Positions 1 through 53,948 of a stretch of DNA of 53,948 bases are shown piece after piece (the stretch's first letter is position 1; each line of letters begins with the position of its first letter). The notes under the pieces are model-generated. The model had not been told where the DNA came from, did no database searches, and worked only from the letters and a program-made list of their open reading frames with translations. Where the stretch lies: positions 1-53,948 of IMG/VR virus record IMGVR_UViG_3300043408_000051, one strand, 5' to 3'. The DNA is from a virus (taxonomy: Duplodnaviria > Caudoviricetes). The position numbers were made by a program, and so were the translations under genes.

Positions 1-1
1 C

Positions 2-172
2 GAAAATCTAAAAGAAGAATACGGAGTCACTCTTCCGTTAGACGTTTGGAAAGAGGCTGTTGATTACGCACCAACAGGCGATGACATCATGGGTATCTAT
101 GGAGTAATTCAAGATGAGATTACTGCAAGATTAAAAAAACGCGGTATCGAACTAACAGAAGTGGAGGCATAA
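2..172 (+). CDS. hypothetical protein, 5'-truncated
   Basis: Open frame from window start (ENLKEEYGVTL...EVEA*), stop at 170-172; contains the GGAGG RBS for the next gene. Confidence 0.6.
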   Translation, partial: ENLKEEYGVTLPLDVWKEAVDYAPTGDDIMGIYGVIQDEITARLKKRGIELTEVEA

Positions 173-175
173 CTT

Positions 176-538
176 ATGGGTAAACAAATCGCAGTAATTA
201 TCTCTTCAAAAGAAGACATCGAACTAAGCAATCTTGCTAATGCAATTACAGGTGCAGGACTATCTTTAATTGCTGACGGAATTGTTAAAGTTGACGGAGA
301 AGTTTACGTTCGTGTTGTTGACTTTGATAATGCAACATACATCGCTAAAGACTCTAACTACGGTTGGGCAAGTGGTTTGTGTTTAGTAGATACAAACAAC
401 TGGTCAAAAGAAGACTGGGAAGCGATAGACAACCTAACTGATTCAGAACTTAATGAGTTGGGAAGCATAATTAACAACGACCCTTCATACACTCCGTATA
501 AGTTTGTTCAAACACAGGAGGATTATCGTGGCGAATAA
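176..538 (+). CDS. hypothetical protein
   Basis: 120-aa ORF, GGAGG RBS, packed in operon. Confidence 0.7.
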   Translation: MGKQIAVIISSKEDIELSNLANAITGAGLSLIADGIVKVDGEVYVRVVDFDNATYIAKDSNYGWASGLCLVDTNNWSKEDWEAIDNLTDSELNELGSIINNDPSYTPYKFVQTQEDYRGE

Positions 539-1124
539 CCCTGCACCTAAAAACATCTATGACTTGTGTAATGAAGTTTATTCACGTCATGGTCAGTATG
601 GGGTATTCGATTACGTGGGTCAGTTTGATAACATCGAATGGACATGGTGTATGCCTTGTGAGTCAGTCACACCATTTGACCCATACTACGATTCTTACAC
701 TTATAACGAAGACACAGAGAATAATGATAAAGAAGTTGTGTGCTTAGTTTGCGGTAGTTCTAACGATTACGTAAATTATAAAGAAGTTAAAGCAGTTATC
801 TTTTACGAAGACGGAACTAAAGCAGTCCAAGAGTGTAAGTATGAAGAACAACTCAAGTTCTTACAAGAAACATGCAAAGGTTACGTTGAATGCAAAACGT
901 TACCTTCTCAAAACGTAACCCTATGGTTTAACGAAGAAGCACGCACCAAACTCATAGGTCTAGTTCCAAACTTCACCGCAACAAAATTATGGCTTAACGA
1001 GTTTGGCAAAGATGATGACACAGTTCTATTAGGAAACGTAGTGATTACTAATGCTGTGACTGATTCAAACGGAATGATAACTTCTTTAAGCACCGAACAA
1101 GTAGAAAGGTTGATGACACTATGA
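528..1124 (+). CDS. DUF3846-like protein with N-terminal CxxC...CxxC Zn motif
   Basis: GTG start after AGGAGG; C-terminal LKFLQETCKGYVE..LWFNEE...PN..AT..LLGNVVIT resembles DUF3846; CMPC/CLVC upstream. Confidence 0.6.
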   Translation: MANNPAPKNIYDLCNEVYSRHGQYGVFDYVGQFDNIEWTWCMPCESVTPFDPYYDSYTYNEDTENNDKEVVCLVCGSSNDYVNYKEVKAVIFYEDGTKAVQECKYEEQLKFLQETCKGYVECKTLPSQNVTLWFNEEARTKLIGLVPNFTATKLWLNEFGKDDDTVLLGNVVITNAVTDSNGMITSLSTEQVERLMTL

Positions 1125-1765
1125 AGCACCCAAACATAAATCCAAAATACGTAAAGAAAGTTAAAGAAGTAAGTGTTGGTTATGCACTTAAAAACCAACC
1201 ATTAACTCCTGAAACGTATGCAATCTTTCTTTCTTTTAAGACAAAAGAAGAAAGAAATCAATACGCATGGAGATTAAGAAAAGAAGAAGGCTGGTCTCTT
1301 GAAAGTATTGGGCAGGCTATCAACGTGACGCGAGAAATGGTTAGGTTAATTGTAAAGAACCTTGACCAAACTTCTTTTACTCTTTTACCTTCAGTTGCTA
1401 GTCAACCAATTCCAAAGCGTGTTCGCGTTGAAAAAGTAAAATACAGGAGAACACCTATTGAGCCTGAAGCGTTGAAACGTCTTAAAGAACTTCACGCAAC
1501 TGCAACCCTCTTAAGAGGGAAGTCTGAGAAGAACAGAACGGAAGCAGAAGAGTTCACACGATTAATCAATGAGCAAACTCTTTTAGGAGTAAGCACATAC
1601 ACAATCGCAAAAGAACTTGGGCTTACTGTAGGGGCAATTAACCTACGTTTAGTTCGTTATGGTTACAGAAAAACAAATGGACAATCACGTGCACTAACTC
1701 GTATCAAATACTCAACACAAAAAAAGGAGGCAACACATGACAACACAACTACAGCAAGTAACTAA
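1121..1765 (+). CDS. double-HTH DNA-binding protein (sigma-70 region 4-like)
   Basis: WSLESIGQAINVTREMVRLIV and VSTYTIAKELGLTVGAINLRL HTH motifs. Confidence 0.65.
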   Translation: MKHPNINPKYVKKVKEVSVGYALKNQPLTPETYAIFLSFKTKEERNQYAWRLRKEEGWSLESIGQAINVTREMVRLIVKNLDQTSFTLLPSVASQPIPKRVRVEKVKYRRTPIEPEALKRLKELHATATLLRGKSEKNRTEAEEFTRLINEQTLLGVSTYTIAKELGLTVGAINLRLVRYGYRKTNGQSRALTRIKYSTQKKEATHDNTTTASN

Positions 1766-2063
1766 GACTCGTCGTATTACTCTCGATAAATGGCAGGAAA
1801 CATACAAGCCGATAGGTAATACGCTTGATGATAACGCCTCATGGCAAGATGAAAATGGCGTAGGGATTCTCTTTGAAACATACGGAGATGAGGAAGCCTT
1901 TGTTTATTCCTGCGATTATCACAACGTATGGACTTACGTTGACGGAGACAACGGAGGCACTTACATAGTTAATGGACGTGCAGTTGTAAACCGTATTGGT
2001 TATTTCATCACACCGCTTCCATGGAAAGACAACGAAACATTCTGCATAAAGGTGTCCTCATGA
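1737..2063 (+). CDS. hypothetical protein
   Basis: 108-aa ORF, AAGGAGG RBS. Confidence 0.7.
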   Translation: MTTQLQQVTKTRRITLDKWQETYKPIGNTLDDNASWQDENGVGILFETYGDEEAFVYSCDYHNVWTYVDGDNGGTYIVNGRAVVNRIGYFITPLPWKDNETFCIKVSS

Positions 2064-2386
2064 AAACAGGAGAACTAAGCACAGGAGTTTCAACTCTTAG
2101 TAAGTGTTGCAACGCTGAAGAGTCATGGAGAGACTGTTCATACTGGAACTTTCATAAAGGTGGAGAATGCTTTGCAACCTATTGTGAATCCTGCCTTGAA
2201 ATTACCTATCGTGACTGCGATGAAAATAATTGCAAGAAGTGTCACGAACACCATTGGGAATGCACAGATACTCCTGCAGTATTTAAGTGCATTAACAAAG
2301 TTAGGGGCAAGAAGTGTCCTTCAATTCGTGTCTATGACAGAGACACTCAAACATACACCGTAAGTTATACCTACAAGAAAGCATAG
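2060..2386 (+). CDS. Cys-rich putative Zn-binding protein
   Basis: ATGA overlap with previous stop; SKCCNA, CESC, CKKC motifs. Confidence 0.6.
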   Translation: MKTGELSTGVSTLSKCCNAEESWRDCSYWNFHKGGECFATYCESCLEITYRDCDENNCKKCHEHHWECTDTPAVFKCINKVRGKKCPSIRVYDRDTQTYTVSYTYKKA

Positions 2387-2394
2387 GAGGCAAC

Positions 2395-2628
2395 ATGACA
2401 AGATACGTAGTTCGATACGCCGAAGAAAATTATGGAATCATTACGTTTGACGCTAACTCTAAAGAAGAAGCGGAAACGTTAGTCGCACAAGCAGAACAAG
2501 GTGAGATAGAGATAGAAGACTTACCTAATTATTCAACATCAGTTAAGTCTTCTAGTTATTCTTTAACAAACCTAGAAGAAGTTCAACCTTCTTTACCACC
2601 AATTCCTATTATGGGAGTTATCGTATGA
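2395..2628 (+). CDS. hypothetical protein
   Basis: 77-aa ORF with GGAGG RBS. Confidence 0.65.
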   Translation: MTRYVVRYAEENYGIITFDANSKEEAETLVAQAEQGEIEIEDLPNYSTSVKSSSYSLTNLEEVQPSLPPIPIMGVIV

Positions 2629-2921
2629 TAAAACATCAAACAGAACACAAGTGTTCTTGCATACCTTGCAGACAAGACCGAGTAAAAGATTGGGTAGGCA
2701 AGTTACTTGACTGGGGAATACCTGCAGACAACATACTCATGGACATAAACCAGTATGGTGGCAAAGTAGTTCTCTTCTCAGGTAATCAAGATTTAGATGC
2801 TCACCACACTCACAAACAAAAGTGGTGTTACCAGTTCAACGACACAACTTTGGAATACGCAAAAACTTGGTGGTTAGCACACCATCAACTAACTCTTAAA
2901 GAAGAAAGGATTACCCTATGA
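2625..2921 (+). CDS. hypothetical protein
   Basis: ATGA-coupled 98-aa ORF; HxCxCxxC motif. Confidence 0.6.
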   Translation: MIKHQTEHKCSCIPCRQDRVKDWVGKLLDWGIPADNILMDINQYGGKVVLFSGNQDLDAHHTHKQKWCYQFNDTTLEYAKTWWLAHHQLTLKEERITL

Positions 2922-3298
2922 CAACACTATCTATCATCAAAGCAAGCATTCGTTGGAAAGAAGACCCAGTAACAAAGCAAATGACTCTAAACAACGAAAA
3001 GGTAACGTTTGGAATCAAGCAAGAAGAGTGGGAAGGTCGAGAAGATGAACACCCACTTGATGATGAAATCTTCTTTTGGCTTGACCCTAAAGAAGCAGAA
3101 GAACTCTGTGGAGGGTATGACATGGGAGATTGGACAGTTGTAAGGGTGCACTCTCGTCGTGAGGTAACTGTGTATCCGCCTGTGTTGTCTGAATACGTTG
3201 AACAACTAAAAGAAAACCTAAAGAAGAAGCAACTCTTAGTTAAAGAGTTGGAAACTATGATTAAAGAAGGAGAACCTCATGTATCTACAAACAACTGA
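2918..3298 (+). CDS. hypothetical protein
   Basis: ATGA-coupled 126-aa ORF. Confidence 0.65.
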   Translation: MTTLSIIKASIRWKEDPVTKQMTLNNEKVTFGIKQEEWEGREDEHPLDDEIFFWLDPKEAEELCGGYDMGDWTVVRVHSRREVTVYPPVLSEYVEQLKENLKKKQLLVKELETMIKEGEPHVSTNN

Positions 3299-3443
3299 TT
3301 TAATTGCAATCATAATTGCGCTTGTATGTTCGTGCTTAGTTATGGTTGTGTCTGTAAACGCTCACCGTAATCTTCTTAGAGTTAATAAAGAACTTATAAG
3401 GACTATTCGAATCTTGCAAAGCAAGGAGAAAGTCAATGAGTAA
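3279..3443 (+). CDS. small single-pass membrane protein (54 aa, not in ORF track)
   Basis: AAGGAG RBS; MYLQTTDLIAIIIALVCSCLVMVVSVNAHRNLL...KVNE*; fills the gap between neighbours. Confidence 0.65.
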   Translation: MYLQTTDLIAIIIALVCSCLVMVVSVNAHRNLLRVNKELIRTIRILQSKEKVNE

Positions 3444-3672
3444 CGTTAAAGCAGATTTGCGGTTTGCAGGTCAATTAAGCATGTGCGGAGAATCTTTGAA
3501 ACTGGCTATCCAAATCTATGCAGACATGATTGACACAGGGTATCAACCAACTAACTATTTAACAGCAAACAAGTTCTTAGACAACATGCTTGAGGCTTCA
3601 AAAGAACTTACAGAAATAATGAAGAATCACGCTGCCGTTATACAAGCACACGCTGAGTTGGGTAAGATGTAG
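3436..3672 (+). CDS. hypothetical protein
   Basis: 78-aa ORF with AAGGAG RBS. Confidence 0.65.
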   Translation: MSNVKADLRFAGQLSMCGESLKLAIQIYADMIDTGYQPTNYLTANKFLDNMLEASKELTEIMKNHAAVIQAHAELGKM

Positions 3673-3696
3673 CCATGCTCAAGAAAGGAGCAAAAA

Positions 3697-3897
3697 ATGC
3701 AAGAGTGGCTAACGCAAAAAGACTTAGCAGAAAAAGCAGGGATAAGTCAGAATACGTTAAAGAACTATCTTTATCGAAACTTAAACACCCTTCCCAAACC
3801 CGATACTTATTTCGGGAGAACGCCTGTGTGGAAACTAGAGACCGCAGAGGCTTGGGTTCAAAGCAGAAGAAGGTTGCCTCAAAAACAGGTTAACTAA
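3697..3897 (+). CDS. AlpA/excisionase-like HTH DNA-binding protein
   Basis: WLTQKDLAEKAGISQNTLKNY...LPKPDTYFGRTPVW...EAW; AAGGAG RBS; directly upstream of integrase. Confidence 0.75.
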   Translation: MQEWLTQKDLAEKAGISQNTLKNYLYRNLNTLPKPDTYFGRTPVWKLETAEAWVQSRRRLPQKQVN

Positions 3898-3925
3898 CAC
3901 TTACTAAAGAGAGAGGAGCAAGTGT

Positions 3926-5221
3926 ATGGCGTATGTAATTACCCGAAATAAACGCTACACAGGTTATTACCGCAACAAAAATAATCGCGTAGTATCTGCT
4001 GGAACGTTTGACTCAAAAGCCAAAGCCTTATCCTCTGCAATTCTTGCAGAAGGGGGGCTATCAGTCAATGAGTCTGAATCAAACCAAACTTTAGAAGAAT
4101 ACTTAGAAGAATGGTTGATTAGAACAGATGTTCGCTTGATAACTAAGAAAACTTACAAGACTTCGTTAAAGAAGTATGTTGTTCCTTCTTTAGGAAATAA
4201 GCAGGTCTTGTCTATAACGAAACGTGACATTCGTAGCCTTTTTGAAAAACTTTTGCAAGAAGGTGTAAGCCCTTCTACCGTTCTCCATGTAAAGATTGCT
4301 TTGGGGTCTGCCTTTCGTCCGCTTGTTCAAGATGAGCGAATGACTGCAAACCCTACGCATGGGGTGAGGGTAAAAGTGCCTCAGACTGACCCATTCATTA
4401 ATTTAGAGCCTGACGACTTCAAGCAGATAGTTGCCAATTTACCTACAGACGGTGCAAAGTTATTTGCTCAGTTTTTAATTGCAACAGGTTGTCGTTTTGG
4501 AGAAGCAACAGAGTTACGGGTAAAAGACTTTAACTTTAAGTCTAAAGAAGTTTACATTCGTAGAACTGTATGCGACATAGGCAAAAAATCAAATAATGGT
4601 TCGCGTTTTTTAATAGTTCATACTACAAAAAATAATCACAAACGAACAGTAGTGATTAGCACAACTCTGTTAAAAGCCTTAAAAGCCTTTATAGCAGATA
4701 AAAAGTTATCTAATAATGACCTCTTGTTTGGCAATAACACCATTCAGGTTGGTAAACTTATTCCTACAGGTAGTTCTTCCATAAGAACTAACGAAACCTT
4801 TACTGTCAAAGGTAGGGTTTTCAGCCATGCAACTCCTTACGCTTACAACGTGGGAAAGTGCAGGTGTGACCTGTGTAAACAAGCGATAAAGGATTATCGC
4901 AAACAATACAGAAAGGACAAATCAAAAGGCAGAGAAAGCCTTAGCCAAAATACTGGCTCAGGTCATCTCAGTCGAACCAAGTGGCGAGCCATTTGGAACG
5001 AAGCCATAGAAAAGTCAGGTATTGGTTGGTATCCAAAAACGCATGACTTACGACATGCAAACGCCACTCAACTGTTAAAGAAGGGTGTAGACGTGCATGA
5101 GGTTAAGGAACGTTTGGGTCATCAGTCAATCACAACTACGGAACGGTATTTACACCGTATCCGTCACCAACAGTCGAAAGCAGGGGAACTTGCGGACGAG
5201 TATCTGTTGGGGGAAAGGTGA
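3926..5221 (+). CDS. int: tyrosine recombinase/integrase with inserted H-x10-C-x-C-x2-C motif
   Basis: Catalytic R (TGCRFGE), K (TTKNN), HxxR (HDLRH), LGH and Y (TTERY); N-terminal core-binding helices. Confidence 0.92.
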   Translation: MAYVITRNKRYTGYYRNKNNRVVSAGTFDSKAKALSSAILAEGGLSVNESESNQTLEEYLEEWLIRTDVRLITKKTYKTSLKKYVVPSLGNKQVLSITKRDIRSLFEKLLQEGVSPSTVLHVKIALGSAFRPLVQDERMTANPTHGVRVKVPQTDPFINLEPDDFKQIVANLPTDGAKLFAQFLIATGCRFGEATELRVKDFNFKSKEVYIRRTVCDIGKKSNNGSRFLIVHTTKNNHKRTVVISTTLLKALKAFIADKKLSNNDLLFGNNTIQVGKLIPTGSSSIRTNETFTVKGRVFSHATPYAYNVGKCRCDLCKQAIKDYRKQYRKDKSKGRESLSQNTGSGHLSRTKWRAIWNEAIEKSGIGWYPKTHDLRHANATQLLKKGVDVHEVKERLGHQSITTTERYLHRIRHQQSKAGELADEYLLGER

Positions 5222-5227
5222 GAAACT

Positions 5228-5794
5228 ATGCGACTAACACAACGTGGAAAAAAAGTAATTGCAGTAGCAATTATGGCAGTATCAGGAGCACTGTTTTTAA
5301 GTGGTTTTGTTGTAGCAAGAGCACTAGAAGCAGTTCCTACAGAAGCAGTAAAGGCACAGCCAGTTCCTTTACTCCAATCCTCAGTCGAAAAAGAACTAAA
5401 ACTAAAAGCCGACGCTAGGTTAGAGAAATACCGTAACAAGGTAAAACTCTCTCACTTAGAATGTAAAGGTCTTTTAAAAGAGGTTGGGTTCAAAGGCAAA
5501 GCCTTAGAACAAGCATGGGCTATCGTTATGCGTGAAAGCAACTGTCGTTCTCATGCCTACAACGGCAACGAGAAAACAGGAGATAACTCTTACGGAATCT
5601 TTCAGATAAACATGATTGAAGAAGTCGGAGATTCACGCAGAGAAAAGTTCGGCATGGTATCTAATGCGATGTTGTTAGACCCTGTGACAAATGCCCAAAT
5701 TGCTTATTACATGAGCAAGGGCGGAACTGATTGGTCGGCATGGAAGGGTATGACCCCTCGTGCAAAAGAATGGCTAAAGAAGTTTCCTAAGTAA
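5228..5794 (+). CDS. membrane-anchored lytic transglycosylase (SLT/lysozyme-like)
   Basis: N-terminal TM; AIVMRES (catalytic E), SYGIFQIN, DPVTNAQIA, WSAW. Confidence 0.85.
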   Translation: MRLTQRGKKVIAVAIMAVSGALFLSGFVVARALEAVPTEAVKAQPVPLLQSSVEKELKLKADARLEKYRNKVKLSHLECKGLLKEVGFKGKALEQAWAIVMRESNCRSHAYNGNEKTGDNSYGIFQINMIEEVGDSRREKFGMVSNAMLLDPVTNAQIAYYMSKGGTDWSAWKGMTPRAKEWLKKFPK

Positions 5795-5806
5795 TACAAG
5801 CAGTAA

Positions 5807-5845
5807 GTAAAGAGCCTCCTGTGTTGATAGCGGGAGGCTCTTTGC
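5807..5845 (+). terminator. stem-loop / probable intrinsic terminator
   Basis: GTAAAGAGCCTCCTG...CGGGAGGCTCTTTGC inverted repeat right after the transglycosylase stop. Confidence 0.65.
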
Positions 5846-5872
5846 TGTAACCTACAACTATGAGGAGGAACA

Positions 5873-6028
5873 ATGGGCAAACACCTAGATAAAATACAAG
5901 CAAGTCTCGAAATCCGTAAAGCCAATCATAAAGGTCCTGGGGGTAAAGTTCCAGGAAGTATGAATAAAAAGAAGACTGGTTATTCCAGTATTAAGTCTGA
6001 CGAAGCAAAGAAACGATTAGGTAAGTAA
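5873..6028 (+). CDS. small basic protein (51 aa, not in ORF track)
   Basis: GAGGAGG RBS; MGKHLDKIQASLEIRKANHKGPGGKVPGSMNKKK...RLGK*. Confidence 0.6.
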   Translation: MGKHLDKIQASLEIRKANHKGPGGKVPGSMNKKKTGYSSIKSDEAKKRLGK

Positions 6029-6030
6029 AC

Positions 6031-6070
6031 AAAAAACCCCTGATAGCCAAGTGCTATCGGGGGTTTTTTT
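6031..6070. terminator. bidirectional intrinsic terminator
   Basis: AAAAAACCCCTGATAGC-CAAGT-GCTATCGGGGGTTTTTTT. Confidence 0.85.
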
Positions 6071-6084
6071 GTATCATTTTGCTT

Positions 6085-6417
6085 ATGGCTACCGAGAACA
6101 AACCAACTCCTGACGAAGCAAACTATGTCGTTCAGCGAGGAACTAAAACAGATTTAGGTAATGGTCAAACACGTCATGTTGGAAGACACCCACAGAATCC
6201 TGACCACAAGATAACTATTGTTACAGCAACTGTAAACAATAAGCCTCACATCATCAAAGCCTCTCGTGAACTTCTTCCTATGCAAGAAATTGTTGACGCA
6301 TCAAAGAAACGTGAAGCAGAAGCCAAAGCAAGTAAAGACAGAACTGCTGCAGCACAGAAAGCACAACTTGCTAAAAAGCGTGCTCGCACACCTGCACCTA
6401 AAAACAAAAAGAAGTAA
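6085..6417 (+). CDS. basic hypothetical protein, probably leaderless
   Basis: ATG 7 nt after TATCAT; Lys/Ala-rich C-terminus; stop abuts the nrdJ stop. Confidence 0.6.
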   Translation: MATENKPTPDEANYVVQRGTKTDLGNGQTRHVGRHPQNPDHKITIVTATVNNKPHIIKASRELLPMQEIVDASKKREAEAKASKDRTAAAQKAQLAKKRARTPAPKNKKK

Positions 6418-8463
6418 TTAACCTTCTTTTATAAGTTTTACTTCACAAGCATCTGTAGTGCAATAAGCCTCACCGATTGCGTCTAACCCAAGACCGTCAT
6501 AGATTCCCACTAGGTCTATAGGCATTAACTTCATACGAGCCTCTTCGTATTCTTCTTCTGTAATTTGCGTATAAGGCATTTGAGGATAAACCGCATTTCC
6601 CATAGGCAAGAACGAAACAGTCTTAAGTCTTCCGTCATACATGCTTAAAGCAGTTCCAACATCTTTGCTTTCTTTCTCAGGGTCAAAGGTTACTGTTACA
6701 GAAACAGAGTTATCACTCCAGTAGAACTGAGCCGTTGCTGCCAAGTCCATCTTTTCATAAATTGAAACTTCTTTTTCAGCACGCTTTGCATCTGTAGCGA
6801 TGGGGAAGAAAACAACAGAAGTTGTTTCAGGAGATTCGGAAGCAGGTTCAACCCTGTAGTTTGCCATTTTAAATAAAGCAACCATCGGGTCTGTATTAGA
6901 AAAACGAATCGCTCTGTTAAAGAACTTTCCTCCTGAAGCCCAATGAACTCCAGGACTTGCTCCAGCAAGAATTGAAACTGTTCCTGAAGGCTTAACTGTT
7001 GTCATCTTGATTGACTCACGAATGCCAAGCCATTCTGAGTAGGTGCTGTCGTAACCTTTTACAACCTTGTAGCCTTCATTAAGCCAATCACGAAGAATAG
7101 GCAAGCCTTTATTGTCAGCAAAGTTTGCAACACCTGAGACCGAAGTTCCTATGCGACGGTTACGTTGCATAATTGCGTTAGTCTCTTCCCAATGTGTAGG
7201 AAGAAGAGTTACTGTCTTTGCATAGAGGTAAGCAAACTTTAGTGTTCTTAAGAAGTCTTCTTTATTTTCGTGGCGGTTTAGGTATGTCTCAACCAAAGTG
7301 CAACATTCAAAAGACTCTAGGGATTGTTCTGCACAAGGATTGTATCCAGCAATACGGTGGTCTTTATTATTGATAGGGTCAGAGAGTCTTCCGTATTTTC
7401 TAGAAACATCTAGCCAAACAATTCCTGGTTCTCCATTACGGATAATGCCATCAACAATTTTAGAATAATCAGAGCCAACAGTTGCTTCTACAGAATTGTT
7501 AGACATCCAAGCCCAACCAGGATTCTCGGGGTCATAAGAGTTACGCTCAGGATAAACGTCAGGGTTTTTTAGGTTTAAGAAGTTTTCATCATCAATGCGA
7601 CCTATAAGAAGTTCTGCGGAACGACGGACGTTTCCTGATACAACACAGACACCAATTAGGTTTCCAATGTCTGCTATGTCTTTACGAGTAAGTTTTTCCC
7701 CAGCACGATTTTCAAACATCTTGTATAGGTGGTCATGTAACTTAACTAAAGGGTCAGGACCAGCAGCAGTTCCTCCAAAGATTTTAATAGGAGCACCAAG
7801 AGGGCGGATAAGGGAGTAGTCAAAAATCCAACGTGGTTGGTCTGCTTTGAGGTAGGAGTTTATAAGAAGAGTAATTGATTCAACCCAGCCTTCACGAGTA
7901 TCTGGGATTTCATAAGTTTGAAGATTTGATTCTTCTTTAGAAGGCTCGTAAATAGTGAACTCTTTATCTGCTCCCTTGTCATCAAAGCCAACTCCAACAC
8001 CCAACATGCTTGCTTCCATAAGGAATGCAAAAGGCTTGGCTGGGTTTAACTTAGTCATCTCAAGGGTAGAAACGAAGGCACAGTTTTGTAGGGCTGCGGA
8101 GTTTCTGTGCTTGTTGACCAAAGGCGTTCCCATTACCCAGAGTCCTCTTCCAGGTGGAGTCCACTTAAGTTCAAAAAGACGTTCGAATGCTTCTTTTGCG
8201 GAAGACTGAGCCTTGGAGTCATTCCAAGGTAAACGCTGGGATTTGGCGTGGTCTTTCTGCAAGGAATACATGCCGTTGATTACTCGCTCACAGACATCAA
8301 CCCAAGTCTCCTTTGTCCCATCGTCCTTGAGACGAGAGTAGGTTCTTAAGAAGGTTATTTCCCCGACAGAATTACCAGCAGCATCTCTGTATCCAAAAGG
8401 AGGTTTTTTAGAACGATACCCCGCCACAAAATCTTCGCTGAGGTTAAAGGACAAATAGGTCAT
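6418..8463 (-). CDS. nrdJ: class II adenosylcobalamin-dependent ribonucleotide reductase (monomeric RTPR type)
   Basis: PPGRGLW, LQNCAF, GNVRRSAE, NPCAEQ thiyl Cys, TTVKPSGTVS, C-terminal CTTDAC. Confidence 0.93.
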   Translation of the reverse strand: MTYLSFNLSEDFVAGYRSKKPPFGYRDAAGNSVGEITFLRTYSRLKDDGTKETWVDVCERVINGMYSLQKDHAKSQRLPWNDSKAQSSAKEAFERLFELKWTPPGRGLWVMGTPLVNKHRNSAALQNCAFVSTLEMTKLNPAKPFAFLMEASMLGVGVGFDDKGADKEFTIYEPSKEESNLQTYEIPDTREGWVESITLLINSYLKADQPRWIFDYSLIRPLGAPIKIFGGTAAGPDPLVKLHDHLYKMFENRAGEKLTRKDIADIGNLIGVCVVSGNVRRSAELLIGRIDDENFLNLKNPDVYPERNSYDPENPGWAWMSNNSVEATVGSDYSKIVDGIIRNGEPGIVWLDVSRKYGRLSDPINNKDHRIAGYNPCAEQSLESFECCTLVETYLNRHENKEDFLRTLKFAYLYAKTVTLLPTHWEETNAIMQRNRRIGTSVSGVANFADNKGLPILRDWLNEGYKVVKGYDSTYSEWLGIRESIKMTTVKPSGTVSILAGASPGVHWASGGKFFNRAIRFSNTDPMVALFKMANYRVEPASESPETTSVVFFPIATDAKRAEKEVSIYEKMDLAATAQFYWSDNSVSVTVTFDPEKESKDVGTALSMYDGRLKTVSFLPMGNAVYPQMPYTQITEEEYEEARMKLMPIDLVGIYDGLGLDAIGEAYCTTDACEVKLIKEG

Positions 8464-8589
8464 AAGAATACCTTTCGGGGTGGTTGATTGTTTAAAGTTA
8501 GAGGTAGAAGTTTGTAGTAAAAGTTATGTTAATGCACCTGACAATAGTGCTCCATTTCCCCCCACCCTGTTCCACGTCTCTCCACTTGC

Positions 8590-9276
8590 TGTTATCAGAT
8601 AATTACTCAATGCCTTGCTGAATGATTTTGGTGGTTTCTGCTTCGTTCAAACCCCCATTTGGAAGGTCTTTTAGAGCCTGTGCTCGGTCACCAAAAATGG
8701 CTGAAAGCACCCCTCCTGACGACTGTCGTTCGGCTGTAATCCTAATGAACTCGCGGTTCTCTTCCAACTCTTTCATGCCCTTAACCAACTTAAAAAGACG
8801 GTCAATTTCTTGGGAAGTGTTGGGGTCAGGGTAGCCTCCATTTAACTCTTCCGCAAACCTTGAGAAGGCAACTCTAGCCCCTTGCATCTCTATAACGGCA
8901 TTTAATAGGGCTTTTAACTGTTCTTTTGTCTGAATTGCAACAGGCAGATTAAAGGCACAAGAGTTCTGTGGTTTGAAGGCTGGGCAGTTAGAAGCAACGA
9001 AACAAGTGTCGCATTGACGTAAAGAAGTGCCTGTGGTTTGGACTAATGGGACTTCTTTAAGAACGTCGTTCCCCTCGTCATCTGTGTCCACAATCGTCTT
9101 CATTTTGTAGCCAAAAACAGGGAGGCTTGTAACCTCTTGAGGGTCTCTTTCCACCAGTTTTTTAGGCTCTTCTACTTCAGAATCTTTCCGCATCTCCAAG
9201 TCACTGTTATCAGAAGGGTGACCCCATGTTTCCGCGAAAGTGCTAAGTAGGGGTGTCTCGCTGTTATCAGATAACA
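8590..9276. repeat. three copies of TGTTATCAGA, one being the perfect palindrome TGTTATC-A-GATAACA
   Basis: Copies start at 8590, 9205 and 9262 (palindrome 9262-9276). Confidence 0.6.
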
Positions 9277-10120
9277 AAGGGTCTTTTCCACCTTCAATTA
9301 TGTGAAGGTCAGGGCGTTTCTTATCCATAGATTTCTCCAACTGTTGGTATGACCAGACTGCAACCTTAGAGGATTCCACCCCATTGTTCTTTAAGAACTC
9401 ATCGTAGTCTAAATTAGCCTTGCTTATTACTGACGAGTAGCGTTTTCGTGCTTGGCTCATCATCTTCTTGGGATACCGAACAATCTTTGTTCCATCCCAA
9501 ATTATGGTTTCCCCATTCCTCATAGGAGATAGCCAAGACAGGGTTGTAGCGGTAGTGAACGGTATTTGACGAAGGTTATCAGGCTTGGCTGAGCCTAGGG
9601 CGTGGAACTTCGTACCATACTGGCTAGAAAGCCCTCTGGTAACCCCTGCAAGGCTCGTACAGGCTTCAATAGTGGCGTGGGGTATGGCGATATTTGAATA
9701 GCGTTTAGCCCATTCTCGCAGGACTGGAAGCCCGTAGGAGTCATGCCAAACAACCCACAATTTTGGGTCATGTTCAAAGGAAGCCCGCTCTTGGAGAATC
9801 CACTCTAGCCCTAGGGTCTGAGAATCTGCTTCAACAAACCCCAGAATAGAATCCAGGTTATTGGCGACAAACTCCTGGTATTCAGCCCCTAAAGAAGTTA
9901 ATTCCTCTTTAGAAAGCCCATCCCGTTCAGCCTGGGCAATGCCAGAATCTACCAAGATGTCTAGTGTTGGTAAGAAGTGCTCAGAAACCAACCACAGTTT
10001 CTTTTGAGGCAATCCACGCTTCTTTAAGGCGTAAAAAGAAAGTGCCATGCGGGTAACACCCATGGATTCCAGCAGTGTTCTGTTGCTGCCAACCTCTGTT
10101 CCCCCGTAAATAATCTTCAT
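8603..10120 (-). CDS. degenerate TGT/DpdA-like barrel fused to a 4-Cys cluster and helical C-terminal domain
   Basis: LVDSG, KFHALG and PFTTATTLSW..PMRNG (cf. DSG, HxxG, SxDSTSW..xRxG of TGT-fold proteins); CDTC-x5-C-x8-C. Confidence 0.5.
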   Translation of the reverse strand: MKIIYGGTEVGSNRTLLESMGVTRMALSFYALKKRGLPQKKLWLVSEHFLPTLDILVDSGIAQAERDGLSKEELTSLGAEYQEFVANNLDSILGFVEADSQTLGLEWILQERASFEHDPKLWVVWHDSYGLPVLREWAKRYSNIAIPHATIEACTSLAGVTRGLSSQYGTKFHALGSAKPDNLRQIPFTTATTLSWLSPMRNGETIIWDGTKIVRYPKKMMSQARKRYSSVISKANLDYDEFLKNNGVESSKVAVWSYQQLEKSMDKKRPDLHIIEGGKDPLLSDNSETPLLSTFAETWGHPSDNSDLEMRKDSEVEEPKKLVERDPQEVTSLPVFGYKMKTIVDTDDEGNDVLKEVPLVQTTGTSLRQCDTCFVASNCPAFKPQNSCAFNLPVAIQTKEQLKALLNAVIEMQGARVAFSRFAEELNGGYPDPNTSQEIDRLFKLVKGMKELEENREFIRITAERQSSGGVLSAIFGDRAQALKDLPNGGLNEAETTKIIQQGIE

Positions 10121-10134
10121 AGGCCCGCAGCCTC

Positions 10135-10614
10135 TTATTCAAATCTAAATAGGGAATCGTCTTTTGAGGCATCTAAAGAACGTTGGACATTTCTTTTGAC
10201 AATGACATCCTCAATATCGGCCCAAGGTTTCATTTTTACATCTGGGCGATTTGTTATCAACATAGTGTCAGGGTGAGCAAATAGCAGTGCTGGTAGACCA
10301 TTTTCAAATGACCAAGCGGCTAAAGAAGGTTCAGCAGTAATTAAAAGTTCGACCTGTTGTCTAGACCGTGCAACGGTTATCTGTCGTTTTGCTAGTTCAT
10401 CGCCAATCAGACTATAAGAGTTGTCTATGAGTTCATCGTAACCAACAAACCCATTGACCGCTAACCAATGCTCTGCATGTTCTTTTGACCAAGACGTAAA
10501 AATAGCAACTCGGCTATTTGTCTTTAGGGCATAGTAAAGCAACGCACCTGTTCTATTTGGGTTGTCTGAGTTATCCGAACTAAGTACGCCTTCTAGTGAT
10601 ACGAGTACGTTCAA
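10135..10614 (-). CDS. HAD-fold protein, degenerate motif I
   Basis: MNVLVSLEGVL in place of DxDGxL; VAIFTS motif II; WL..NGF..YDELI. Confidence 0.5.
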   Translation of the reverse strand: MNVLVSLEGVLSSDNSDNPNRTGALLYYALKTNSRVAIFTSWSKEHAEHWLAVNGFVGYDELIDNSYSLIGDELAKRQITVARSRQQVELLITAEPSLAAWSFENGLPALLFAHPDTMLITNRPDVKMKPWADIEDVIVKRNVQRSLDASKDDSLFRFE

Positions 10615-10615
10615 G

Positions 10616-11557
10616 TTATCTGCCTGTTCTATACATCGCTGCTCTACGAATTAATGTTTGTGTATCGGGAAGAGTTACACCATAGGTTTCTAGTTCTTCG
10701 GTCTCTTTAAAAGAATCTAGGTAATCTTTCATTACACGAAGAACAGCAACAGTTCCTAGTTTCTTTCCTGCTTGCCACCTATAGTTATAGAAGTCTCCAT
10801 AACCTTCTCCTGATTCAGAAAAGGCTTTCTTTCGACTGCTGTGAATGTCATCCCATAAAGCAGCAGCCTGTTCTAAAACAGTAATAAGTTGCATTTCTGC
10901 GTTTCTTCGAGAAGCAGGGTTAGTTGCTGCTTTCAATGTTGTAGTTGCGATTGAATAACGAGAAACTAATTCAACTGCTTTTTGTTTATCTCTAAGGGTT
11001 GCGTCTTCCCATGCTCTATTATCTTTTGGTTGTGCTTGTGGGTCAGGGTGCACAGTCCATTCATTGTGAGTTAAATCGTAAGCAGCATAGGGTTTGATAA
11101 CTCGAATATCTGTAGCACCAGGATTTACATAAAAAGTTACTTCGTAACCTTCCCAGTTTTTAGTATTAGGCATGAGTTTTGTACGGAAATCATCATTTAT
11201 CATTTTGCTAATTTCAGTATCAGACAACTGGGTGTATTCGGGATTACTGCGTCTAAACGTTAAGTAATCTACGCCAATTAATACATCTAAGTCTGCAGGT
11301 GAACGTTGAACTTTCCATTGATAAGAAACTCCTGACCCTGCTAACCAAGCGGTTGCCCAAGATTCTTGCGACCTATAGGTAGTGTCTAAACAACCTTTTA
11401 TCATTCGCAAAATACTATTACGAATCCAAGGCTTTACTGTTTGTCCTTGAAACAAAACAGGGTCTAACTCTTTTTCGGGGTTAGAAAAATACGAAGTGGT
11501 TGCCTCAGAAATGTTTACTGAGCCAACCACTCGCGTTAAAGCATCGTTGCGGTTCAT
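10616..11557 (-). CDS. Pol-beta superfamily nucleotidyltransferase
   Basis: hAGS...DLDVLIGVD signature; YEVTFYVN third acidic strand; AAYDL..NEW. Confidence 0.7.
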   Translation of the reverse strand: MNRNDALTRVVGSVNISEATTSYFSNPEKELDPVLFQGQTVKPWIRNSILRMIKGCLDTTYRSQESWATAWLAGSGVSYQWKVQRSPADLDVLIGVDYLTFRRSNPEYTQLSDTEISKMINDDFRTKLMPNTKNWEGYEVTFYVNPGATDIRVIKPYAAYDLTHNEWTVHPDPQAQPKDNRAWEDATLRDKQKAVELVSRYSIATTTLKAATNPASRRNAEMQLITVLEQAAALWDDIHSSRKKAFSESGEGYGDFYNYRWQAGKKLGTVAVLRVMKDYLDSFKETEELETYGVTLPDTQTLIRRAAMYRTGR

Positions 11558-11566
11558 GCTTTTATT

Positions 11567-11779
11567 TTACTCTTCATCGTCCTCAGTTACTGGCTTGAAG
11601 AAGTGTTTTTTCATAGGCACACGCCGTTCTTTATCTACAGCAGGGGCATCAATAAACCCACAAACTGTGTGAGCACTAGTAAACCTATGTGTAAGATGCC
11701 ATAGTTGTTCAGTCTCTTCTTTGTCTCCTGTAAGGCTTAAAGAAGCCCCACAAGCACAAGACAACTCAATGGCAACCAT
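11567..11779 (-). CDS. small Cys/His protein
   Basis: CACG...HxxC. Confidence 0.55.
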   Translation of the reverse strand: MVAIELSCACGASLSLTGDKEETEQLWHLTHRFTSAHTVCGFIDAPAVDKERRVPMKKHFFKPVTEDDEE

Positions 11780-11780
11780 G

Positions 11781-12122
11781 TTATTCCTCTACGATTTCTG
11801 CTTCTTCAGTTGTAAAGGAAACTGTTTGACCGTTACTTGCGTCAAACTCGACTCCGCGTTCTTTTAAGTTTTGAGCAATTCGCTCTTGGACTGTCATGTC
11901 ACGTTGCGCCATAGCGTTCATGACACCAGCAACTACGCGGTCTGCAAGTAAAGAAGCCTCAATATCAGAGACAATTTCTTTTGCGACTTTGTAAATGTCA
12001 AACGTAGATGCTTGACGGTCAGTAGTTACGTTTGCAGGTAACTCCTTATAAGTTTGGATATTTCCATCTTTTTCAACTCCTACAACAAAGTAAAAGTCTA
12101 GGTTTAAGCCGTTATTTTCCAT
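11781..12122 (-). CDS. hypothetical protein
   Basis: Tightly packed acidic ORF. Confidence 0.6.
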   Translation of the reverse strand: MENNGLNLDFYFVVGVEKDGNIQTYKELPANVTTDRQASTFDIYKVAKEIVSDIEASLLADRVVAGVMNAMAQRDMTVQERIAQNLKERGVEFDASNGQTVSFTTEEAEIVEE

Positions 12123-12123
12123 G

Positions 12124-12678
12124 TTAGTCATACATTCCCATCAGTTGTCGTTTACGTTGGACTACCTTAGCGTGGATTGGACAAAAATGACACAAGTAAT
12201 TTTTTGGTCCTGCCATGCTTGTGTCCAATCCTAACTCTTTTCTTTCCTTTTTTGTATTAGGCACAAGTTTCTTACTGTCAGTTTGATAATCAGGGCAACT
12301 ATCCTGTGGTCGGTTTCTGCTCTTCCAGCAGTTCATAGCGTCTTCACCAAATTGACTCTTGGTATCGTAGAAAGTAGAGTCAATCTCGTCAAGACCTTTA
12401 GAACCTCCGCCTTTAATTTGGCGAATCATGTCTTTACGAGCCTCTGTGTTAGCCCATGCTTTTACTGGGACTATAAAGAGCAATCCCTTGTGTTCTTCTC
12501 CAGACGGAAACTTATGTTTTTCACAAGCAATTTCTAAGAGGTAGTCTTGTTCTGGAGCACCTGTGTAAGGTGGAAGTTCTTCAATGCTGTTACACACTTT
12601 GCAGTGCAAAAGACGAATGACTGGACCAGAGTTATGGTCATCAGATTTACGAGAACCCAATAAAGGGATTTGGCCCAT
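12124..12678 (-). CDS. putative Zn-binding protein
   Basis: CKVC...H...H, C...C...CHFCP; AAGGAG RBS. Confidence 0.65.
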   Translation of the reverse strand: MGQIPLLGSRKSDDHNSGPVIRLLHCKVCNSIEELPPYTGAPEQDYLLEIACEKHKFPSGEEHKGLLFIVPVKAWANTEARKDMIRQIKGGGSKGLDEIDSTFYDTKSQFGEDAMNCWKSRNRPQDSCPDYQTDSKKLVPNTKKERKELGLDTSMAGPKNYLCHFCPIHAKVVQRKRQLMGMYD

Positions 12679-12717
12679 TTGATACTCCTTGTTTAGTGAA
12701 CGGTAGTCTACCGTTAA

Positions 12718-12906
12718 TTAATCTATTTTGACGCGACGCTTCCTACCACCAACGGTTGGAATTGGTTTTCTAATCTTTCCACCTTTTTTACTAGTGGGTT
12801 TTGCCCCACCACCTTCTTTACGGTCTTCGGTGAACTCAACTCTTACTTGCTTTGCTCCACCTTTACCTGCTTTGGCACCAATGCCACGAGGTCTTTTTTT
12901 AGGCAT
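12718..12906 (-). CDS. small highly basic protein
   Basis: 62 aa, K/R/G-rich. Confidence 0.55.
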   Translation of the reverse strand: MPKKRPRGIGAKAGKGGAKQVRVEFTEDRKEGGGAKPTSKKGGKIRKPIPTVGGRKRRVKID

Positions 12907-13113
12907 TTACTTACCAGGGTTTACCTTGTTTGGATGCTCAGTTGTTACGAAACCGTAGTTGAAGAAAGGATTTAGTGCTTGACGATTAGCCAAAGTTTCT
13001 TCTGCTCCTGCACCAGCGACTACTTCAGTATCAGGACGAGCCTTACGATACTTGCCATCTGTTGCACCAGCATCTAGTGAAGCGTTCATTGAACGTGATG
13101 AGTTAACTGCCAT
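12907..13113 (-). CDS. hypothetical protein
   Basis: 68 aa, packed between neighbours. Confidence 0.6.
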   Translation of the reverse strand: MAVNSSRSMNASLDAGATDGKYRKARPDTEVVAGAGAEETLANRQALNPFFNYGFVTTEHPNKVNPGK

Positions 13114-13115
13114 GA

Positions 13116-13451
13116 TTACTTACCTGCCTTTGGTAGATACTTTTTCTGTTGTCCACGTGCGTTCATCTTTGCGTCAGCCTTGCGATAAGCGGGACCGTCA
13201 TAACCCTTAACGTCTGCAGCATTATCAACTTTCTTTGCTGCCATTGAAAATCTATTTGCTCTAGGACTCCAGTCAGAAGTATTGTTCCTAACTTCTTCAC
13301 GCACAGCAGCACGCTCTGCTTTTCCAAACTCTCTTTGTCCAGGGCTAGTTGTAGTTGCTCTCAGTGTGCCTCGTTTTGCCATAGCAGAAATTTGTGCTTT
13401 GGTTGTTTCACTAGCAGCCTTCTTTGCCTTACGGCGGTCATTCCAATTCAT
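13116..13451 (-). CDS. basic hypothetical protein
   Basis: 111 aa, K/R/A-rich, ATGA coupling. Confidence 0.6.
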   Translation of the reverse strand: MNWNDRRKAKKAASETTKAQISAMAKRGTLRATTTSPGQREFGKAERAAVREEVRNNTSDWSPRANRFSMAAKKVDNAADVKGYDGPAYRKADAKMNARGQQKKYLPKAGK

Positions 13452-14050
13452 GAGTTGTTCCTTTCAGCACGAATTTTTCTCATTCTTTCCTGGTAGCCTG
13501 CTTGACTGTTCTCAATGTTACTCTCTGAAGAGTTCTTATAAATGCTAAGTCTGTCATCAATTGCTTTATGAGCCAGGGCTAAATGCTTTGAGGAGTCTGC
13601 TGTTGGGTTAGCAACCAAGGTTTTTGCGATTCCAAGAGACAAATGGATGTCTGGAGCACCTATGGCTAGGGTTGCATGGACCTGGTTAAAAGCCTCATGG
13701 TGTTCGTGGAAGGCTGGAGTTCCATGAGTTTCTTGCATACTCTTTAAATGCATTCGGGCTTGGTCTACTAAACCTTTGATAACAGGGTATGAACCTGCTG
13801 CACCTTTTGCTGGTGCTCCAACACCACGAACTGCTGAAACTCTTTGGACTGAGCCAACTTTTTGCTCAGGAACTCCCATTGTTTCTCTATCAGCAGTTGG
13901 TAAAGAAGTTCTACGAGCAGCGTCTCTTTCTTCTGCAGATGTAGCAACCATCTTTCCATCAGGACCTCGTTTAACTGTTGGGACAGCAATCTTTCCTGAC
14001 TTTAGTAGTGGCTTGCCACTCTTAGTTTTTGACCGTGGCTTTTGACTCAT
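13448..14050 (-). CDS. basic hypothetical protein
   Basis: 200 aa, ATGA coupling on both sides. Confidence 0.65.
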   Translation of the reverse strand: MSQKPRSKTKSGKPLLKSGKIAVPTVKRGPDGKMVATSAEERDAARRTSLPTADRETMGVPEQKVGSVQRVSAVRGVGAPAKGAAGSYPVIKGLVDQARMHLKSMQETHGTPAFHEHHEAFNQVHATLAIGAPDIHLSLGIAKTLVANPTADSSKHLALAHKAIDDRLSIYKNSSESNIENSQAGYQERMRKIRAERNNS

Positions 14051-14247
14051 GCCATTCTATCCTTCAAACGTTTAGCAGAATGTTGGGCAAAACATTGTGG
14101 GCACATACCCTTGCTATACATCATAGATACGGGGTCCATAATTACACCGCACTGTGGGCACGGAGCCGAACCGTTGTATTTAACAGAGTTATCCATAATT
14201 AGTTTTGCCTGCATTTCAACAGTAAAACCACCTGATTCCATGTCCAT
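14047..14247 (-). CDS. Zn-ribbon protein
   Basis: CPQCG...CPQC. Confidence 0.6.
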   Translation of the reverse strand: MDMESGGFTVEMQAKLIMDNSVKYNGSAPCPQCGVIMDPVSMMYSKGMCPQCFAQHSAKRLKDRMA

Positions 14248-14618
14248 TAATTATTCCCCAAACTATTTCTCATAGAACCTGAATACCCTGCGACTCCTCC
14301 TGAGTACCAACCAACTCTAGGCTCAACATAATTACGGTCAATAGTAACAATGTCATCAATACCTAAAGTTTTTCTGTTGTATCCATACTTGTCTGGAAAC
14401 AAACGAATTTGAGGAAGATTGGGTCTAACCATGGCTTGAATATCTGCACCTGGAACATTCATAACCATTAATGCTTGAGAAGTTAATCGTTCTTCATTAG
14501 ATGACCAAGGACCGCTATATTGCCAACGCTTTGCAATTTGGTCTGGCATAAACGGAGGACGTTGTGTCCAAGGTTTTGTGTGGTCGTAACGACCATCTGT
14601 ACCACTACCTCTAGCCAT
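14247..14618 (-). CDS. hypothetical protein
   Basis: 123-aa coupled ORF. Confidence 0.6.
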   Translation of the reverse strand: MARGSGTDGRYDHTKPWTQRPPFMPDQIAKRWQYSGPWSSNEERLTSQALMVMNVPGADIQAMVRPNLPQIRLFPDKYGYNRKTLGIDDIVTIDRNYVEPRVGWYSGGVAGYSGSMRNSLGNN

Positions 14619-15243
14619 TTGCCTGTCTTCCTTTTGGTTGAGTCCCCCATGTTACTGCTTGAACTTGATTAGCAATTGGTATACCTAACTCATGAGCAGC
14701 ATTTCTATAGGCTTCAGAGAAATGCTTGTATCTAGGTCCCGCTAAATGACCACTTAAAGTTTTTGTCATAGACCCTTTTTCCCCGACTGCAATATCGTGA
14801 GCATGACGGTCAATAGTTACTGGGAATGGGTCTTCAGGGTTTGCAATATTGTGGTAAAAATTCAATGTTTTTGCACCTGTTTTTTCATTAAATAAGGTGT
14901 CTGGGTCTTCACCCTCTAAAATTCTTTTGGCTTTAACAACCGTTGAAGAGTAATACTGGTGAGTTGTATCTCCTGTGTTTACTAGTTCTCTAGCAGCACG
15001 GATATTGCGATTCCATTCCATCGCAGGACTTAATGCTGACAAAATACCAGCACCTTTTTTAACATCGCCTTTGCCTAATTCAAAGGCTATGTCATTGGCT
15101 CTTTTATACCAATCTACACCTTCAGCACGTTGTTCTTTAGTGGCTGATTTAAAACGAGAAGTAATGTTGTCAACATTCTTTTGCATCAGTTGTTGAGACA
15201 TGATGGGGCTAAAAACAACCCGCTTTGCTAATTCTTCTGCCAT
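14611..15243 (-). CDS. HhH-GPD/DNA glycosylase-like phage protein (DUF7178-like)
   Basis: WY...ALSP..W..N, KT.NFY.NI, VTIDRHA, QVQAVTW. Confidence 0.55.
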   Translation of the reverse strand: MAEELAKRVVFSPIMSQQLMQKNVDNITSRFKSATKEQRAEGVDWYKRANDIAFELGKGDVKKGAGILSALSPAMEWNRNIRAARELVNTGDTTHQYYSSTVVKAKRILEGEDPDTLFNEKTGAKTLNFYHNIANPEDPFPVTIDRHAHDIAVGEKGSMTKTLSGHLAGPRYKHFSEAYRNAAHELGIPIANQVQAVTWGTQPKGRQANG

Positions 15244-15244
15244 G

Positions 15245-15775
15245 TTATCTCCAAGCAGGACGCATATTTAAAAGTTGAGAGGCTCTCTTTGGATTTAATT
15301 GTCCTGGTTGGTCAGCACGTAAGTTTGCTTTTCCGTCATTAACCAGATGCGGGGCAGGGGTCAGTTCAACCACAGGGCTATTTCGAGCCACCCGATATAC
15401 AACACTTCCGTTGGTATTATCCATTTTCGCATTCATTTGGCGCGATAATCCACGGGTCGGTTGTAACTCGGTAGGCCAGTAGTAACCACTTGGCTCAATG
15501 CGTTCACCTTTGTGAACACCTCGTTGGTACGCCTTCTTGTTAACATTATTCTTGACTGAATCAAGAAGTCTGTCATCTCGACGACGTGTAGTAAGTGTAC
15601 CTAAATATCCGTCAGGATACTCAGCAGACGGAACTCTTCCTACACCTAATCTTTGAAAATCTAAATTATCTCTAATTGCAGGTCCGCCATACCCACCTTG
15701 ATTGTTATAGCCATACAAACCACCTGCACCAAGTGATTGCCAATCTTGATTTGGTGACATATTGCTACCAGGCAT
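15245..15775 (-). CDS. hypothetical protein (possible virion protein)
   Basis: 176 aa, Gly/Arg-rich. Confidence 0.65.
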   Translation of the reverse strand: MPGSNMSPNQDWQSLGAGGLYGYNNQGGYGGPAIRDNLDFQRLGVGRVPSAEYPDGYLGTLTTRRRDDRLLDSVKNNVNKKAYQRGVHKGERIEPSGYYWPTELQPTRGLSRQMNAKMDNTNGSVVYRVARNSPVVELTPAPHLVNDGKANLRADQPGQLNPKRASQLLNMRPAWR

Positions 15776-16395
15776 TATTCACCTCTCATACGATTTGTGC
15801 GATTCTCATTTATAGTTCTTAAAACGCTTTCGTAATTAATTGGTTTCCCATTTAATGTTCCGCCAACTTTTTTCCAGTCTTTGTTAGCGTATTGATTGCG
15901 AGTAAAACTACCCTTACCGCCTGCCATATCTAAAGCACCTGGGCGATAGCGTGGGTCTGAATCATTTTTTCCTAAATCCGCAGTATGGAATAAAACATCT
16001 CCACCTGACTTTAAATGGTGTCCGCGACTAGAAACTCTGCTTCCAGGCAATGCATAAGCAGCCTGTTGCTTCTCGTTCTCACCCATTTTTTGAGAAGCAC
16101 TTGGAGTAGGAACTTGTACAGATAAATCTTGAGTGTAATGTCCTTCAGGATATTTCCAAGCACCATGCACTGCTGCTGCATTACCCTCAACTACAGGTTT
16201 ATTCTTTTCTTTAAAAGAAGTTATGTCTTCTTCTTTTGCAGGCAGGGGAAGAGTTTTTTCTGCCCCAGCAAAAGCAGTCATGAACCCCTTACCAGATACC
16301 TCAGTGCGGTCTTTAAAATTTAAAGAGGCTCCGCCTGTATTTGGGCTATTTAAGTGCTCAGCAAACTGAGCATCGCTAAGGGCTTTATTACTCAT
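15775..16395 (-). CDS. hypothetical protein, probably leaderless
   Basis: 206 aa, begins MSNKALSDAQF. Confidence 0.7.
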   Translation of the reverse strand: MSNKALSDAQFAEHLNSPNTGGASLNFKDRTEVSGKGFMTAFAGAEKTLPLPAKEEDITSFKEKNKPVVEGNAAAVHGAWKYPEGHYTQDLSVQVPTPSASQKMGENEKQQAAYALPGSRVSSRGHHLKSGGDVLFHTADLGKNDSDPRYRPGALDMAGGKGSFTRNQYANKDWKKVGGTLNGKPINYESVLRTINENRTNRMRGE

Positions 16396-16401
16396 ACCTA
16401 T

Positions 16402-16437
16402 ATGGTCTAAGATAAGACCACACTTGTCAGGATAAAG
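16402..16437 (-). promoter_or_regulatory. putative promoter CTTTAT-N24-GACCAT
   Basis: Same spacing as the sites at 19134, 39918 and 52345; 6 nt from the ATG at 16395. Confidence 0.45.
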
Positions 16438-16447
16438 GGGGTATTAA

Positions 16448-16618
16448 ATGGCACTAAAACACCACTGCGTTGTCGCTATTGTCAACGAAGTCCTGTATCA
16501 GGCTGTTTGTAATCCTGTCCGATGTGGTTGGAAAGGGTCAGTAACATCCGAAATTGACATGGCTAAATTTGAAATTGAAATCCATTACGTAGAGGTTTTA
16601 GAACTTAAAAATTCTTGA
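16448..16618 (+). CDS. small opposite-strand protein (56 aa, not in ORF track)
   Basis: AAGGGGGT RBS; MALKHHCVVAIVNEVLYQAVCNPVRCGWKG...HYVEVLELKNS*. Confidence 0.45.
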   Translation: MALKHHCVVAIVNEVLYQAVCNPVRCGWKGSVTSEIDMAKFEIEIHYVEVLELKNS

Positions 16619-17799
16619 CCTTGATACAACGCACTTCCTTCAATAATGTTTACCGTCTCTACAGAAAATCTTCCAGACGTTTCGTTGTACCAAACTACAG
16701 CCAGTCCTTGTTGCCAATTCTCGTAATGTTTTCCTGGGCGACCATCGCCACCAACTCCAGAGTTTGCTCCTGGAACAGCACCATCAACTCGGCATAAACA
16801 ACCAGGGCTTACTGACACACTTCTAATTGGACCATCTGCATCAAACGTTGTTCTGTACTGCATTTCAATACGATGAATGTGTCCAAAAATAGTTGAAAGG
16901 TGTGGTGTATCGTTTGTGTAGGCAACTGCGGTATTACCGTTGCTTCGCACTTTATTGCCATGCATAGCACGCAAGTATTTACCTAACCAAACCATTGACT
17001 CTTGAGATGGATACTTGTCGTAAAACTCTACGTTTAACTCTTTTAAGCAGAGAAGGTTTTGAACACTTAAAACAGGGTCTCCAGTTAGGTCATCTGCTTT
17101 CTTCAAACCGTAGGAAGCCTGAGCATTTCGAGTAGCGTATAGATTAAGTCGGTTGTCGTGGTTACCTTCAAGCAAAACTATTCGTGCTTCTGGAGAAATT
17201 GCTCGTTGTTTTGCTAAGAACTCATGACCGTAGTTAATGGCTAGTTGTGTTGTTCCAGCAAAGGCTGCTTCTTGTATAAATTTGGAATGTTCTGGCAAAT
17301 CTAAGAAATCTCCAAGATTTATAACTACATCAATTCCGTACTTTTCTTGGACATACGCCATAATCTGTAAAGCAACATCAATTGCTTGTTCATCATGAAA
17401 TGGGTCTAATGTTCCGTCTTCGTAACGACGATAACCAATTTGAGGGTCAGGTAAAATAAACGCACACTTTAAATCTGTTTCAGACTTCTTTTTTACCTGT
17501 GGTTTCCAAGGTAATTTTACTTCTACTGGAGTTGCTGGACGGATTATTTCCCATTGCGGTCCTGCTTCCCAAGAAGGGTGTAAAACAACCTTAACCGCTT
17601 CAAGGTCGTTGATGACGGGTTCTCCGTCTTCCCCTTTAGTAACCGTTTGGTAAGTAGATACACTAACCCGAGAAATCTTCCCAACTTCATCGCGGTCAAT
17701 TCCGTTTTTCTGTAATACTTCATTAATCTTTGACTCCACAATTTGTTGTTCTGCGTCAGTCAAAACCTTGTTTAGTTCATCCTTATTCATTCTCGACAT
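16585..17799 (-). CDS. calcineurin-like metallophosphoesterase
   Basis: DPQ, GDFLD, GNHD, HG, GHIHR motifs. Confidence 0.85.
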   Translation of the reverse strand: MSRMNKDELNKVLTDAEQQIVESKINEVLQKNGIDRDEVGKISRVSVSTYQTVTKGEDGEPVINDLEAVKVVLHPSWEAGPQWEIIRPATPVEVKLPWKPQVKKKSETDLKCAFILPDPQIGYRRYEDGTLDPFHDEQAIDVALQIMAYVQEKYGIDVVINLGDFLDLPEHSKFIQEAAFAGTTQLAINYGHEFLAKQRAISPEARIVLLEGNHDNRLNLYATRNAQASYGLKKADDLTGDPVLSVQNLLCLKELNVEFYDKYPSQESMVWLGKYLRAMHGNKVRSNGNTAVAYTNDTPHLSTIFGHIHRIEMQYRTTFDADGPIRSVSVSPGCLCRVDGAVPGANSGVGGDGRPGKHYENWQQGLAVVWYNETSGRFSVETVNIIEGSALYQGQEFLSSKTST

Positions 17800-18041
17800 G
17801 CACAGCGTCCTGTTCTATGAGTCCTGATGGTGTCCCGACTAACATCACAAACTCTCGACAACAGTCGATGAAGTTCTGCGTGAGTAATGTTGGAGTCCAT
17901 TATTTTTTTAACACGGAATGCTTCATCTTCAGTTAATGTTTTTAACCATTTACCAAATTTGCATGTCCATGGACGAACATTTGGGGCTTCTGCTTTTGCT
18001 AACAATTCATCAAGAACTGAAAGAAGCGATTCTTCTGCCAT
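17787..18041 (-). CDS. small HTH/Zn protein coupled to the phosphoesterase
   Basis: C...HRTGRCAC; helical core. Confidence 0.6.
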   Translation of the reverse strand: MAEESLLSVLDELLAKAEAPNVRPWTCKFGKWLKTLTEDEAFRVKKIMDSNITHAELHRLLSRVCDVSRDTIRTHRTGRCACRE

Positions 18042-18114
18042 AAGTAGCCCTTCGTTACTAGTTTGTCTACGAATTAGTATACAAACTCTTTAACGAAAAC
18101 GACTACGACACGAC

Positions 18115-18357
18115 CTATCTTTTTTCGACTCCAGGTTGAGATGGACTTCCGTCATCCCACTTGTAAAAGGACCCCTGTGTTTGTTTGGATAGAGGTTGCG
18201 GAGTTCCATAAGGGTCACTGTCGTTGGTCCACGCAGTGCGTCTACCTTGTGAAGTTAAATTTGCGCTGCCTAATCCTTTGGGAGCGGTGTAGCCAGAATA
18301 CCTAAAAGGTTTTGGCATCTCTCCACCCTGTGCAGCAGAAAGAGCGTTTGAACTCAT
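18115..18357 (-). CDS. hypothetical protein (80 aa)
   Basis: Start MSSNALSAAQGG immediately after the upstream stop at 18359. Confidence 0.55.
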   Translation of the reverse strand: MSSNALSAAQGGEMPKPFRYSGYTAPKGLGSANLTSQGRRTAWTNDSDPYGTPQPLSKQTQGSFYKWDDGSPSQPGVEKR

Positions 18358-18358
18358 G

Positions 18359-18760
18359 TTAGCCTCGTGAGTCGTGAATGGAATCTGTGAGCGATGCTCG
18401 AGTTCCCATTGTGCTTGAAACAACGCGACCATTACGCATAGTTGACGCTGCCTCTGGAGAAGTAACAGAATATGTAGAAGAAATTCTACATGCTGGTCCA
18501 AGTTTTTCGCTACCTGCCTGCATAGGAGCACGCTTTGCTTTTGCACCCATAACTGTTGGGTCTGCTGCCTGTGTGCCCTTCTTTGGAATTAACTTTCCAC
18601 GAACTGCACCGATAGACAAACGAGCACTTGACGCGTTTAGCATATCGTTAATTGCATCTGGAACTTGAACGGAAACTTTCTTATCAGCACCACCTAGTGT
18701 GCTACTTGCTGCACCTGCACGACGACGCATGGCCTGTCCCATCTTTCGATAATCTGACAT
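18359..18760 (-). CDS. basic hypothetical protein
   Basis: 133 aa, AAGGAG RBS. Confidence 0.65.
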   Translation of the reverse strand: MSDYRKMGQAMRRRAGAASSTLGGADKKVSVQVPDAINDMLNASSARLSIGAVRGKLIPKKGTQAADPTVMGAKAKRAPMQAGSEKLGPACRISSTYSVTSPEAASTMRNGRVVSSTMGTRASLTDSIHDSRG

Positions 18761-18795
18761 GTAAACTCCTTTGCTTACAGTAATAATACTCTTTT

Positions 18796-19086
18796 TTATC
18801 TTGCTTCAATGCTAAAAACAATTGCTGAGATTTCTCCGTCACGGCTCTCTATGGTCGTAAACCCTGGTTTACACGTCAAGTCTAATCCACGAGGAGCAAC
18901 GTATCCTCGAGCAATCGCTAGTGCTTTAACCGCCTGATTGACGGCTCCTGCACCTACGGCTCTTAGTTTTACTTGTCCACCTGAGTACAAAGCATGAGCA
19001 ATTGCAGAAGCAACGCTTTGAGGGTTACTTCCAGCACTTACACGTAAAAACGCTTCTTCTGAAGCGGGTGTTGGTTCTTTAGTCAC
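18796..19086 (-). CDS. spoVS: SpoVS family (Alba-like) nucleic-acid-binding protein
   Basis: LRVSAGSNPQSVASAIA...AVGAGAVNQAVKALAIARGYVAP.G.DL...PGF is the SpoVS signature. Confidence 0.9.
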   Translation of the reverse strand: MTKEPTPASEEAFLRVSAGSNPQSVASAIAHALYSGGQVKLRAVGAGAVNQAVKALAIARGYVAPRGLDLTCKPGFTTIESRDGEISAIVFSIEAR

Positions 19087-19133
19087 AATTGGTAGTCCTT
19101 TAAGTTCGAGTTGTAGTGCCCTGCCTGTTTATA

Positions 19134-19169
19134 AAGGTAGAGAATAAACCTTAAAAAATCAGGCTAAAC
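19134..19169 (-). promoter_or_regulatory. putative promoter GTTTAG-N24-TACCTT
   Basis: Upstream of spoVS; fixed-spacing motif repeated elsewhere. Confidence 0.55.
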
Positions 19170-19749
19170 GTGGCTCATCTCGATATTTTGGGTTTGTCAT
19201 TTGCTCAATAATCCCTTTTTCAACGGCATTTATCCCATTTCCTGAGACCAAACGGGCTAGAGCATAAGAGTCAGCAGCATTGTCATCGTTAAATTCAACG
19301 TCCCACCGCTTATACATCTGGAGCAACATCTCTTGCTTTTTGGCGTTGCCTTTACCTGCAGCAAACTTCTTTAAGGTCATAGGAGAAACCTGTAATGGAA
19401 ATATTTTGTCTCTTTCATACAAAGCCAACTTAACAATTGCTGCTAGTTCACCTAATTTAAGAGCGGAAGGACTTTGTAAAACACTTCCCTCTATGGCTAC
19501 ATCTAATACATCTGCACCGTGTTCTTGAATGTAATCTAAAGTGTCTTCAAGCCACTCTTTAATATCTACTAGTCTTTCAATGCCAAAATAAGGAGACTTG
19601 TATACCCACGTAAAAAATTCTAGAGGGTTATCTTCAGATAAGGCTGTTAAAGCAAACCCTGTTAACGATTGGTCAATCCCAATGTAAACGTCTGTTTTTC
19701 TTGTTAATCCACCATCAATCGTTTTTAGCAGCACGCAGTTCACGCTCAT
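19159..19749 (-). CDS. ruvC: RuvC-like Holliday junction resolvase
   Basis: IGIDQSLTG, AIEG, LKKFAAGKGNAKK, DNAADS; exact start uncertain. Confidence 0.8.
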   Translation of the reverse strand: MSVNCVLLKTIDGGLTRKTDVYIGIDQSLTGFALTALSEDNPLEFFTWVYKSPYFGIERLVDIKEWLEDTLDYIQEHGADVLDVAIEGSVLQSPSALKLGELAAIVKLALYERDKIFPLQVSPMTLKKFAAGKGNAKKQEMLLQMYKRWDVEFNDDNAADSYALARLVSGNGINAVEKGIIEQMTNPKYRDEPRLA

Positions 19750-20002
19750 CTATAACCATCTGTAGGGTTCCTAAATAACCAGCACCATCTACAATGTTAT
19801 CTCGACTGTGTTTATGAACTTCTCGACAAATCTTTACCCAAGTCATTGCTAAAGCAACCTGTTCTTCAGTCACTTCACTACCAAAAATTACAGACCAACC
19901 TTTTGCAATTCTTGCAAAATTATCTAATGGGTGGTCGTAGGCTTTATTACGGTCATTTGTAATTAAACGCTGTGCTTCGTATAAAACTGTCTCTTCTACC
20001 AT
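19715..20002 (-). CDS. DUF6378-like all-alpha protein (possible dNTP pyrophosphatase-like)
   Basis: DRNKAYDHPLDNFARIA..W...VALAM..VKI.R...DNIVDGAGY. Confidence 0.65.
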   Translation of the reverse strand: MVEETVLYEAQRLITNDRNKAYDHPLDNFARIAKGWSVIFGSEVTEEQVALAMTWVKICREVHKHSRDNIVDGAGYLGTLQMVIDERELRAAKND

Positions 20003-20484
20003 GCTGCCTTATCCTGTCTATTTGCTCTAAAGTCTGAGGCTCTTCGAGTTAGTTCTCTAGAAATTAAAGCGGAATCTCTTTCTAGATTAAAGAACATGAC
20101 TTCAATCATTTTTCTGTAAGCATACAAAACTTCTAAATCATCAGACAGTTTTATAATTTCGGGACTTCCTGCAACATCAGCCTTCATAGAAGCAACTGGA
20201 GTTTTAGTTGTTGAACTTGACCTAACAATCATTAGTTTTGCAGTTTGCGTTTCTAGTAGTTTTTCTGCAGCACGTTCATCAATCTGTGCTGCTGCTAGTT
20301 GTGTTGCAACATAGTTTGTCCAAGCGGTTAATTTACTAAACAGCCTGCTTAACTCTTCACTATCTAATAGGGTTAAATCAGGGTGCGGTACGGGAAACGT
20401 TGATTGTGTTGGTGAAATAACAAACCCCTGGTTTAGTAACTCTTCAACTGCTTGTTGTGATGCTTGCCCTAATTTAAGCGACAT
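19996..20484 (-). CDS. coiled-coil protein (possible UvsY-like recombination mediator)
   Basis: Helical, ends ISRELTRR; within the recombination cluster; function is inference. Confidence 0.45.
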   Translation of the reverse strand: MSLKLGQASQQAVEELLNQGFVISPTQSTFPVPHPDLTLLDSEELSRLFSKLTAWTNYVATQLAAAQIDERAAEKLLETQTAKLMIVRSSSTTKTPVASMKADVAGSPEIIKLSDDLEVLYAYRKMIEVMFFNLERDSALISRELTRRASDFRANRQDKAAW

Positions 20485-21328
20485 TTTCTCCTCCAAATTG
20501 TTGACATGATTTACAGCCAAACTTTCCACCAATATTACACTCTAAGGGTTCTTTAGCGTCAACAGCAGCACAGACTGTCTTTGCCTTTTCAAAAATCTCT
20601 TCTACCATTCCAAAATCTGCTTTTATAGTAAATTCACTATAGTCTTGGTCCGCTTTTAACTCATAGATAAAAACAATCTCGTCTACTGGTTGAAGCATTC
20701 GTCGCATTAGTTCTAAGTAAATCTGACCTTGTAAAAGGTGTGTATTGAAAGGTCGTTTGATTGACCGCCATGCTTTTTGCACATCACCTTCGTGCTTTGC
20801 TAACAACTCTGGTGCTTCGAAACGTAACGTTCCTGCACCAATTGATTTAATCTCAATGAGGCAGTCATTACCAATACCTTTTATCCATCCGTCTGTATGA
20901 CCTTGGATTCTTGAAGGAGCGTCAGACAAAGTAACTTCTTCGTACTTTAAGAAGAGACTTCTAGCACCGCAATTTAAACAAACAACTGGGGAGGTAGCAA
21001 ACATCTCTCCACCGCAGACCATACAGTGCCACTGACCATACAAAACTCCCATTTCTCTAAACCAGTTTTGCCATTTAGCGTGAATGTAGTGTCCTTCATC
21101 AAAGATAGACTGCAGCCGTAAATTAGGTGTTTCTTTTTTAACTGGGACTCCTGTAAGTGCGAAATAAGAGGCTCGTAAACACCAATCTTTTTTTACAATT
21201 TCTGAAGGGTGTAGCACGGTGGTAGAGCGTGGTTCGGGTGCTCTAGACAACAGATGTCTTTCAACATCTCCTACCAATCTAGGGTTAGTTTTCTTAGCCT
21301 CTAGAAACCTCTTTAATTCGGCGTTCAT
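20474..21328 (-). CDS. Cas4-like PD-(D/E)xK exonuclease
   Basis: HPSE..C.R, GHTDG..IEIKS, QGQIY, C-terminal C-x7-C-x2-C; inserted CxxC/CxxC ribbon. Confidence 0.8.
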   Translation of the reverse strand: MNAELKRFLEAKKTNPRLVGDVERHLLSRAPEPRSTTVLHPSEIVKKDWCLRASYFALTGVPVKKETPNLRLQSIFDEGHYIHAKWQNWFREMGVLYGQWHCMVCGGEMFATSPVVCLNCGARSLFLKYEEVTLSDAPSRIQGHTDGWIKGIGNDCLIEIKSIGAGTLRFEAPELLAKHEGDVQKAWRSIKRPFNTHLLQGQIYLELMRRMLQPVDEIVFIYELKADQDYSEFTIKADFGMVEEIFEKAKTVCAAVDAKEPLECNIGGKFGCKSCQQFGGENVA

Positions 21329-21646
21329 TTAATCCTCTAGTCCTTTTATGTATTGTTCTAACGACATTGTTTTTTTATACTTTTTCTTCCATTTACGAAT
21401 TAGAGCGTTTCTTTCTCGATGAGACAGTCCTCCCCAAATTCCATGTGGCTCATCCCTTTCTACAGCATCCCACAGACAATTTAAGCGAACTGGACATGGT
21501 TTATTTCCAGTTGCTCCAAAGCAAAACGTCTTTGCTCTATCTGCGATGATTGTGTACAATTCTTTATCACGTGGGGGGTAAAAAGTGTCAGTGTCCTCTC
21601 CCTTACACTTTGCTTCATACCGCCATGCGTAAGACGGTTCATCCAT
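21329..21646 (-). CDS. whiB: WhiB family transcriptional regulator
   Basis: AKC..DTDTFYP..AKTFC...CPVRLNCL..A...GIWGGLSHRER. Confidence 0.92.
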   Translation of the reverse strand: MDEPSYAWRYEAKCKGEDTDTFYPPRDKELYTIIADRAKTFCFGATGNKPCPVRLNCLWDAVERDEPHGIWGGLSHRERNALIRKWKKKYKKTMSLEQYIKGLED

Positions 21647-21649
21647 GCT

Positions 21650-21970
21650 TTACGATTCCTTTTCAACGGTCTCTCTCATTTCTAGGTAATCGTCTTCAAG
21701 AAGAACCACATAGTTCTCCCCATCTAAATGTAAGCCGAGCACGGGTATTCGGCTATCTAGTATTGCCTCTCTCGTAATCTTCTTTAGAACTTCTGACTTT
21801 ATAGTGACTTGTTTTTTACCAGTCCATTTATGCTCAATTAAAAGTTCTTTAGACCTAACGTCTCCTTTTCGTGACCAAAATGCCCCAGAAGCAGCAGTTC
21901 GTGTTCCACCAACTTTTTTGGCTAAACGCTTCTCATGCTTTTGAGATTGTCGTTGTCCCTCAGACCTCAT
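21650..21970 (-). CDS. Hjc-like PD-(D/E)xK nuclease/resolvase
   Basis: HEKRLAK..G...SGA..KGDV...LIEHK. Confidence 0.7.
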   Translation of the reverse strand: MRSEGQRQSQKHEKRLAKKVGGTRTAASGAFWSRKGDVRSKELLIEHKWTGKKQVTIKSEVLKKITREAILDSRIPVLGLHLDGENYVVLLEDDYLEMRETVEKES

Positions 21971-22980
21971 AATGATAATACCTTTTTAGACAACTCTTCT
22001 TTTAGGTCGACTTCTTCCCTAATACTGGCAATTAGAGACTCATTTCCCTGCCATTTTCTCTCGCCGTAGTAGTACCAACCCCCCTTTCTTTCTACAATGT
22101 CGTGAACTATTGCCATGGCTGCAATTTCTTTTGCAAAGTCGTACTCTCCTGGAGGACAGTCTCCTCCTTCTGCAAAGTAAAAATCAAAATACGCCACTCG
22201 TTGAGGGGGAGCAGTTTTATTTTTTAAACTACGAACTTTGATAGTTTGTCCAATACGAATCTTGTTTCCACTTGGACCAATCTCAATCCACTCGTCTCGT
22301 CTAATCTCACACCGAGTAAAGAAAGCATAGTTCTTTCCTTCCCCACCAGGAGTTGTTCTTGGGTCACCATGCATTACGCCAATTTTCATACGGTATTGGT
22401 TAATGATTAAACCTAATACGGCTCTTTCATCCTCAACTAAACTTCTTTTCATCGCAGCACCTACCACTCTAAAGAATTTGTTTGTTAGTAGTGCACCACG
22501 ACCTACAGTCATTTCGTCCATGTTCTTTTCCATTTCTGGTAATGGAGAAAGTGCTGGAAGAGAATCAATCACAATAGCATCTACAGATTTGGATTCTGCA
22601 AAATCAATTACCGCTTGATATGCCTCTTCCATGATGTTGGTTTCAATAACAATTACACGACTTGCATCAACACCGCACATTTCAGCATACTCTGGAACCC
22701 ATTGTTCTGCAGCAACCCAAACAGTTGTGTAATCAGGATTTGCTTTTTGATTAGCAGCAATACACTTTAAAGCAACAGCAGTTTTTCCATGAGAAGACTC
22801 ACCAATTAATTCATTCCACTGGTTTCCTGGAAATCCTCCTCCAAGGACGTAATCCAATGTAGTAGAACCACTGGTAATGCGAGGAATAATGTCAGCCCTA
22901 ATGTCAGAAGCACAAACCACGACGTTGTTGCCAAATTTCTTGTTGAGTTGTGCAACGATTTTCTTTGCTTCATCGTTCAT
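21967..22980 (-). CDS. recA: RecA-like recombinase
   Basis: SGSTTLDYVLGGG, GESSHGKT, IVIDSL, INQYR.KIGVMHGDPRTTPGG, KNKTAPP. Confidence 0.93.
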   Translation of the reverse strand: MNDEAKKIVAQLNKKFGNNVVVCASDIRADIIPRITSGSTTLDYVLGGGFPGNQWNELIGESSHGKTAVALKCIAANQKANPDYTTVWVAAEQWVPEYAEMCGVDASRVIVIETNIMEEAYQAVIDFAESKSVDAIVIDSLPALSPLPEMEKNMDEMTVGRGALLTNKFFRVVGAAMKRSLVEDERAVLGLIINQYRMKIGVMHGDPRTTPGGEGKNYAFFTRCEIRRDEWIEIGPSGNKIRIGQTIKVRSLKNKTAPPQRVAYFDFYFAEGGDCPPGEYDFAKEIAAMAIVHDIVERKGGWYYYGERKWQGNESLIASIREEVDLKEELSKKVLSL

Positions 22981-23357
22981 TAATCCACTCTTCCTATAAT
23001 CCCTTGAGGATTCCAATTGTTAGTCAGGTCATTACCTGCTGCCATTTTTGTTGAACCTTCTACTTGTGCCCCAGTTAAAGAACCGTAACGACTTCCTGAT
23101 TGAGAGATGGGGTAACCACAATCATAACAACGTGGTGCGACATTAGCGTTTACCGCTAAATAATTATTAGAATTGCATTCAGGACATGTCTGTGTTTGAT
23201 TCACGCTTTGTGCTTTAGAAGGCGTAGGAGGCTGAATTGTTGGGGCAACATACCGTGTCATCGGTTGTTGAGACGGAGGCATTGGTGGGGACGGGTCTGG
23301 TCTACCAACTGGAGGTGTTTGCCCCTGTAACTTCTTTGTCCACCAATCTGCACTCAT
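22980..23357 (-). CDS. Pro-rich Zn-ribbon protein
   Basis: CPEC...CYDCGYP. Confidence 0.65.
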   Translation of the reverse strand: MSADWWTKKLQGQTPPVGRPDPSPPMPPSQQPMTRYVAPTIQPPTPSKAQSVNQTQTCPECNSNNYLAVNANVAPRCYDCGYPISQSGSRYGSLTGAQVEGSTKMAAGNDLTNNWNPQGIIGRVD

Positions 23358-23773
23358 TTTGGTCTCCTTGGTCCAACGGAAAGTAACTTTAAATCTACTA
23401 ATTGCGAAAGAGAACCACAAATAGCGGAGAACGCCATTTCTTGGTGAATCTCTGCAAATTTATCCCAAAACTCTTCTGGCATTTGCATTTCCATATTTTT
23501 AGTTTTTTGTAGTTCGGTGGCTCCCTTAGAAAGTGTTACAGCATGAGCCATTAAAAGAGGAAATAAATGCATAATCTTTTCTACACGTATTTTGCTTTCT
23601 AACTCTTCCATGTCAGCAACTTCTTTGCTAGTGAAAGTTGTTCCAGCCATAACACTCATACCCCAAGGGTCTTCCATGCCAGAGTCTAAAAACAGAGCAC
23701 GAATTCGAAACATTATCTCAGCATGTAAAGCGTCAATATCAAAAGACGGTTTCTTTTTCTTAAAGAACCTCAT
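23354..23773 (-). CDS. hypothetical protein
   Basis: ATGA coupling to polA. Confidence 0.6.
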   Translation of the reverse strand: MRFFKKKKPSFDIDALHAEIMFRIRALFLDSGMEDPWGMSVMAGTTFTSKEVADMEELESKIRVEKIMHLFPLLMAHAVTLSKGATELQKTKNMEMQMPEEFWDKFAEIHQEMAFSAICGSLSQLVDLKLLSVGPRRPK

Positions 23774-25782
23774 TTTGCTTGACCCCATTTTTCTACAATT
23801 TTCATATCAGCAATAAGTGGAACTACCATATCAGGCAATCTTACTCCCTCCATGGACTCTTTTATCGCTTCGCCAACTTGGTCGGCTAGTGAGTCGGGAG
23901 TAACTGTTACTAGTTCATCATGAACTGTCAATATTACATTAACTGTAGGCTCATTAATAAAACAAGAATGTGCTCTAACCATGGCTAATTTAATTAAGTC
24001 TGCAGCAGAACCTTGAATAACAGTATTAAAGGCTTGTCTTTCAGCCCTAGATTTTTGTCCAAGGTCTTTACTCAAAATCTCAGGTATGTAACGCCGTCTC
24101 CCTAAAACAGTAGAAACATACGGGATAGGGCGTTGCTGGGTTGCAATCCTAATAAGTTGATGCCTGTAACGATTGATGTCCCTAAATCTGTCATTAAACA
24201 AGTCCATTAATTGGTGGGCTTCTTTTACGGTACAACTAAGTTGGTCAGCAATTTTTTCAGGTCCAATTCCATAAGCAATTGCTAAAACCAAAACCTTTCC
24301 TGCTTTTCTATTTACCCCCATTCTTTCACCAATAGTGGTGTAAATGTCTCCTCCGTCTAAGTAGTTCTTGACGAACTCAGGGTCTCTAGAAAATGAAGCA
24401 ATAATGCGTGGCTCAATCTGCGAGTAGTCAGCCACAACTAACTTATGTCCTGGTGGAGCAATAAATAAGTTTCTAATTAATTTTCCATACGTGCCATCTG
24501 TTGGAATATTTTGTAGATTAGGCTCACTACTAGAGAAACGTCCTGTTTCTGCTCCGTGTGATTTAAAGTTTGTGTGAACCTTACCGTTGACTAATAAACT
24601 TTGTTTTTCTGAAGTTTTTGAACGTCCTGCAGTTGTCCTAGTAATTTCTCCACCAGTGTAGGGAGTAACGTAGGTGGTCATAATCTTGTTTAAGTCTTGA
24701 TACTTTAAAATTTCTGCAACTAAAGGGTCTTTCTCTCTGTAATACTCAAGTGCTTCTGCACTAGTAGAGTAATGACGAATAGTTAGTGGTTCACCTTTTT
24801 TTGACGCTTCTAACCCTTTTGGAGTCAAAGCAATCTTAATTTTGGTATTGGGTCTAATACCTCTTCCACCTTCTTCTTTAGAAGTAAACAATAATTCTTG
24901 TTTTTCTGGAATTGAGTTAAGTGCAAATTCTTTTCCTGCTAATTTATAAGCATTACCAGTAACTTCAACTAAATCTTTCTCTAACTTTGCTGCTAACAGA
25001 TTTAACTCGTTTTCGTCCATGTGTGCACCTGTTAATTCCATATCTGCAAGAACTAACAACAAATCCATCTCTAAACGCCATACAGTCAACAAGTTGTAAT
25101 CTCTTAACTTAGGCTCATAAACTTTGTATAACTTCCAAGTTGTTTCTGCATCGATGCCAGCATAATTTGCAACGTCACTAAAAGAATGACGTTCTACGGC
25201 TTTTCCAATTCCTTTGGTTACTTCTATGCCAAGTTCTCGTGCAGCACAAGCATCTAAAGATAAAGCGTTTTTTGTTCTGTTATCAATTATAAAAGCAGCC
25301 ATTAACGTATCAAAGTATGGCTTTGAGCAAACGTTGCCACGGTAATATTTGGCTATTGCTTTTAAATCAAACTTAAGGTTATGACCTACTTTTAGTTTGT
25401 CACTAAACATTAAAGGTTTTAAGGCTGCAAAAACTTCACCAGGTAATAGTTGGTCTGGTGGAGAATCAAACACAGGAGTCCAACTTGCTTCGCGTCTAGA
25501 AAAATCTTGTTCTCGTAGTTCTAAACCTTCGGATACTCGAGCCTGTGCAGAGTTCAATAACGGCTTATCCCACCGTAAAAACTCCCCATTGGGATGTCCC
25601 ATAGGAATTACATCTACGCGTCCTTCTGTAGCAAACGCAATCCACGTAATCTCATTTAACATTGGATGAAGCCGAGAAAAATCATCGGGTCCAACTGTTT
25701 CTACGTCAAAAGCAAACGCAGGTTGGTCTAAATAGTATTTGACCATATCTTTTAAATCGGAAGATGTAGTAATGATATTCAT
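23770..25782 (-). CDS. polA: family A DNA polymerase with 3'-5' exonuclease
   Basis: FDVET, GHNLKFD, YAGIDA exonuclease motifs; TGRFSSSEPNLQN, DYSQIEPR, RKAGKVLVLAIAYG, TVHDEL. Confidence 0.95.
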   Translation of the reverse strand: MNIITTSSDLKDMVKYYLDQPAFAFDVETVGPDDFSRLHPMLNEITWIAFATEGRVDVIPMGHPNGEFLRWDKPLLNSAQARVSEGLELREQDFSRREASWTPVFDSPPDQLLPGEVFAALKPLMFSDKLKVGHNLKFDLKAIAKYYRGNVCSKPYFDTLMAAFIIDNRTKNALSLDACAARELGIEVTKGIGKAVERHSFSDVANYAGIDAETTWKLYKVYEPKLRDYNLLTVWRLEMDLLLVLADMELTGAHMDENELNLLAAKLEKDLVEVTGNAYKLAGKEFALNSIPEKQELLFTSKEEGGRGIRPNTKIKIALTPKGLEASKKGEPLTIRHYSTSAEALEYYREKDPLVAEILKYQDLNKIMTTYVTPYTGGEITRTTAGRSKTSEKQSLLVNGKVHTNFKSHGAETGRFSSSEPNLQNIPTDGTYGKLIRNLFIAPPGHKLVVADYSQIEPRIIASFSRDPEFVKNYLDGGDIYTTIGERMGVNRKAGKVLVLAIAYGIGPEKIADQLSCTVKEAHQLMDLFNDRFRDINRYRHQLIRIATQQRPIPYVSTVLGRRRYIPEILSKDLGQKSRAERQAFNTVIQGSAADLIKLAMVRAHSCFINEPTVNVILTVHDELVTVTPDSLADQVGEAIKESMEGVRLPDMVVPLIADMKIVEKWGQAK

Positions 25783-25804
25783 AATGCCCCTTGTTATAAA
25801 AAGT

Positions 25805-25834
25805 GGGGAGTCTGTGTGACGGCACAGACTCCCC
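25805..25834 (-). terminator. intrinsic terminator after the ssb-like gene
   Basis: GGGGAGTCTGTG/CACAGACTCCCC 12-bp stem followed by a T-run on the minus strand. Confidence 0.8.
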
Positions 25835-25847
25835 TTTATTCAGTAAG

Positions 25848-26498
25848 TTATGCGCCTGCTACTTCACGGGCAATTTTTAACATCTCTTCACGAGGTGTTT
25901 CTTTTATAACGTCAGGAGTAAAACAAACCGCAGTCTTGATAAGTTCATTAACCTTTTCGAGGTTTAGATTCCATTCCTCTTCAAGGTCACGACCACGTAC
26001 ATAATTTAGAGTGTATTGAGTCGTTGGACCATTTCCCATTCGAGAAACTTCCCAAAACTCTTTACTTAGAGGTCCTTTTCTGTCATCTTCATGTGCACGA
26101 CGAATTTGACGTGCAAATGATGGAGGAGCAGTAAGGATTTGAACGGTTTGAGTATCACCGCTCAATACAAGAACATTAAACGCAAATCGTGCTCTTGGCT
26201 TGCTTCCGAGTAAATCTGTAAAAGGGTCATCTTGTTCTAAAGCAACAAATGACTTTTTCCCAGTTCTTTCAATCCAGTGCTGTTCATACACACGGAATGG
26301 TCCGTCTTCTAGGAATTTAATGAGTTGAGGTTCTTCACTGAATTTAAAATCAGTTGGAAACTCAGTTGTGTCTTGACGTAATAGGGCATCGGCTGAATCC
26401 CAACCAGATTGAACGGTTGTTCCGACTTTTGGTTTTGCATCTTCGTGGTCTACATCTAAATACGATGCAGCATTTACTGTTGGATTGGTTATTGACAT
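25848..26498 (-). CDS. putative single-stranded DNA-binding protein (gp32-like)
   Basis: IKFLE..PF.VYEQHW, FAFNV, VSRMGNGPTTQY; between polA and the helicases. Confidence 0.6.
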   Translation of the reverse strand: MSITNPTVNAASYLDVDHEDAKPKVGTTVQSGWDSADALLRQDTTEFPTDFKFSEEPQLIKFLEDGPFRVYEQHWIERTGKKSFVALEQDDPFTDLLGSKPRARFAFNVLVLSGDTQTVQILTAPPSFARQIRRAHEDDRKGPLSKEFWEVSRMGNGPTTQYTLNYVRGRDLEEEWNLNLEKVNELIKTAVCFTPDVIKETPREEMLKIAREVAGA

Positions 26499-26545
26499 GT
26501 TCTTCTTTCGGTTATGAGGCTTACGCTCTCGGTTGGATGTGAGGT

Positions 26546-27025
26546 CTACTGACTCTCGTTAGCAACATGCTCTTTCCACCGCGAAGTTATCGCAATAGTT
26601 AAATCATGGTGCTGAGACCATTCTACACGAGAAACTCCTAAAAGCCCTCTTTTGGAGAACTCTTCGATAGCAATTTCTATTAGCCCTCTTGTGTAGACCC
26701 TATTGCCTGCAACCTTTTCCCCGTTTAGGATTTTAGAACGCAAACGATAGGGTGCTCTTGGTAGATACCCTCGTTTTTCCCACGACCTAATGCTAATAAT
26801 GCTCTTTTCCAATGCTTGAGCCATAGCACCAATCGTGAAAACCTCTGTTTCTTTTCCGTTTAGTTGTTTCTTTATTGCTAGTGAATCCCAAGGAGATTCT
26901 TCTTTAGACTTCTTTTTTCGAGCAACTTCTGGGTTTATTGTGCGTCGCTTTTGCTTAGAACCAGGCTTGTATTCAAGGTCTGCAAATGCTTTCTCAATCT
27001 CATCATCACTACGCAATCCAGCCAT
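26546..27025 (-). CDS. MerR-like HTH DNA-binding protein
   Basis: FTIGAMAQALEKSIISIRSWEKRGYLP...GNRVYT. Confidence 0.75.
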   Translation of the reverse strand: MAGLRSDDEIEKAFADLEYKPGSKQKRRTINPEVARKKKSKEESPWDSLAIKKQLNGKETEVFTIGAMAQALEKSIISIRSWEKRGYLPRAPYRLRSKILNGEKVAGNRVYTRGLIEIAIEEFSKRGLLGVSRVEWSQHHDLTIAITSRWKEHVANESQ

Positions 27026-27027
27026 GA

Positions 27028-27471
27028 TTACTTCTTACTTAACTTTAGTGCCCAAACAACTTTTGGAGGAAAAATGGCATCAACTTCTTCTTCAGTTAAT
27101 ACTCCCTCATATAAGGCTGCCCATAAAGCATCTTGGTCAACTACTCGCACAGTCTTATAAAGACGGTCTTCTAAACCCTTTTCCTCAATAATCCTGTCAG
27201 CAACTAAATCGTCAATTTTTGTACGAGAGACGCGTTTTTCTTTTTGAACAGAGTTAATGTCTTCAATAGGCTCTGCCAACTCATACCACCAATGACCCTT
27301 ACCATCTTCAAAACCGTTTTCTTCAATATACGCAAACAATTTTTCTTTAAGAGTTTTTTGGCGTTTTTCAGCGTCATCAACGATGCCTTTTAGATAGGCG
27401 TACTCTTTTATCTGCCCTTCAAGACTGTCACCGTCAGAAAAGTCTCTAGGTTCGTCTATTGGTTTTACCAT
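27028..27471 (-). CDS. hypothetical protein
   Basis: 147 aa, AAGGAG RBS. Confidence 0.65.
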   Translation of the reverse strand: MVKPIDEPRDFSDGDSLEGQIKEYAYLKGIVDDAEKRQKTLKEKLFAYIEENGFEDGKGHWWYELAEPIEDINSVQKEKRVSRTKIDDLVADRIIEEKGLEDRLYKTVRVVDQDALWAALYEGVLTEEEVDAIFPPKVVWALKLSKK

Positions 27472-27480
27472 GTGTTCTCC

Positions 27481-29061
27481 TTAAATAGTTGCGTTTAATA
27501 AAAAGTTTAAAAGGCTACCAACTGTTAAATCAACGCCTCCTTTAGTGTTTATACCTGTCCCATCAACAACAGCATCTGCAACTAAGTTCTTTTGATTTAG
27601 CATTTCAAATTGCCGTTCTTCAATCGAGTTTAACACTAAGAAGTCTTGAATAATAACAGAGGGCCATTTACTTGACGCACGTCGTATTCTCGAGTTACGT
27701 TGGACAGCCTTACCTGCTGACCAAGGTAAATCGTAATTTACCAGTAAGTTGGCTTGAGGCAAATCAACCCCATACCCTCCTGCATCACTAGAAATTAAAA
27801 CCCTAATTTCTTTTGAAGTTTGGAAGGAAATTTTTGAATCTTCTTTTTCTTTAGCGTTTAACTGACCTGAATAGATACGGCTTTGAATCTTCTTTTCTAA
27901 TAAAGCGTTTTGAATCAAAGTCAACATGCTGATGTAACTAGTAAAAATAACAACTTTAGACAGTGCGTCTGTATCCAAATGGTCTACTACATAATTAACA
28001 ACAGCGTCTAGTTTTGATGCACCCGAATCTAAGTTATCAAGGTAACCCTCATCATCGAGATGAGAAGCATAGGAACTTCCACCCAATCCTTGATTTAGTT
28101 TGTATTTAGTTGAACTGTCTACAAGTAAGGAAGGACTATCACAAACCATTCGTAATGCCGTAATTTTAGACATGATAGCCCCACGCATAGCATCTGCAGG
28201 TCCACCAAATACTTGTCCTTGCCCGTAAATTGCGTCTAAAGAGAAACCCACACCAAACAATGCTTGTGCTTCCTGCAAATCATTAGTTAGGTCTAACTTA
28301 ATTTTGTCGTACAAGGTTCGAGCAGGTTTATTCAAACGCACCTTTATAGGATTTAAATGAATAGTGGCGGGCAAGTAAGGAGCAACGTCAGGGTCTGACT
28401 GAGCCTTCCTCACCGACGCTTCTTTAATCTTCTCGTGTAACAACGGAAGATTGCGGTATCTCTGTACCCCGCCAAAATGATTTCGCACAATAAACGTTTT
28501 ATCAAACAAATCAAACCTACCTAACATAGTAGGTTCAACAAACTGCATAATGCTGTATAACTCTTCTGGTTTGCCGTTCTCAATAGGAGTTCCAGTTAAG
28601 GCATATTTAACAGGAATTTTGGTTGCAAGTTCTTTGACTTTTTTAGTTCTTTTTGACCTAAACCCCTTGATGGCAGTTGCTTCATCACAAACAATAGCGT
28701 CAAACACTAACCCCTTTAGTATGTCCCAGTCATTGACTATAGATTCATAGTTAGTCACTATGTAATCTGTGTAGGAACCATCAACATATTGTTTAACTCT
28801 TGCGGTTTTTGAACCATCGATTACGGTAACGGTGGCGTTTGAGAACTTCTTTATCTCCGCCTCCCATTGATACTTTAAACTGGCTAAAACAATAACTAAA
28901 GTAGATTGAGAGATTTCTTTTCGCTCTCTTAGTTCTTCTAAGGCTGCAATAGTCATGCAGGTTTTTCCTAAACCCATTTCGTAAGCAACTAGCATCTTCT
29001 TTTGTTTTGCCATACGTTCAACAGCCTCAACTTGATAAGGCTTTAAAGTCCCCGTAAACAT
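27481..29061 (-). CDS. SNF2-family helicase
   Basis: LKPYQ, MGLGKT, CDEA, LTGTPIEN, SSDAGGYGVDL, QRNSRIRR. Confidence 0.9.
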   Translation of the reverse strand: MFTGTLKPYQVEAVERMAKQKKMLVAYEMGLGKTCMTIAALEELRERKEISQSTLVIVLASLKYQWEAEIKKFSNATVTVIDGSKTARVKQYVDGSYTDYIVTNYESIVNDWDILKGLVFDAIVCDEATAIKGFRSKRTKKVKELATKIPVKYALTGTPIENGKPEELYSIMQFVEPTMLGRFDLFDKTFIVRNHFGGVQRYRNLPLLHEKIKEASVRKAQSDPDVAPYLPATIHLNPIKVRLNKPARTLYDKIKLDLTNDLQEAQALFGVGFSLDAIYGQGQVFGGPADAMRGAIMSKITALRMVCDSPSLLVDSSTKYKLNQGLGGSSYASHLDDEGYLDNLDSGASKLDAVVNYVVDHLDTDALSKVVIFTSYISMLTLIQNALLEKKIQSRIYSGQLNAKEKEDSKISFQTSKEIRVLISSDAGGYGVDLPQANLLVNYDLPWSAGKAVQRNSRIRRASSKWPSVIIQDFLVLNSIEERQFEMLNQKNLVADAVVDGTGINTKGGVDLTVGSLLNFLLNATI

Positions 29062-30023
29062 TAGAGATATGCCTTCTCCCCATAAATCATGTCAATGGCG
29101 TTTTCAATACCCCAAAGAATTTGGTCATTATTCATGTCACCAACATCTTTGATGCCTGTTTCCCCGTAGTTAAAAAACTTAGCAGTAATGCCTAACTTTC
29201 TTGCACCCTGTAGAAATGCTTCACAACCTTTTTTGCCTGCAGCATCTACTTTGGGATTATCTAAAGCAACAATTACCACATCTGAATAACGTAAAAGTTT
29301 TATCTGCGATTCACTAACCTGTGCTCCAAAAGCAGCCACACCACCAATGGCTCCTACAGAAGAAACGCGAACAGCATCAAGAGGTGACTCAACTAAAATT
29401 GCTTGTTCAGGGGTTAATTCGTGTGCACCAAACAATGTCCTAGATTTTGTAACACCTAAAGGTCTGTTTTTAAAAGCACGTTCTTTAGCACTCTTTTCTT
29501 GCCAACCCCATAAAGTATTGTCATGTGGATTTCTAATTGGAAGTATCCAAGTATCTTCTCCAGACCATAACACTTCGTATTTGCGACAGGCTTCTGCTGT
29601 TAAATTTCTTGCCTTTAAAGCCCATGCTGGAGGTTCTGTAAACAACGCCAATCGTGAGTTATCCATAGGTAACTCTGGTTTTGGTGCTACATACTGTGGT
29701 GCTTCTTTTAAACGAGCAGCCAATTCTTGCGGAGTAATTTCCTCGACTTGAGCAATCCATTTGCTAACAGCACCGTAGTCAATGTCTTCGGAAATATACA
29801 AACCTTGAAGTTCTCCAACTAACGAAAATAAGTTTCCTTTGAATCCACATGAAAAACACATGTGAGCACCTGTTCGTTGGTTTATGTACCAAGAAGGGTT
29901 AACGTCTTTTTGTCCAGTTCTTGCTTCATGACCAGGACAATGAGACAGCATCTCATCCCCACGTGCTCTAATAATATAAACACCGAGTTTGTCTAAAACC
30001 TTAACAACGTCTACAACCATCAT
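29061..30023 (-). CDS. DNA primase (CHC2 Zn finger + TOPRIM)
   Basis: CPGH...CFSC; LVESPLDA; LDN.D.AG; KDVGDM. Confidence 0.88.
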   Translation of the reverse strand: MMVVDVVKVLDKLGVYIIRARGDEMLSHCPGHEARTGQKDVNPSWYINQRTGAHMCFSCGFKGNLFSLVGELQGLYISEDIDYGAVSKWIAQVEEITPQELAARLKEAPQYVAPKPELPMDNSRLALFTEPPAWALKARNLTAEACRKYEVLWSGEDTWILPIRNPHDNTLWGWQEKSAKERAFKNRPLGVTKSRTLFGAHELTPEQAILVESPLDAVRVSSVGAIGGVAAFGAQVSESQIKLLRYSDVVIVALDNPKVDAAGKKGCEAFLQGARKLGITAKFFNYGETGIKDVGDMNNDQILWGIENAIDMIYGEKAYL

Positions 30024-31273
30024 ATTACTGAGCCTCTCTTACAAACAACACAACTTGAATTCTTTGTTTCTTCGTGGAAACACCCTGTTTCCCAATTCCA
30101 CGTCAAACTTGTTTCGCTAGGACCACAGTTACGGCTTGCCACAATTTTTAAAGTTCGCAAATCATCATAATCAGGAACTGGTTCTAAACCGAGAATAACA
30201 TCGGAATCTTGGAAAAATGAGGAAGAGTAACCAATTGAATCTGCAGTAACTTTTCCACCCTTCATTTTCCATAAAAGGGTCTGAGTAGTTACGATAACTG
30301 GAATATCGTGACGTTGAGCCAATCGTTTTAAGGCTCGAGTCACATTTGTAATAGATTGGGGTGTATTCATCTCACCAGTCATTTCATCCATCATGAGATA
30401 AACACCATCTACAAAAACAATGTCTGGCTGTAACTTTGAAATTTTTGCAGATAACGAAGCAACTGTTAATCCATTAACAGCATCAACAAGATGAAACGAG
30501 TCCTTCATTCCATCCATGCCTTTTAGCATATCCATGTAACGAGTCTCTTCATCTTGAAATAGTTTTCCTCGACGAAGACGACCATGGGAAACTTGAGCAC
30601 GAATCGAATCATGTCTTTGCTGTTGTTCTCTGTTAGTCATCTCAAAAGACTGGAACATTGGCACTTTGCCGTTACGATGCACGTGTATCGCTATTGCTAG
30701 TGCTATTTGCGATTTACCTGTTTTAGGTGGAGCAATAACTGTCACTAACTGTCCACCTTGTAATCCAGCAGTTGCTTCATCAATTTTGTCGAAGCCTGTT
30801 GGAATTCCTAGCATTGTTCGGTTCGCTAACGCTTGATATTCAGCAAAACGTGCTTCAGCATCTTTTGTTAAATCGAGTTCATTTGTTCCTTGAACTCCTT
30901 GAGAGTTAACACGAGTAATGGCTGCTTCCATAGCAACCAAAGCACCTTCATGGTCATTCTCTGTTAACTTGTGAACAGACTCTTCTAAACCTTGGCGAAC
31001 AAGTAACTTTCTTCTAAAAGTTACCGCTTGGTCTACTAAAAAATCTAATGAATCTTGGACATCTAAAATTTTGTATGTTGGGTAATGGTCTTTAACTGTA
31101 ACTGCAGTAGGGACTTCTGAATACTCTGCATAGTGCTTTACAACAAACTTCCAAACGCGAGCATTGTCGTCATCTAAAAACCAATCAAATGTAACTCCGC
31201 GTTGTAATACTGGGAGAATATCGCGGTCGCGAATTACTTTACTTACTAGCCTGTGTTCATTATCTGCTGCCAC
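30020..31273 (-). CDS. dnaB: DnaB-like replicative helicase
   Basis: GIPTGFDKID..T.GL, APPKTGKS, VFVDGVYLM, QDSDVIL. Confidence 0.88.
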   Translation of the reverse strand: MAADNEHRLVSKVIRDRDILPVLQRGVTFDWFLDDDNARVWKFVVKHYAEYSEVPTAVTVKDHYPTYKILDVQDSLDFLVDQAVTFRRKLLVRQGLEESVHKLTENDHEGALVAMEAAITRVNSQGVQGTNELDLTKDAEARFAEYQALANRTMLGIPTGFDKIDEATAGLQGGQLVTVIAPPKTGKSQIALAIAIHVHRNGKVPMFQSFEMTNREQQQRHDSIRAQVSHGRLRRGKLFQDEETRYMDMLKGMDGMKDSFHLVDAVNGLTVASLSAKISKLQPDIVFVDGVYLMMDEMTGEMNTPQSITNVTRALKRLAQRHDIPVIVTTQTLLWKMKGGKVTADSIGYSSSFFQDSDVILGLEPVPDYDDLRTLKIVASRNCGPSETSLTWNWETGCFHEETKNSSCVVCKRGSVI

Positions 31274-31288
31274 GAATTCATTCTCCTC

Positions 31289-31705
31289 TCATAAACGATT
31301 TAATTCAATACCCCAAGAACCATATCTTCCCAATCTAGGGGGAATGTCTATCACACCTTTTAAATTTACGCGATAGGGCAAGTCATCAACTAACTCCTGT
31401 GTCGTCATGTAAATTTGTGCAAAATTAAACGGGTTACCTCCTCTCCTGTCAAGAATGTCCATAATGTGGTCTAAGTCAGATTTATCTAAACCACTTTCCT
31501 CAATACCTGCAAGTTCTACGGATAAACCGTATTTGTTAGTTAATATCCATAACTGTGCAACTGCTTCTTTATTTATATTACTAATGCGAAGATATGTCGA
31601 AGATTTAAAAAGTTTTTTCTCTTTTACCTCTTCAGTTTGTGCAACAACTTCAGCAAGAACTATTAATCGCGAAGGTGTTTCATTAGAAATGTCGCCATTT
31701 CTCAC
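31289..31705 (-). CDS. hypothetical protein
   Basis: 138 aa, coupled in the replication operon. Confidence 0.6.
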   Translation of the reverse strand: MRNGDISNETPSRLIVLAEVVAQTEEVKEKKLFKSSTYLRISNINKEAVAQLWILTNKYGLSVELAGIEESGLDKSDLDHIMDILDRRGGNPFNFAQIYMTTQELVDDLPYRVNLKGVIDIPPRLGRYGSWGIELNRL

Positions 31706-32004
31706 AACACTTCTACTCTCGCATATTTAAGAATAAAACTTCTAAAGGCTTCTGCAGACTCTGCTGCTTTTGAGGTCTCTTCCTCGGGAACATCTTCAGG
31801 AACTAAAATAGCGTATTGTCCAGCGTTTTCTAACATGCGCTGTTGTATAAAGTCAGTGTGTTTGCACTTGCTTCTAACTTGGTAGGAAGGACAGTTACAT
31901 CTCGCTGTAGTGTCGCCAGGGCGTAGTTGTACCTCGTACACCCCTGTTGTCGAGAGGAATAACTGAACAGTTCTCCAAGTATCCAAATTTGAGCCTTTCT
32001 TCAT
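31702..32004 (-). CDS. SWIM-type Zn-finger protein
   Basis: CNCPSY...CKH. Confidence 0.7.
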   Translation of the reverse strand: MKKGSNLDTWRTVQLFLSTTGVYEVQLRPGDTTARCNCPSYQVRSKCKHTDFIQQRMLENAGQYAILVPEDVPEEETSKAAESAEAFRSFILKYARVEVL

Positions 32005-32723
32005 GCTCGTGCCCTTCTTAAGTCTTTGTTAACTAAGCGAACTCTTTGGAATGCCTCGTTAGCAAAACTTGCCATCGCGTTGCTGTATTTGGCTCCCCAA
32101 TTTTCCAGCATCTCGTTGGTAGTTACTATTGTAGGCAATGCTCTGTCATATCGACTGCGTAAAATCTCGTCAAAAGAAGTGTTGTCATAGTTAGAGCCGT
32201 ATTCTTTCCCTAAGTCGTCAAGAATTAACAATCTAACGTTTAACCAATCTTCTTTTGCACGTCCGTGAAAACCTTCCATTTCTCGGTTCATCTCACGTTT
32301 TTCTTCAGCATCTGCGTCAAACATAGCCTTCTTGCGAGAAAGAAACTCAGGATACGTTAAGTAATAAATTGGGCGAGATAACATTCCGTAATCTGACCCT
32401 GACTTGTATTCAAGAACTTTTTTAGCAGTCTCTTCGTCATCTGGTAACTGCTTGACAAACTCCATGGCTGCTACAACGGCGTGAGTTGTTTTTCCAAGTC
32501 CTGGTCCTCCGTCAAAGAGCAACCCAACACCTGTTAAACCAAGACCACCGACCTGCTTAATAACGTTTCCCGTTACTATCTCCTCTAACCAGTCAACAAC
32601 TGTGTCTGGAAATTCTGTCAGCATGTCAGAAGGCTCTAGACCAAGAAAACGTCTTGGAATATTTGAGTTACGCAGTATCCAATGTCTCTTTAAAGGAGCC
32701 AAGGATTCAATTTGATAAGTCAA
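32001..32723 (-). CDS. DnaC/IstB-like AAA+ helicase loader
   Basis: GGPGLGKT Walker A; LLILDDLGKE Walker B; R.RY...PTIVTTN. Confidence 0.85.
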   Translation of the reverse strand: MTYQIESLAPLKRHWILRNSNIPRRFLGLEPSDMLTEFPDTVVDWLEEIVTGNVIKQVGGLGLTGVGLLFDGGPGLGKTTHAVVAAMEFVKQLPDDEETAKKVLEYKSGSDYGMLSRPIYYLTYPEFLSRKKAMFDADAEEKREMNREMEGFHGRAKEDWLNVRLLILDDLGKEYGSNYDNTSFDEILRSRYDRALPTIVTTNEMLENWGAKYSNAMASFANEAFQRVRLVNKDLRRARA

Positions 32724-32910
32724 TGGTTACTCCTCTGTCGTCTGTGTATTTGCCTTTTCCATCTGTAGTCATCTGTGTTTCTTGGAGTGTTAAAACAAAA
32801 TACAACTCTCCTGGAAATAAGATTCCGACAATAACATCTAAAATTTTAGACTTCCACTTTGGCATCTCAACAATGGCAAAGACTGGAAGGTCTTTCTTCT
32901 TACGAGCCAC
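32707..32910 (-). CDS. hypothetical protein
   Basis: GTG start after GGAGG; fills the gap. Confidence 0.5.
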   Translation of the reverse strand: MARKKKDLPVFAIVEMPKWKSKILDVIVGILFPGELYFVLTLQETQMTTDGKGKYTDDRGVTIDLSN

Positions 32911-33070
32911 CCCAGCCTCCACCTTTAAACTGAACTGCAGGAGGTGTAAATACTTTGCTCATGAGATTGCCACAACGGTCGCATAAAGGACGCTCTGTAG
33001 AATCAAAGGCAAGATGCATCTCTACAACGCTGTCTTCGCAAGTGTCGCATTTAAAATCATATTTAGGCAT
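32900..33070 (-). CDS. FmdB-family Zn-ribbon regulator
   Basis: MPKYDFKCDTC...CDRCG..MSKVF....FKGGGW. Confidence 0.8.
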   Translation of the reverse strand: MPKYDFKCDTCEDSVVEMHLAFDSTERPLCDRCGNLMSKVFTPPAVQFKGGGWGGS

Positions 33071-34028
33071 GTAACTTTTTCTCATACCTTTCTAGCGCAG
33101 ACCGACCTGCAATAGTGTTGTCAAAAGTTCTTCCATCCGAAGCATAGAGGACATCTGTAATAATCTCTTCTGACACGCCCTCAACATTTGGCAGGACTAT
33201 CCCAAGATTGTTATGCGCCTTGACAAGATGGGTTCTAAACATTTGTAGAAACTTCTTATACAAATACGGAGCCTCGTTGCCAATACCTATAAAGTTCTTT
33301 TGGTCAGCCATAAACATATTTAACAACTCGAGTTCGACCAGGGCTGTCGTCTGATACTGACTGCGTTGCTTGCTCAATGCGCCTGCAAGGTGACCAACAT
33401 TGACGGTTCCTGGAAGCCAAGGAAACTTCTTACCCACCAGGTAGGAGAACTCTGCTGCAACATCTCGGGGTGTCCATTCTTCTTTTGGTCGCAAGCCCCG
33501 TGTCTTGGTGTCTCGCTTGCTCGGCGGTGTCCTCGGTGTCTCTGACTCCAACTTCCCAATTCCACCAATGGAATCATCCTTGGCTTGTTCTTCACGCCAA
33601 CTTTTATTCATTGATTCCTCACTTACTTTGTGTATTTTTATATTTTCATAACTAGTTTGACTAATATGACTATTAGGTACTAATGACTTATTAACTAGGT
33701 AGTCATAGTTACTATCTGCTCTATCTGTAGATGCCCTCTCTGCAGGGCATACTGATGCCTCCCACAGAGGGCATAACAAACGGTATGTGTTTCCAGAATA
33801 GAACCCTCGCCCACGCTTTTTGCGTTGTGTTTCAAGTAGCCCTTTGTCCTCCAAGGCTCGTATAGCCTCTCTGACGGTGTTTCTTGATTTAGCCTGCGTC
33901 GAGCAGCCGAGAGTATCCATGGACTGCTCTACCACCCCGTCAGAGGTTGCTAAGGACCATAAGGTGACAAAGAGACGGAACTGGAAATGGCTTAAATTCG
34001 CCTCGAGCAGCCGAGATGAAAGGCTCAC
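33063..34028 (-). CDS. putative replication initiator (N-terminal wHTH)
   Basis: SRNTVREAIRALEDKGLL...GNTYRL; upstream of dnaC-like and dnaB; internal repeats. Confidence 0.65.
   Translation of the reverse strand: MSLSSRLLEANLSHFQFRLFVTLWSLATSDGVVEQSMDTLGCSTQAKSRNTVREAIRALEDKGLLETQRKKRGRGFYSGNTYRLLCPLWEASVCPAERASTDRADSNYDYLVNKSLVPNSHISQTSYENIKIHKVSEESMNKSWREEQAKDDSIGGIGKLESETPRTPPSKRDTKTRGLRPKEEWTPRDVAAEFSYLVGKKFPWLPGTVNVGHLAGALSKQRSQYQTTALVELELLNMFMADQKNFIGIGNEAPYLYKKFLQMFRTHLVKAHNNLGIVLPNVEGVSEEIITDVLYASDGRTFDNTIAGRSALERYEKKLHA
33601..33775. other. putative replication origin inside the initiator gene
   Basis: Two 22-bp quasi-palindromic repeats (33730-33751, 33754-33775) next to an AT-rich ACTA/TAGT-rich tract. 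Confidence 0.5.
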
Positions 34029-34492
34029 TCAGAGCGACGGTACTTATGCTTACCATCGCCGTTTATTTGGTCCATCACCATCTTGTAAACCAAAGCCGAT
34101 AATGATTCAGTAAAGTCTGCGATTACCTCATCAAGGTGTTCCTCTAAAGCCTCTGTCTGAGTATCGACAATACTTAAACCATTTGCAATATCCCATATAT
34201 CTAAGCCTTTGTCATGTGCCCATTCAATTGCCTCGAAGCACTCATCTGACTCATCCCAAGCAACAGCCAAAATGTCTTCCGCAACAAAAACTTCCATCAA
34301 GACTTCAAGGTCTTCACCAGTGCGAACTGGGATGTTCTTTTCAGAAGCGGTCAAAATAATTTGGTCATGTGTTTCATTTGGCTCATTCATAGGCAAGACT
34401 ATTTCTGAGATATTTTTTCTTTCTAGTAACTGCCTTAAACCAACAGTTACGTCTATATCGTCAGCACCGCCAACAACTAATAATCGCGTCAT
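34025..34492 (-). CDS. hypothetical alpha/beta protein
   Basis: 155 aa, AGGAG RBS. Confidence 0.6.
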   Translation of the reverse strand: MTRLLVVGGADDIDVTVGLRQLLERKNISEIVLPMNEPNETHDQIILTASEKNIPVRTGEDLEVLMEVFVAEDILAVAWDESDECFEAIEWAHDKGLDIWDIANGLSIVDTQTEALEEHLDEVIADFTESLSALVYKMVMDQINGDGKHKYRRSE

Positions 34493-34501
34493 TTTTTACT
34501 C

Positions 34502-34756
34502 CTAGTATCGTCGAATTGGTTGAACGCTTACTTCTTCTTTGGTAATAAACATAGTAATGGCTAGTGCTAAGAATGAACTAGCAGGAGCAAAGAGTGCTGT
34601 TTCTATCCATGGGTATCCAAATAACCAACAGAACAACACAGCAAATGGCAGGCAAACAAACCCTCGTAATTTTTTTAAATCGTAGAAGGCTTGAATTGCT
34701 TCAGTAAAATAGGCAACAGCAAAAGAGATTACAAGTAGTTCTATAAGTAGGTCCAT
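34502..34756 (-). CDS. small multi-TM membrane protein (holin-like)
   Basis: Two to three hydrophobic segments, basic C-terminus; at the end of the tail module. Confidence 0.5.
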   Translation of the reverse strand: MDLLIELLVISFAVAYFTEAIQAFYDLKKLRGFVCLPFAVLFCWLFGYPWIETALFAPASSFLALAITMFITKEEVSVQPIRRY

Positions 34757-34779
34757 GGGTGTATCTTAGACCTAATTTT

Positions 34780-36972
34780 TTACGGAGCGAAACTTCCCTC
34801 AACTCCAGCATAACTTCTAATACGATACGGGATGTGGCGAGGAATCCAATCGGAAAGGCTCTGCAATAGACGTGGGATTTTGATGTTTTTGTCAGTATAG
34901 TAAAATGACCTAGAAGCATGAGCGGTACCTGACCATACAACACCATAATCAGCAGGCATAGAGCCGTCAAAATACTCTGATGGGGCATATCCGCGTTCAA
35001 CTTGAGCATTGTCAAGATTCACTGTTTGACCTGTCAAAGTGCCAGAAACACGAGCCGTCATTGTAATAGTATTTTGGGGAGAAAAGTCAATTGGGATGTA
35101 CAACGTTGTATAAAATCTTTGCCATTCAGTTGTTAAAGAGCAAGATTGAACAGCACTTTCCGCATCTGTTCCCGTTTCATCAGTCACACCCAAAGTTATG
35201 TCTACGGTGCAAGGAGCACTTGCTTTCATATAAATAGAAAATACATAGTTATTATCGTCAAATATTGTGTACGTTGAGGAAGTGGCACAGGTGTGGATTA
35301 TTGATAGCGCATTAGTTCCACTAAGTCTCAAAGATTGAGTTCCTGGTACTCCTACAGGAACATCGGATACTAACGTTTTTGCAGAGTTCGTAGTCCATAG
35401 ATTTCCATTGGTTTCAAATGATGGATTACTAATTAGGTTTACTTTTCTAGGCTCTAGAAATACATCTAATCCACGTGGCTCATCATAGTTTGTTAAATCA
35501 ATCGTTGCTCCAAGTTGGACCATATCAATGTAATAAGTTCCTGGAGTTGTTAAGTAAATTCTAATTCCAGCATAAACAGCACCTGCTGGGGATGTTGCTA
35601 CTAAAGTAGTTCTCTGAACTTGTCCAATTGTTCCTAGTTCAGTGCCCATTACTCTAGAGCCAATTATTTTTCCTAGTTCGTCATACCAGTATAACGCTGG
35701 AGTGAGGGTTCCATTAGCAACTGTTTTTGCGTAAAAAGATAACGTATAACTTTTAGCAGGAACAACAGGAATTCCTTTTGTAATTGGATTGTCTCTACCT
35801 AAAGAAATAGCAGTTCCACCAGCAGCAGTTCCCGTTGCAGCAGTTGGAATCATTGGAGCATTGACGCTTGCATAAGTAAAAGTTGTTAATGATGGGACAG
35901 TTGTAACTGTAAACGTTCCGTTATAGGTAGAGTCAACACCAGAAACAACAACAGTATCTCCAACCTCTAAGCCGTGATTTACGTTAGTTGTTAATTGAGC
36001 AACATCGTTAAATCTTTGTTTAGTTGTTACTGTAGGCAAAACTGTTATTACTTTTCCAGACCACACTGTGTCAATAGCATTTGTTTCTGTTGCTAAAACT
36101 TGTGTGTTATCTGCAGATAAAGTCCCAGCCGTTGCCGTCCAACGTCCTACACCTTCTTTAAAGGTAGCATCTTGCATATCCAAAAGAAGATTCGGGGACT
36201 TAGTTAAAACAGGTGCGTAACCACTTAAAGATTCAATGTAATTATTAATTCCTAACTCAGTTCCTTTTAAAGCAAAAAGTCGTGCAGACTCACGCACCAT
36301 CTTTTTTTGATTCTTAAAGGCTAAGCCTCTTTCTAAATAAAGACCGTAACTTAAAAACTTATAACCTAAAAATTGAGGAGGAAGTTTAGACTCTCCAAAA
36401 GAAGGCTTAATTAAGTCAGCATAAGTTAAGATTTGGTCATACGTAAACCCAAAAGAATCTAAAAAGTTATACAGAACTGTGTCTTTTTCGATAGGTCCAG
36501 TAGGACTTCCGTCTTTAGTAGTAAAGATTCTTGGAAGCACGTTGTACAAATTGTCAGTGCCGTTTAACTTTTTAGGTATTAATACATAGGTAGAACCAGC
36601 AGAAACCCATACTTTTGTCGAAGTATACAAAAAGACTGTATAATAAATAAATTGACCAGGAATTAAGCCTTTGTAGTAAGTCTCAGAAACATTGTCTTCG
36701 CCATCAATAATAGAGTTTCGAGAAACTTGCCCACTGATATTTGTTTGAGACACTTGTTGCCAAACAATTGTCCCATCCTCAGCACTTTCTGGAAAGTTAT
36801 TGTTATTTCGTACAAGCCTAAATTGAGAAAAATCTCCTTGCGGTAATTGCCAAAATAGTTGTACTTTTTCGTAGGTTAATGCGTAAGCAAGGAAGGGTGT
36901 AACGTTATAAACAAGACGCGGAGAGTTACCATAGTACGCTCCACGATAAATGGAACCAGCATATTTTGCCAC
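34780..36972 (-). CDS. baseplate wedge/tail protein (P2 gpI-like) with carbohydrate-binding-like domains
   Basis: LYNVLPRIF...LFALKGT..GI..YI wedge segment; NLISNPSFE CBM-like domains; NHGLEVGDTVVVSG..YNGTFTV beta domain. Confidence 0.7.
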   Translation of the reverse strand: MAKYAGSIYRGAYYGNSPRLVYNVTPFLAYALTYEKVQLFWQLPQGDFSQFRLVRNNNNFPESAEDGTIVWQQVSQTNISGQVSRNSIIDGEDNVSETYYKGLIPGQFIYYTVFLYTSTKVWVSAGSTYVLIPKKLNGTDNLYNVLPRIFTTKDGSPTGPIEKDTVLYNFLDSFGFTYDQILTYADLIKPSFGESKLPPQFLGYKFLSYGLYLERGLAFKNQKKMVRESARLFALKGTELGINNYIESLSGYAPVLTKSPNLLLDMQDATFKEGVGRWTATAGTLSADNTQVLATETNAIDTVWSGKVITVLPTVTTKQRFNDVAQLTTNVNHGLEVGDTVVVSGVDSTYNGTFTVTTVPSLTTFTYASVNAPMIPTAATGTAAGGTAISLGRDNPITKGIPVVPAKSYTLSFYAKTVANGTLTPALYWYDELGKIIGSRVMGTELGTIGQVQRTTLVATSPAGAVYAGIRIYLTTPGTYYIDMVQLGATIDLTNYDEPRGLDVFLEPRKVNLISNPSFETNGNLWTTNSAKTLVSDVPVGVPGTQSLRLSGTNALSIIHTCATSSTYTIFDDNNYVFSIYMKASAPCTVDITLGVTDETGTDAESAVQSCSLTTEWQRFYTTLYIPIDFSPQNTITMTARVSGTLTGQTVNLDNAQVERGYAPSEYFDGSMPADYGVVWSGTAHASRSFYYTDKNIKIPRLLQSLSDWIPRHIPYRIRSYAGVEGSFAP

Positions 36973-36983
36973 TGGTCCACCTC

Positions 36984-37421
36984 CTAAACCATCTGAATAG
37001 CGAGGTAATCAACAAATAGTGTTATAGGATTTTGTGAATCTGTAATAGCAACATTCATTACTGCTTCGTAACCAAATTGAGTTGCACTAACTGTTTTTGC
37101 TGTTGCATACCCATTTTTAACAGTTGTACCGTAACGAACTTGTAAAAATACGAGAGGTGGAGAAGTAAACCGTCCTACACCAAATGTTTTAGTTCCAATA
37201 ATTAATTGGTCACCAGTAGTGGTGGTAGTTAGGTTTACTGTGCCTGTTTCAATAGCGTAAGGAACTTGACCCTCTCTATTGATTCTCCCATTAAAAGTTT
37301 GAACTCCTGAAAAAGTATTATCTGCAACTTTTGAAGCATAGGAAGTTAAATCAGGCAGGGCAATAGCAAGGGAATCCCAAGCATTCCCGTTCCAAACGTA
37401 TACTTCTCTATATGTAGGCAT
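36984..37421 (-). CDS. tail fibre-associated protein
   Basis: YVWNGNAW, NTFSGVQTF; beta-rich C-terminus. Confidence 0.6.
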   Translation of the reverse strand: MPTYREVYVWNGNAWDSLAIALPDLTSYASKVADNTFSGVQTFNGRINREGQVPYAIETGTVNLTTTTTGDQLIIGTKTFGVGRFTSPPLVFLQVRYGTTVKNGYATAKTVSATQFGYEAVMNVAITDSQNPITLFVDYLAIQMV

Positions 37422-37423
37422 TT

Positions 37424-37609
37424 TTACTCAGGGTTACTAAACTTCGTGCCGTCGTACTTCATACCAGCAACAACGCTGTCTTTTTCGTTATCAAATTCAA
37501 CTACTTTTGGTTGACTTAGAAAAATAGCAGCAAGTTTGTCATCGGTTTGAAGAATTTCTGCTACTTCTCCATCAAGAACAAACGCTAAAAATCTTCTGTT
37601 TTCCGCCAT
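37424..37609 (-). CDS. small tail-fibre assembly-like protein
   Basis: LAFVLDGEV...GMKYDGTKFS.P, similar to fibre chaperone endings. Confidence 0.55.
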   Translation of the reverse strand: MAENRRFLAFVLDGEVAEILQTDDKLAAIFLSQPKVVEFDNEKDSVVAGMKYDGTKFSNPE

Positions 37610-37610
37610 G

Positions 37611-37892
37611 TTATTCTCCTTCTGTGTTTGTAGGTTCTATAGTAACAGCCCCCCATAGTCCAATGGGGCATGAAGCATGGGCTAATTTTGTTTTCTCTGT
37701 CATAAAACACCCACATTTAGTACACGTTTTAGTGGCTTTAACTAAATGTTTACATCCAAGACAATGATTAAGACGGTAATCCCGAGTTTCATCGTCTACT
37801 CGCTTTACATTAGGGTTAAGTAAATCCCATGGACGAACAGGGTCACCTGGGTTTTTTTCTTTCCATAACTGCCACGGACTTTTTTCACTCAT
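37611..37892 (-). CDS. Cys-rich DUF6171-like protein
   Basis: RLNHCLGC...CTKCGCFM..K.....CPIGLW. Confidence 0.65.
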   Translation of the reverse strand: MSEKSPWQLWKEKNPGDPVRPWDLLNPNVKRVDDETRDYRLNHCLGCKHLVKATKTCTKCGCFMTEKTKLAHASCPIGLWGAVTIEPTNTEGE

Positions 37893-37893
37893 A

Positions 37894-39210
37894 TTATGCT
37901 CCTGGTTGCTTTACCTGTATTGAACCAATTGTATTACCCTCTTGGTAATTTGAAGGGTAACCAAATATACCGAAGTTACTTCCCGCAGGAGAGGTAAACG
38001 AGGAGTAAGACAAGACCTTAATCTGGTCTGAGTACGCGTTATCTCTATACACGTTTACTACCAAATCAGGCCCTACTCCAAGAACTCGAACAGCCTTAAA
38101 GTTTTCCCCAATATCAAACTGTTGTTCTACAGTGATAGTTCCGTTAACTGACTTAACTAGATACATTTTGTAATCATAATTGTATCCAGTAGCGGTTTGT
38201 TCTGCAACTGGGCAGACTTGACGAGAACCTGTTTGAGCACAGTTTGGGTAACCACAAACAACGTTTTGAGTTGTAGTTCCTCCTGGACAACTTAAAGTTG
38301 TTGTACACACGTCTGGGTTAGCAGTTATACATGCTCCTGGAACACTCTCATATCCAATGCAAGATTCGGCATAACTTCCTGGTAGTTGTTCACACACTTG
38401 AGTTGTAACGTTTCTTGTTGTACAGACTGTATCTCTATCACAACAGAAGGACGATGTTGTACACACGTCTGGTCCAGGACTACAAACTCTTCCCCATTTA
38501 GGATAGTTATAACAAGTAATTGGTCCTGCTGTACAAGTTGTTTTGCTGCACGTTTTAATACAGACATTAGAGCAAGTTGTTTCAGGCATAGTTACATATT
38601 GGCAAGACAATCCACCAGATATGTAGGTGGTTGTGCAGCCATAACCAACGAGTTGGTCAGGGGCACGCACTGCACACCCACCTGATGTACAACTTTGAGT
38701 TGAGGTGTAACCACCAGGACAAATTGTTTGCTGACAAATATTATCTACAATGCAATAGCCTTGATTAACTAACGCCTGCGGGCAAAAAGAATACGTATAA
38801 GCAGTCTGGTTATTCCAACCAACTAAGCCCCACCAAGTAGTCGAAGAGTCCGCTCTAACTATTACACCAACGCCTGGGACCATCTCATTAGCCTGTAACT
38901 CAAAATCTGTTAAACCAGCATCAACTAAAGCAATTGGATAAGTTGATTTTGAAGTAGCAATTTGTGCTTTTCCATCAACTATATTAAATGTACCCCGAGA
39001 AACAGTCCAAAGTTGTCCTGTAGGAGATGTTCCTAGAGAAGATGCGTTTGCTCTTTCAAAAAAGTCTTTAAACTCAGATACAAAGAATTTACGCCAACTA
39101 CCGTCAACCTTAACGTAACCTTCTTTAGCCTTTAACCAAGCACCACCACTTTTAAAAAAGACTGAGCCTGACGAAACATATTCGTTGGCTACTTTAATCT
39201 GAATAGGCAT
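37894..39210 (-). CDS. tail fibre/adhesin: beta-sandwich with a 26-Cys insert
   Basis: VKVDGSW N-terminus, DFFERAN..LG lectin-like start, Cys-rich aa 143-333. Confidence 0.65.
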   Translation of the reverse strand: MPIQIKVANEYVSSGSVFFKSGGAWLKAKEGYVKVDGSWRKFFVSEFKDFFERANASSLGTSPTGQLWTVSRGTFNIVDGKAQIATSKSTYPIALVDAGLTDFELQANEMVPGVGVIVRADSSTTWWGLVGWNNQTAYTYSFCPQALVNQGYCIVDNICQQTICPGGYTSTQSCTSGGCAVRAPDQLVGYGCTTTYISGGLSCQYVTMPETTCSNVCIKTCSKTTCTAGPITCYNYPKWGRVCSPGPDVCTTSSFCCDRDTVCTTRNVTTQVCEQLPGSYAESCIGYESVPGACITANPDVCTTTLSCPGGTTTQNVVCGYPNCAQTGSRQVCPVAEQTATGYNYDYKMYLVKSVNGTITVEQQFDIGENFKAVRVLGVGPDLVVNVYRDNAYSDQIKVLSYSSFTSPAGSNFGIFGYPSNYQEGNTIGSIQVKQPGA

Positions 39211-39221
39211 ATTACTTAGAC

Positions 39222-39890
39222 CTACACAGTGTACTTAAGCCAAATATCTCCGTTATTTCCGCCAGTTGGGTCAGAAGTAGACACGGTGATATTACGAAGG
39301 CGGGAAGTTAATGCTTGGTCACCAGTAAGTGTTCCGCCAGTAATCTGGATAGTTGTGTCTACAGATAAAACTGAAGGATTAGAGTCAGAGTCCACCCAAA
39401 GAGTTCCTTGAGGTAATCCCAACGCTACGCCATCTGGCTGAGCCTGTTGATGAAGAACAGGTTTAATTTCTTGATTATTGATGAAAAGTTTTCCATCTTT
39501 GTCAACTTTAGTTAGGGTTGTTCCTGCTGCATTTTCAAATCGTAGTAAGTCTGCTGTTTGACTAGTAAATCCCTTTAGTTTCAAAGGAATGATTGCTGCA
39601 CCATTAGCCTGAATAGTATCTCCACCAGTGTTGTGTGTGTACTGAGTGTGAGAATCTCCAGAAATTCCGTATTCAATATTAGCAATACGTGCTTTTAAAG
39701 TTGCCCAAGTTTGGGTAGTTTTATCAAGAGTGCCTACCCAACCACTACTTATTTGTGGGTCAGTTCCAATAGTTGCTTGTAGAGCACGAACTTCATCTTG
39801 TAACGCATTAACGTGGTCTGCTAATACAAGGTCGGTAAAATCAACCTTGGTAGTAAAGCCTTTGACACCTGAAGGATACGAAGCGGGCAT
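39222..39890 (-). CDS. tail fibre protein
   Basis: ADHVNALQDEV, HTQY, ends VSTSDPTGGNNGDIW. Confidence 0.65.
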   Translation of the reverse strand: MPASYPSGVKGFTTKVDFTDLVLADHVNALQDEVRALQATIGTDPQISSGWVGTLDKTTQTWATLKARIANIEYGISGDSHTQYTHNTGGDTIQANGAAIIPLKLKGFTSQTADLLRFENAAGTTLTKVDKDGKLFINNQEIKPVLHQQAQPDGVALGLPQGTLWVDSDSNPSVLSVDTTIQITGGTLTGDQALTSRLRNITVSTSDPTGGNNGDIWLKYTV

Positions 39891-39917
39891 AGTTATTCTC
39901 CTAAACGACTAAGGTCA

Positions 39918-39953
39918 ATTTTGACGTTAAACAAGGATTTTGACTCCCTAAAC
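39918..39953 (-). promoter_or_regulatory. putative promoter GTTTAG-N24-CAAAAT
   Basis: Intergenic, upstream of the fibre genes; same spacing as the other sites. Confidence 0.55.
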
Positions 39954-39959
39954 AGGGTA

Positions 39960-40424
39960 TTAATGACTATGGCTAATGTTTGCTTTTTGGGTTATTTGAG
40001 TTTCTAAGGTAGCAATTCGTGTTTCATGGTCTTTTAGAGCAGCAGCCATGGCTAAAAGGGTGGCAACCAAATCAATCTCCGTAGTTCCATTGGCTGTACG
40101 CTCTGTTTTAAAATACGAAGTTAACCCTGTTAAAGAAACAGAGTCAGACAAAACTTTAACGTTTACACGTTTTCCATTTTTTGGTTTTCCAAAATTTCCA
40201 CTCCAAATTGGGTAACCTGGGTCACCACCTTCAAAGGCAATCCATACACCCTCACCCACATCAGGAACTTGTGTTTTAAGACTTGAAGTTTCTAAAGGCC
40301 ACGCCCAATTTAATTCTGCATCGCCAAATAATTGTGGCACTTTGCATTTGATTCTTCTATGTCCTTCAGAGTCTTTATTGTGAGTAACTACTCCTCGGTA
40401 AGTTCCTGGATACTCATTACTCAT
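39960..40424 (-). CDS. baseplate spike (gp5/gpV/VgrG OB-fold)
   Basis: YRGVV..NKD....RIKCKVPQ...WAWP...PDVGEGVWIAFEGGDPGYPIW; ends HSH. Confidence 0.85.
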   Translation of the reverse strand: MSNEYPGTYRGVVTHNKDSEGHRRIKCKVPQLFGDAELNWAWPLETSSLKTQVPDVGEGVWIAFEGGDPGYPIWSGNFGKPKNGKRVNVKVLSDSVSLTGLTSYFKTERTANGTTEIDLVATLLAMAAALKDHETRIATLETQITQKANISHSH

Positions 40425-41977
40425 TAGAGGACCTCAAGTACCACGTCTGGTTCTGCAAAAGTAAATATTTCATTTGGTGCAGCAGAAATTGCTGCCAAAC
40501 TCGGTGTTCCACCTGTTTTATAAAGAAAACGACATTTAGCCAGTTTGACACCCTCAACTGTTTGAAGAAGAGACTCTACGTTTTGAACAGTTAATTCTTG
40601 TCCAAAATCAACGAAGTTATACGAGTAGTTTTCAACAATGGCTGCTTTTATTGCTTTTTCAACAACTGTTTGACTAAATTCTGGTTGTCTTGTGTATTGA
40701 AGGTTCATAGTGACTGGAACGTATACGGGTTTAACAACAGTTAGTGTTGTTCCAACAAGCATTTTGTTTGCTAAAAAGGCTTCTACATCTGTTTTTAATA
40801 GGTTCCATTCTAAAGTTGCGGTTGGAACATTGTTGATAACCTCAATGCCAGGAGTAGCATCAAAATCAGAAAAAGAACGATAAGGAGCAACATATAAAGT
40901 TACTGCAGTGGCAGAAGTTCCGACTGCTTTTGCTTTTCCGCAATTTTCAACTGCCAAGGCTAAATTTTGAAAATCATCTAGAGTTACTGCTCTATTTTGA
41001 GTACGTAGATAAAGAGGTGCACTTATACGAATAGAGTCATTAGACTCTGGCTCATTTCCTCCAACAGCACCTTTAACGTTATTTACATCTAGTACGCCAT
41101 TTAAAGCAGAAACCTGTGTTTGTGAAAGACCAGGGACACGTGCAATATTAGTTAAAGTACCGCTTGGAACATTTCCAGAAATTCCTCCGCCAACAACATA
41201 TTTTGCTCTAATTGCTGATTGATATGTTGGAATTGCACCCGATACACCATCTCCAAAGAGTACAAAAACCTCATTATCTGCTGTTAAGCGTGTCGTATAC
41301 ACAGCATCGTTTGCACTAAAGTCAATTAAGTGACTTACTCTTTGCCACTTTTTCCAAGCAGTTCCACCTTGGACATAAATCTCTACACTATTTGAAACAA
41401 CTGGAAAATCTTCAATAAGAAACGTTTGAGATGGCTCTGCATCAGAAGTACCGAGTAAAACACCGTAAACGTTGTTTGCTTCAACTGTATTTAATTCTCC
41501 TTGATAGGCAAGAACTGTTGCTTCTCCTCGTGCTTGATTAGCAAATGGCGGAACAATAATGCTATCTGTTGTTGTAAAGGTGACGGTTTCTACAGTGTCG
41601 TTAGCAATTACTTCTCCAGAAACTCTAGTTTCTGCTGGAACGGTAACTGCAGAACCAGAGTTGTTATAAAAAACAACATCAACCGATGCGTTTTTATACC
41701 CAGAAGGAACATACCCATAGGTTTCTGCAATTGCTAAAATACTTTCACGCTGAGTTGCAGTTGACAAAAACGACTCATTAGCGATACGGTCAATGTAGTA
41801 GTTTGCAACGTCGCCAAGATATGCAAAGGCTTCTGCTAAAACTACACCGAAGTCGCTATTATCGGCACCATTCCATTCAGGAATTCTTTCCTTAATTCTT
41901 GCAATTAATTCTTCACGAAGGGCTTCGTAGTCCCTACTTGTGTAGTCAATTGTTACTGGGGTTTCATTAATTGCCAT
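40424..41977 (-). CDS. baseplate wedge protein (J/gp6-like)
   Basis: IDYTSRDY, ANESFLSTATQRES, FGDGVSG.IP, GG.EPES, RAVTLDDF. Confidence 0.88.
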   Translation of the reverse strand: MAINETPVTIDYTSRDYEALREELIARIKERIPEWNGADNSDFGVVLAEAFAYLGDVANYYIDRIANESFLSTATQRESILAIAETYGYVPSGYKNASVDVVFYNNSGSAVTVPAETRVSGEVIANDTVETVTFTTTDSIIVPPFANQARGEATVLAYQGELNTVEANNVYGVLLGTSDAEPSQTFLIEDFPVVSNSVEIYVQGGTAWKKWQRVSHLIDFSANDAVYTTRLTADNEVFVLFGDGVSGAIPTYQSAIRAKYVVGGGISGNVPSGTLTNIARVPGLSQTQVSALNGVLDVNNVKGAVGGNEPESNDSIRISAPLYLRTQNRAVTLDDFQNLALAVENCGKAKAVGTSATAVTLYVAPYRSFSDFDATPGIEVINNVPTATLEWNLLKTDVEAFLANKMLVGTTLTVVKPVYVPVTMNLQYTRQPEFSQTVVEKAIKAAIVENYSYNFVDFGQELTVQNVESLLQTVEGVKLAKCRFLYKTGGTPSLAAISAAPNEIFTFAEPDVVLEVL

Positions 41978-42381
41978 TAGATGTTCTCCTGATACTGAGG
42001 TTGTTTGTTGCCAATACTGACAAGAGCAATTACAGTAGTTTCTTCCTTATCGTTTGGTAATGAATAAGTAAGTATAACTTTAAGAGACCCGTTTGCATCG
42101 TCGTGCTCAAAAGAAGTTTCTAAGAGAGTCACTAAAGGAAGAAATTCAATGAACGCCTGTTGAATCTCAGCCTCCATATCACCCTGAATACCGCCCAATC
42201 CGTTTAGCCACTGATTGGCAATCCTTGTTCCAAAAGAAGGGCGTGCTATTCGTTCACCAACCATAGTGCCAATTACAGACGTAATTCTGTCAGCCCAAAT
42301 TTTACTAGGGTCTTGTGTTTTAGCAATATCACCATAACTATCTAAGCGAAAAGGAAAACTAATTGCGTACTCAGAAGACAT
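41977..42381 (-). CDS. gp25-like baseplate wedge protein
   Basis: ISFPF...T..GERI.RP.FG. Confidence 0.85.
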   Translation of the reverse strand: MSSEYAISFPFRLDSYGDIAKTQDPSKIWADRITSVIGTMVGERIARPSFGTRIANQWLNGLGGIQGDMEAEIQQAFIEFLPLVTLLETSFEHDDANGSLKVILTYSLPNDKEETTVIALVSIGNKQPQYQENI

Positions 42382-42383
42382 TA

Positions 42384-43631
42384 TTAAGCCCACTTTCCAG
42401 TCGAGGTTTTTGCTTTACCGTTAATAAATTCAATTGCTGGTTTTGTATATTTTGGTGATTTTTTTGTTGCGGATTGGTTTTTTAAAGTAGCGGGTATGTT
42501 AACACTTGGGTAATCTGACTGTTTACTAGCAGTTGAGTTCTTTCGTAAGTTTTGGTTTTTGCCATCACTTAGTAAAATTCCTTTACATTGATAAACACCA
42601 TTTACATTTAAATAATGAGTTACCTTATGAACTAGCCAATAACCATCAGCATCATCTAAAACTCCTTGAACTTCTACCAAAGAATTTGGCATTATTCTTG
42701 GGTCTCCTTGGCTTTGGAAATTTGCTGGTATATTAAAGCGTGCTTTTGCAGCCTTTGCTTTTGCAACAGATTGAGAAAAGTCTTTTGTATTCACAACAAC
42801 ATTAGTTAATTCTTGGTTAAAGATAGGGTCAGACTTTGTTTTTCTAACTTGTTGTTTATTTTTTGGTGATTCGGTTGTAGTAAAAGTAAGGGCTTTAATA
42901 GGGTCAACACCCCTAGTAATTTTAAAAGAGTTATTTGGCAAATCAGGGCTTTCTAAATAGTCTCCGTACAAAGGAGTAATTCTGTCTAATGTCTGTTCTT
43001 CCAAACTGGAATATGGTGGCATAAAGGTTTGCTCTTGAAAAAGAATAGGCATTCCACCAACTGACTCAGAGACTATCTCATCAATCGTCCTAAACAAGAG
43101 GGTTTTTTCTTTTACAGAAATGGTGTAACCACTCATTTCAGCAAGTCTTTGTAAGAACTCCCAGTCACTTTCTCCTTGTTGTGTAATTTGAGAGTATCGT
43201 GCAGGATGCCCACTAACCACAGCCTTTAAACCGTTTCTTTTTGCGATAACTTTAACTACATCGTCAATTGTTTTATTTATCCAAACACCTGATTTAGAGT
43301 CCTTCATTAAAAAAGTCAAACCTAAACAAATAATTTCACATTCTTTACTAGCCTGAACTGCATGTGTTCTTTGTACTCCGTAAACAACTCCAAAGAACTT
43401 TCCTTTAATTCCATTGGATGTTCGCCAATTTACTGTGACTGGAGACTGAGTTTTTAAACCTTTTAGCATAAAAAGACCAAAGTCAGAAAACTTTAAAGTC
43501 ATCATATCGTGCGTATTTACTGCTTGTACTAAAGTCATTTCATTAGCAGGCATAGAAAAGGTAGGGTAATCAGGAAACTCTACAGAAAAAGAGTTGTGTT
43601 CACGTGAGGAATATTTTTGGTTATAGGACAT
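42384..43631 (-). CDS. baseplate hub (gpD/gp27-like)
   Basis: QQGESDWEFLQRLA, GDPRI.P, GYWLV.KVTH. Confidence 0.85.
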   Translation of the reverse strand: MSYNQKYSSREHNSFSVEFPDYPTFSMPANEMTLVQAVNTHDMMTLKFSDFGLFMLKGLKTQSPVTVNWRTSNGIKGKFFGVVYGVQRTHAVQASKECEIICLGLTFLMKDSKSGVWINKTIDDVVKVIAKRNGLKAVVSGHPARYSQITQQGESDWEFLQRLAEMSGYTISVKEKTLLFRTIDEIVSESVGGMPILFQEQTFMPPYSSLEEQTLDRITPLYGDYLESPDLPNNSFKITRGVDPIKALTFTTTESPKNKQQVRKTKSDPIFNQELTNVVVNTKDFSQSVAKAKAAKARFNIPANFQSQGDPRIMPNSLVEVQGVLDDADGYWLVHKVTHYLNVNGVYQCKGILLSDGKNQNLRKNSTASKQSDYPSVNIPATLKNQSATKKSPKYTKPAIEFINGKAKTSTGKWA

Positions 43632-43902
43632 GGACTGGAATCCTTAATTGTTGCCCTGGAACTAACTCAAATGGGCTATGAATATCGTCGTTGTAATCCA
43701 TAATTACCCACCAAAGATTTGGGTCACCTAAAAACTTACTAGCAAGAATGTCTAATCTATCCCCTTCAACCCATGAGTAATAAAAAACTCCTGATACATT
43801 GTTTGGGAATACTCTGTAAACACCGACCTCAAAACTTTGTTTAACAGGGTGATAGCCTTTTAATAAAGTGCCGTCAGCATATCTACTGGAAAGTGGAATC
43901 AT
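43621..43902 (-). CDS. LysM/tail X-like baseplate protein
   Basis: EGDRLDILASKFLGDPNLWWVIMDYN...PGQQLRIP. Confidence 0.85.
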   Translation of the reverse strand: MIPLSSRYADGTLLKGYHPVKQSFEVGVYRVFPNNVSGVFYYSWVEGDRLDILASKFLGDPNLWWVIMDYNDDIHSPFELVPGQQLRIPVHVL

Positions 43903-43911
43903 GATAGCCCC

Positions 43912-45237
43912 TTACTTTGCATCAATCGTTGTTGTATCGTGGAATCTATGTGCTGAAATAGTTACTATCGATAAAGTAGGAATCATATTTTCAGTAAATA
44001 GGATATGTTTAACGCTTACATTAATAATGCGTGCTAAGTATCTCAGTTTTCTACCTAGGTGCATTTCAATAGCCATACCATTTAACCAACCAACATCTGC
44101 TGTTTTTGTACCACGGAGGGGGCTTTTATACCCACCCATTTCACCATTTACCGCTTTAAACAGAAACTCTAAATCGTACATAGTTCCAAAGTCTTTAATT
44201 AACTTTCGGTCTTCTGCTTTTACAACTTCTGGGTAATACTGCAAAGACTTCTCATCAGAGTCAATTGGAGCAAAAGAACTATTAGAATTAACACTGTAGG
44301 TTGCTAGTGCGTTCATGTCTTCTATTCTATTCAAATAGAGTTGAAAACTAATAGTGCTACTTTGAGTTGGGGCAGTTATCATGTTTGCTTGGTCTTTTCC
44401 AGACATCATTAACTCTGGAGAAATACCTTGCAATGTTCCAATAGTTTGGTCAACAGATTGTGGATTGTAATGAAATCTAAAACCGTAAGGTATTTTAAAA
44501 CCACCAGTTATTGCTTTTTCTTTATCAGACTGTCGTGATAACGCAGCATCTATCGCCTTTTTATTAGGAACAATAAAGCCTCTATTAGTGTCGCCGTCAC
44601 CAAAAGTGCTTAAAGTAGCAAGCATTTTTGAAGCCAACATAGGTTCAACCGCTCTTGATACTAAGGCTCTATCAACAATTGAGTCGTTTCTAAAGTAAGC
44701 ACTTTTAACCATCGGAGCATTAAATCGTATAGTAGGAGCAGCAGCAGGAGGTTTAGGAGGTTGTTTTGTATTTTTATTACTGCTGTTGTTGCTTTTGTTA
44801 TTTTTAGCATCTTGAAGTGCTTTTTTAACTCTTAGTTCTTCGCGGTATGTTTCTGCATCAGTTTTTAATCCTTTTGCTTTTGTAGCATACTCATTCTGTA
44901 ATTTTTTAATGCTGTTATCAATTTTAGTAATAGTGTTATCAGCATCAATATAGTCTTTTTTAGCAATGGCTATCTGGTTTGCTGGAGCATTAGCCAATAC
45001 GAGAGAGTTATACACATCTTGAAGACGGCTACGTTCTTGTGAAATACGCTTTTTTAAAGCCTCTTGTGTTTCAATTTGTTGAGCAAGTCCCTTAAGAGTT
45101 TTTTGAGTTGCCTTTGCTGTTTCAGCCTTTTTTCGAGCCTCTTCTTCTTTTTTACGTTCATCTCTAGCAGCAGTAACTCCAGCAGCCAAAGTAGCCTCTT
45201 GGCGTGCTTTTGCACCTAATCCTTTTACGTCAGGCAT
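43912..45237 (-). CDS. baseplate/tail-tube initiator-like protein with N-terminal coiled coil
   Basis: FRFHYNP, ISFQLYLNR, GTMYDLEFL, FTENMIP; between the TMP and LysM genes. Confidence 0.55.
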   Translation of the reverse strand: MPDVKGLGAKARQEATLAAGVTAARDERKKEEEARKKAETAKATQKTLKGLAQQIETQEALKKRISQERSRLQDVYNSLVLANAPANQIAIAKKDYIDADNTITKIDNSIKKLQNEYATKAKGLKTDAETYREELRVKKALQDAKNNKSNNSSNKNTKQPPKPPAAAPTIRFNAPMVKSAYFRNDSIVDRALVSRAVEPMLASKMLATLSTFGDGDTNRGFIVPNKKAIDAALSRQSDKEKAITGGFKIPYGFRFHYNPQSVDQTIGTLQGISPELMMSGKDQANMITAPTQSSTISFQLYLNRIEDMNALATYSVNSNSSFAPIDSDEKSLQYYPEVVKAEDRKLIKDFGTMYDLEFLFKAVNGEMGGYKSPLRGTKTADVGWLNGMAIEMHLGRKLRYLARIINVSVKHILFTENMIPTLSIVTISAHRFHDTTTIDAK

Positions 45238-47957
45238 TATTTCTTACCTACTAACTTAAATAGATTTTCTTTTTCAAGTTGTGTTTTTACAATTTCAACA
45301 AGGTTCATAGCCTCTGCATACGATGCTTGTTGAACATTTACATTGATAGTTATAGAAGGTGCTAAGGTAACTCCCGTAGAAGATGAACCTAGTGTTGCTA
45401 CAGAAGGAGAACCACCACCTTGAAATTTGTATGGGTTTTGACCAGTTTTACCAGTCATCCATGCTGAGTTATTGATTGCAGATAAAATTTGCTCAGTAGA
45501 TTGGCCACTTCTAAGTGCATTAACAATGCCAGCATAACCACGTTCACTTGCATTTTTACCTGTTAAGGTTCCAACAGTTGCTGCATATCCATCTTCCCAA
45601 GACTTATAACTTTGGACTCCAACAGAATTCATGCTACTAGAGCCATTAAGAGAAAGTGTTGTATTTAGTGGATTGTAGTTTGCACTGTTTTTCCAGTGAC
45701 CACCTTCATGACGCATCCATGTTGTAAGAGCGTTGATAGCAGCATCATTAACAGGAGCACCTAATTTCGTAAGGAGACCTGCAGCCCATTCCTTTTCACT
45801 TCCAGTTCCAAGAATTACTCCAGAACCGCCACCACTAGTTTTTGCACCACTTGTGCCACCACTTAATGGATTTATTCCAGCACTTGCTGCTAACCCAAGC
45901 AATGAATCAGAACCGTATTGTTTTAAGTCATAATTCTGTGTTTGAATTCCAGAAACACCTGAACCAACACCAGCACCTAAAATGCTACCTAAACCAACTG
46001 CTCCTGCTTTTGTTAATTCTTCAGGATTTACTGGATTATTTTTTCCCTTACGTACTTCATAATGCAAATGAGGTCCAGTTACTTTTCCAGTATCACCGCT
46101 TTTTGCAATTAACTGTCCTCTGCTAACAACAGAACCTACAGAAACTAATACCTCAGACAAGTGACCGTACAAAGTTTGATAGCCGTTTCCATGGTCTATT
46201 TCAACAGTTTTTCCGTAGTCTGAACCAGGATTTGTGTTTATAACTATTCCATCTAACGATGCATGAACAGGAGTACCAACAGGACACGGATAATCTTGAC
46301 CTGTATGAGTTCCACCAGACCAAAGATTTCCTGATGCACCGTAAGGTGTTCCTACCCCACCGTTAGTAATTGGAGAAGCAGGGTTTGAACTCCCAGTACT
46401 ACTTCCACCAAAAGATGCTCCGTAACCTGGAGTACCACCACCAGAACCAAACCACCCAGCAATTCCACCAACACCAGCACCAATTACTGTTCCAACACCT
46501 GGAAAAATTGCTGTGCCAATTGCTGCTCCAATACCAGCAGCAGCAGCCGTAGAACCAGCACGAGTAACACTTTGGTTTACACCTAATTTATTACCTAGTG
46601 CTTTTCCACCCTTACCTGTTAAATACCCAGCAGCACCTGCTGCAAGAACGGTTCCACCTGCAGCAGCAGCACTAATACCTGCAGCACCTGCAGCAGCAGC
46701 AGTACCACCACCTGCTAAAGCCATACCGCCTTTTAGAACTGCACCCGCAGTCATAAGTCCAATAATTGTTTGAACACCTGCAAGGATTCCTCCTACTGCA
46801 ACACCAATTCCTTGTCCTGCACGTGACTCACCCATACCTCCCAAAAATCCAGAAACTCGTCCAGCAACACCAGCCATACTTTCTAATGCAGGATTAACAG
46901 TGTTTACAATTAAATCTGCTGCTGATTTAAAACCTGCTAATACAGGCTCTGTGTATGTATTTAAAACAGATGTATCGGAAGTAGTTATGCGTTGTTTATC
47001 TGCTAAAGGATTTTGCCCATACCCTAGTTTTGATAAATCTGTTGGCTTTCCTTGTGCCCTATCAACAGAATATTGCATAAATAACTGTCTTTGGTCTTCT
47101 GTCATACCTAAATCAGTTGCAGTTTTTCCAAAAATACCTGCTTGGAAACTTGTCATTGTTTCTTCTAGGGACATCTTGCCTTGTCCCTGAGTTAAGCGAC
47201 TGTAGATTTGACCAAATATTTCAGATTGGTTTCTAGCCTTACCAGTATTTGGGTCATAGGTGCTAATACCAATGTTGTACAACCTAGAAGAAAAATCTCC
47301 TTGGGTAAAACCAGACATAGCAACCATGGCATTTTCATTTGCCATATTCATGTAACGTGCAGCACCACCAACGTCTGCAACTAAAGCGTTGTATTGAGCA
47401 CTTCCTGGCATGATTCCACGTGCTGCAGCAATCGAAGCAATATTAGAAGGAGCAAGTGTGCTTGTTACACCACCTGCTAAACCACCAAAAGTTGCTTTAG
47501 TAATTCCTTGGTAACTCATATTAGAACGGATAGAGGCTCCGTAATAATTACCAGCACTTGCTCCAACTTCAGCAACTCCTGGAACTGCTGCCATTACTCC
47601 AGCAGCAATACCAAAGGTTGCTTGTGCAACACCTTGTGCAACTCCTAGTGCTTTGGCTCCACGAGTAGGTGTCAAACCATAGCGAGTAGCCTCCATACCT
47701 TCTCGCATAGCGATTTCGGCAGTGCTATCAACTCTTTCTTGTCCACCAAAAGTTGCTTTTTCCATGTGAGGCATCTGGCTACCTTGACCAGTACCAATAT
47801 GGCGGTCACCACCGCCCTTGGCGGATTTTGCTTTTCCAGCAACTCCGCCCATAGAACCTTCAAGGCGTTTGGTAATTTGCTCAGCAGAAGTCAGGCTTTT
47901 GACAATGCTGGATAATAATTCGTCGGTTTGTTTTAACGAATCATTTAATTCTGCCAC
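45237..47957 (-). CDS. tape measure protein with M23 peptidase and lysozyme-like domains
   Basis: Ala/Gly-rich helical body with hydrophobic segments; HTGQD...YGHL...GPHLHYEV (M23); WMRHEGG..NYNPLNTT. Confidence 0.85.
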   Translation of the reverse strand: MAELNDSLKQTDELLSSIVKSLTSAEQITKRLEGSMGGVAGKAKSAKGGGDRHIGTGQGSQMPHMEKATFGGQERVDSTAEIAMREGMEATRYGLTPTRGAKALGVAQGVAQATFGIAAGVMAAVPGVAEVGASAGNYYGASIRSNMSYQGITKATFGGLAGGVTSTLAPSNIASIAAARGIMPGSAQYNALVADVGGAARYMNMANENAMVAMSGFTQGDFSSRLYNIGISTYDPNTGKARNQSEIFGQIYSRLTQGQGKMSLEETMTSFQAGIFGKTATDLGMTEDQRQLFMQYSVDRAQGKPTDLSKLGYGQNPLADKQRITTSDTSVLNTYTEPVLAGFKSAADLIVNTVNPALESMAGVAGRVSGFLGGMGESRAGQGIGVAVGGILAGVQTIIGLMTAGAVLKGGMALAGGGTAAAAGAAGISAAAAGGTVLAAGAAGYLTGKGGKALGNKLGVNQSVTRAGSTAAAAGIGAAIGTAIFPGVGTVIGAGVGGIAGWFGSGGGTPGYGASFGGSSTGSSNPASPITNGGVGTPYGASGNLWSGGTHTGQDYPCPVGTPVHASLDGIVINTNPGSDYGKTVEIDHGNGYQTLYGHLSEVLVSVGSVVSRGQLIAKSGDTGKVTGPHLHYEVRKGKNNPVNPEELTKAGAVGLGSILGAGVGSGVSGIQTQNYDLKQYGSDSLLGLAASAGINPLSGGTSGAKTSGGGSGVILGTGSEKEWAAGLLTKLGAPVNDAAINALTTWMRHEGGHWKNSANYNPLNTTLSLNGSSSMNSVGVQSYKSWEDGYAATVGTLTGKNASERGYAGIVNALRSGQSTEQILSAINNSAWMTGKTGQNPYKFQGGGSPSVATLGSSSTGVTLAPSITINVNVQQASYAEAMNLVEIVKTQLEKENLFKLVGKK

Positions 47958-47966
47958 GTCAACTCC

Positions 47967-48110
47967 TTAGTAACCTTCTTTAGCAAGTGCTAACCAATTT
48001 TTTCTTTCTCTGACTGAAAGTTCTTTTATCTCAGTGAGAGTCCAACCCTGATGCCTTTCCGACAATGCTAACCATTCAGCCATCAATGTCGGATAATGAG
48101 ATACCTTAAA
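47967..48110 (-). CDS. tail assembly chaperone C-terminal extension (frameshift product, or 38-aa ORF from ATG 48083)
   Basis: FKVSHYPTLMAEWLALSERHQGWTLTEIKELSVRERKNW...; in the +1 frame relative to the upstream chaperone. Confidence 0.6.
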   Translation of the reverse strand, partial: FKVSHYPTLMAEWLALSERHQGWTLTEIKELSVRERKNWLALAKEGY

Positions 48111-48912
48111 AGCGAAACAAAATCCCTAAATTAATAGGAGTTTTTACCTCACCTTCGCAGTCAGGACAAGGCACTGAAATATCTTCAAATACTGGTCCAA
48201 TTGCGTTTTTATTGATTGCTTCACCAATTAAGCGTCTATCACTAATGCCTAAGTTTTGAATCTGTGCTTTACTGATAACAGGTCTTCCGTTAATCTTAAG
48301 GATGCAGTTTTCAAGAAGAATAGTTGTTAATTCTGACATCGTTTTGTCAGAGTTATTAACCAACTCTTTTTGACAATAACCTGTTGGGAGTGTGGCTACT
48401 ACTTCTCCACACTTTGCATTGATAACAAAAGTAGGTTCATCTACTAGAGTTTTTACTTTAATGTCTTCATTAATATCCACTGTAACTGGCTTAAAAGCAT
48501 TGCACCCGCCACAAAAACCTTGCAGTTCTGGTGTACTACCAAAAGTTGCTTTATAAATTCCAAGCATGATGGCATCTCTGTCTCCAGCCAACATAGCGTC
48601 TAAAGCATCTTCGGTAGCAGGTTCTTTACCAATTTTTACAGTGCCACGACTTATAACTTGCAGGAGAGCCTTTCCAAGATTTTGTGCTCTTGCAATTGCT
48701 TCCTCATCTTTTCCAGTCAATTCACGTACCTCAACTGTTGTCACACTCTCCCCAGCAGCATTTATAAATCCGCCAGGGAGAGTTACGTGAACATCAGTAG
48801 GGGGTGTAACTACAACTGTTTGTTTTTCTTTTTCAGGTTCAGCCATCGCTTGTGAAACCAACTGGTTAACAAGGTCTGGATTTTCAGATGCTTTTACGGT
48901 TTGAGTAGTCAT
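48106..48912 (-). CDS. tail assembly chaperone / gp26-like baseplate hub assembly protein
   Basis: VTLPGG, VRELTGKDEE, GDRDAI..IYKATFG, CGGC, CPDC; between tube and TMP. Confidence 0.7.
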   Translation of the reverse strand: MTTQTVKASENPDLVNQLVSQAMAEPEKEKQTVVVTPPTDVHVTLPGGFINAAGESVTTVEVRELTGKDEEAIARAQNLGKALLQVISRGTVKIGKEPATEDALDAMLAGDRDAIMLGIYKATFGSTPELQGFCGGCNAFKPVTVDINEDIKVKTLVDEPTFVINAKCGEVVATLPTGYCQKELVNNSDKTMSELTTILLENCILKINGRPVISKAQIQNLGISDRRLIGEAINKNAIGPVFEDISVPCPDCEGEVKTPINLGILFRF

Positions 48913-48935
48913 GTTATTTTCCTTTAGTTAGTTAG

Positions 48936-49556
48936 TTACGCTTTTGCTGGTGGTGTATCTACAGGACCAGCAGAGACAAACTTCTTGTTAGAATCGAAAG
49001 AAGAGAATGAGGTATCAAATCCTTCGTGTACTAGAGTCATTTGCTCAACAAGAAGAGAGTTATCGCCAGCGTTAAGGTCTGAGTAAGCAAGTGCTGTAGG
49101 CCAGCAGTTGTAGAACTTAAAGCGCATTGCGACATCTTCTGTTGTTGCGTTTGTCTCCATTGTTGAGATTGGGTGTGGTAGAACAGAAATCTCAATATCG
49201 CAACGGAAGTTTTGATTGATAGTTCTGTTTCCACCATTTTGAACTGTGTAGAACATGTTCTTCATCCAGTTCCAGCCCTGCTTATTTCCAATAAGTACGC
49301 CTCTTTGTAGAGTAACTGGCTGGAAAGAAGTTTGACCAGGAATCTGGTGAACAGTTGTATTGTAGCCACCTTCACGATAAGGAATAGAGTCTGTGGTTAC
49401 CGCCATTCCTGAAACTGAAGTAAAGCCCATAGTTGCTGTTGTTAAATCAGAAATGTTAGTGTCATTTGAGTTCAATGGGTAAAAATTGACCAAAAACCTA
49501 AAGTTTCTGATTGGGTCAGTCGCAAGACTGGACCTGTTTTTATCTACGAATGCCAT
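48936..49556 (-). CDS. tail tube protein (T4 gp19-like)
   Basis: DPIRNFRF, GFTSVSG, YREGG, PVTLQRG, NCWP...SDLNA...EQMTLVHEG. Confidence 0.9.
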   Translation of the reverse strand: MAFVDKNRSSLATDPIRNFRFLVNFYPLNSNDTNISDLTTATMGFTSVSGMAVTTDSIPYREGGYNTTVHQIPGQTSFQPVTLQRGVLIGNKQGWNWMKNMFYTVQNGGNRTINQNFRCDIEISVLPHPISTMETNATTEDVAMRFKFYNCWPTALAYSDLNAGDNSLLVEQMTLVHEGFDTSFSSFDSNKKFVSAGPVDTPPAKA

Positions 49557-49576
49557 TTTTATCTAGGCTCCTTTTC

Positions 49577-51100
49577 TTAGTTTAAGGTCTTCTGGCTAAG
49601 GTTAATAACCACGAATTCCGCAGGGTACTGCAAAGCCACACCAACTTCGATGCGAACTTCGCCACTAGCGATAGAGGCTGCAGTATTGTTTTCAGAATCG
49701 CACTTGATGAAGTACGCCTCTGCTGGAGAATTTCCACGTAATCCTCCTTGATTGCGGTATTCGTTTAAGAAGGTGTTGATGGTCGTATTAATACGACCCC
49801 ACAACTGCTCATTATTATTTTCGAACAACGCAAACTCTGTTAGGTTTTGCAAACTCTTACGAATGTAAATAAGCGAACGACGCATATTTACATACTTGTT
49901 TGCTGTTCCATCTTGTAGCAGTGTACGTGCACCCATAACTGAGATACCAGCACCTGGAATTTGACGGATAGGGTTAATTGGATATTTACTTGAGTTAAGG
50001 CTATCCAACTCAGTAGTAGTAAATGTCTTTTCTGTAGAAACTACTCCAACAAGGTTTGCTGTTAAACCAGCAGGTGCCTTAAATGGACCAACAGTTGCAT
50101 CTGTTCTTAAGAACAAACCAGCAACTGCACCTGCAGGACCAACTTTACGTGTAGCACCAGTTGCTACGCCAAGAGGGTCAGAAACAAATACGTGAGGATA
50201 GTAAACAGCAGCAAAACTTCTACCAGCACCAAGTGAATCTGCGGTGCTAAGTGCTTGTGCAACTGTGCGGTCTTTTTGAGTCTCTCCTACATAGAAGTTT
50301 TTCTGTGAACGTTCGCAAGCAGAAGCAACGTCAAGTTGAATCTGTGTTGCTTGATTTGCATTTAACAAATCGTATAGTCCAGGCAAAAATACAACTAGAG
50401 GACGGTCAATTGTTTCAATTGCTGCTACTACTCCGTCTGTTGAACTTGAGTAGTCAGTGTCAATAACAGCGTTTCCATTGCTACCTCCAGTAAATGGTAC
50501 AACAGAGGTTGATGGTAGGTTTGTGTTGTCACTAACAGTACATGTAAACAATTGAGAAACTGAGTTAATTACAGTTGGTGCATAACTATTCGAAAGAGGT
50601 TCATCAGTATAAACATTCTCATACTGCTCGACTAGAACGTCATCTAGAATGCTAGAAGATGTTCCAGGGATGCCTTCTTTATAGATAGCAATATTGAGGG
50701 AGTTTCCTACAGCAGTTCCGCTTTGAATTTGAACACGGTAGTTATTTCCATCAGTGCCTTTGTTTTTAGCAGTCAAAGTCAAAACGGTTCCAGCACCAGA
50801 TGAGCGAGGAACTACGCCTGTTGCAGCAACTGCACCTTGACCGATAATTCTTTTAACATAAAGTTCTCTTCCCCCGTTTTGGAAAAAGAGAGAAACAGCA
50901 AATGTTGCTGGGAATAATGAGTTATACCCACCAAACTGCTTTGTAAATTCGTACCATGAGTTAACCAAGGTCAACGTTGTTGGTCCTTGGGCAAATGGTG
51001 CAGCGACCATACCAGCAGCCTGTGCTGTTATGGAGTTAGTAATTGGAGCAGGGAGCAGGACTTCACTAATGTAAATTCCTGGTCTTTTATACACTGCCAT
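49577..51100 (-). CDS. contractile tail sheath protein
   Basis: RPGIYISE, FFQNGG, FKAPAG, GARTL, YVNMRR, FENN, PAEFVVI. Confidence 0.93.
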   Translation of the reverse strand: MAVYKRPGIYISEVLLPAPITNSITAQAAGMVAAPFAQGPTTLTLVNSWYEFTKQFGGYNSLFPATFAVSLFFQNGGRELYVKRIIGQGAVAATGVVPRSSGAGTVLTLTAKNKGTDGNNYRVQIQSGTAVGNSLNIAIYKEGIPGTSSSILDDVLVEQYENVYTDEPLSNSYAPTVINSVSQLFTCTVSDNTNLPSTSVVPFTGGSNGNAVIDTDYSSSTDGVVAAIETIDRPLVVFLPGLYDLLNANQATQIQLDVASACERSQKNFYVGETQKDRTVAQALSTADSLGAGRSFAAVYYPHVFVSDPLGVATGATRKVGPAGAVAGLFLRTDATVGPFKAPAGLTANLVGVVSTEKTFTTTELDSLNSSKYPINPIRQIPGAGISVMGARTLLQDGTANKYVNMRRSLIYIRKSLQNLTEFALFENNNEQLWGRINTTINTFLNEYRNQGGLRGNSPAEAYFIKCDSENNTAASIASGEVRIEVGVALQYPAEFVVINLSQKTLN

Positions 51101-51136
51101 GATTTCTCCTATCTAGGTTGTTGGTAGAGGGTCCGA

Positions 51137-51784
51137 TTATGAGCGAGATGTTTGTTCGTAGTTGACTCCGATGATTCTCTGCCTTGGAGCAGGAGCGGAA
51201 CCAATGACTTTAACTTTTTGTACCTTGTAGAACTCTTCGTACATATCCTGAGCAATTTCACTTGAAATACGCACAGTAATTGCATTTACAAACAGGCGTT
51301 TAGCCTGTTCTACAACGTCTCGTTTTGAGACATCGAGAACATCAAGACGACGGACGGTATCGTCATTACCGATTAAAGTTGCGTTACGAAACTTTAACCT
51401 TGAGTAAAGCAACTCACTAAGAATCGCTCTATCATGTCGAGGGTGGCGTGAATAAGTTGTTACTTGGTAGTCGATATTGACTGGAATTGGGTAATCAATC
51501 TGCCAAGATTTATTAGTAGGGAAATTGGCAGGCTGTAAATATGGAGCAGTAGTTTTGTCTACTTTTCCTCTATGTGAGCGTGCACGGTCTTCTATAATGT
51601 CAATTAAATCAATAGTAATAAATGGGTATGTCTGGTCTCTAAGTTCTACGTCAGGTTGACCAAACCACACCTGTACAGGACGACCAATTTGTTCATTGTC
51701 TGCTCTTTGGTCATGTACAAGAATTCCTTTGAGGTGTTCTTTTAACATGTTGTCTTCTTCTAGAAATAGAGGACCTAATGTCAT
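51137..51784 (-). CDS. tail terminator/completion protein
   Basis: VWFGQPD...YPFITIDL, PIPVNIDYQVTTYSR; upstream of the sheath gene. Confidence 0.6.
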   Translation of the reverse strand: MTLGPLFLEEDNMLKEHLKGILVHDQRADNEQIGRPVQVWFGQPDVELRDQTYPFITIDLIDIIEDRARSHRGKVDKTTAPYLQPANFPTNKSWQIDYPIPVNIDYQVTTYSRHPRHDRAILSELLYSRLKFRNATLIGNDDTVRRLDVLDVSKRDVVEQAKRLFVNAITVRISSEIAQDMYEEFYKVQKVKVIGSAPAPRQRIIGVNYEQTSRS

Positions 51785-52101
51785 AGCACACCTCTTAAAG
51801 AAACTTGAACGCTTTTTAAAAGAAACTTCTCTGCTTCTTCTGGGCGATTAGAGAAACGTCTAATAGCCCCAGTAGGTTGACGGTTAGGGGTTCCGTACTC
51901 CCAGTTATTTGCCAATGACTTATACTTTGCAGGGATATTGATACTAAAATGGTTATTAGAATACGAGACTTTAATAGCGTCAACAATATCGGGATTCCAA
52001 CCGCTTGCTCGTGTCTCATTACGCAACTCAAGCGTCATAAATTGAGCGGTTTGACGTGCTGCTTTTAAAAAGGCTGGTTTAAGTTTAGTTATTTGTCTCA
52101 C
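51781..52101 (-). CDS. neck/tail completion protein
   Basis: EYGTP..QP...IR motif; start uncertain (GTG 52101). Confidence 0.55.
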   Translation of the reverse strand: MRQITKLKPAFLKAARQTAQFMTLELRNETRASGWNPDIVDAIKVSYSNNHFSINIPAKYKSLANNWEYGTPNRQPTGAIRRFSNRPEEAEKFLLKSVQVSLRGVL

Positions 52102-52273
52102 GGCGTGACTTCTTTGAGTTGAAAAGTAGTTTAGTTCCGACATACCCAGCCAAAAGACCAATTACAAAATTATGCTGATTATGTGGTTTAAAACCGTACA
52201 TACCTTTTACGAACTCATCACGCTCACTAGCAGATTGCATATTAGCAACCTGTTCGTACCATGGAGTAGACAT
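52085..52273 (-). CDS. small hypothetical protein
   Basis: AAGGAG RBS, hydrophobic C-terminal segment. Confidence 0.55.
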   Translation of the reverse strand: MSTPWYEQVANMQSASERDEFVKGMYGFKPHNQHNFVIGLLAGYVGTKLLFNSKKSRRETNN

Positions 52274-52344
52274 AGAAATCTCCTTAAAGCAGCAGTTAAA
52301 TCAGCAAGTAAAGCAACAAGACCCGCACGGTTCTTATTAAGACA

Positions 52345-52380
52345 AGGATAAAGAAAAAGCCCCCAGTCGGGGGCTTAAAC
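52345..52380 (-). promoter_or_regulatory. putative promoter GTTTAA-N24-TATCCT
   Basis: At the head of the neck-tail operon; same spacing as the other sites. Confidence 0.55.
52357..52376 (-). terminator. intrinsic terminator
   Basis: AAGCCCCC-loop-GGGGGCTT followed by TTTCTTT on the minus strand. Confidence 0.75.
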
Positions 52381-52397
52381 TTTAACTCTTTTACAGA

Positions 52398-52559
52398 TTA
52401 CATACCCTTTTTACGAGGTAATTGCTTTTGGTTCTTTCCTTTTACTCCAGAACCATTTTTCATTGCTTTTAATGCTTGAAAATCTTTGCCTTCAATCTTT
52501 TTAGGATTCCCAGCAACTTGAGCGATTTTCTTTTGCTTAGGGGATAGTTCTTTAGCCAT
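52398..52559 (-). CDS. small basic protein (53 aa, not in ORF track)
   Basis: MAKELSPKQKKIAQVAGNPKKIEGKDFQALK...RKKGM*. Confidence 0.6.
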   Translation of the reverse strand: MAKELSPKQKKIAQVAGNPKKIEGKDFQALKAMKNGSGVKGKNQKQLPRKKGM

Positions 52560-52563
52560 TGGA

Positions 52564-52695
52564 TTACTTCTTCTTGCTATCTTTGGCTTTGCCTTTTAGC
52601 ATGGAGGCTTTCTTCTTATCATCCATGGCAGAACCCTTACCCTTGCCGTAACCAGCCTGTCCTTTTTTCTTACCGCATCCGCATACAGCACACAT
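52564..52695 (-). CDS. small basic protein with N-terminal CxxCGC (43 aa, not in ORF track)
   Basis: MCAVCGCGKKKGQAGYGKGK...KKK*. Confidence 0.55.
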   Translation of the reverse strand: MCAVCGCGKKKGQAGYGKGKGSAMDDKKKASMLKGKAKDSKKK

Positions 52696-52699
52696 TGCA

Positions 52700-52978
52700 T
52701 TACTCGCTTTCTAATGTAGTAGCAAACCGAAGAAGGTCTTCGGAAGCAATTTTAACAAAAGGTAAAACGGAGTCAAGAGCATCTAACTCAGACTTTAAGT
52801 TTCCTAAAGAAGCAATGGTTTGTTCTTTAGAAAGAGCGTTCTCTGTTACCTGGTCTTTTAAAATCGTAATTTTTGCAGCAATAGGACGCACTGCTGCTAG
52901 TGCTGAGGCATTGTGCTCATTTTCTGGAAAGTCAACTAGCCCCTTTACCAAAAAGTCTAACTCGCTTGCTAAGTTCAT
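52700..52978 (-). CDS. hypothetical helical protein
   Basis: 92 aa, ATGA coupling. Confidence 0.6.
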   Translation of the reverse strand: MNLASELDFLVKGLVDFPENEHNASALAAVRPIAAKITILKDQVTENALSKEQTIASLGNLKSELDALDSVLPFVKIASEDLLRFATTLESE

Positions 52979-53121
52979 TTCTTACCTTTCTTAGGTGCTG
53001 CTACTTTCTTTTTTCCTGAACCTTCAGGAACACAGTTTGGCACCTTTTTGCCGTTTTTGGTCTTCATACCTACTTGAACATACCCTTTCCAACAAGGGTC
53101 TGCAGCAACTTTGGTCGCCAT
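52975..53121 (-). CDS. small protein with CWKGY...VPNCVP motif (48 aa, not in ORF track)
   Basis: MATKVAADPCWKGYVQVGMKTKNGKKVPNCVPEG...KKGKK*; AGGAG RBS. Confidence 0.65.
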   Translation of the reverse strand: MATKVAADPCWKGYVQVGMKTKNGKKVPNCVPEGSGKKKVAAPKKGKK

Positions 53122-53387
53122 TATTTACTCCTAGCCTTATGAGGGTTTTTCTTGTGCCAATCTTTAACGCCTTTTACTCCCTGTGAAACTGTCTTTATTG
53201 AGCCTTGGCTTTGTTTGGTTAAGTTAATCTTATCGTATTTACCCTGTTTAGAGTTTGTGTGCTCAACCACGACATCGCCCTTTTTATTTTTTGAGACTTT
53301 GTGTGCAATGTGAGCCTTACGACCAGGAACACCAACAGCAATAGTTACTGGTTTTTCTGGTTTAACAGGTTTCTTTTTTTCCGCCAT
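53121..53387 (-). CDS. basic hypothetical protein
   Basis: 88 aa, Lys-rich. Confidence 0.6.
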   Translation of the reverse strand: MAEKKKPVKPEKPVTIAVGVPGRKAHIAHKVSKNKKGDVVVEHTNSKQGKYDKINLTKQSQGSIKTVSQGVKGVKDWHKKNPHKARSK

Positions 53388-53389
53388 AA

Positions 53390-53947
53390 TTATGCTGCTA
53401 TGTAAGTTCCATTAACGTAAATCTTACTTGCTGTAGTTAAGGTAACTGGGGTGCCTTGAGCAAATAGAGATTCAACAACAGCAGAGTTTGGACCTGCTGC
53501 TTTTATGTAATGCAAATCAAGTGTCGTGCTTCCAGCCAAATGGTCTGCATTGAGTATGGAATGTCCCCCGTTATCAGGGGCAACCGCAGGGTCTACATGT
53601 ACCCAACCATTAAAGTGGTTCATCATATTTGCTGCTGGAGCAACTGGAAGTTGGAGTTTATATTGCCCAGTTCCAAAAGAAGTAACAGTTGATAGATTTA
53701 CGATAATGTAAAAAGTTACCAACTTACCTGCTTGAACATAATAACTTTCATAGGTTGGATAAGTTGCGTTTGTTCCAGTAAATGTTAACCCTGTTGCAGA
53801 AAAAACAGGAGACCATCTCACTGGTTGAGGATTTAATGCAGGACCAGTAGGACCTGTTGCTCCTGCTGCACCAGTTGCTCCAGTTGCTCCAACAGGACCT
53901 GTTGCTCCTGCTGCACCAGTTGCTCCAGTTGCTCCAACAGGACCTGT
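53390..53947 (-). CDS. collagen-like fibre protein, 5'-truncated by window edge
   Basis: Frame stays open upstream of 53821 and reads GPVGATGATGAAGAT repeats, then a beta-rich knob. Confidence 0.8.
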   Translation of the reverse strand, partial: TGPVGATGATGAAGATGPVGATGATGAAGATGPTGPALNPQPVRWSPVFSATGLTFTGTNATYPTYESYYVQAGKLVTFYIIVNLSTVTSFGTGQYKLQLPVAPAANMMNHFNGWVHVDPAVAPDNGGHSILNADHLAGSTTLDLHYIKAAGPNSAVVESLFAQGTPVTLTTASKIYVNGTYIAA

Positions 53948-53948
53948 T
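53849..53948. repeat. 45-bp tandem repeat (2.2 copies) encoding Gly-X-Y
   Basis: AGGACCTGTTGCTCCTGCTGCACCAGTTGCTCCAGTTGCTCCAAC at 53849 and 53894, partial copy at 53939. Confidence 0.9.

Follow-up and report, generated by a model that had tools for sequence, protein, structure and literature searches.

How can a phage tail protein of 438 residues hold 26 cysteines, all of them within residues 143–333 and none elsewhere, and what would such an insert be for? Phage tails assemble in the reducing cytoplasm, which counts against disulfides, and cysteine makes up 13.6% of the insert compared with 1.0% over all open reading frames of at least 110 residues in the window (the whole 53,948-base stretch of viral DNA that was analysed). 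Here, we argue for a baseplate tail protein with a lectin-like head, from which a single-chain ribbon laddered by disulfides projects as a host-recognition whisker, and we put the probability of this reading at about 0.68.

The tail protein gene and its setting

The gene, its parts and the neighbours that matter here are the following.

37894–39210, minus strand: whole gene of a baseplate-associated tail protein and putative receptor-binding protein, 438 residues (open reading frame, homologues, module context), with its TAA stop at 37894–37896
39076–39210, minus strand: N-terminal region of short strands, residues 1–45 (phrog_25859 match, AlphaFold2, conservation)
38785–39075, minus strand: N-terminal half of a predicted ConA-like lectin/CBM beta-sandwich, residues 46–142 (structure search, pLDDT 86–93)
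38212–38784, minus strand: 26-cysteine insert, residues 143–333, read as a long two-stranded beta-ribbon (spacing, parity, covariation, AlphaFold2)
38512–38784, minus strand: putative ascending arm, cysteines 1–13, residues 143–233 (AlphaFold2 strands)
38485–38511, minus strand: tip loop YNYPKWGRV, residues 234–242, between AlphaFold2 strands 231–236 and 240–245
38212–38484, minus strand: putative descending arm, cysteines 14–26, residues 243–333 (AlphaFold2 strands)
38290–38700, minus strand: hypervariable distal two thirds of both arms, residues 171–307, with a conserved cysteine scaffold (entropy, dN)
38431–38445, minus strand: CCDRD node, residues 256–260 (invariant alignment columns)
37897–38211, minus strand: C-terminal half of the predicted ConA-like sandwich, residues 334–438 (structure search, pLDDT mostly 86–94)
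39222–39890, minus strand: cysteine-free protein of 222 residues, directly upstream (phrog_14064)
40424–41977, minus strand: Baseplate J-like wedge protein (PF04865, E 1.8e-8; phrog_219, E 3.6e-47)
37611–37892, minus strand: DUF6171-like protein of 93 residues, directly downstream (Pfam DUF6171, phrog_13558)

Sequence comparison places the gene in the myophage baseplate/fibre module of an uncultured contractile-tailed phage. The last 25 residues of the 222-residue neighbour match phrog_14064 (tail fiber; E 1.7e-5, residues 196–220), and an open reading frame of 220–225 residues is conserved upstream in the loci compared. Further fibre-like genes, for a protein of 145 residues and a CBM_4_9 protein of 730 residues, lie downstream, and the best cultured relatives of the sheath are found in Streptomyces phages, at 37–38% identity.

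An earlier note on this DNA had taken the two flanks of the insert for a single interrupted beta-sandwich, and structure comparison bears this out. In a wide VIA-align search with the AlphaFold2 model, the matched model ranges run from about residues 45–66 to 435–438 and skip the insert. CBM66 (4b1m_A) aligns across 66..435 (Z 16.6, rmsd 2.1 Å, 145 residues aligned), followed by the receptor-binding domain of phage TM4 gp23 (9n6a_A; Z 15.4, rmsd 3.0 Å, 173 residues), the Douge baseplate (8zdo_a; Z 14.8) and the J-1 Dit CBM2 (5ly8; Z 12.5). As modelled, the flanks are a ConA-like lectin/CBM two-sheet beta-sandwich (jelly roll), like those of actinophage receptor-binding proteins. Ahead of the sandwich, residues 1–45 form six short strands in the model (pLDDT 52–73) and are strongly conserved among homologues by column entropy. 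They are probably the attachment part of the protein. Residues 11–44 match phrog_25859 (E 5.9e-5), and this 34-residue stretch, which points to a family without an assigned function, is the sole match of the tail protein in the PHROGs search.

Pfam holds no family for the tail protein (E up to 0.1) or for any of its 45 homologues (E up to 0.01), a PDB profile search gave no match at E up to 1, and tblastn against 50,697 phage records gave none at E 1e-3; no cultured phage among these records carries a recognisable homologue. Foldseek against the PDB returned no row at E ≤1e-3 and only weak rows from pore-forming toxins (E 3e-3 to 0.1, TM 0.04–0.12), and the ESM Atlas returned unnamed clusters only, the nearest named clusters lying below 0.9. 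At a cut-off of E 1e-3, the family of the tail protein comprises 1534 cluster representatives.

Spacing and parity of the cysteines

The cysteines left of the tip loop are at residues 143, 153, 159, 164, 174, 179, 192, 203, 213, 217, 221, 226 and 233, and those to its right at 243, 250, 256, 257, 263, 273, 284, 294, 302, 308, 319, 324 and 333. Counted outward from the central loop C-YNYPKWGRV-C, the gaps are 6,4,3,3,9,10,12,4,9,4,5,9 on the left and 6,5,0,5,9,10,9,7,5,10,4,8 on the right, each arm totalling 78. On recount of the translation, the figures of the earlier note are exact: 26 cysteines, 13 per side, the quoted gaps, the equal totals and the mapping of residues 143–333 to 38212–38784; its local block matches (6/6, 10/10, 9/9, 10/10 and 16/16) follow from the gap lists. 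If the cysteines are paired in nested order, the residue numbers i and j of the partners sum to 476 in 7 of the 13 pairs and are off by −4 to +2 in the other six. When the 25 gaps were shuffled 200,000 times, a fraction of 4e-5 gave a summed deviation as small as this, and none of 200,000 random placements of the cysteines did. The mirror spacing is not chance.

How far homologues share this symmetry depends on their distance. The expectation that they would do so holds among close relatives with an even cysteine count, most of which show the mirror pattern at p ≤0.001, but it weakens in the distant members P0039–P0045. In the mirror test, p ≤0.05 was reached by just 29 of 103 distant representatives. 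Some of these, P0085 for example, have direct tandem repeats, so family members differ in architecture.

Parity is the more general property. The cysteine count is even in 44 of the 45 homologues (range 20–34), in all 25 loci examined (range 16–32) and in 109 of 122 distant family representatives (binomial p 5e-20). The odd exception among the 45, P0025, has 25 cysteines and keeps C174 without C302. Counts step by two, which fits pairs rather than Cys4 metal sites.

Covariation and predicted structure

Cysteine changes were counted by parsimony in the 45 sequences on a tree built from the flanks only, with the insert left out. For every variable cysteine (at least three parsimony changes, nested partner also variable) the nested partner was the best partner. 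Gain and loss at 159–319 agree with 0 mismatches in 45 sequences (next-best partner, 3), at 174–302 with 1 (next best 17; 10 and 9 independent changes), at 213–263 with 0 (next best 3), at 226–250 with 0 (next best 14; 7 and 7 changes) and at 233–243 with 1 (next best 3). Among the independent contrasts listed, all run in the same direction and none in the opposite one. Where rungs have moved, from 226/250 to 224/252 and from 192/284 to 194/282, they have kept their register at i + j = 476. Coupled gain and loss thus identifies 159/319, 174/302, 213/263, 226/250 and 233/243 as nested pairs; for the other eight rungs, whose cysteines are invariant or nearly so, partners are assigned via the symmetry and the AlphaFold2 register rather than by covariation. 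By alignment, CCDRD (256–260) with C217 and C221 is a conserved node in the middle of the putative ribbon: C256, C257, D258 and D260 do not vary in any of the 45 sequences, and R259 is kept in at least 90%. The pair sums of 217/221 with 256/257 are 474 and 477, so the register is irregular at the node and its pairing is uncertain.

Covariation outside the cysteines, measured as APC-corrected mutual information (MI) in the 38 closest sequences, follows the same antidiagonal. The mean z-score is 1.87 at i + j − 476 = 0 compared with −0.26 beyond |12|, and the top 25 cross-arm pairs all lie within |5| of i + j = 476, eight of them at 0. Over the whole protein, the top 100 pairs divide into 46 local pairs, 32 on the antidiagonal and 22 others, the last made up of nine at the base of the hairpin, two near the antidiagonal, seven local to the tip, three short-range pairs elsewhere (182/188, 70/76 and 71/85) and one unexplained (57/200). 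No second diagonal is present among these 100 pairs.

The AlphaFold2 model has a mean pLDDT of 81 and is all-beta in the insert (pLDDT 69–86). Its strands are 148–156, 158–163, 169–175, 179–182, 186–190, 193–197, 201–227 and 231–236 in the left arm, and 240–245, 249–275, 279–283, 286–290, 294–297, 301–307, 313–318 and 324–332 in the right arm; seven strand pairs mirror each other exactly under i + j = 476, from the tip down to 158–163/313–318. The model shared the 45-sequence alignment with the covariation analyses and is not fully independent of them. Parity, coupled cysteines, covariation of other residues and predicted strands together give strong support to what the earlier note had proposed, one antiparallel hairpin with nested cysteine pairing; by our count each arm has about 95 residues. 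The covariation map, with its single diagonal, and the type of structure matched by Foldseek suggest that the hairpin is drawn out as an extended ribbon.

Variability along the insert

Variation is concentrated in the distal arms, where column entropy is 1.67–1.76 bits; the hairpin base has 0.43 and the flanks have 0.33–0.36. The same contrast is seen in dN (0.60 in the distal arms versus 0.079 in the flanks) and dN/dS (0.49 versus 0.13); arm dN/dS is 0.49–0.61, with dS there near saturation, and dN/dS >1, the sign of positive selection, was found in 0 of 45–53 usable pairs. Two expectations about this variation were not borne out. Variability does not peak at the tip: loop 234–242 has an entropy of 1.46 bits versus 1.67 in the mid-arms and occurs in a few discrete types in the alignment (read by eye, about 11 sequences xN[YF]PKWGRx and about 27 xREDRxTR). 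Nor do indels fall symmetrically in both arms. In the close family the arms are fixed at 64 and 67 residues and length varies at the tip alone, segment 221–256 having 27–45 residues; in the seven most distant sequences (P0039–P0045) this segment is down to 8 residues in P0042/P0044, and the left arm has 60–73 residues and the right 59–65, with unmatched changes and a correlation that is not significant.

The insert was also considered as a target of a diversity-generating retroelement. This was rejected, as no near-identical template repeat was found in the window: bar one edge arm, none of the direct and inverted repeat families of at least 30 nt in the 53,948 bases involves 38212–38784. The arm in question, 31 nt long at 71%, touches the very edge of the insert (38782–38812).

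Proposed architecture and alternatives

In the reading that we favour, the body of the protein would be the ConA-like sandwich (residues 46–142 and 334–438) preceded by the short stretch at the N terminus that probably serves for attachment. Adjacent sandwich strands, at about 126–142 and 338–355, would continue into the antiparallel ribbon of residues 143–333, which would run for about 95 residues per arm and turn at loop 234–242. The rungs would be 143–333, 153–324, 159–319, 164–308, 174–302, 179–294, 192–284, 203–273, 213–263, 217–257, 221–256, 226–250 and 233–243, and the parity and stepping of the cysteines suggest that in the released virion they are most likely disulfides. The ladder would replace a hydrophobic core, so that one chain could hold a thin, tough projection; at the textbook rise of about 3.3 Å per residue, a straight ribbon would have a length of up to about 30 nm. 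Its surface would be free to vary over the distal two thirds, and the conserved lectin head would display the ribbon as a whisker for host recognition, in which it may bind the receptor.

The alternative that survives best keeps the hairpin and the ladder but has ribbons of several copies bundled, perhaps with three making a six-stranded rod, or running along another fibre protein, which would turn the insert into the shaft of an oligomeric fibre. Two strands by themselves offer no core, entry titles place phage receptor-binding proteins with heads of this kind in baseplate assemblies of several copies, and the tail gene is flanked by the fibre-like genes described above (222 residues on one side, the 145-residue protein and the 730-residue CBM_4_9 protein on the other). 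We nevertheless consider bundling unlikely. The covariation map has a single diagonal with no further contacts, even if contacts within a homo-oligomer could hide on that same diagonal, and the hypervariability along most of both arms is unexpected for a buried interface. The arms, which are Thr/Val-rich as had been noted (Thr commonest at 30 of 191 residues, Val 16, no His), are also poor in large hydrophobic side chains: 5 Leu, 8 Ile, 1 Phe, 1 Met and 1 Trp in the 191-residue insert. A homotrimer prediction of residues 140–336, run without controls, scored 0.02 against a mark of 0.42, which weighs neither for nor against bundling.

The paired cysteines might instead hold Zn, Fe or Cu between the strands, with no disulfides at all. 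Such a metal-stapled ribbon could assemble in the reducing cytoplasm, which disfavours disulfides; invariant C213/C217/C221 with C256/C257/C263, D258 and D260 could make a multi-cysteine site, and the DUF6171-like neighbour, with its CxxC...CxxCxC motifs, resembles a small metal-binding protein. We regard this as improbable, given that cysteine counts step by two and not four, single rungs are lost or shifted alone, most rungs lie 4–12 residues from the next, too far for four-ligand sites, and the insert lacks His. Solved myophage tails, moreover, do contain disulfides. In cyanophage Pam3 (cryo-EM, MS, DTT; PMC9942802) and Agrobacterium phage Milano (cryo-EM; PMC10811340), cysteines of tail, baseplate and fibre proteins are reported to be oxidised in virions and functionally important; the disulfides described there are scattered staples between and within subunits, unlike a regular intrachain hairpin ladder.

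A ladder between chains, in which two copies pair antiparallel and arm to arm (domain-swapped), would give the same i + j signal, and covariation cannot separate intrachain from symmetric interchain contacts. It is very improbable all the same: the nine-residue loop closed by covarying 233–243, with AlphaFold2 strands on either side, fits an intrachain turn, the shortening of the tip (221–256 of 8 residues in P0042/P0044) is simple for a hairpin, and many interchain schemes do not require even parity. Least credible of all is the alternative by which the earlier note would have been refuted, in which small compact cysteine modules resembling EGF, knottins or zinc fingers follow one another, pair locally and show the mirror spacing by accident. 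Such modules do typically have a cysteine-rich, Gly/Pro-punctuated sequence, but here covarying partners lie 50 (213–263), 128 (174–302) and 160 (159–319) residues apart and not within one module of 30–40 residues, other covariation follows the antidiagonal, the chance of the spacing is 4e-5, and none of 45 members has a Pfam family.

A doubtful, though possible, extension of the laddered single-chain ribbon is that the lectin head serves as a socket for single-chain fibrous inserts throughout this large, undescribed family of tail proteins (1534 representatives). Many members might then carry cystine-ladder ribbons of 10–20 or more rungs, with rungs added, deleted or shifted in register-keeping pairs, as a third principle of phage fibre construction alongside trimeric beta-helices or spirals and coiled coils.

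Relation to known systems

In the parts of the literature covered by our search on cystine ladders, only peptides of two or three rungs were found. Theta-defensins have three rungs, and protegrin, tachyplesin, gomesin and arenicin have two; all are host-defence peptides that are secreted and about 18 residues long. Like the proposed ribbon, they consist of one chain in two antiparallel strands with nested cross-strand cysteine pairs, whose rungs stand in for a hydrophobic core. Unlike them, the tail insert would have about 13 rungs (10–17 across homologues) over 190 residues inside a phage lectin domain; it has no sequence relationship to these peptides and is not a member of their families. 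With CBM66 (4b1m), TM4 gp23, the Douge baseplate and the J-1 Dit CBM2, the tail protein has the flank fold in common, here in a baseplate context. There is no sequence-level match to the ConA-like phage heads, and a ribbon insert is absent from the titles of the matched entries, by which they were compared.

The likeness to bovine ultralong CDR-H3 that the earlier note had drawn is no more than loose. Both would have a long beta-ribbon that emerges from a beta-sandwich and a variable, cysteine-containing part. The bovine stalk is short and is not known to carry disulfides, its cysteines being in the knob, and its scaffold is an Ig V domain, whereas the scaffold here is modelled as ConA-like and cysteines run along the whole ribbon. 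Aerolysin, lysenin and epsilon toxin resemble the model in having a head and a very long hairpin, a likeness that is probably of shape and not of kinship; these pore-forming toxins have another head fold, and their hairpins are without disulfides and occur only within oligomeric barrels.

If real, the ladder would be by far the longest of the cross-strand cystine type in the literature searched, and a single chain would form a projection of nanometre thickness and tens of nanometres in length, with neither hydrophobic core nor trimerisation. This bears on how uncultured phages build and diversify their host-recognition organs, on the number of ordered disulfides possible in a particle assembled in the cytoplasm and, for protein design, on a 'rope-ladder' scaffold that is natural and evolvable and whose surface is hypervariable. 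Given that this large family lacks both a Pfam model (0 of 45 close homologues) and a solved structure, one structure would annotate many metagenomic proteins.

The DUF6171-like neighbour matches Pfam DUF6171 at E 1e-4, under the curated cut-off, and phrog_13558 at E 5e-15. The idea that it is an Erv-like sulfhydryl oxidase, or has another fold already known, was tried and rejected (best VIA Z 2.5, 0 rows in Foldseek; AlphaFold2 model pLDDT 82), and so was the role of a dedicated partner of the tail protein, given that in cultured phages such as Stenotrophomonas phage Moby homologues also occur in non-tail contexts. Among 10 further open reading frames of the window, eight of them with CxxC, none is thioredoxin-, glutaredoxin- or Erv-like. 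As a further possibility, the neighbour may help to form or protect the ladder. It has six conserved cysteines (C44, C47, C57, C60, C62 and C75), its junction with the tail gene reads TAA-T-ATG, and the two genes adjoin in all 25 loci examined.

Cysteine pattern and pairing

All 26 cysteines of the 438-aa tail protein lie within residues 143-333, hereafter the insert, with 13 to either side of the central loop C233-YNYPKWGRV-C243.

37894..39210 (-): Cys-rich tail gene, ORF, 438 aa
38784-38212 (-): insert, residues 143-333 (arms 143-233 and 243-333)

Translation of the ORF reproduced exactly the count of 26, the gaps listed outward from the loop and the sum of 78 for both arms that the earlier note had reported. 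Cysteine makes up 13.6% of the insert compared with 1.0% in window ORFs of at least 110 aa, and the most frequent insert residue is threonine. When the cysteines are paired in nested order, first with last, the residue numbers add up to 476 (i+j = 476) in 7/13 pairs, or rungs, and the other six deviate by -4 to +2. When the 25 gaps were shuffled 200,000 times, a summed deviation this small came up at a frequency of 4e-5; 200,000 random Cys placements never gave one.

A word-indexed search returned 45 homologues of 394-447 aa (31-100% identity, all without names; alignment A1), and 44 of these carry an even number of cysteines (20-34). The one odd sequence, P0025, has 25, with C174 present and its partner C302 absent, leaving either a free thiol or a sequencing error. 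Counts are also even (16-32) in 25/25 loci examined, of 38 from IMG/VR, and in 109 of 122 distant representatives (13 odd; binomial p 5e-20), which are what is left of the 148 new proteins among 150 listed after removal of 15 that exceed 700 aa and 11 that have under 4 Cys. Cysteine numbers step by two, in keeping with pairs and not with four-Cys metal sites.

Cysteine presence or absence was scored per alignment column in the 45 sequences, and changes were counted by parsimony on a flank-only tree. For each variable cysteine whose nested partner varies too, the nested partner is the best match. The phylogenetically independent contrasts listed all run in the same direction, with none opposite. 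The other eight rungs, among them the putative pairings at the 217/221-256/257 node, are uninformative because their cysteines are invariant or nearly so.

Coupled changes at nested Cys pairs (pair: mismatches; mismatches of next-best partner; changes at each position)
159-319: 0/45; 3; 3 and 3
174-302: 1/45; 17; 10 and 9
213-263: 0/45; 3; 3 and 3
226-250: 0/45; 14; 7 and 7
233-243: 1/45; 3; 3 and 4

In the homologue P0012 exactly one rung is lost (213 + 263), and P0035 lacks 159 + 319 plus further rungs. Added rungs come in pairs as well, such as 224 together with an inserted cysteine before 256 in 28-Cys sequences. Two rungs are shifted (226/250 to 224/252 and 192/284 to 194/282) by two residues in opposite directions, so that i+j = 476 is kept, which is how residues facing each other across an antiparallel ribbon should behave.

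The same register appears in residues other than cysteine. This analysis used the 38 closest sequences, since the insert alignment is unreliable for the seven most distant. Between the arms, APC-corrected mutual information averages z 1.87 at i+j-476 = 0, declines on either side and is -0.26 beyond |12|. The best 25 cross-arm pairs all fall within |5| of the register, 8 of them at 0, and span 170/304 to 231/245. Among the best 100 pairs of the whole protein, 46 are local and 32 lie on the i+j = 476 antidiagonal; 9 connect the two sides of the hairpin base (136-150 with 335-346), 7 are local to the tip, 2 lie near the antidiagonal and 3 are short-range elsewhere (182/188, 70/76, 71/85), which leaves 57/200 alone unexplained. 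No second diagonal occurs among these 100, and there is thus no hint that the ribbon folds back on itself. The coupled changes at five rungs and the antidiagonal covariation both back the nested pairing within one antiparallel hairpin proposed by the earlier note.

Predicted structure and sequence variation

AlphaFold2 run on A1 gave a mean pLDDT of 81.2 (69-86 in the insert) and a pTM of 0.53, with an all-beta insert; the model is not wholly independent of the covariation evidence, cysteine and non-cysteine, because the same alignment was used. Seven predicted strand pairs have boundaries mirrored exactly under i -> 476-i, and the two basal strand pairs are offset by 4.

Mirrored AlphaFold2 strands
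From the tip outward: 231-236/240-245; 201-227/249-275; 193-197/279-283; 186-190/286-290; 179-182/294-297; 169-175/301-307; 158-163/313-318

Strand breaks fall at Gly/Pro-rich spots of both arms, for example CPGGY 164-168 facing CPGGT 308-312. The ribbon, if straight, would be up to ~30 nm long, as estimated from ~95 residue pairs x ~3.3 A. A Foldseek search of the model against the PDB gave no match at E <=1e-3; the weaker matches are nearly all pore-forming toxins with very long hairpins and are informative on the shape of the model only.

A VIA-align comparison with 48,161 chains joins aa 45-142 and 334-438 into one ConA-like lectin/CBM fold, in agreement with the earlier reading of the flanks as a single beta-sandwich split by the insert. 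The best likenesses are the CBM66 4b1m_A (Z 16.6, rmsd 2.1 A, 145 residues), the receptor-binding domain of phage TM4 gp23 (Z 15.4), a baseplate chain of mycobacteriophage Douge (Z 14.8), legume lectins and ERGIC-53 (Z ~12-13.5) and the CBM2 of phage J-1 Dit (Z 12.5). The BFVD matches come from uncultured tailed phages, whose proteins are uncharacterised (best E 5e-20), and from phages of Gordonia, Arthrobacter and Rhodococcus, where they are minor tail proteins.

The arm surface is hypervariable. Averaged over columns in the 35 closest sequences, entropy is lowest in the flanks (0.33-0.36 bits), followed by the hairpin base (0.43 bits; 143-170, 308-333), the loop itself (1.46 bits), the mid-arms (1.67 bits) and the tip region (1.76 bits). 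Within the CCDRD motif, C256, C257, D258 and D260 are invariant in 45/45 sequences and R259 is conserved in at least 90%. Arm lengths between anchor cysteines are constant (64 and 67 residues), and length variation is confined to C221-C256 (27-45 residues; 8 in two truncated forms). Nei-Gojobori comparison of the window and 10 close loci gave a dN of 0.079 and dN/dS of 0.13 for the flanks; in the distal arms the values are 0.60 and 0.49, the latter rising to 0.61 when Cys codons are excluded. None of the 55 pairs exceeds a dN/dS of 1, and dS is near saturation. The arms are thus either much less constrained or diversifying, but these ratios do not demonstrate positive selection. The window holds no repeat copy of the insert region, and therefore no template repeat for retroelement-driven diversification.

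Relatives, precedent and proposed function

Profile searching across 1.84 billion representatives yielded 1534 proteins at E <=1e-3 (326 at <=1e-10), many of them matching in two parts, N-flank and C-flank, around a differing middle. The tail protein has no match among 50,697 phage records or PDB sequences, and neither it nor any of the 45 homologues (0/45) matches a Pfam family. Among the even-Cys representatives that have 10 or more Cys (103 in all), the mirror-spacing test is passed by 29 at p <=0.05 and by 19 at p <=0.01, against ~5 and ~1 expected by chance, and 74/103 fail. Strikingly regular representatives include P0148 (six gaps of 11, one of 17, then six more of 11) and P0159 (36 Cys); in P0085 a direct tandem repeat imitates mirror symmetry.

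Four members (P0067, P0133, P0181, P0188) share the lectin flanks and have 0 Cys, with Tyr/Ser/Pro/Gly-rich low-complexity inserts at the equivalent site, PPSYYAG repeats among them, which suggests a fibrous insert in a version without cysteine. P0052, P0066, P0071, P0093 and others are giants of 1200-2471 aa with 4-8 matches to head residues 48-127, and are arrays of the lectin half-domain. Given such heterogeneous inserts, the lectin head seems to be a socket that accepts fibrous inserts of several kinds; good support for the cystine-ladder hairpin is limited to the window protein's subfamily.

We propose that the insert folds as a hairpin ribbon whose pre-aligned cysteines would oxidise into a ladder, after lysis or earlier. 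The ladder would stabilise a ribbon that has no core and projects from the lectin head, and the variable ribbon surface may serve host recognition together with the tip, which comes in a few types. Myophages offer a precedent, since baseplate and fibre disulfides have been established for cyanophage Pam3 by cryo-EM, MS and DTT (PMC9942802) and for Milano (PMC10811340). Literature searches covering cystine or disulfide ladders, nested-disulfide hairpins, phage counterparts and DUF6171 turned up no account of such a structure in any protein, phage or other; the cystine-ladder papers, judged by their abstracts, concern peptides of 2-3 rungs. The cross-strand cystine ladder as a principle is known already, as is the role of receptor binding by a phage protein with a lectin head, and what would be new is the scale of the ladder and its predicted use as a single-chain fibre.

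Genome neighbourhood

The Cys-rich tail gene is part of a baseplate/fibre module, and the gene order around it is as follows:

(-): tail sheath (phrog_23)
45237-47957 (-): putative tape measure, 906 aa, with aa 520-660 an M23-type metallo-endopeptidase region (matches to several PHROG families, best E 4e-25)
(-): tail/baseplate proteins, including Baseplate_J and a gpV/OB-fold protein
(-): 222-aa protein, C-terminus tail-fibre-like
(-): Cys-rich tail gene
37611-37892 (-): DUF6171-like protein, 93 aa
(-): 61-aa and 145-aa proteins
(-): 730-aa protein with CBM_4_9 domain; replication genes beyond

The minus-strand order of sheath, tape measure and baseplate genes identifies the window as a myophage genome fragment. 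The nearest sheaths among cultured phages are those of Streptomyces myophages (37-38% identity), and an actinobacterial host is a lead only.

The DUF6171-like gene lies directly 3' of the Cys-rich tail gene in 25/25 loci examined, with a TAA-T-ATG junction in the window and a 4-nt overlap at some loci. Its product (91-98 aa across loci) has six conserved cysteines (CxxC...CxxCxC...CP.G.W), and its AlphaFold2 model (pLDDT 82) has no fold match in the PDB (best Z 2.5). Homologues also occur outside tail modules in cultured phages (Stenotrophomonas phage Moby); in Synechococcus phage S-IOM18 one adjoins a 138-aa protein with a CPQC motif.

Three further ORFs were noted:

2021-2386 (+): 121 aa, 12 Cys (9.9%), two CxxC motifs, no Pfam match at E up to 0.01
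8603-10120 (-): 505-aa queuine tRNA-ribosyltransferase-like protein (phrog_887, E 2e-54), adjoining ribonucleotide reductase
53390-53947 (-): truncated by the window end

The second may be a component of a 7-deazaguanine DNA-modification system. The third begins within a collagen-like run of Gly-X-Y (GATGATGAAGATGPVGATG...), for which a DNA repeat of 9-nt period (repeat family D1) codes; a globular C-terminal part follows.
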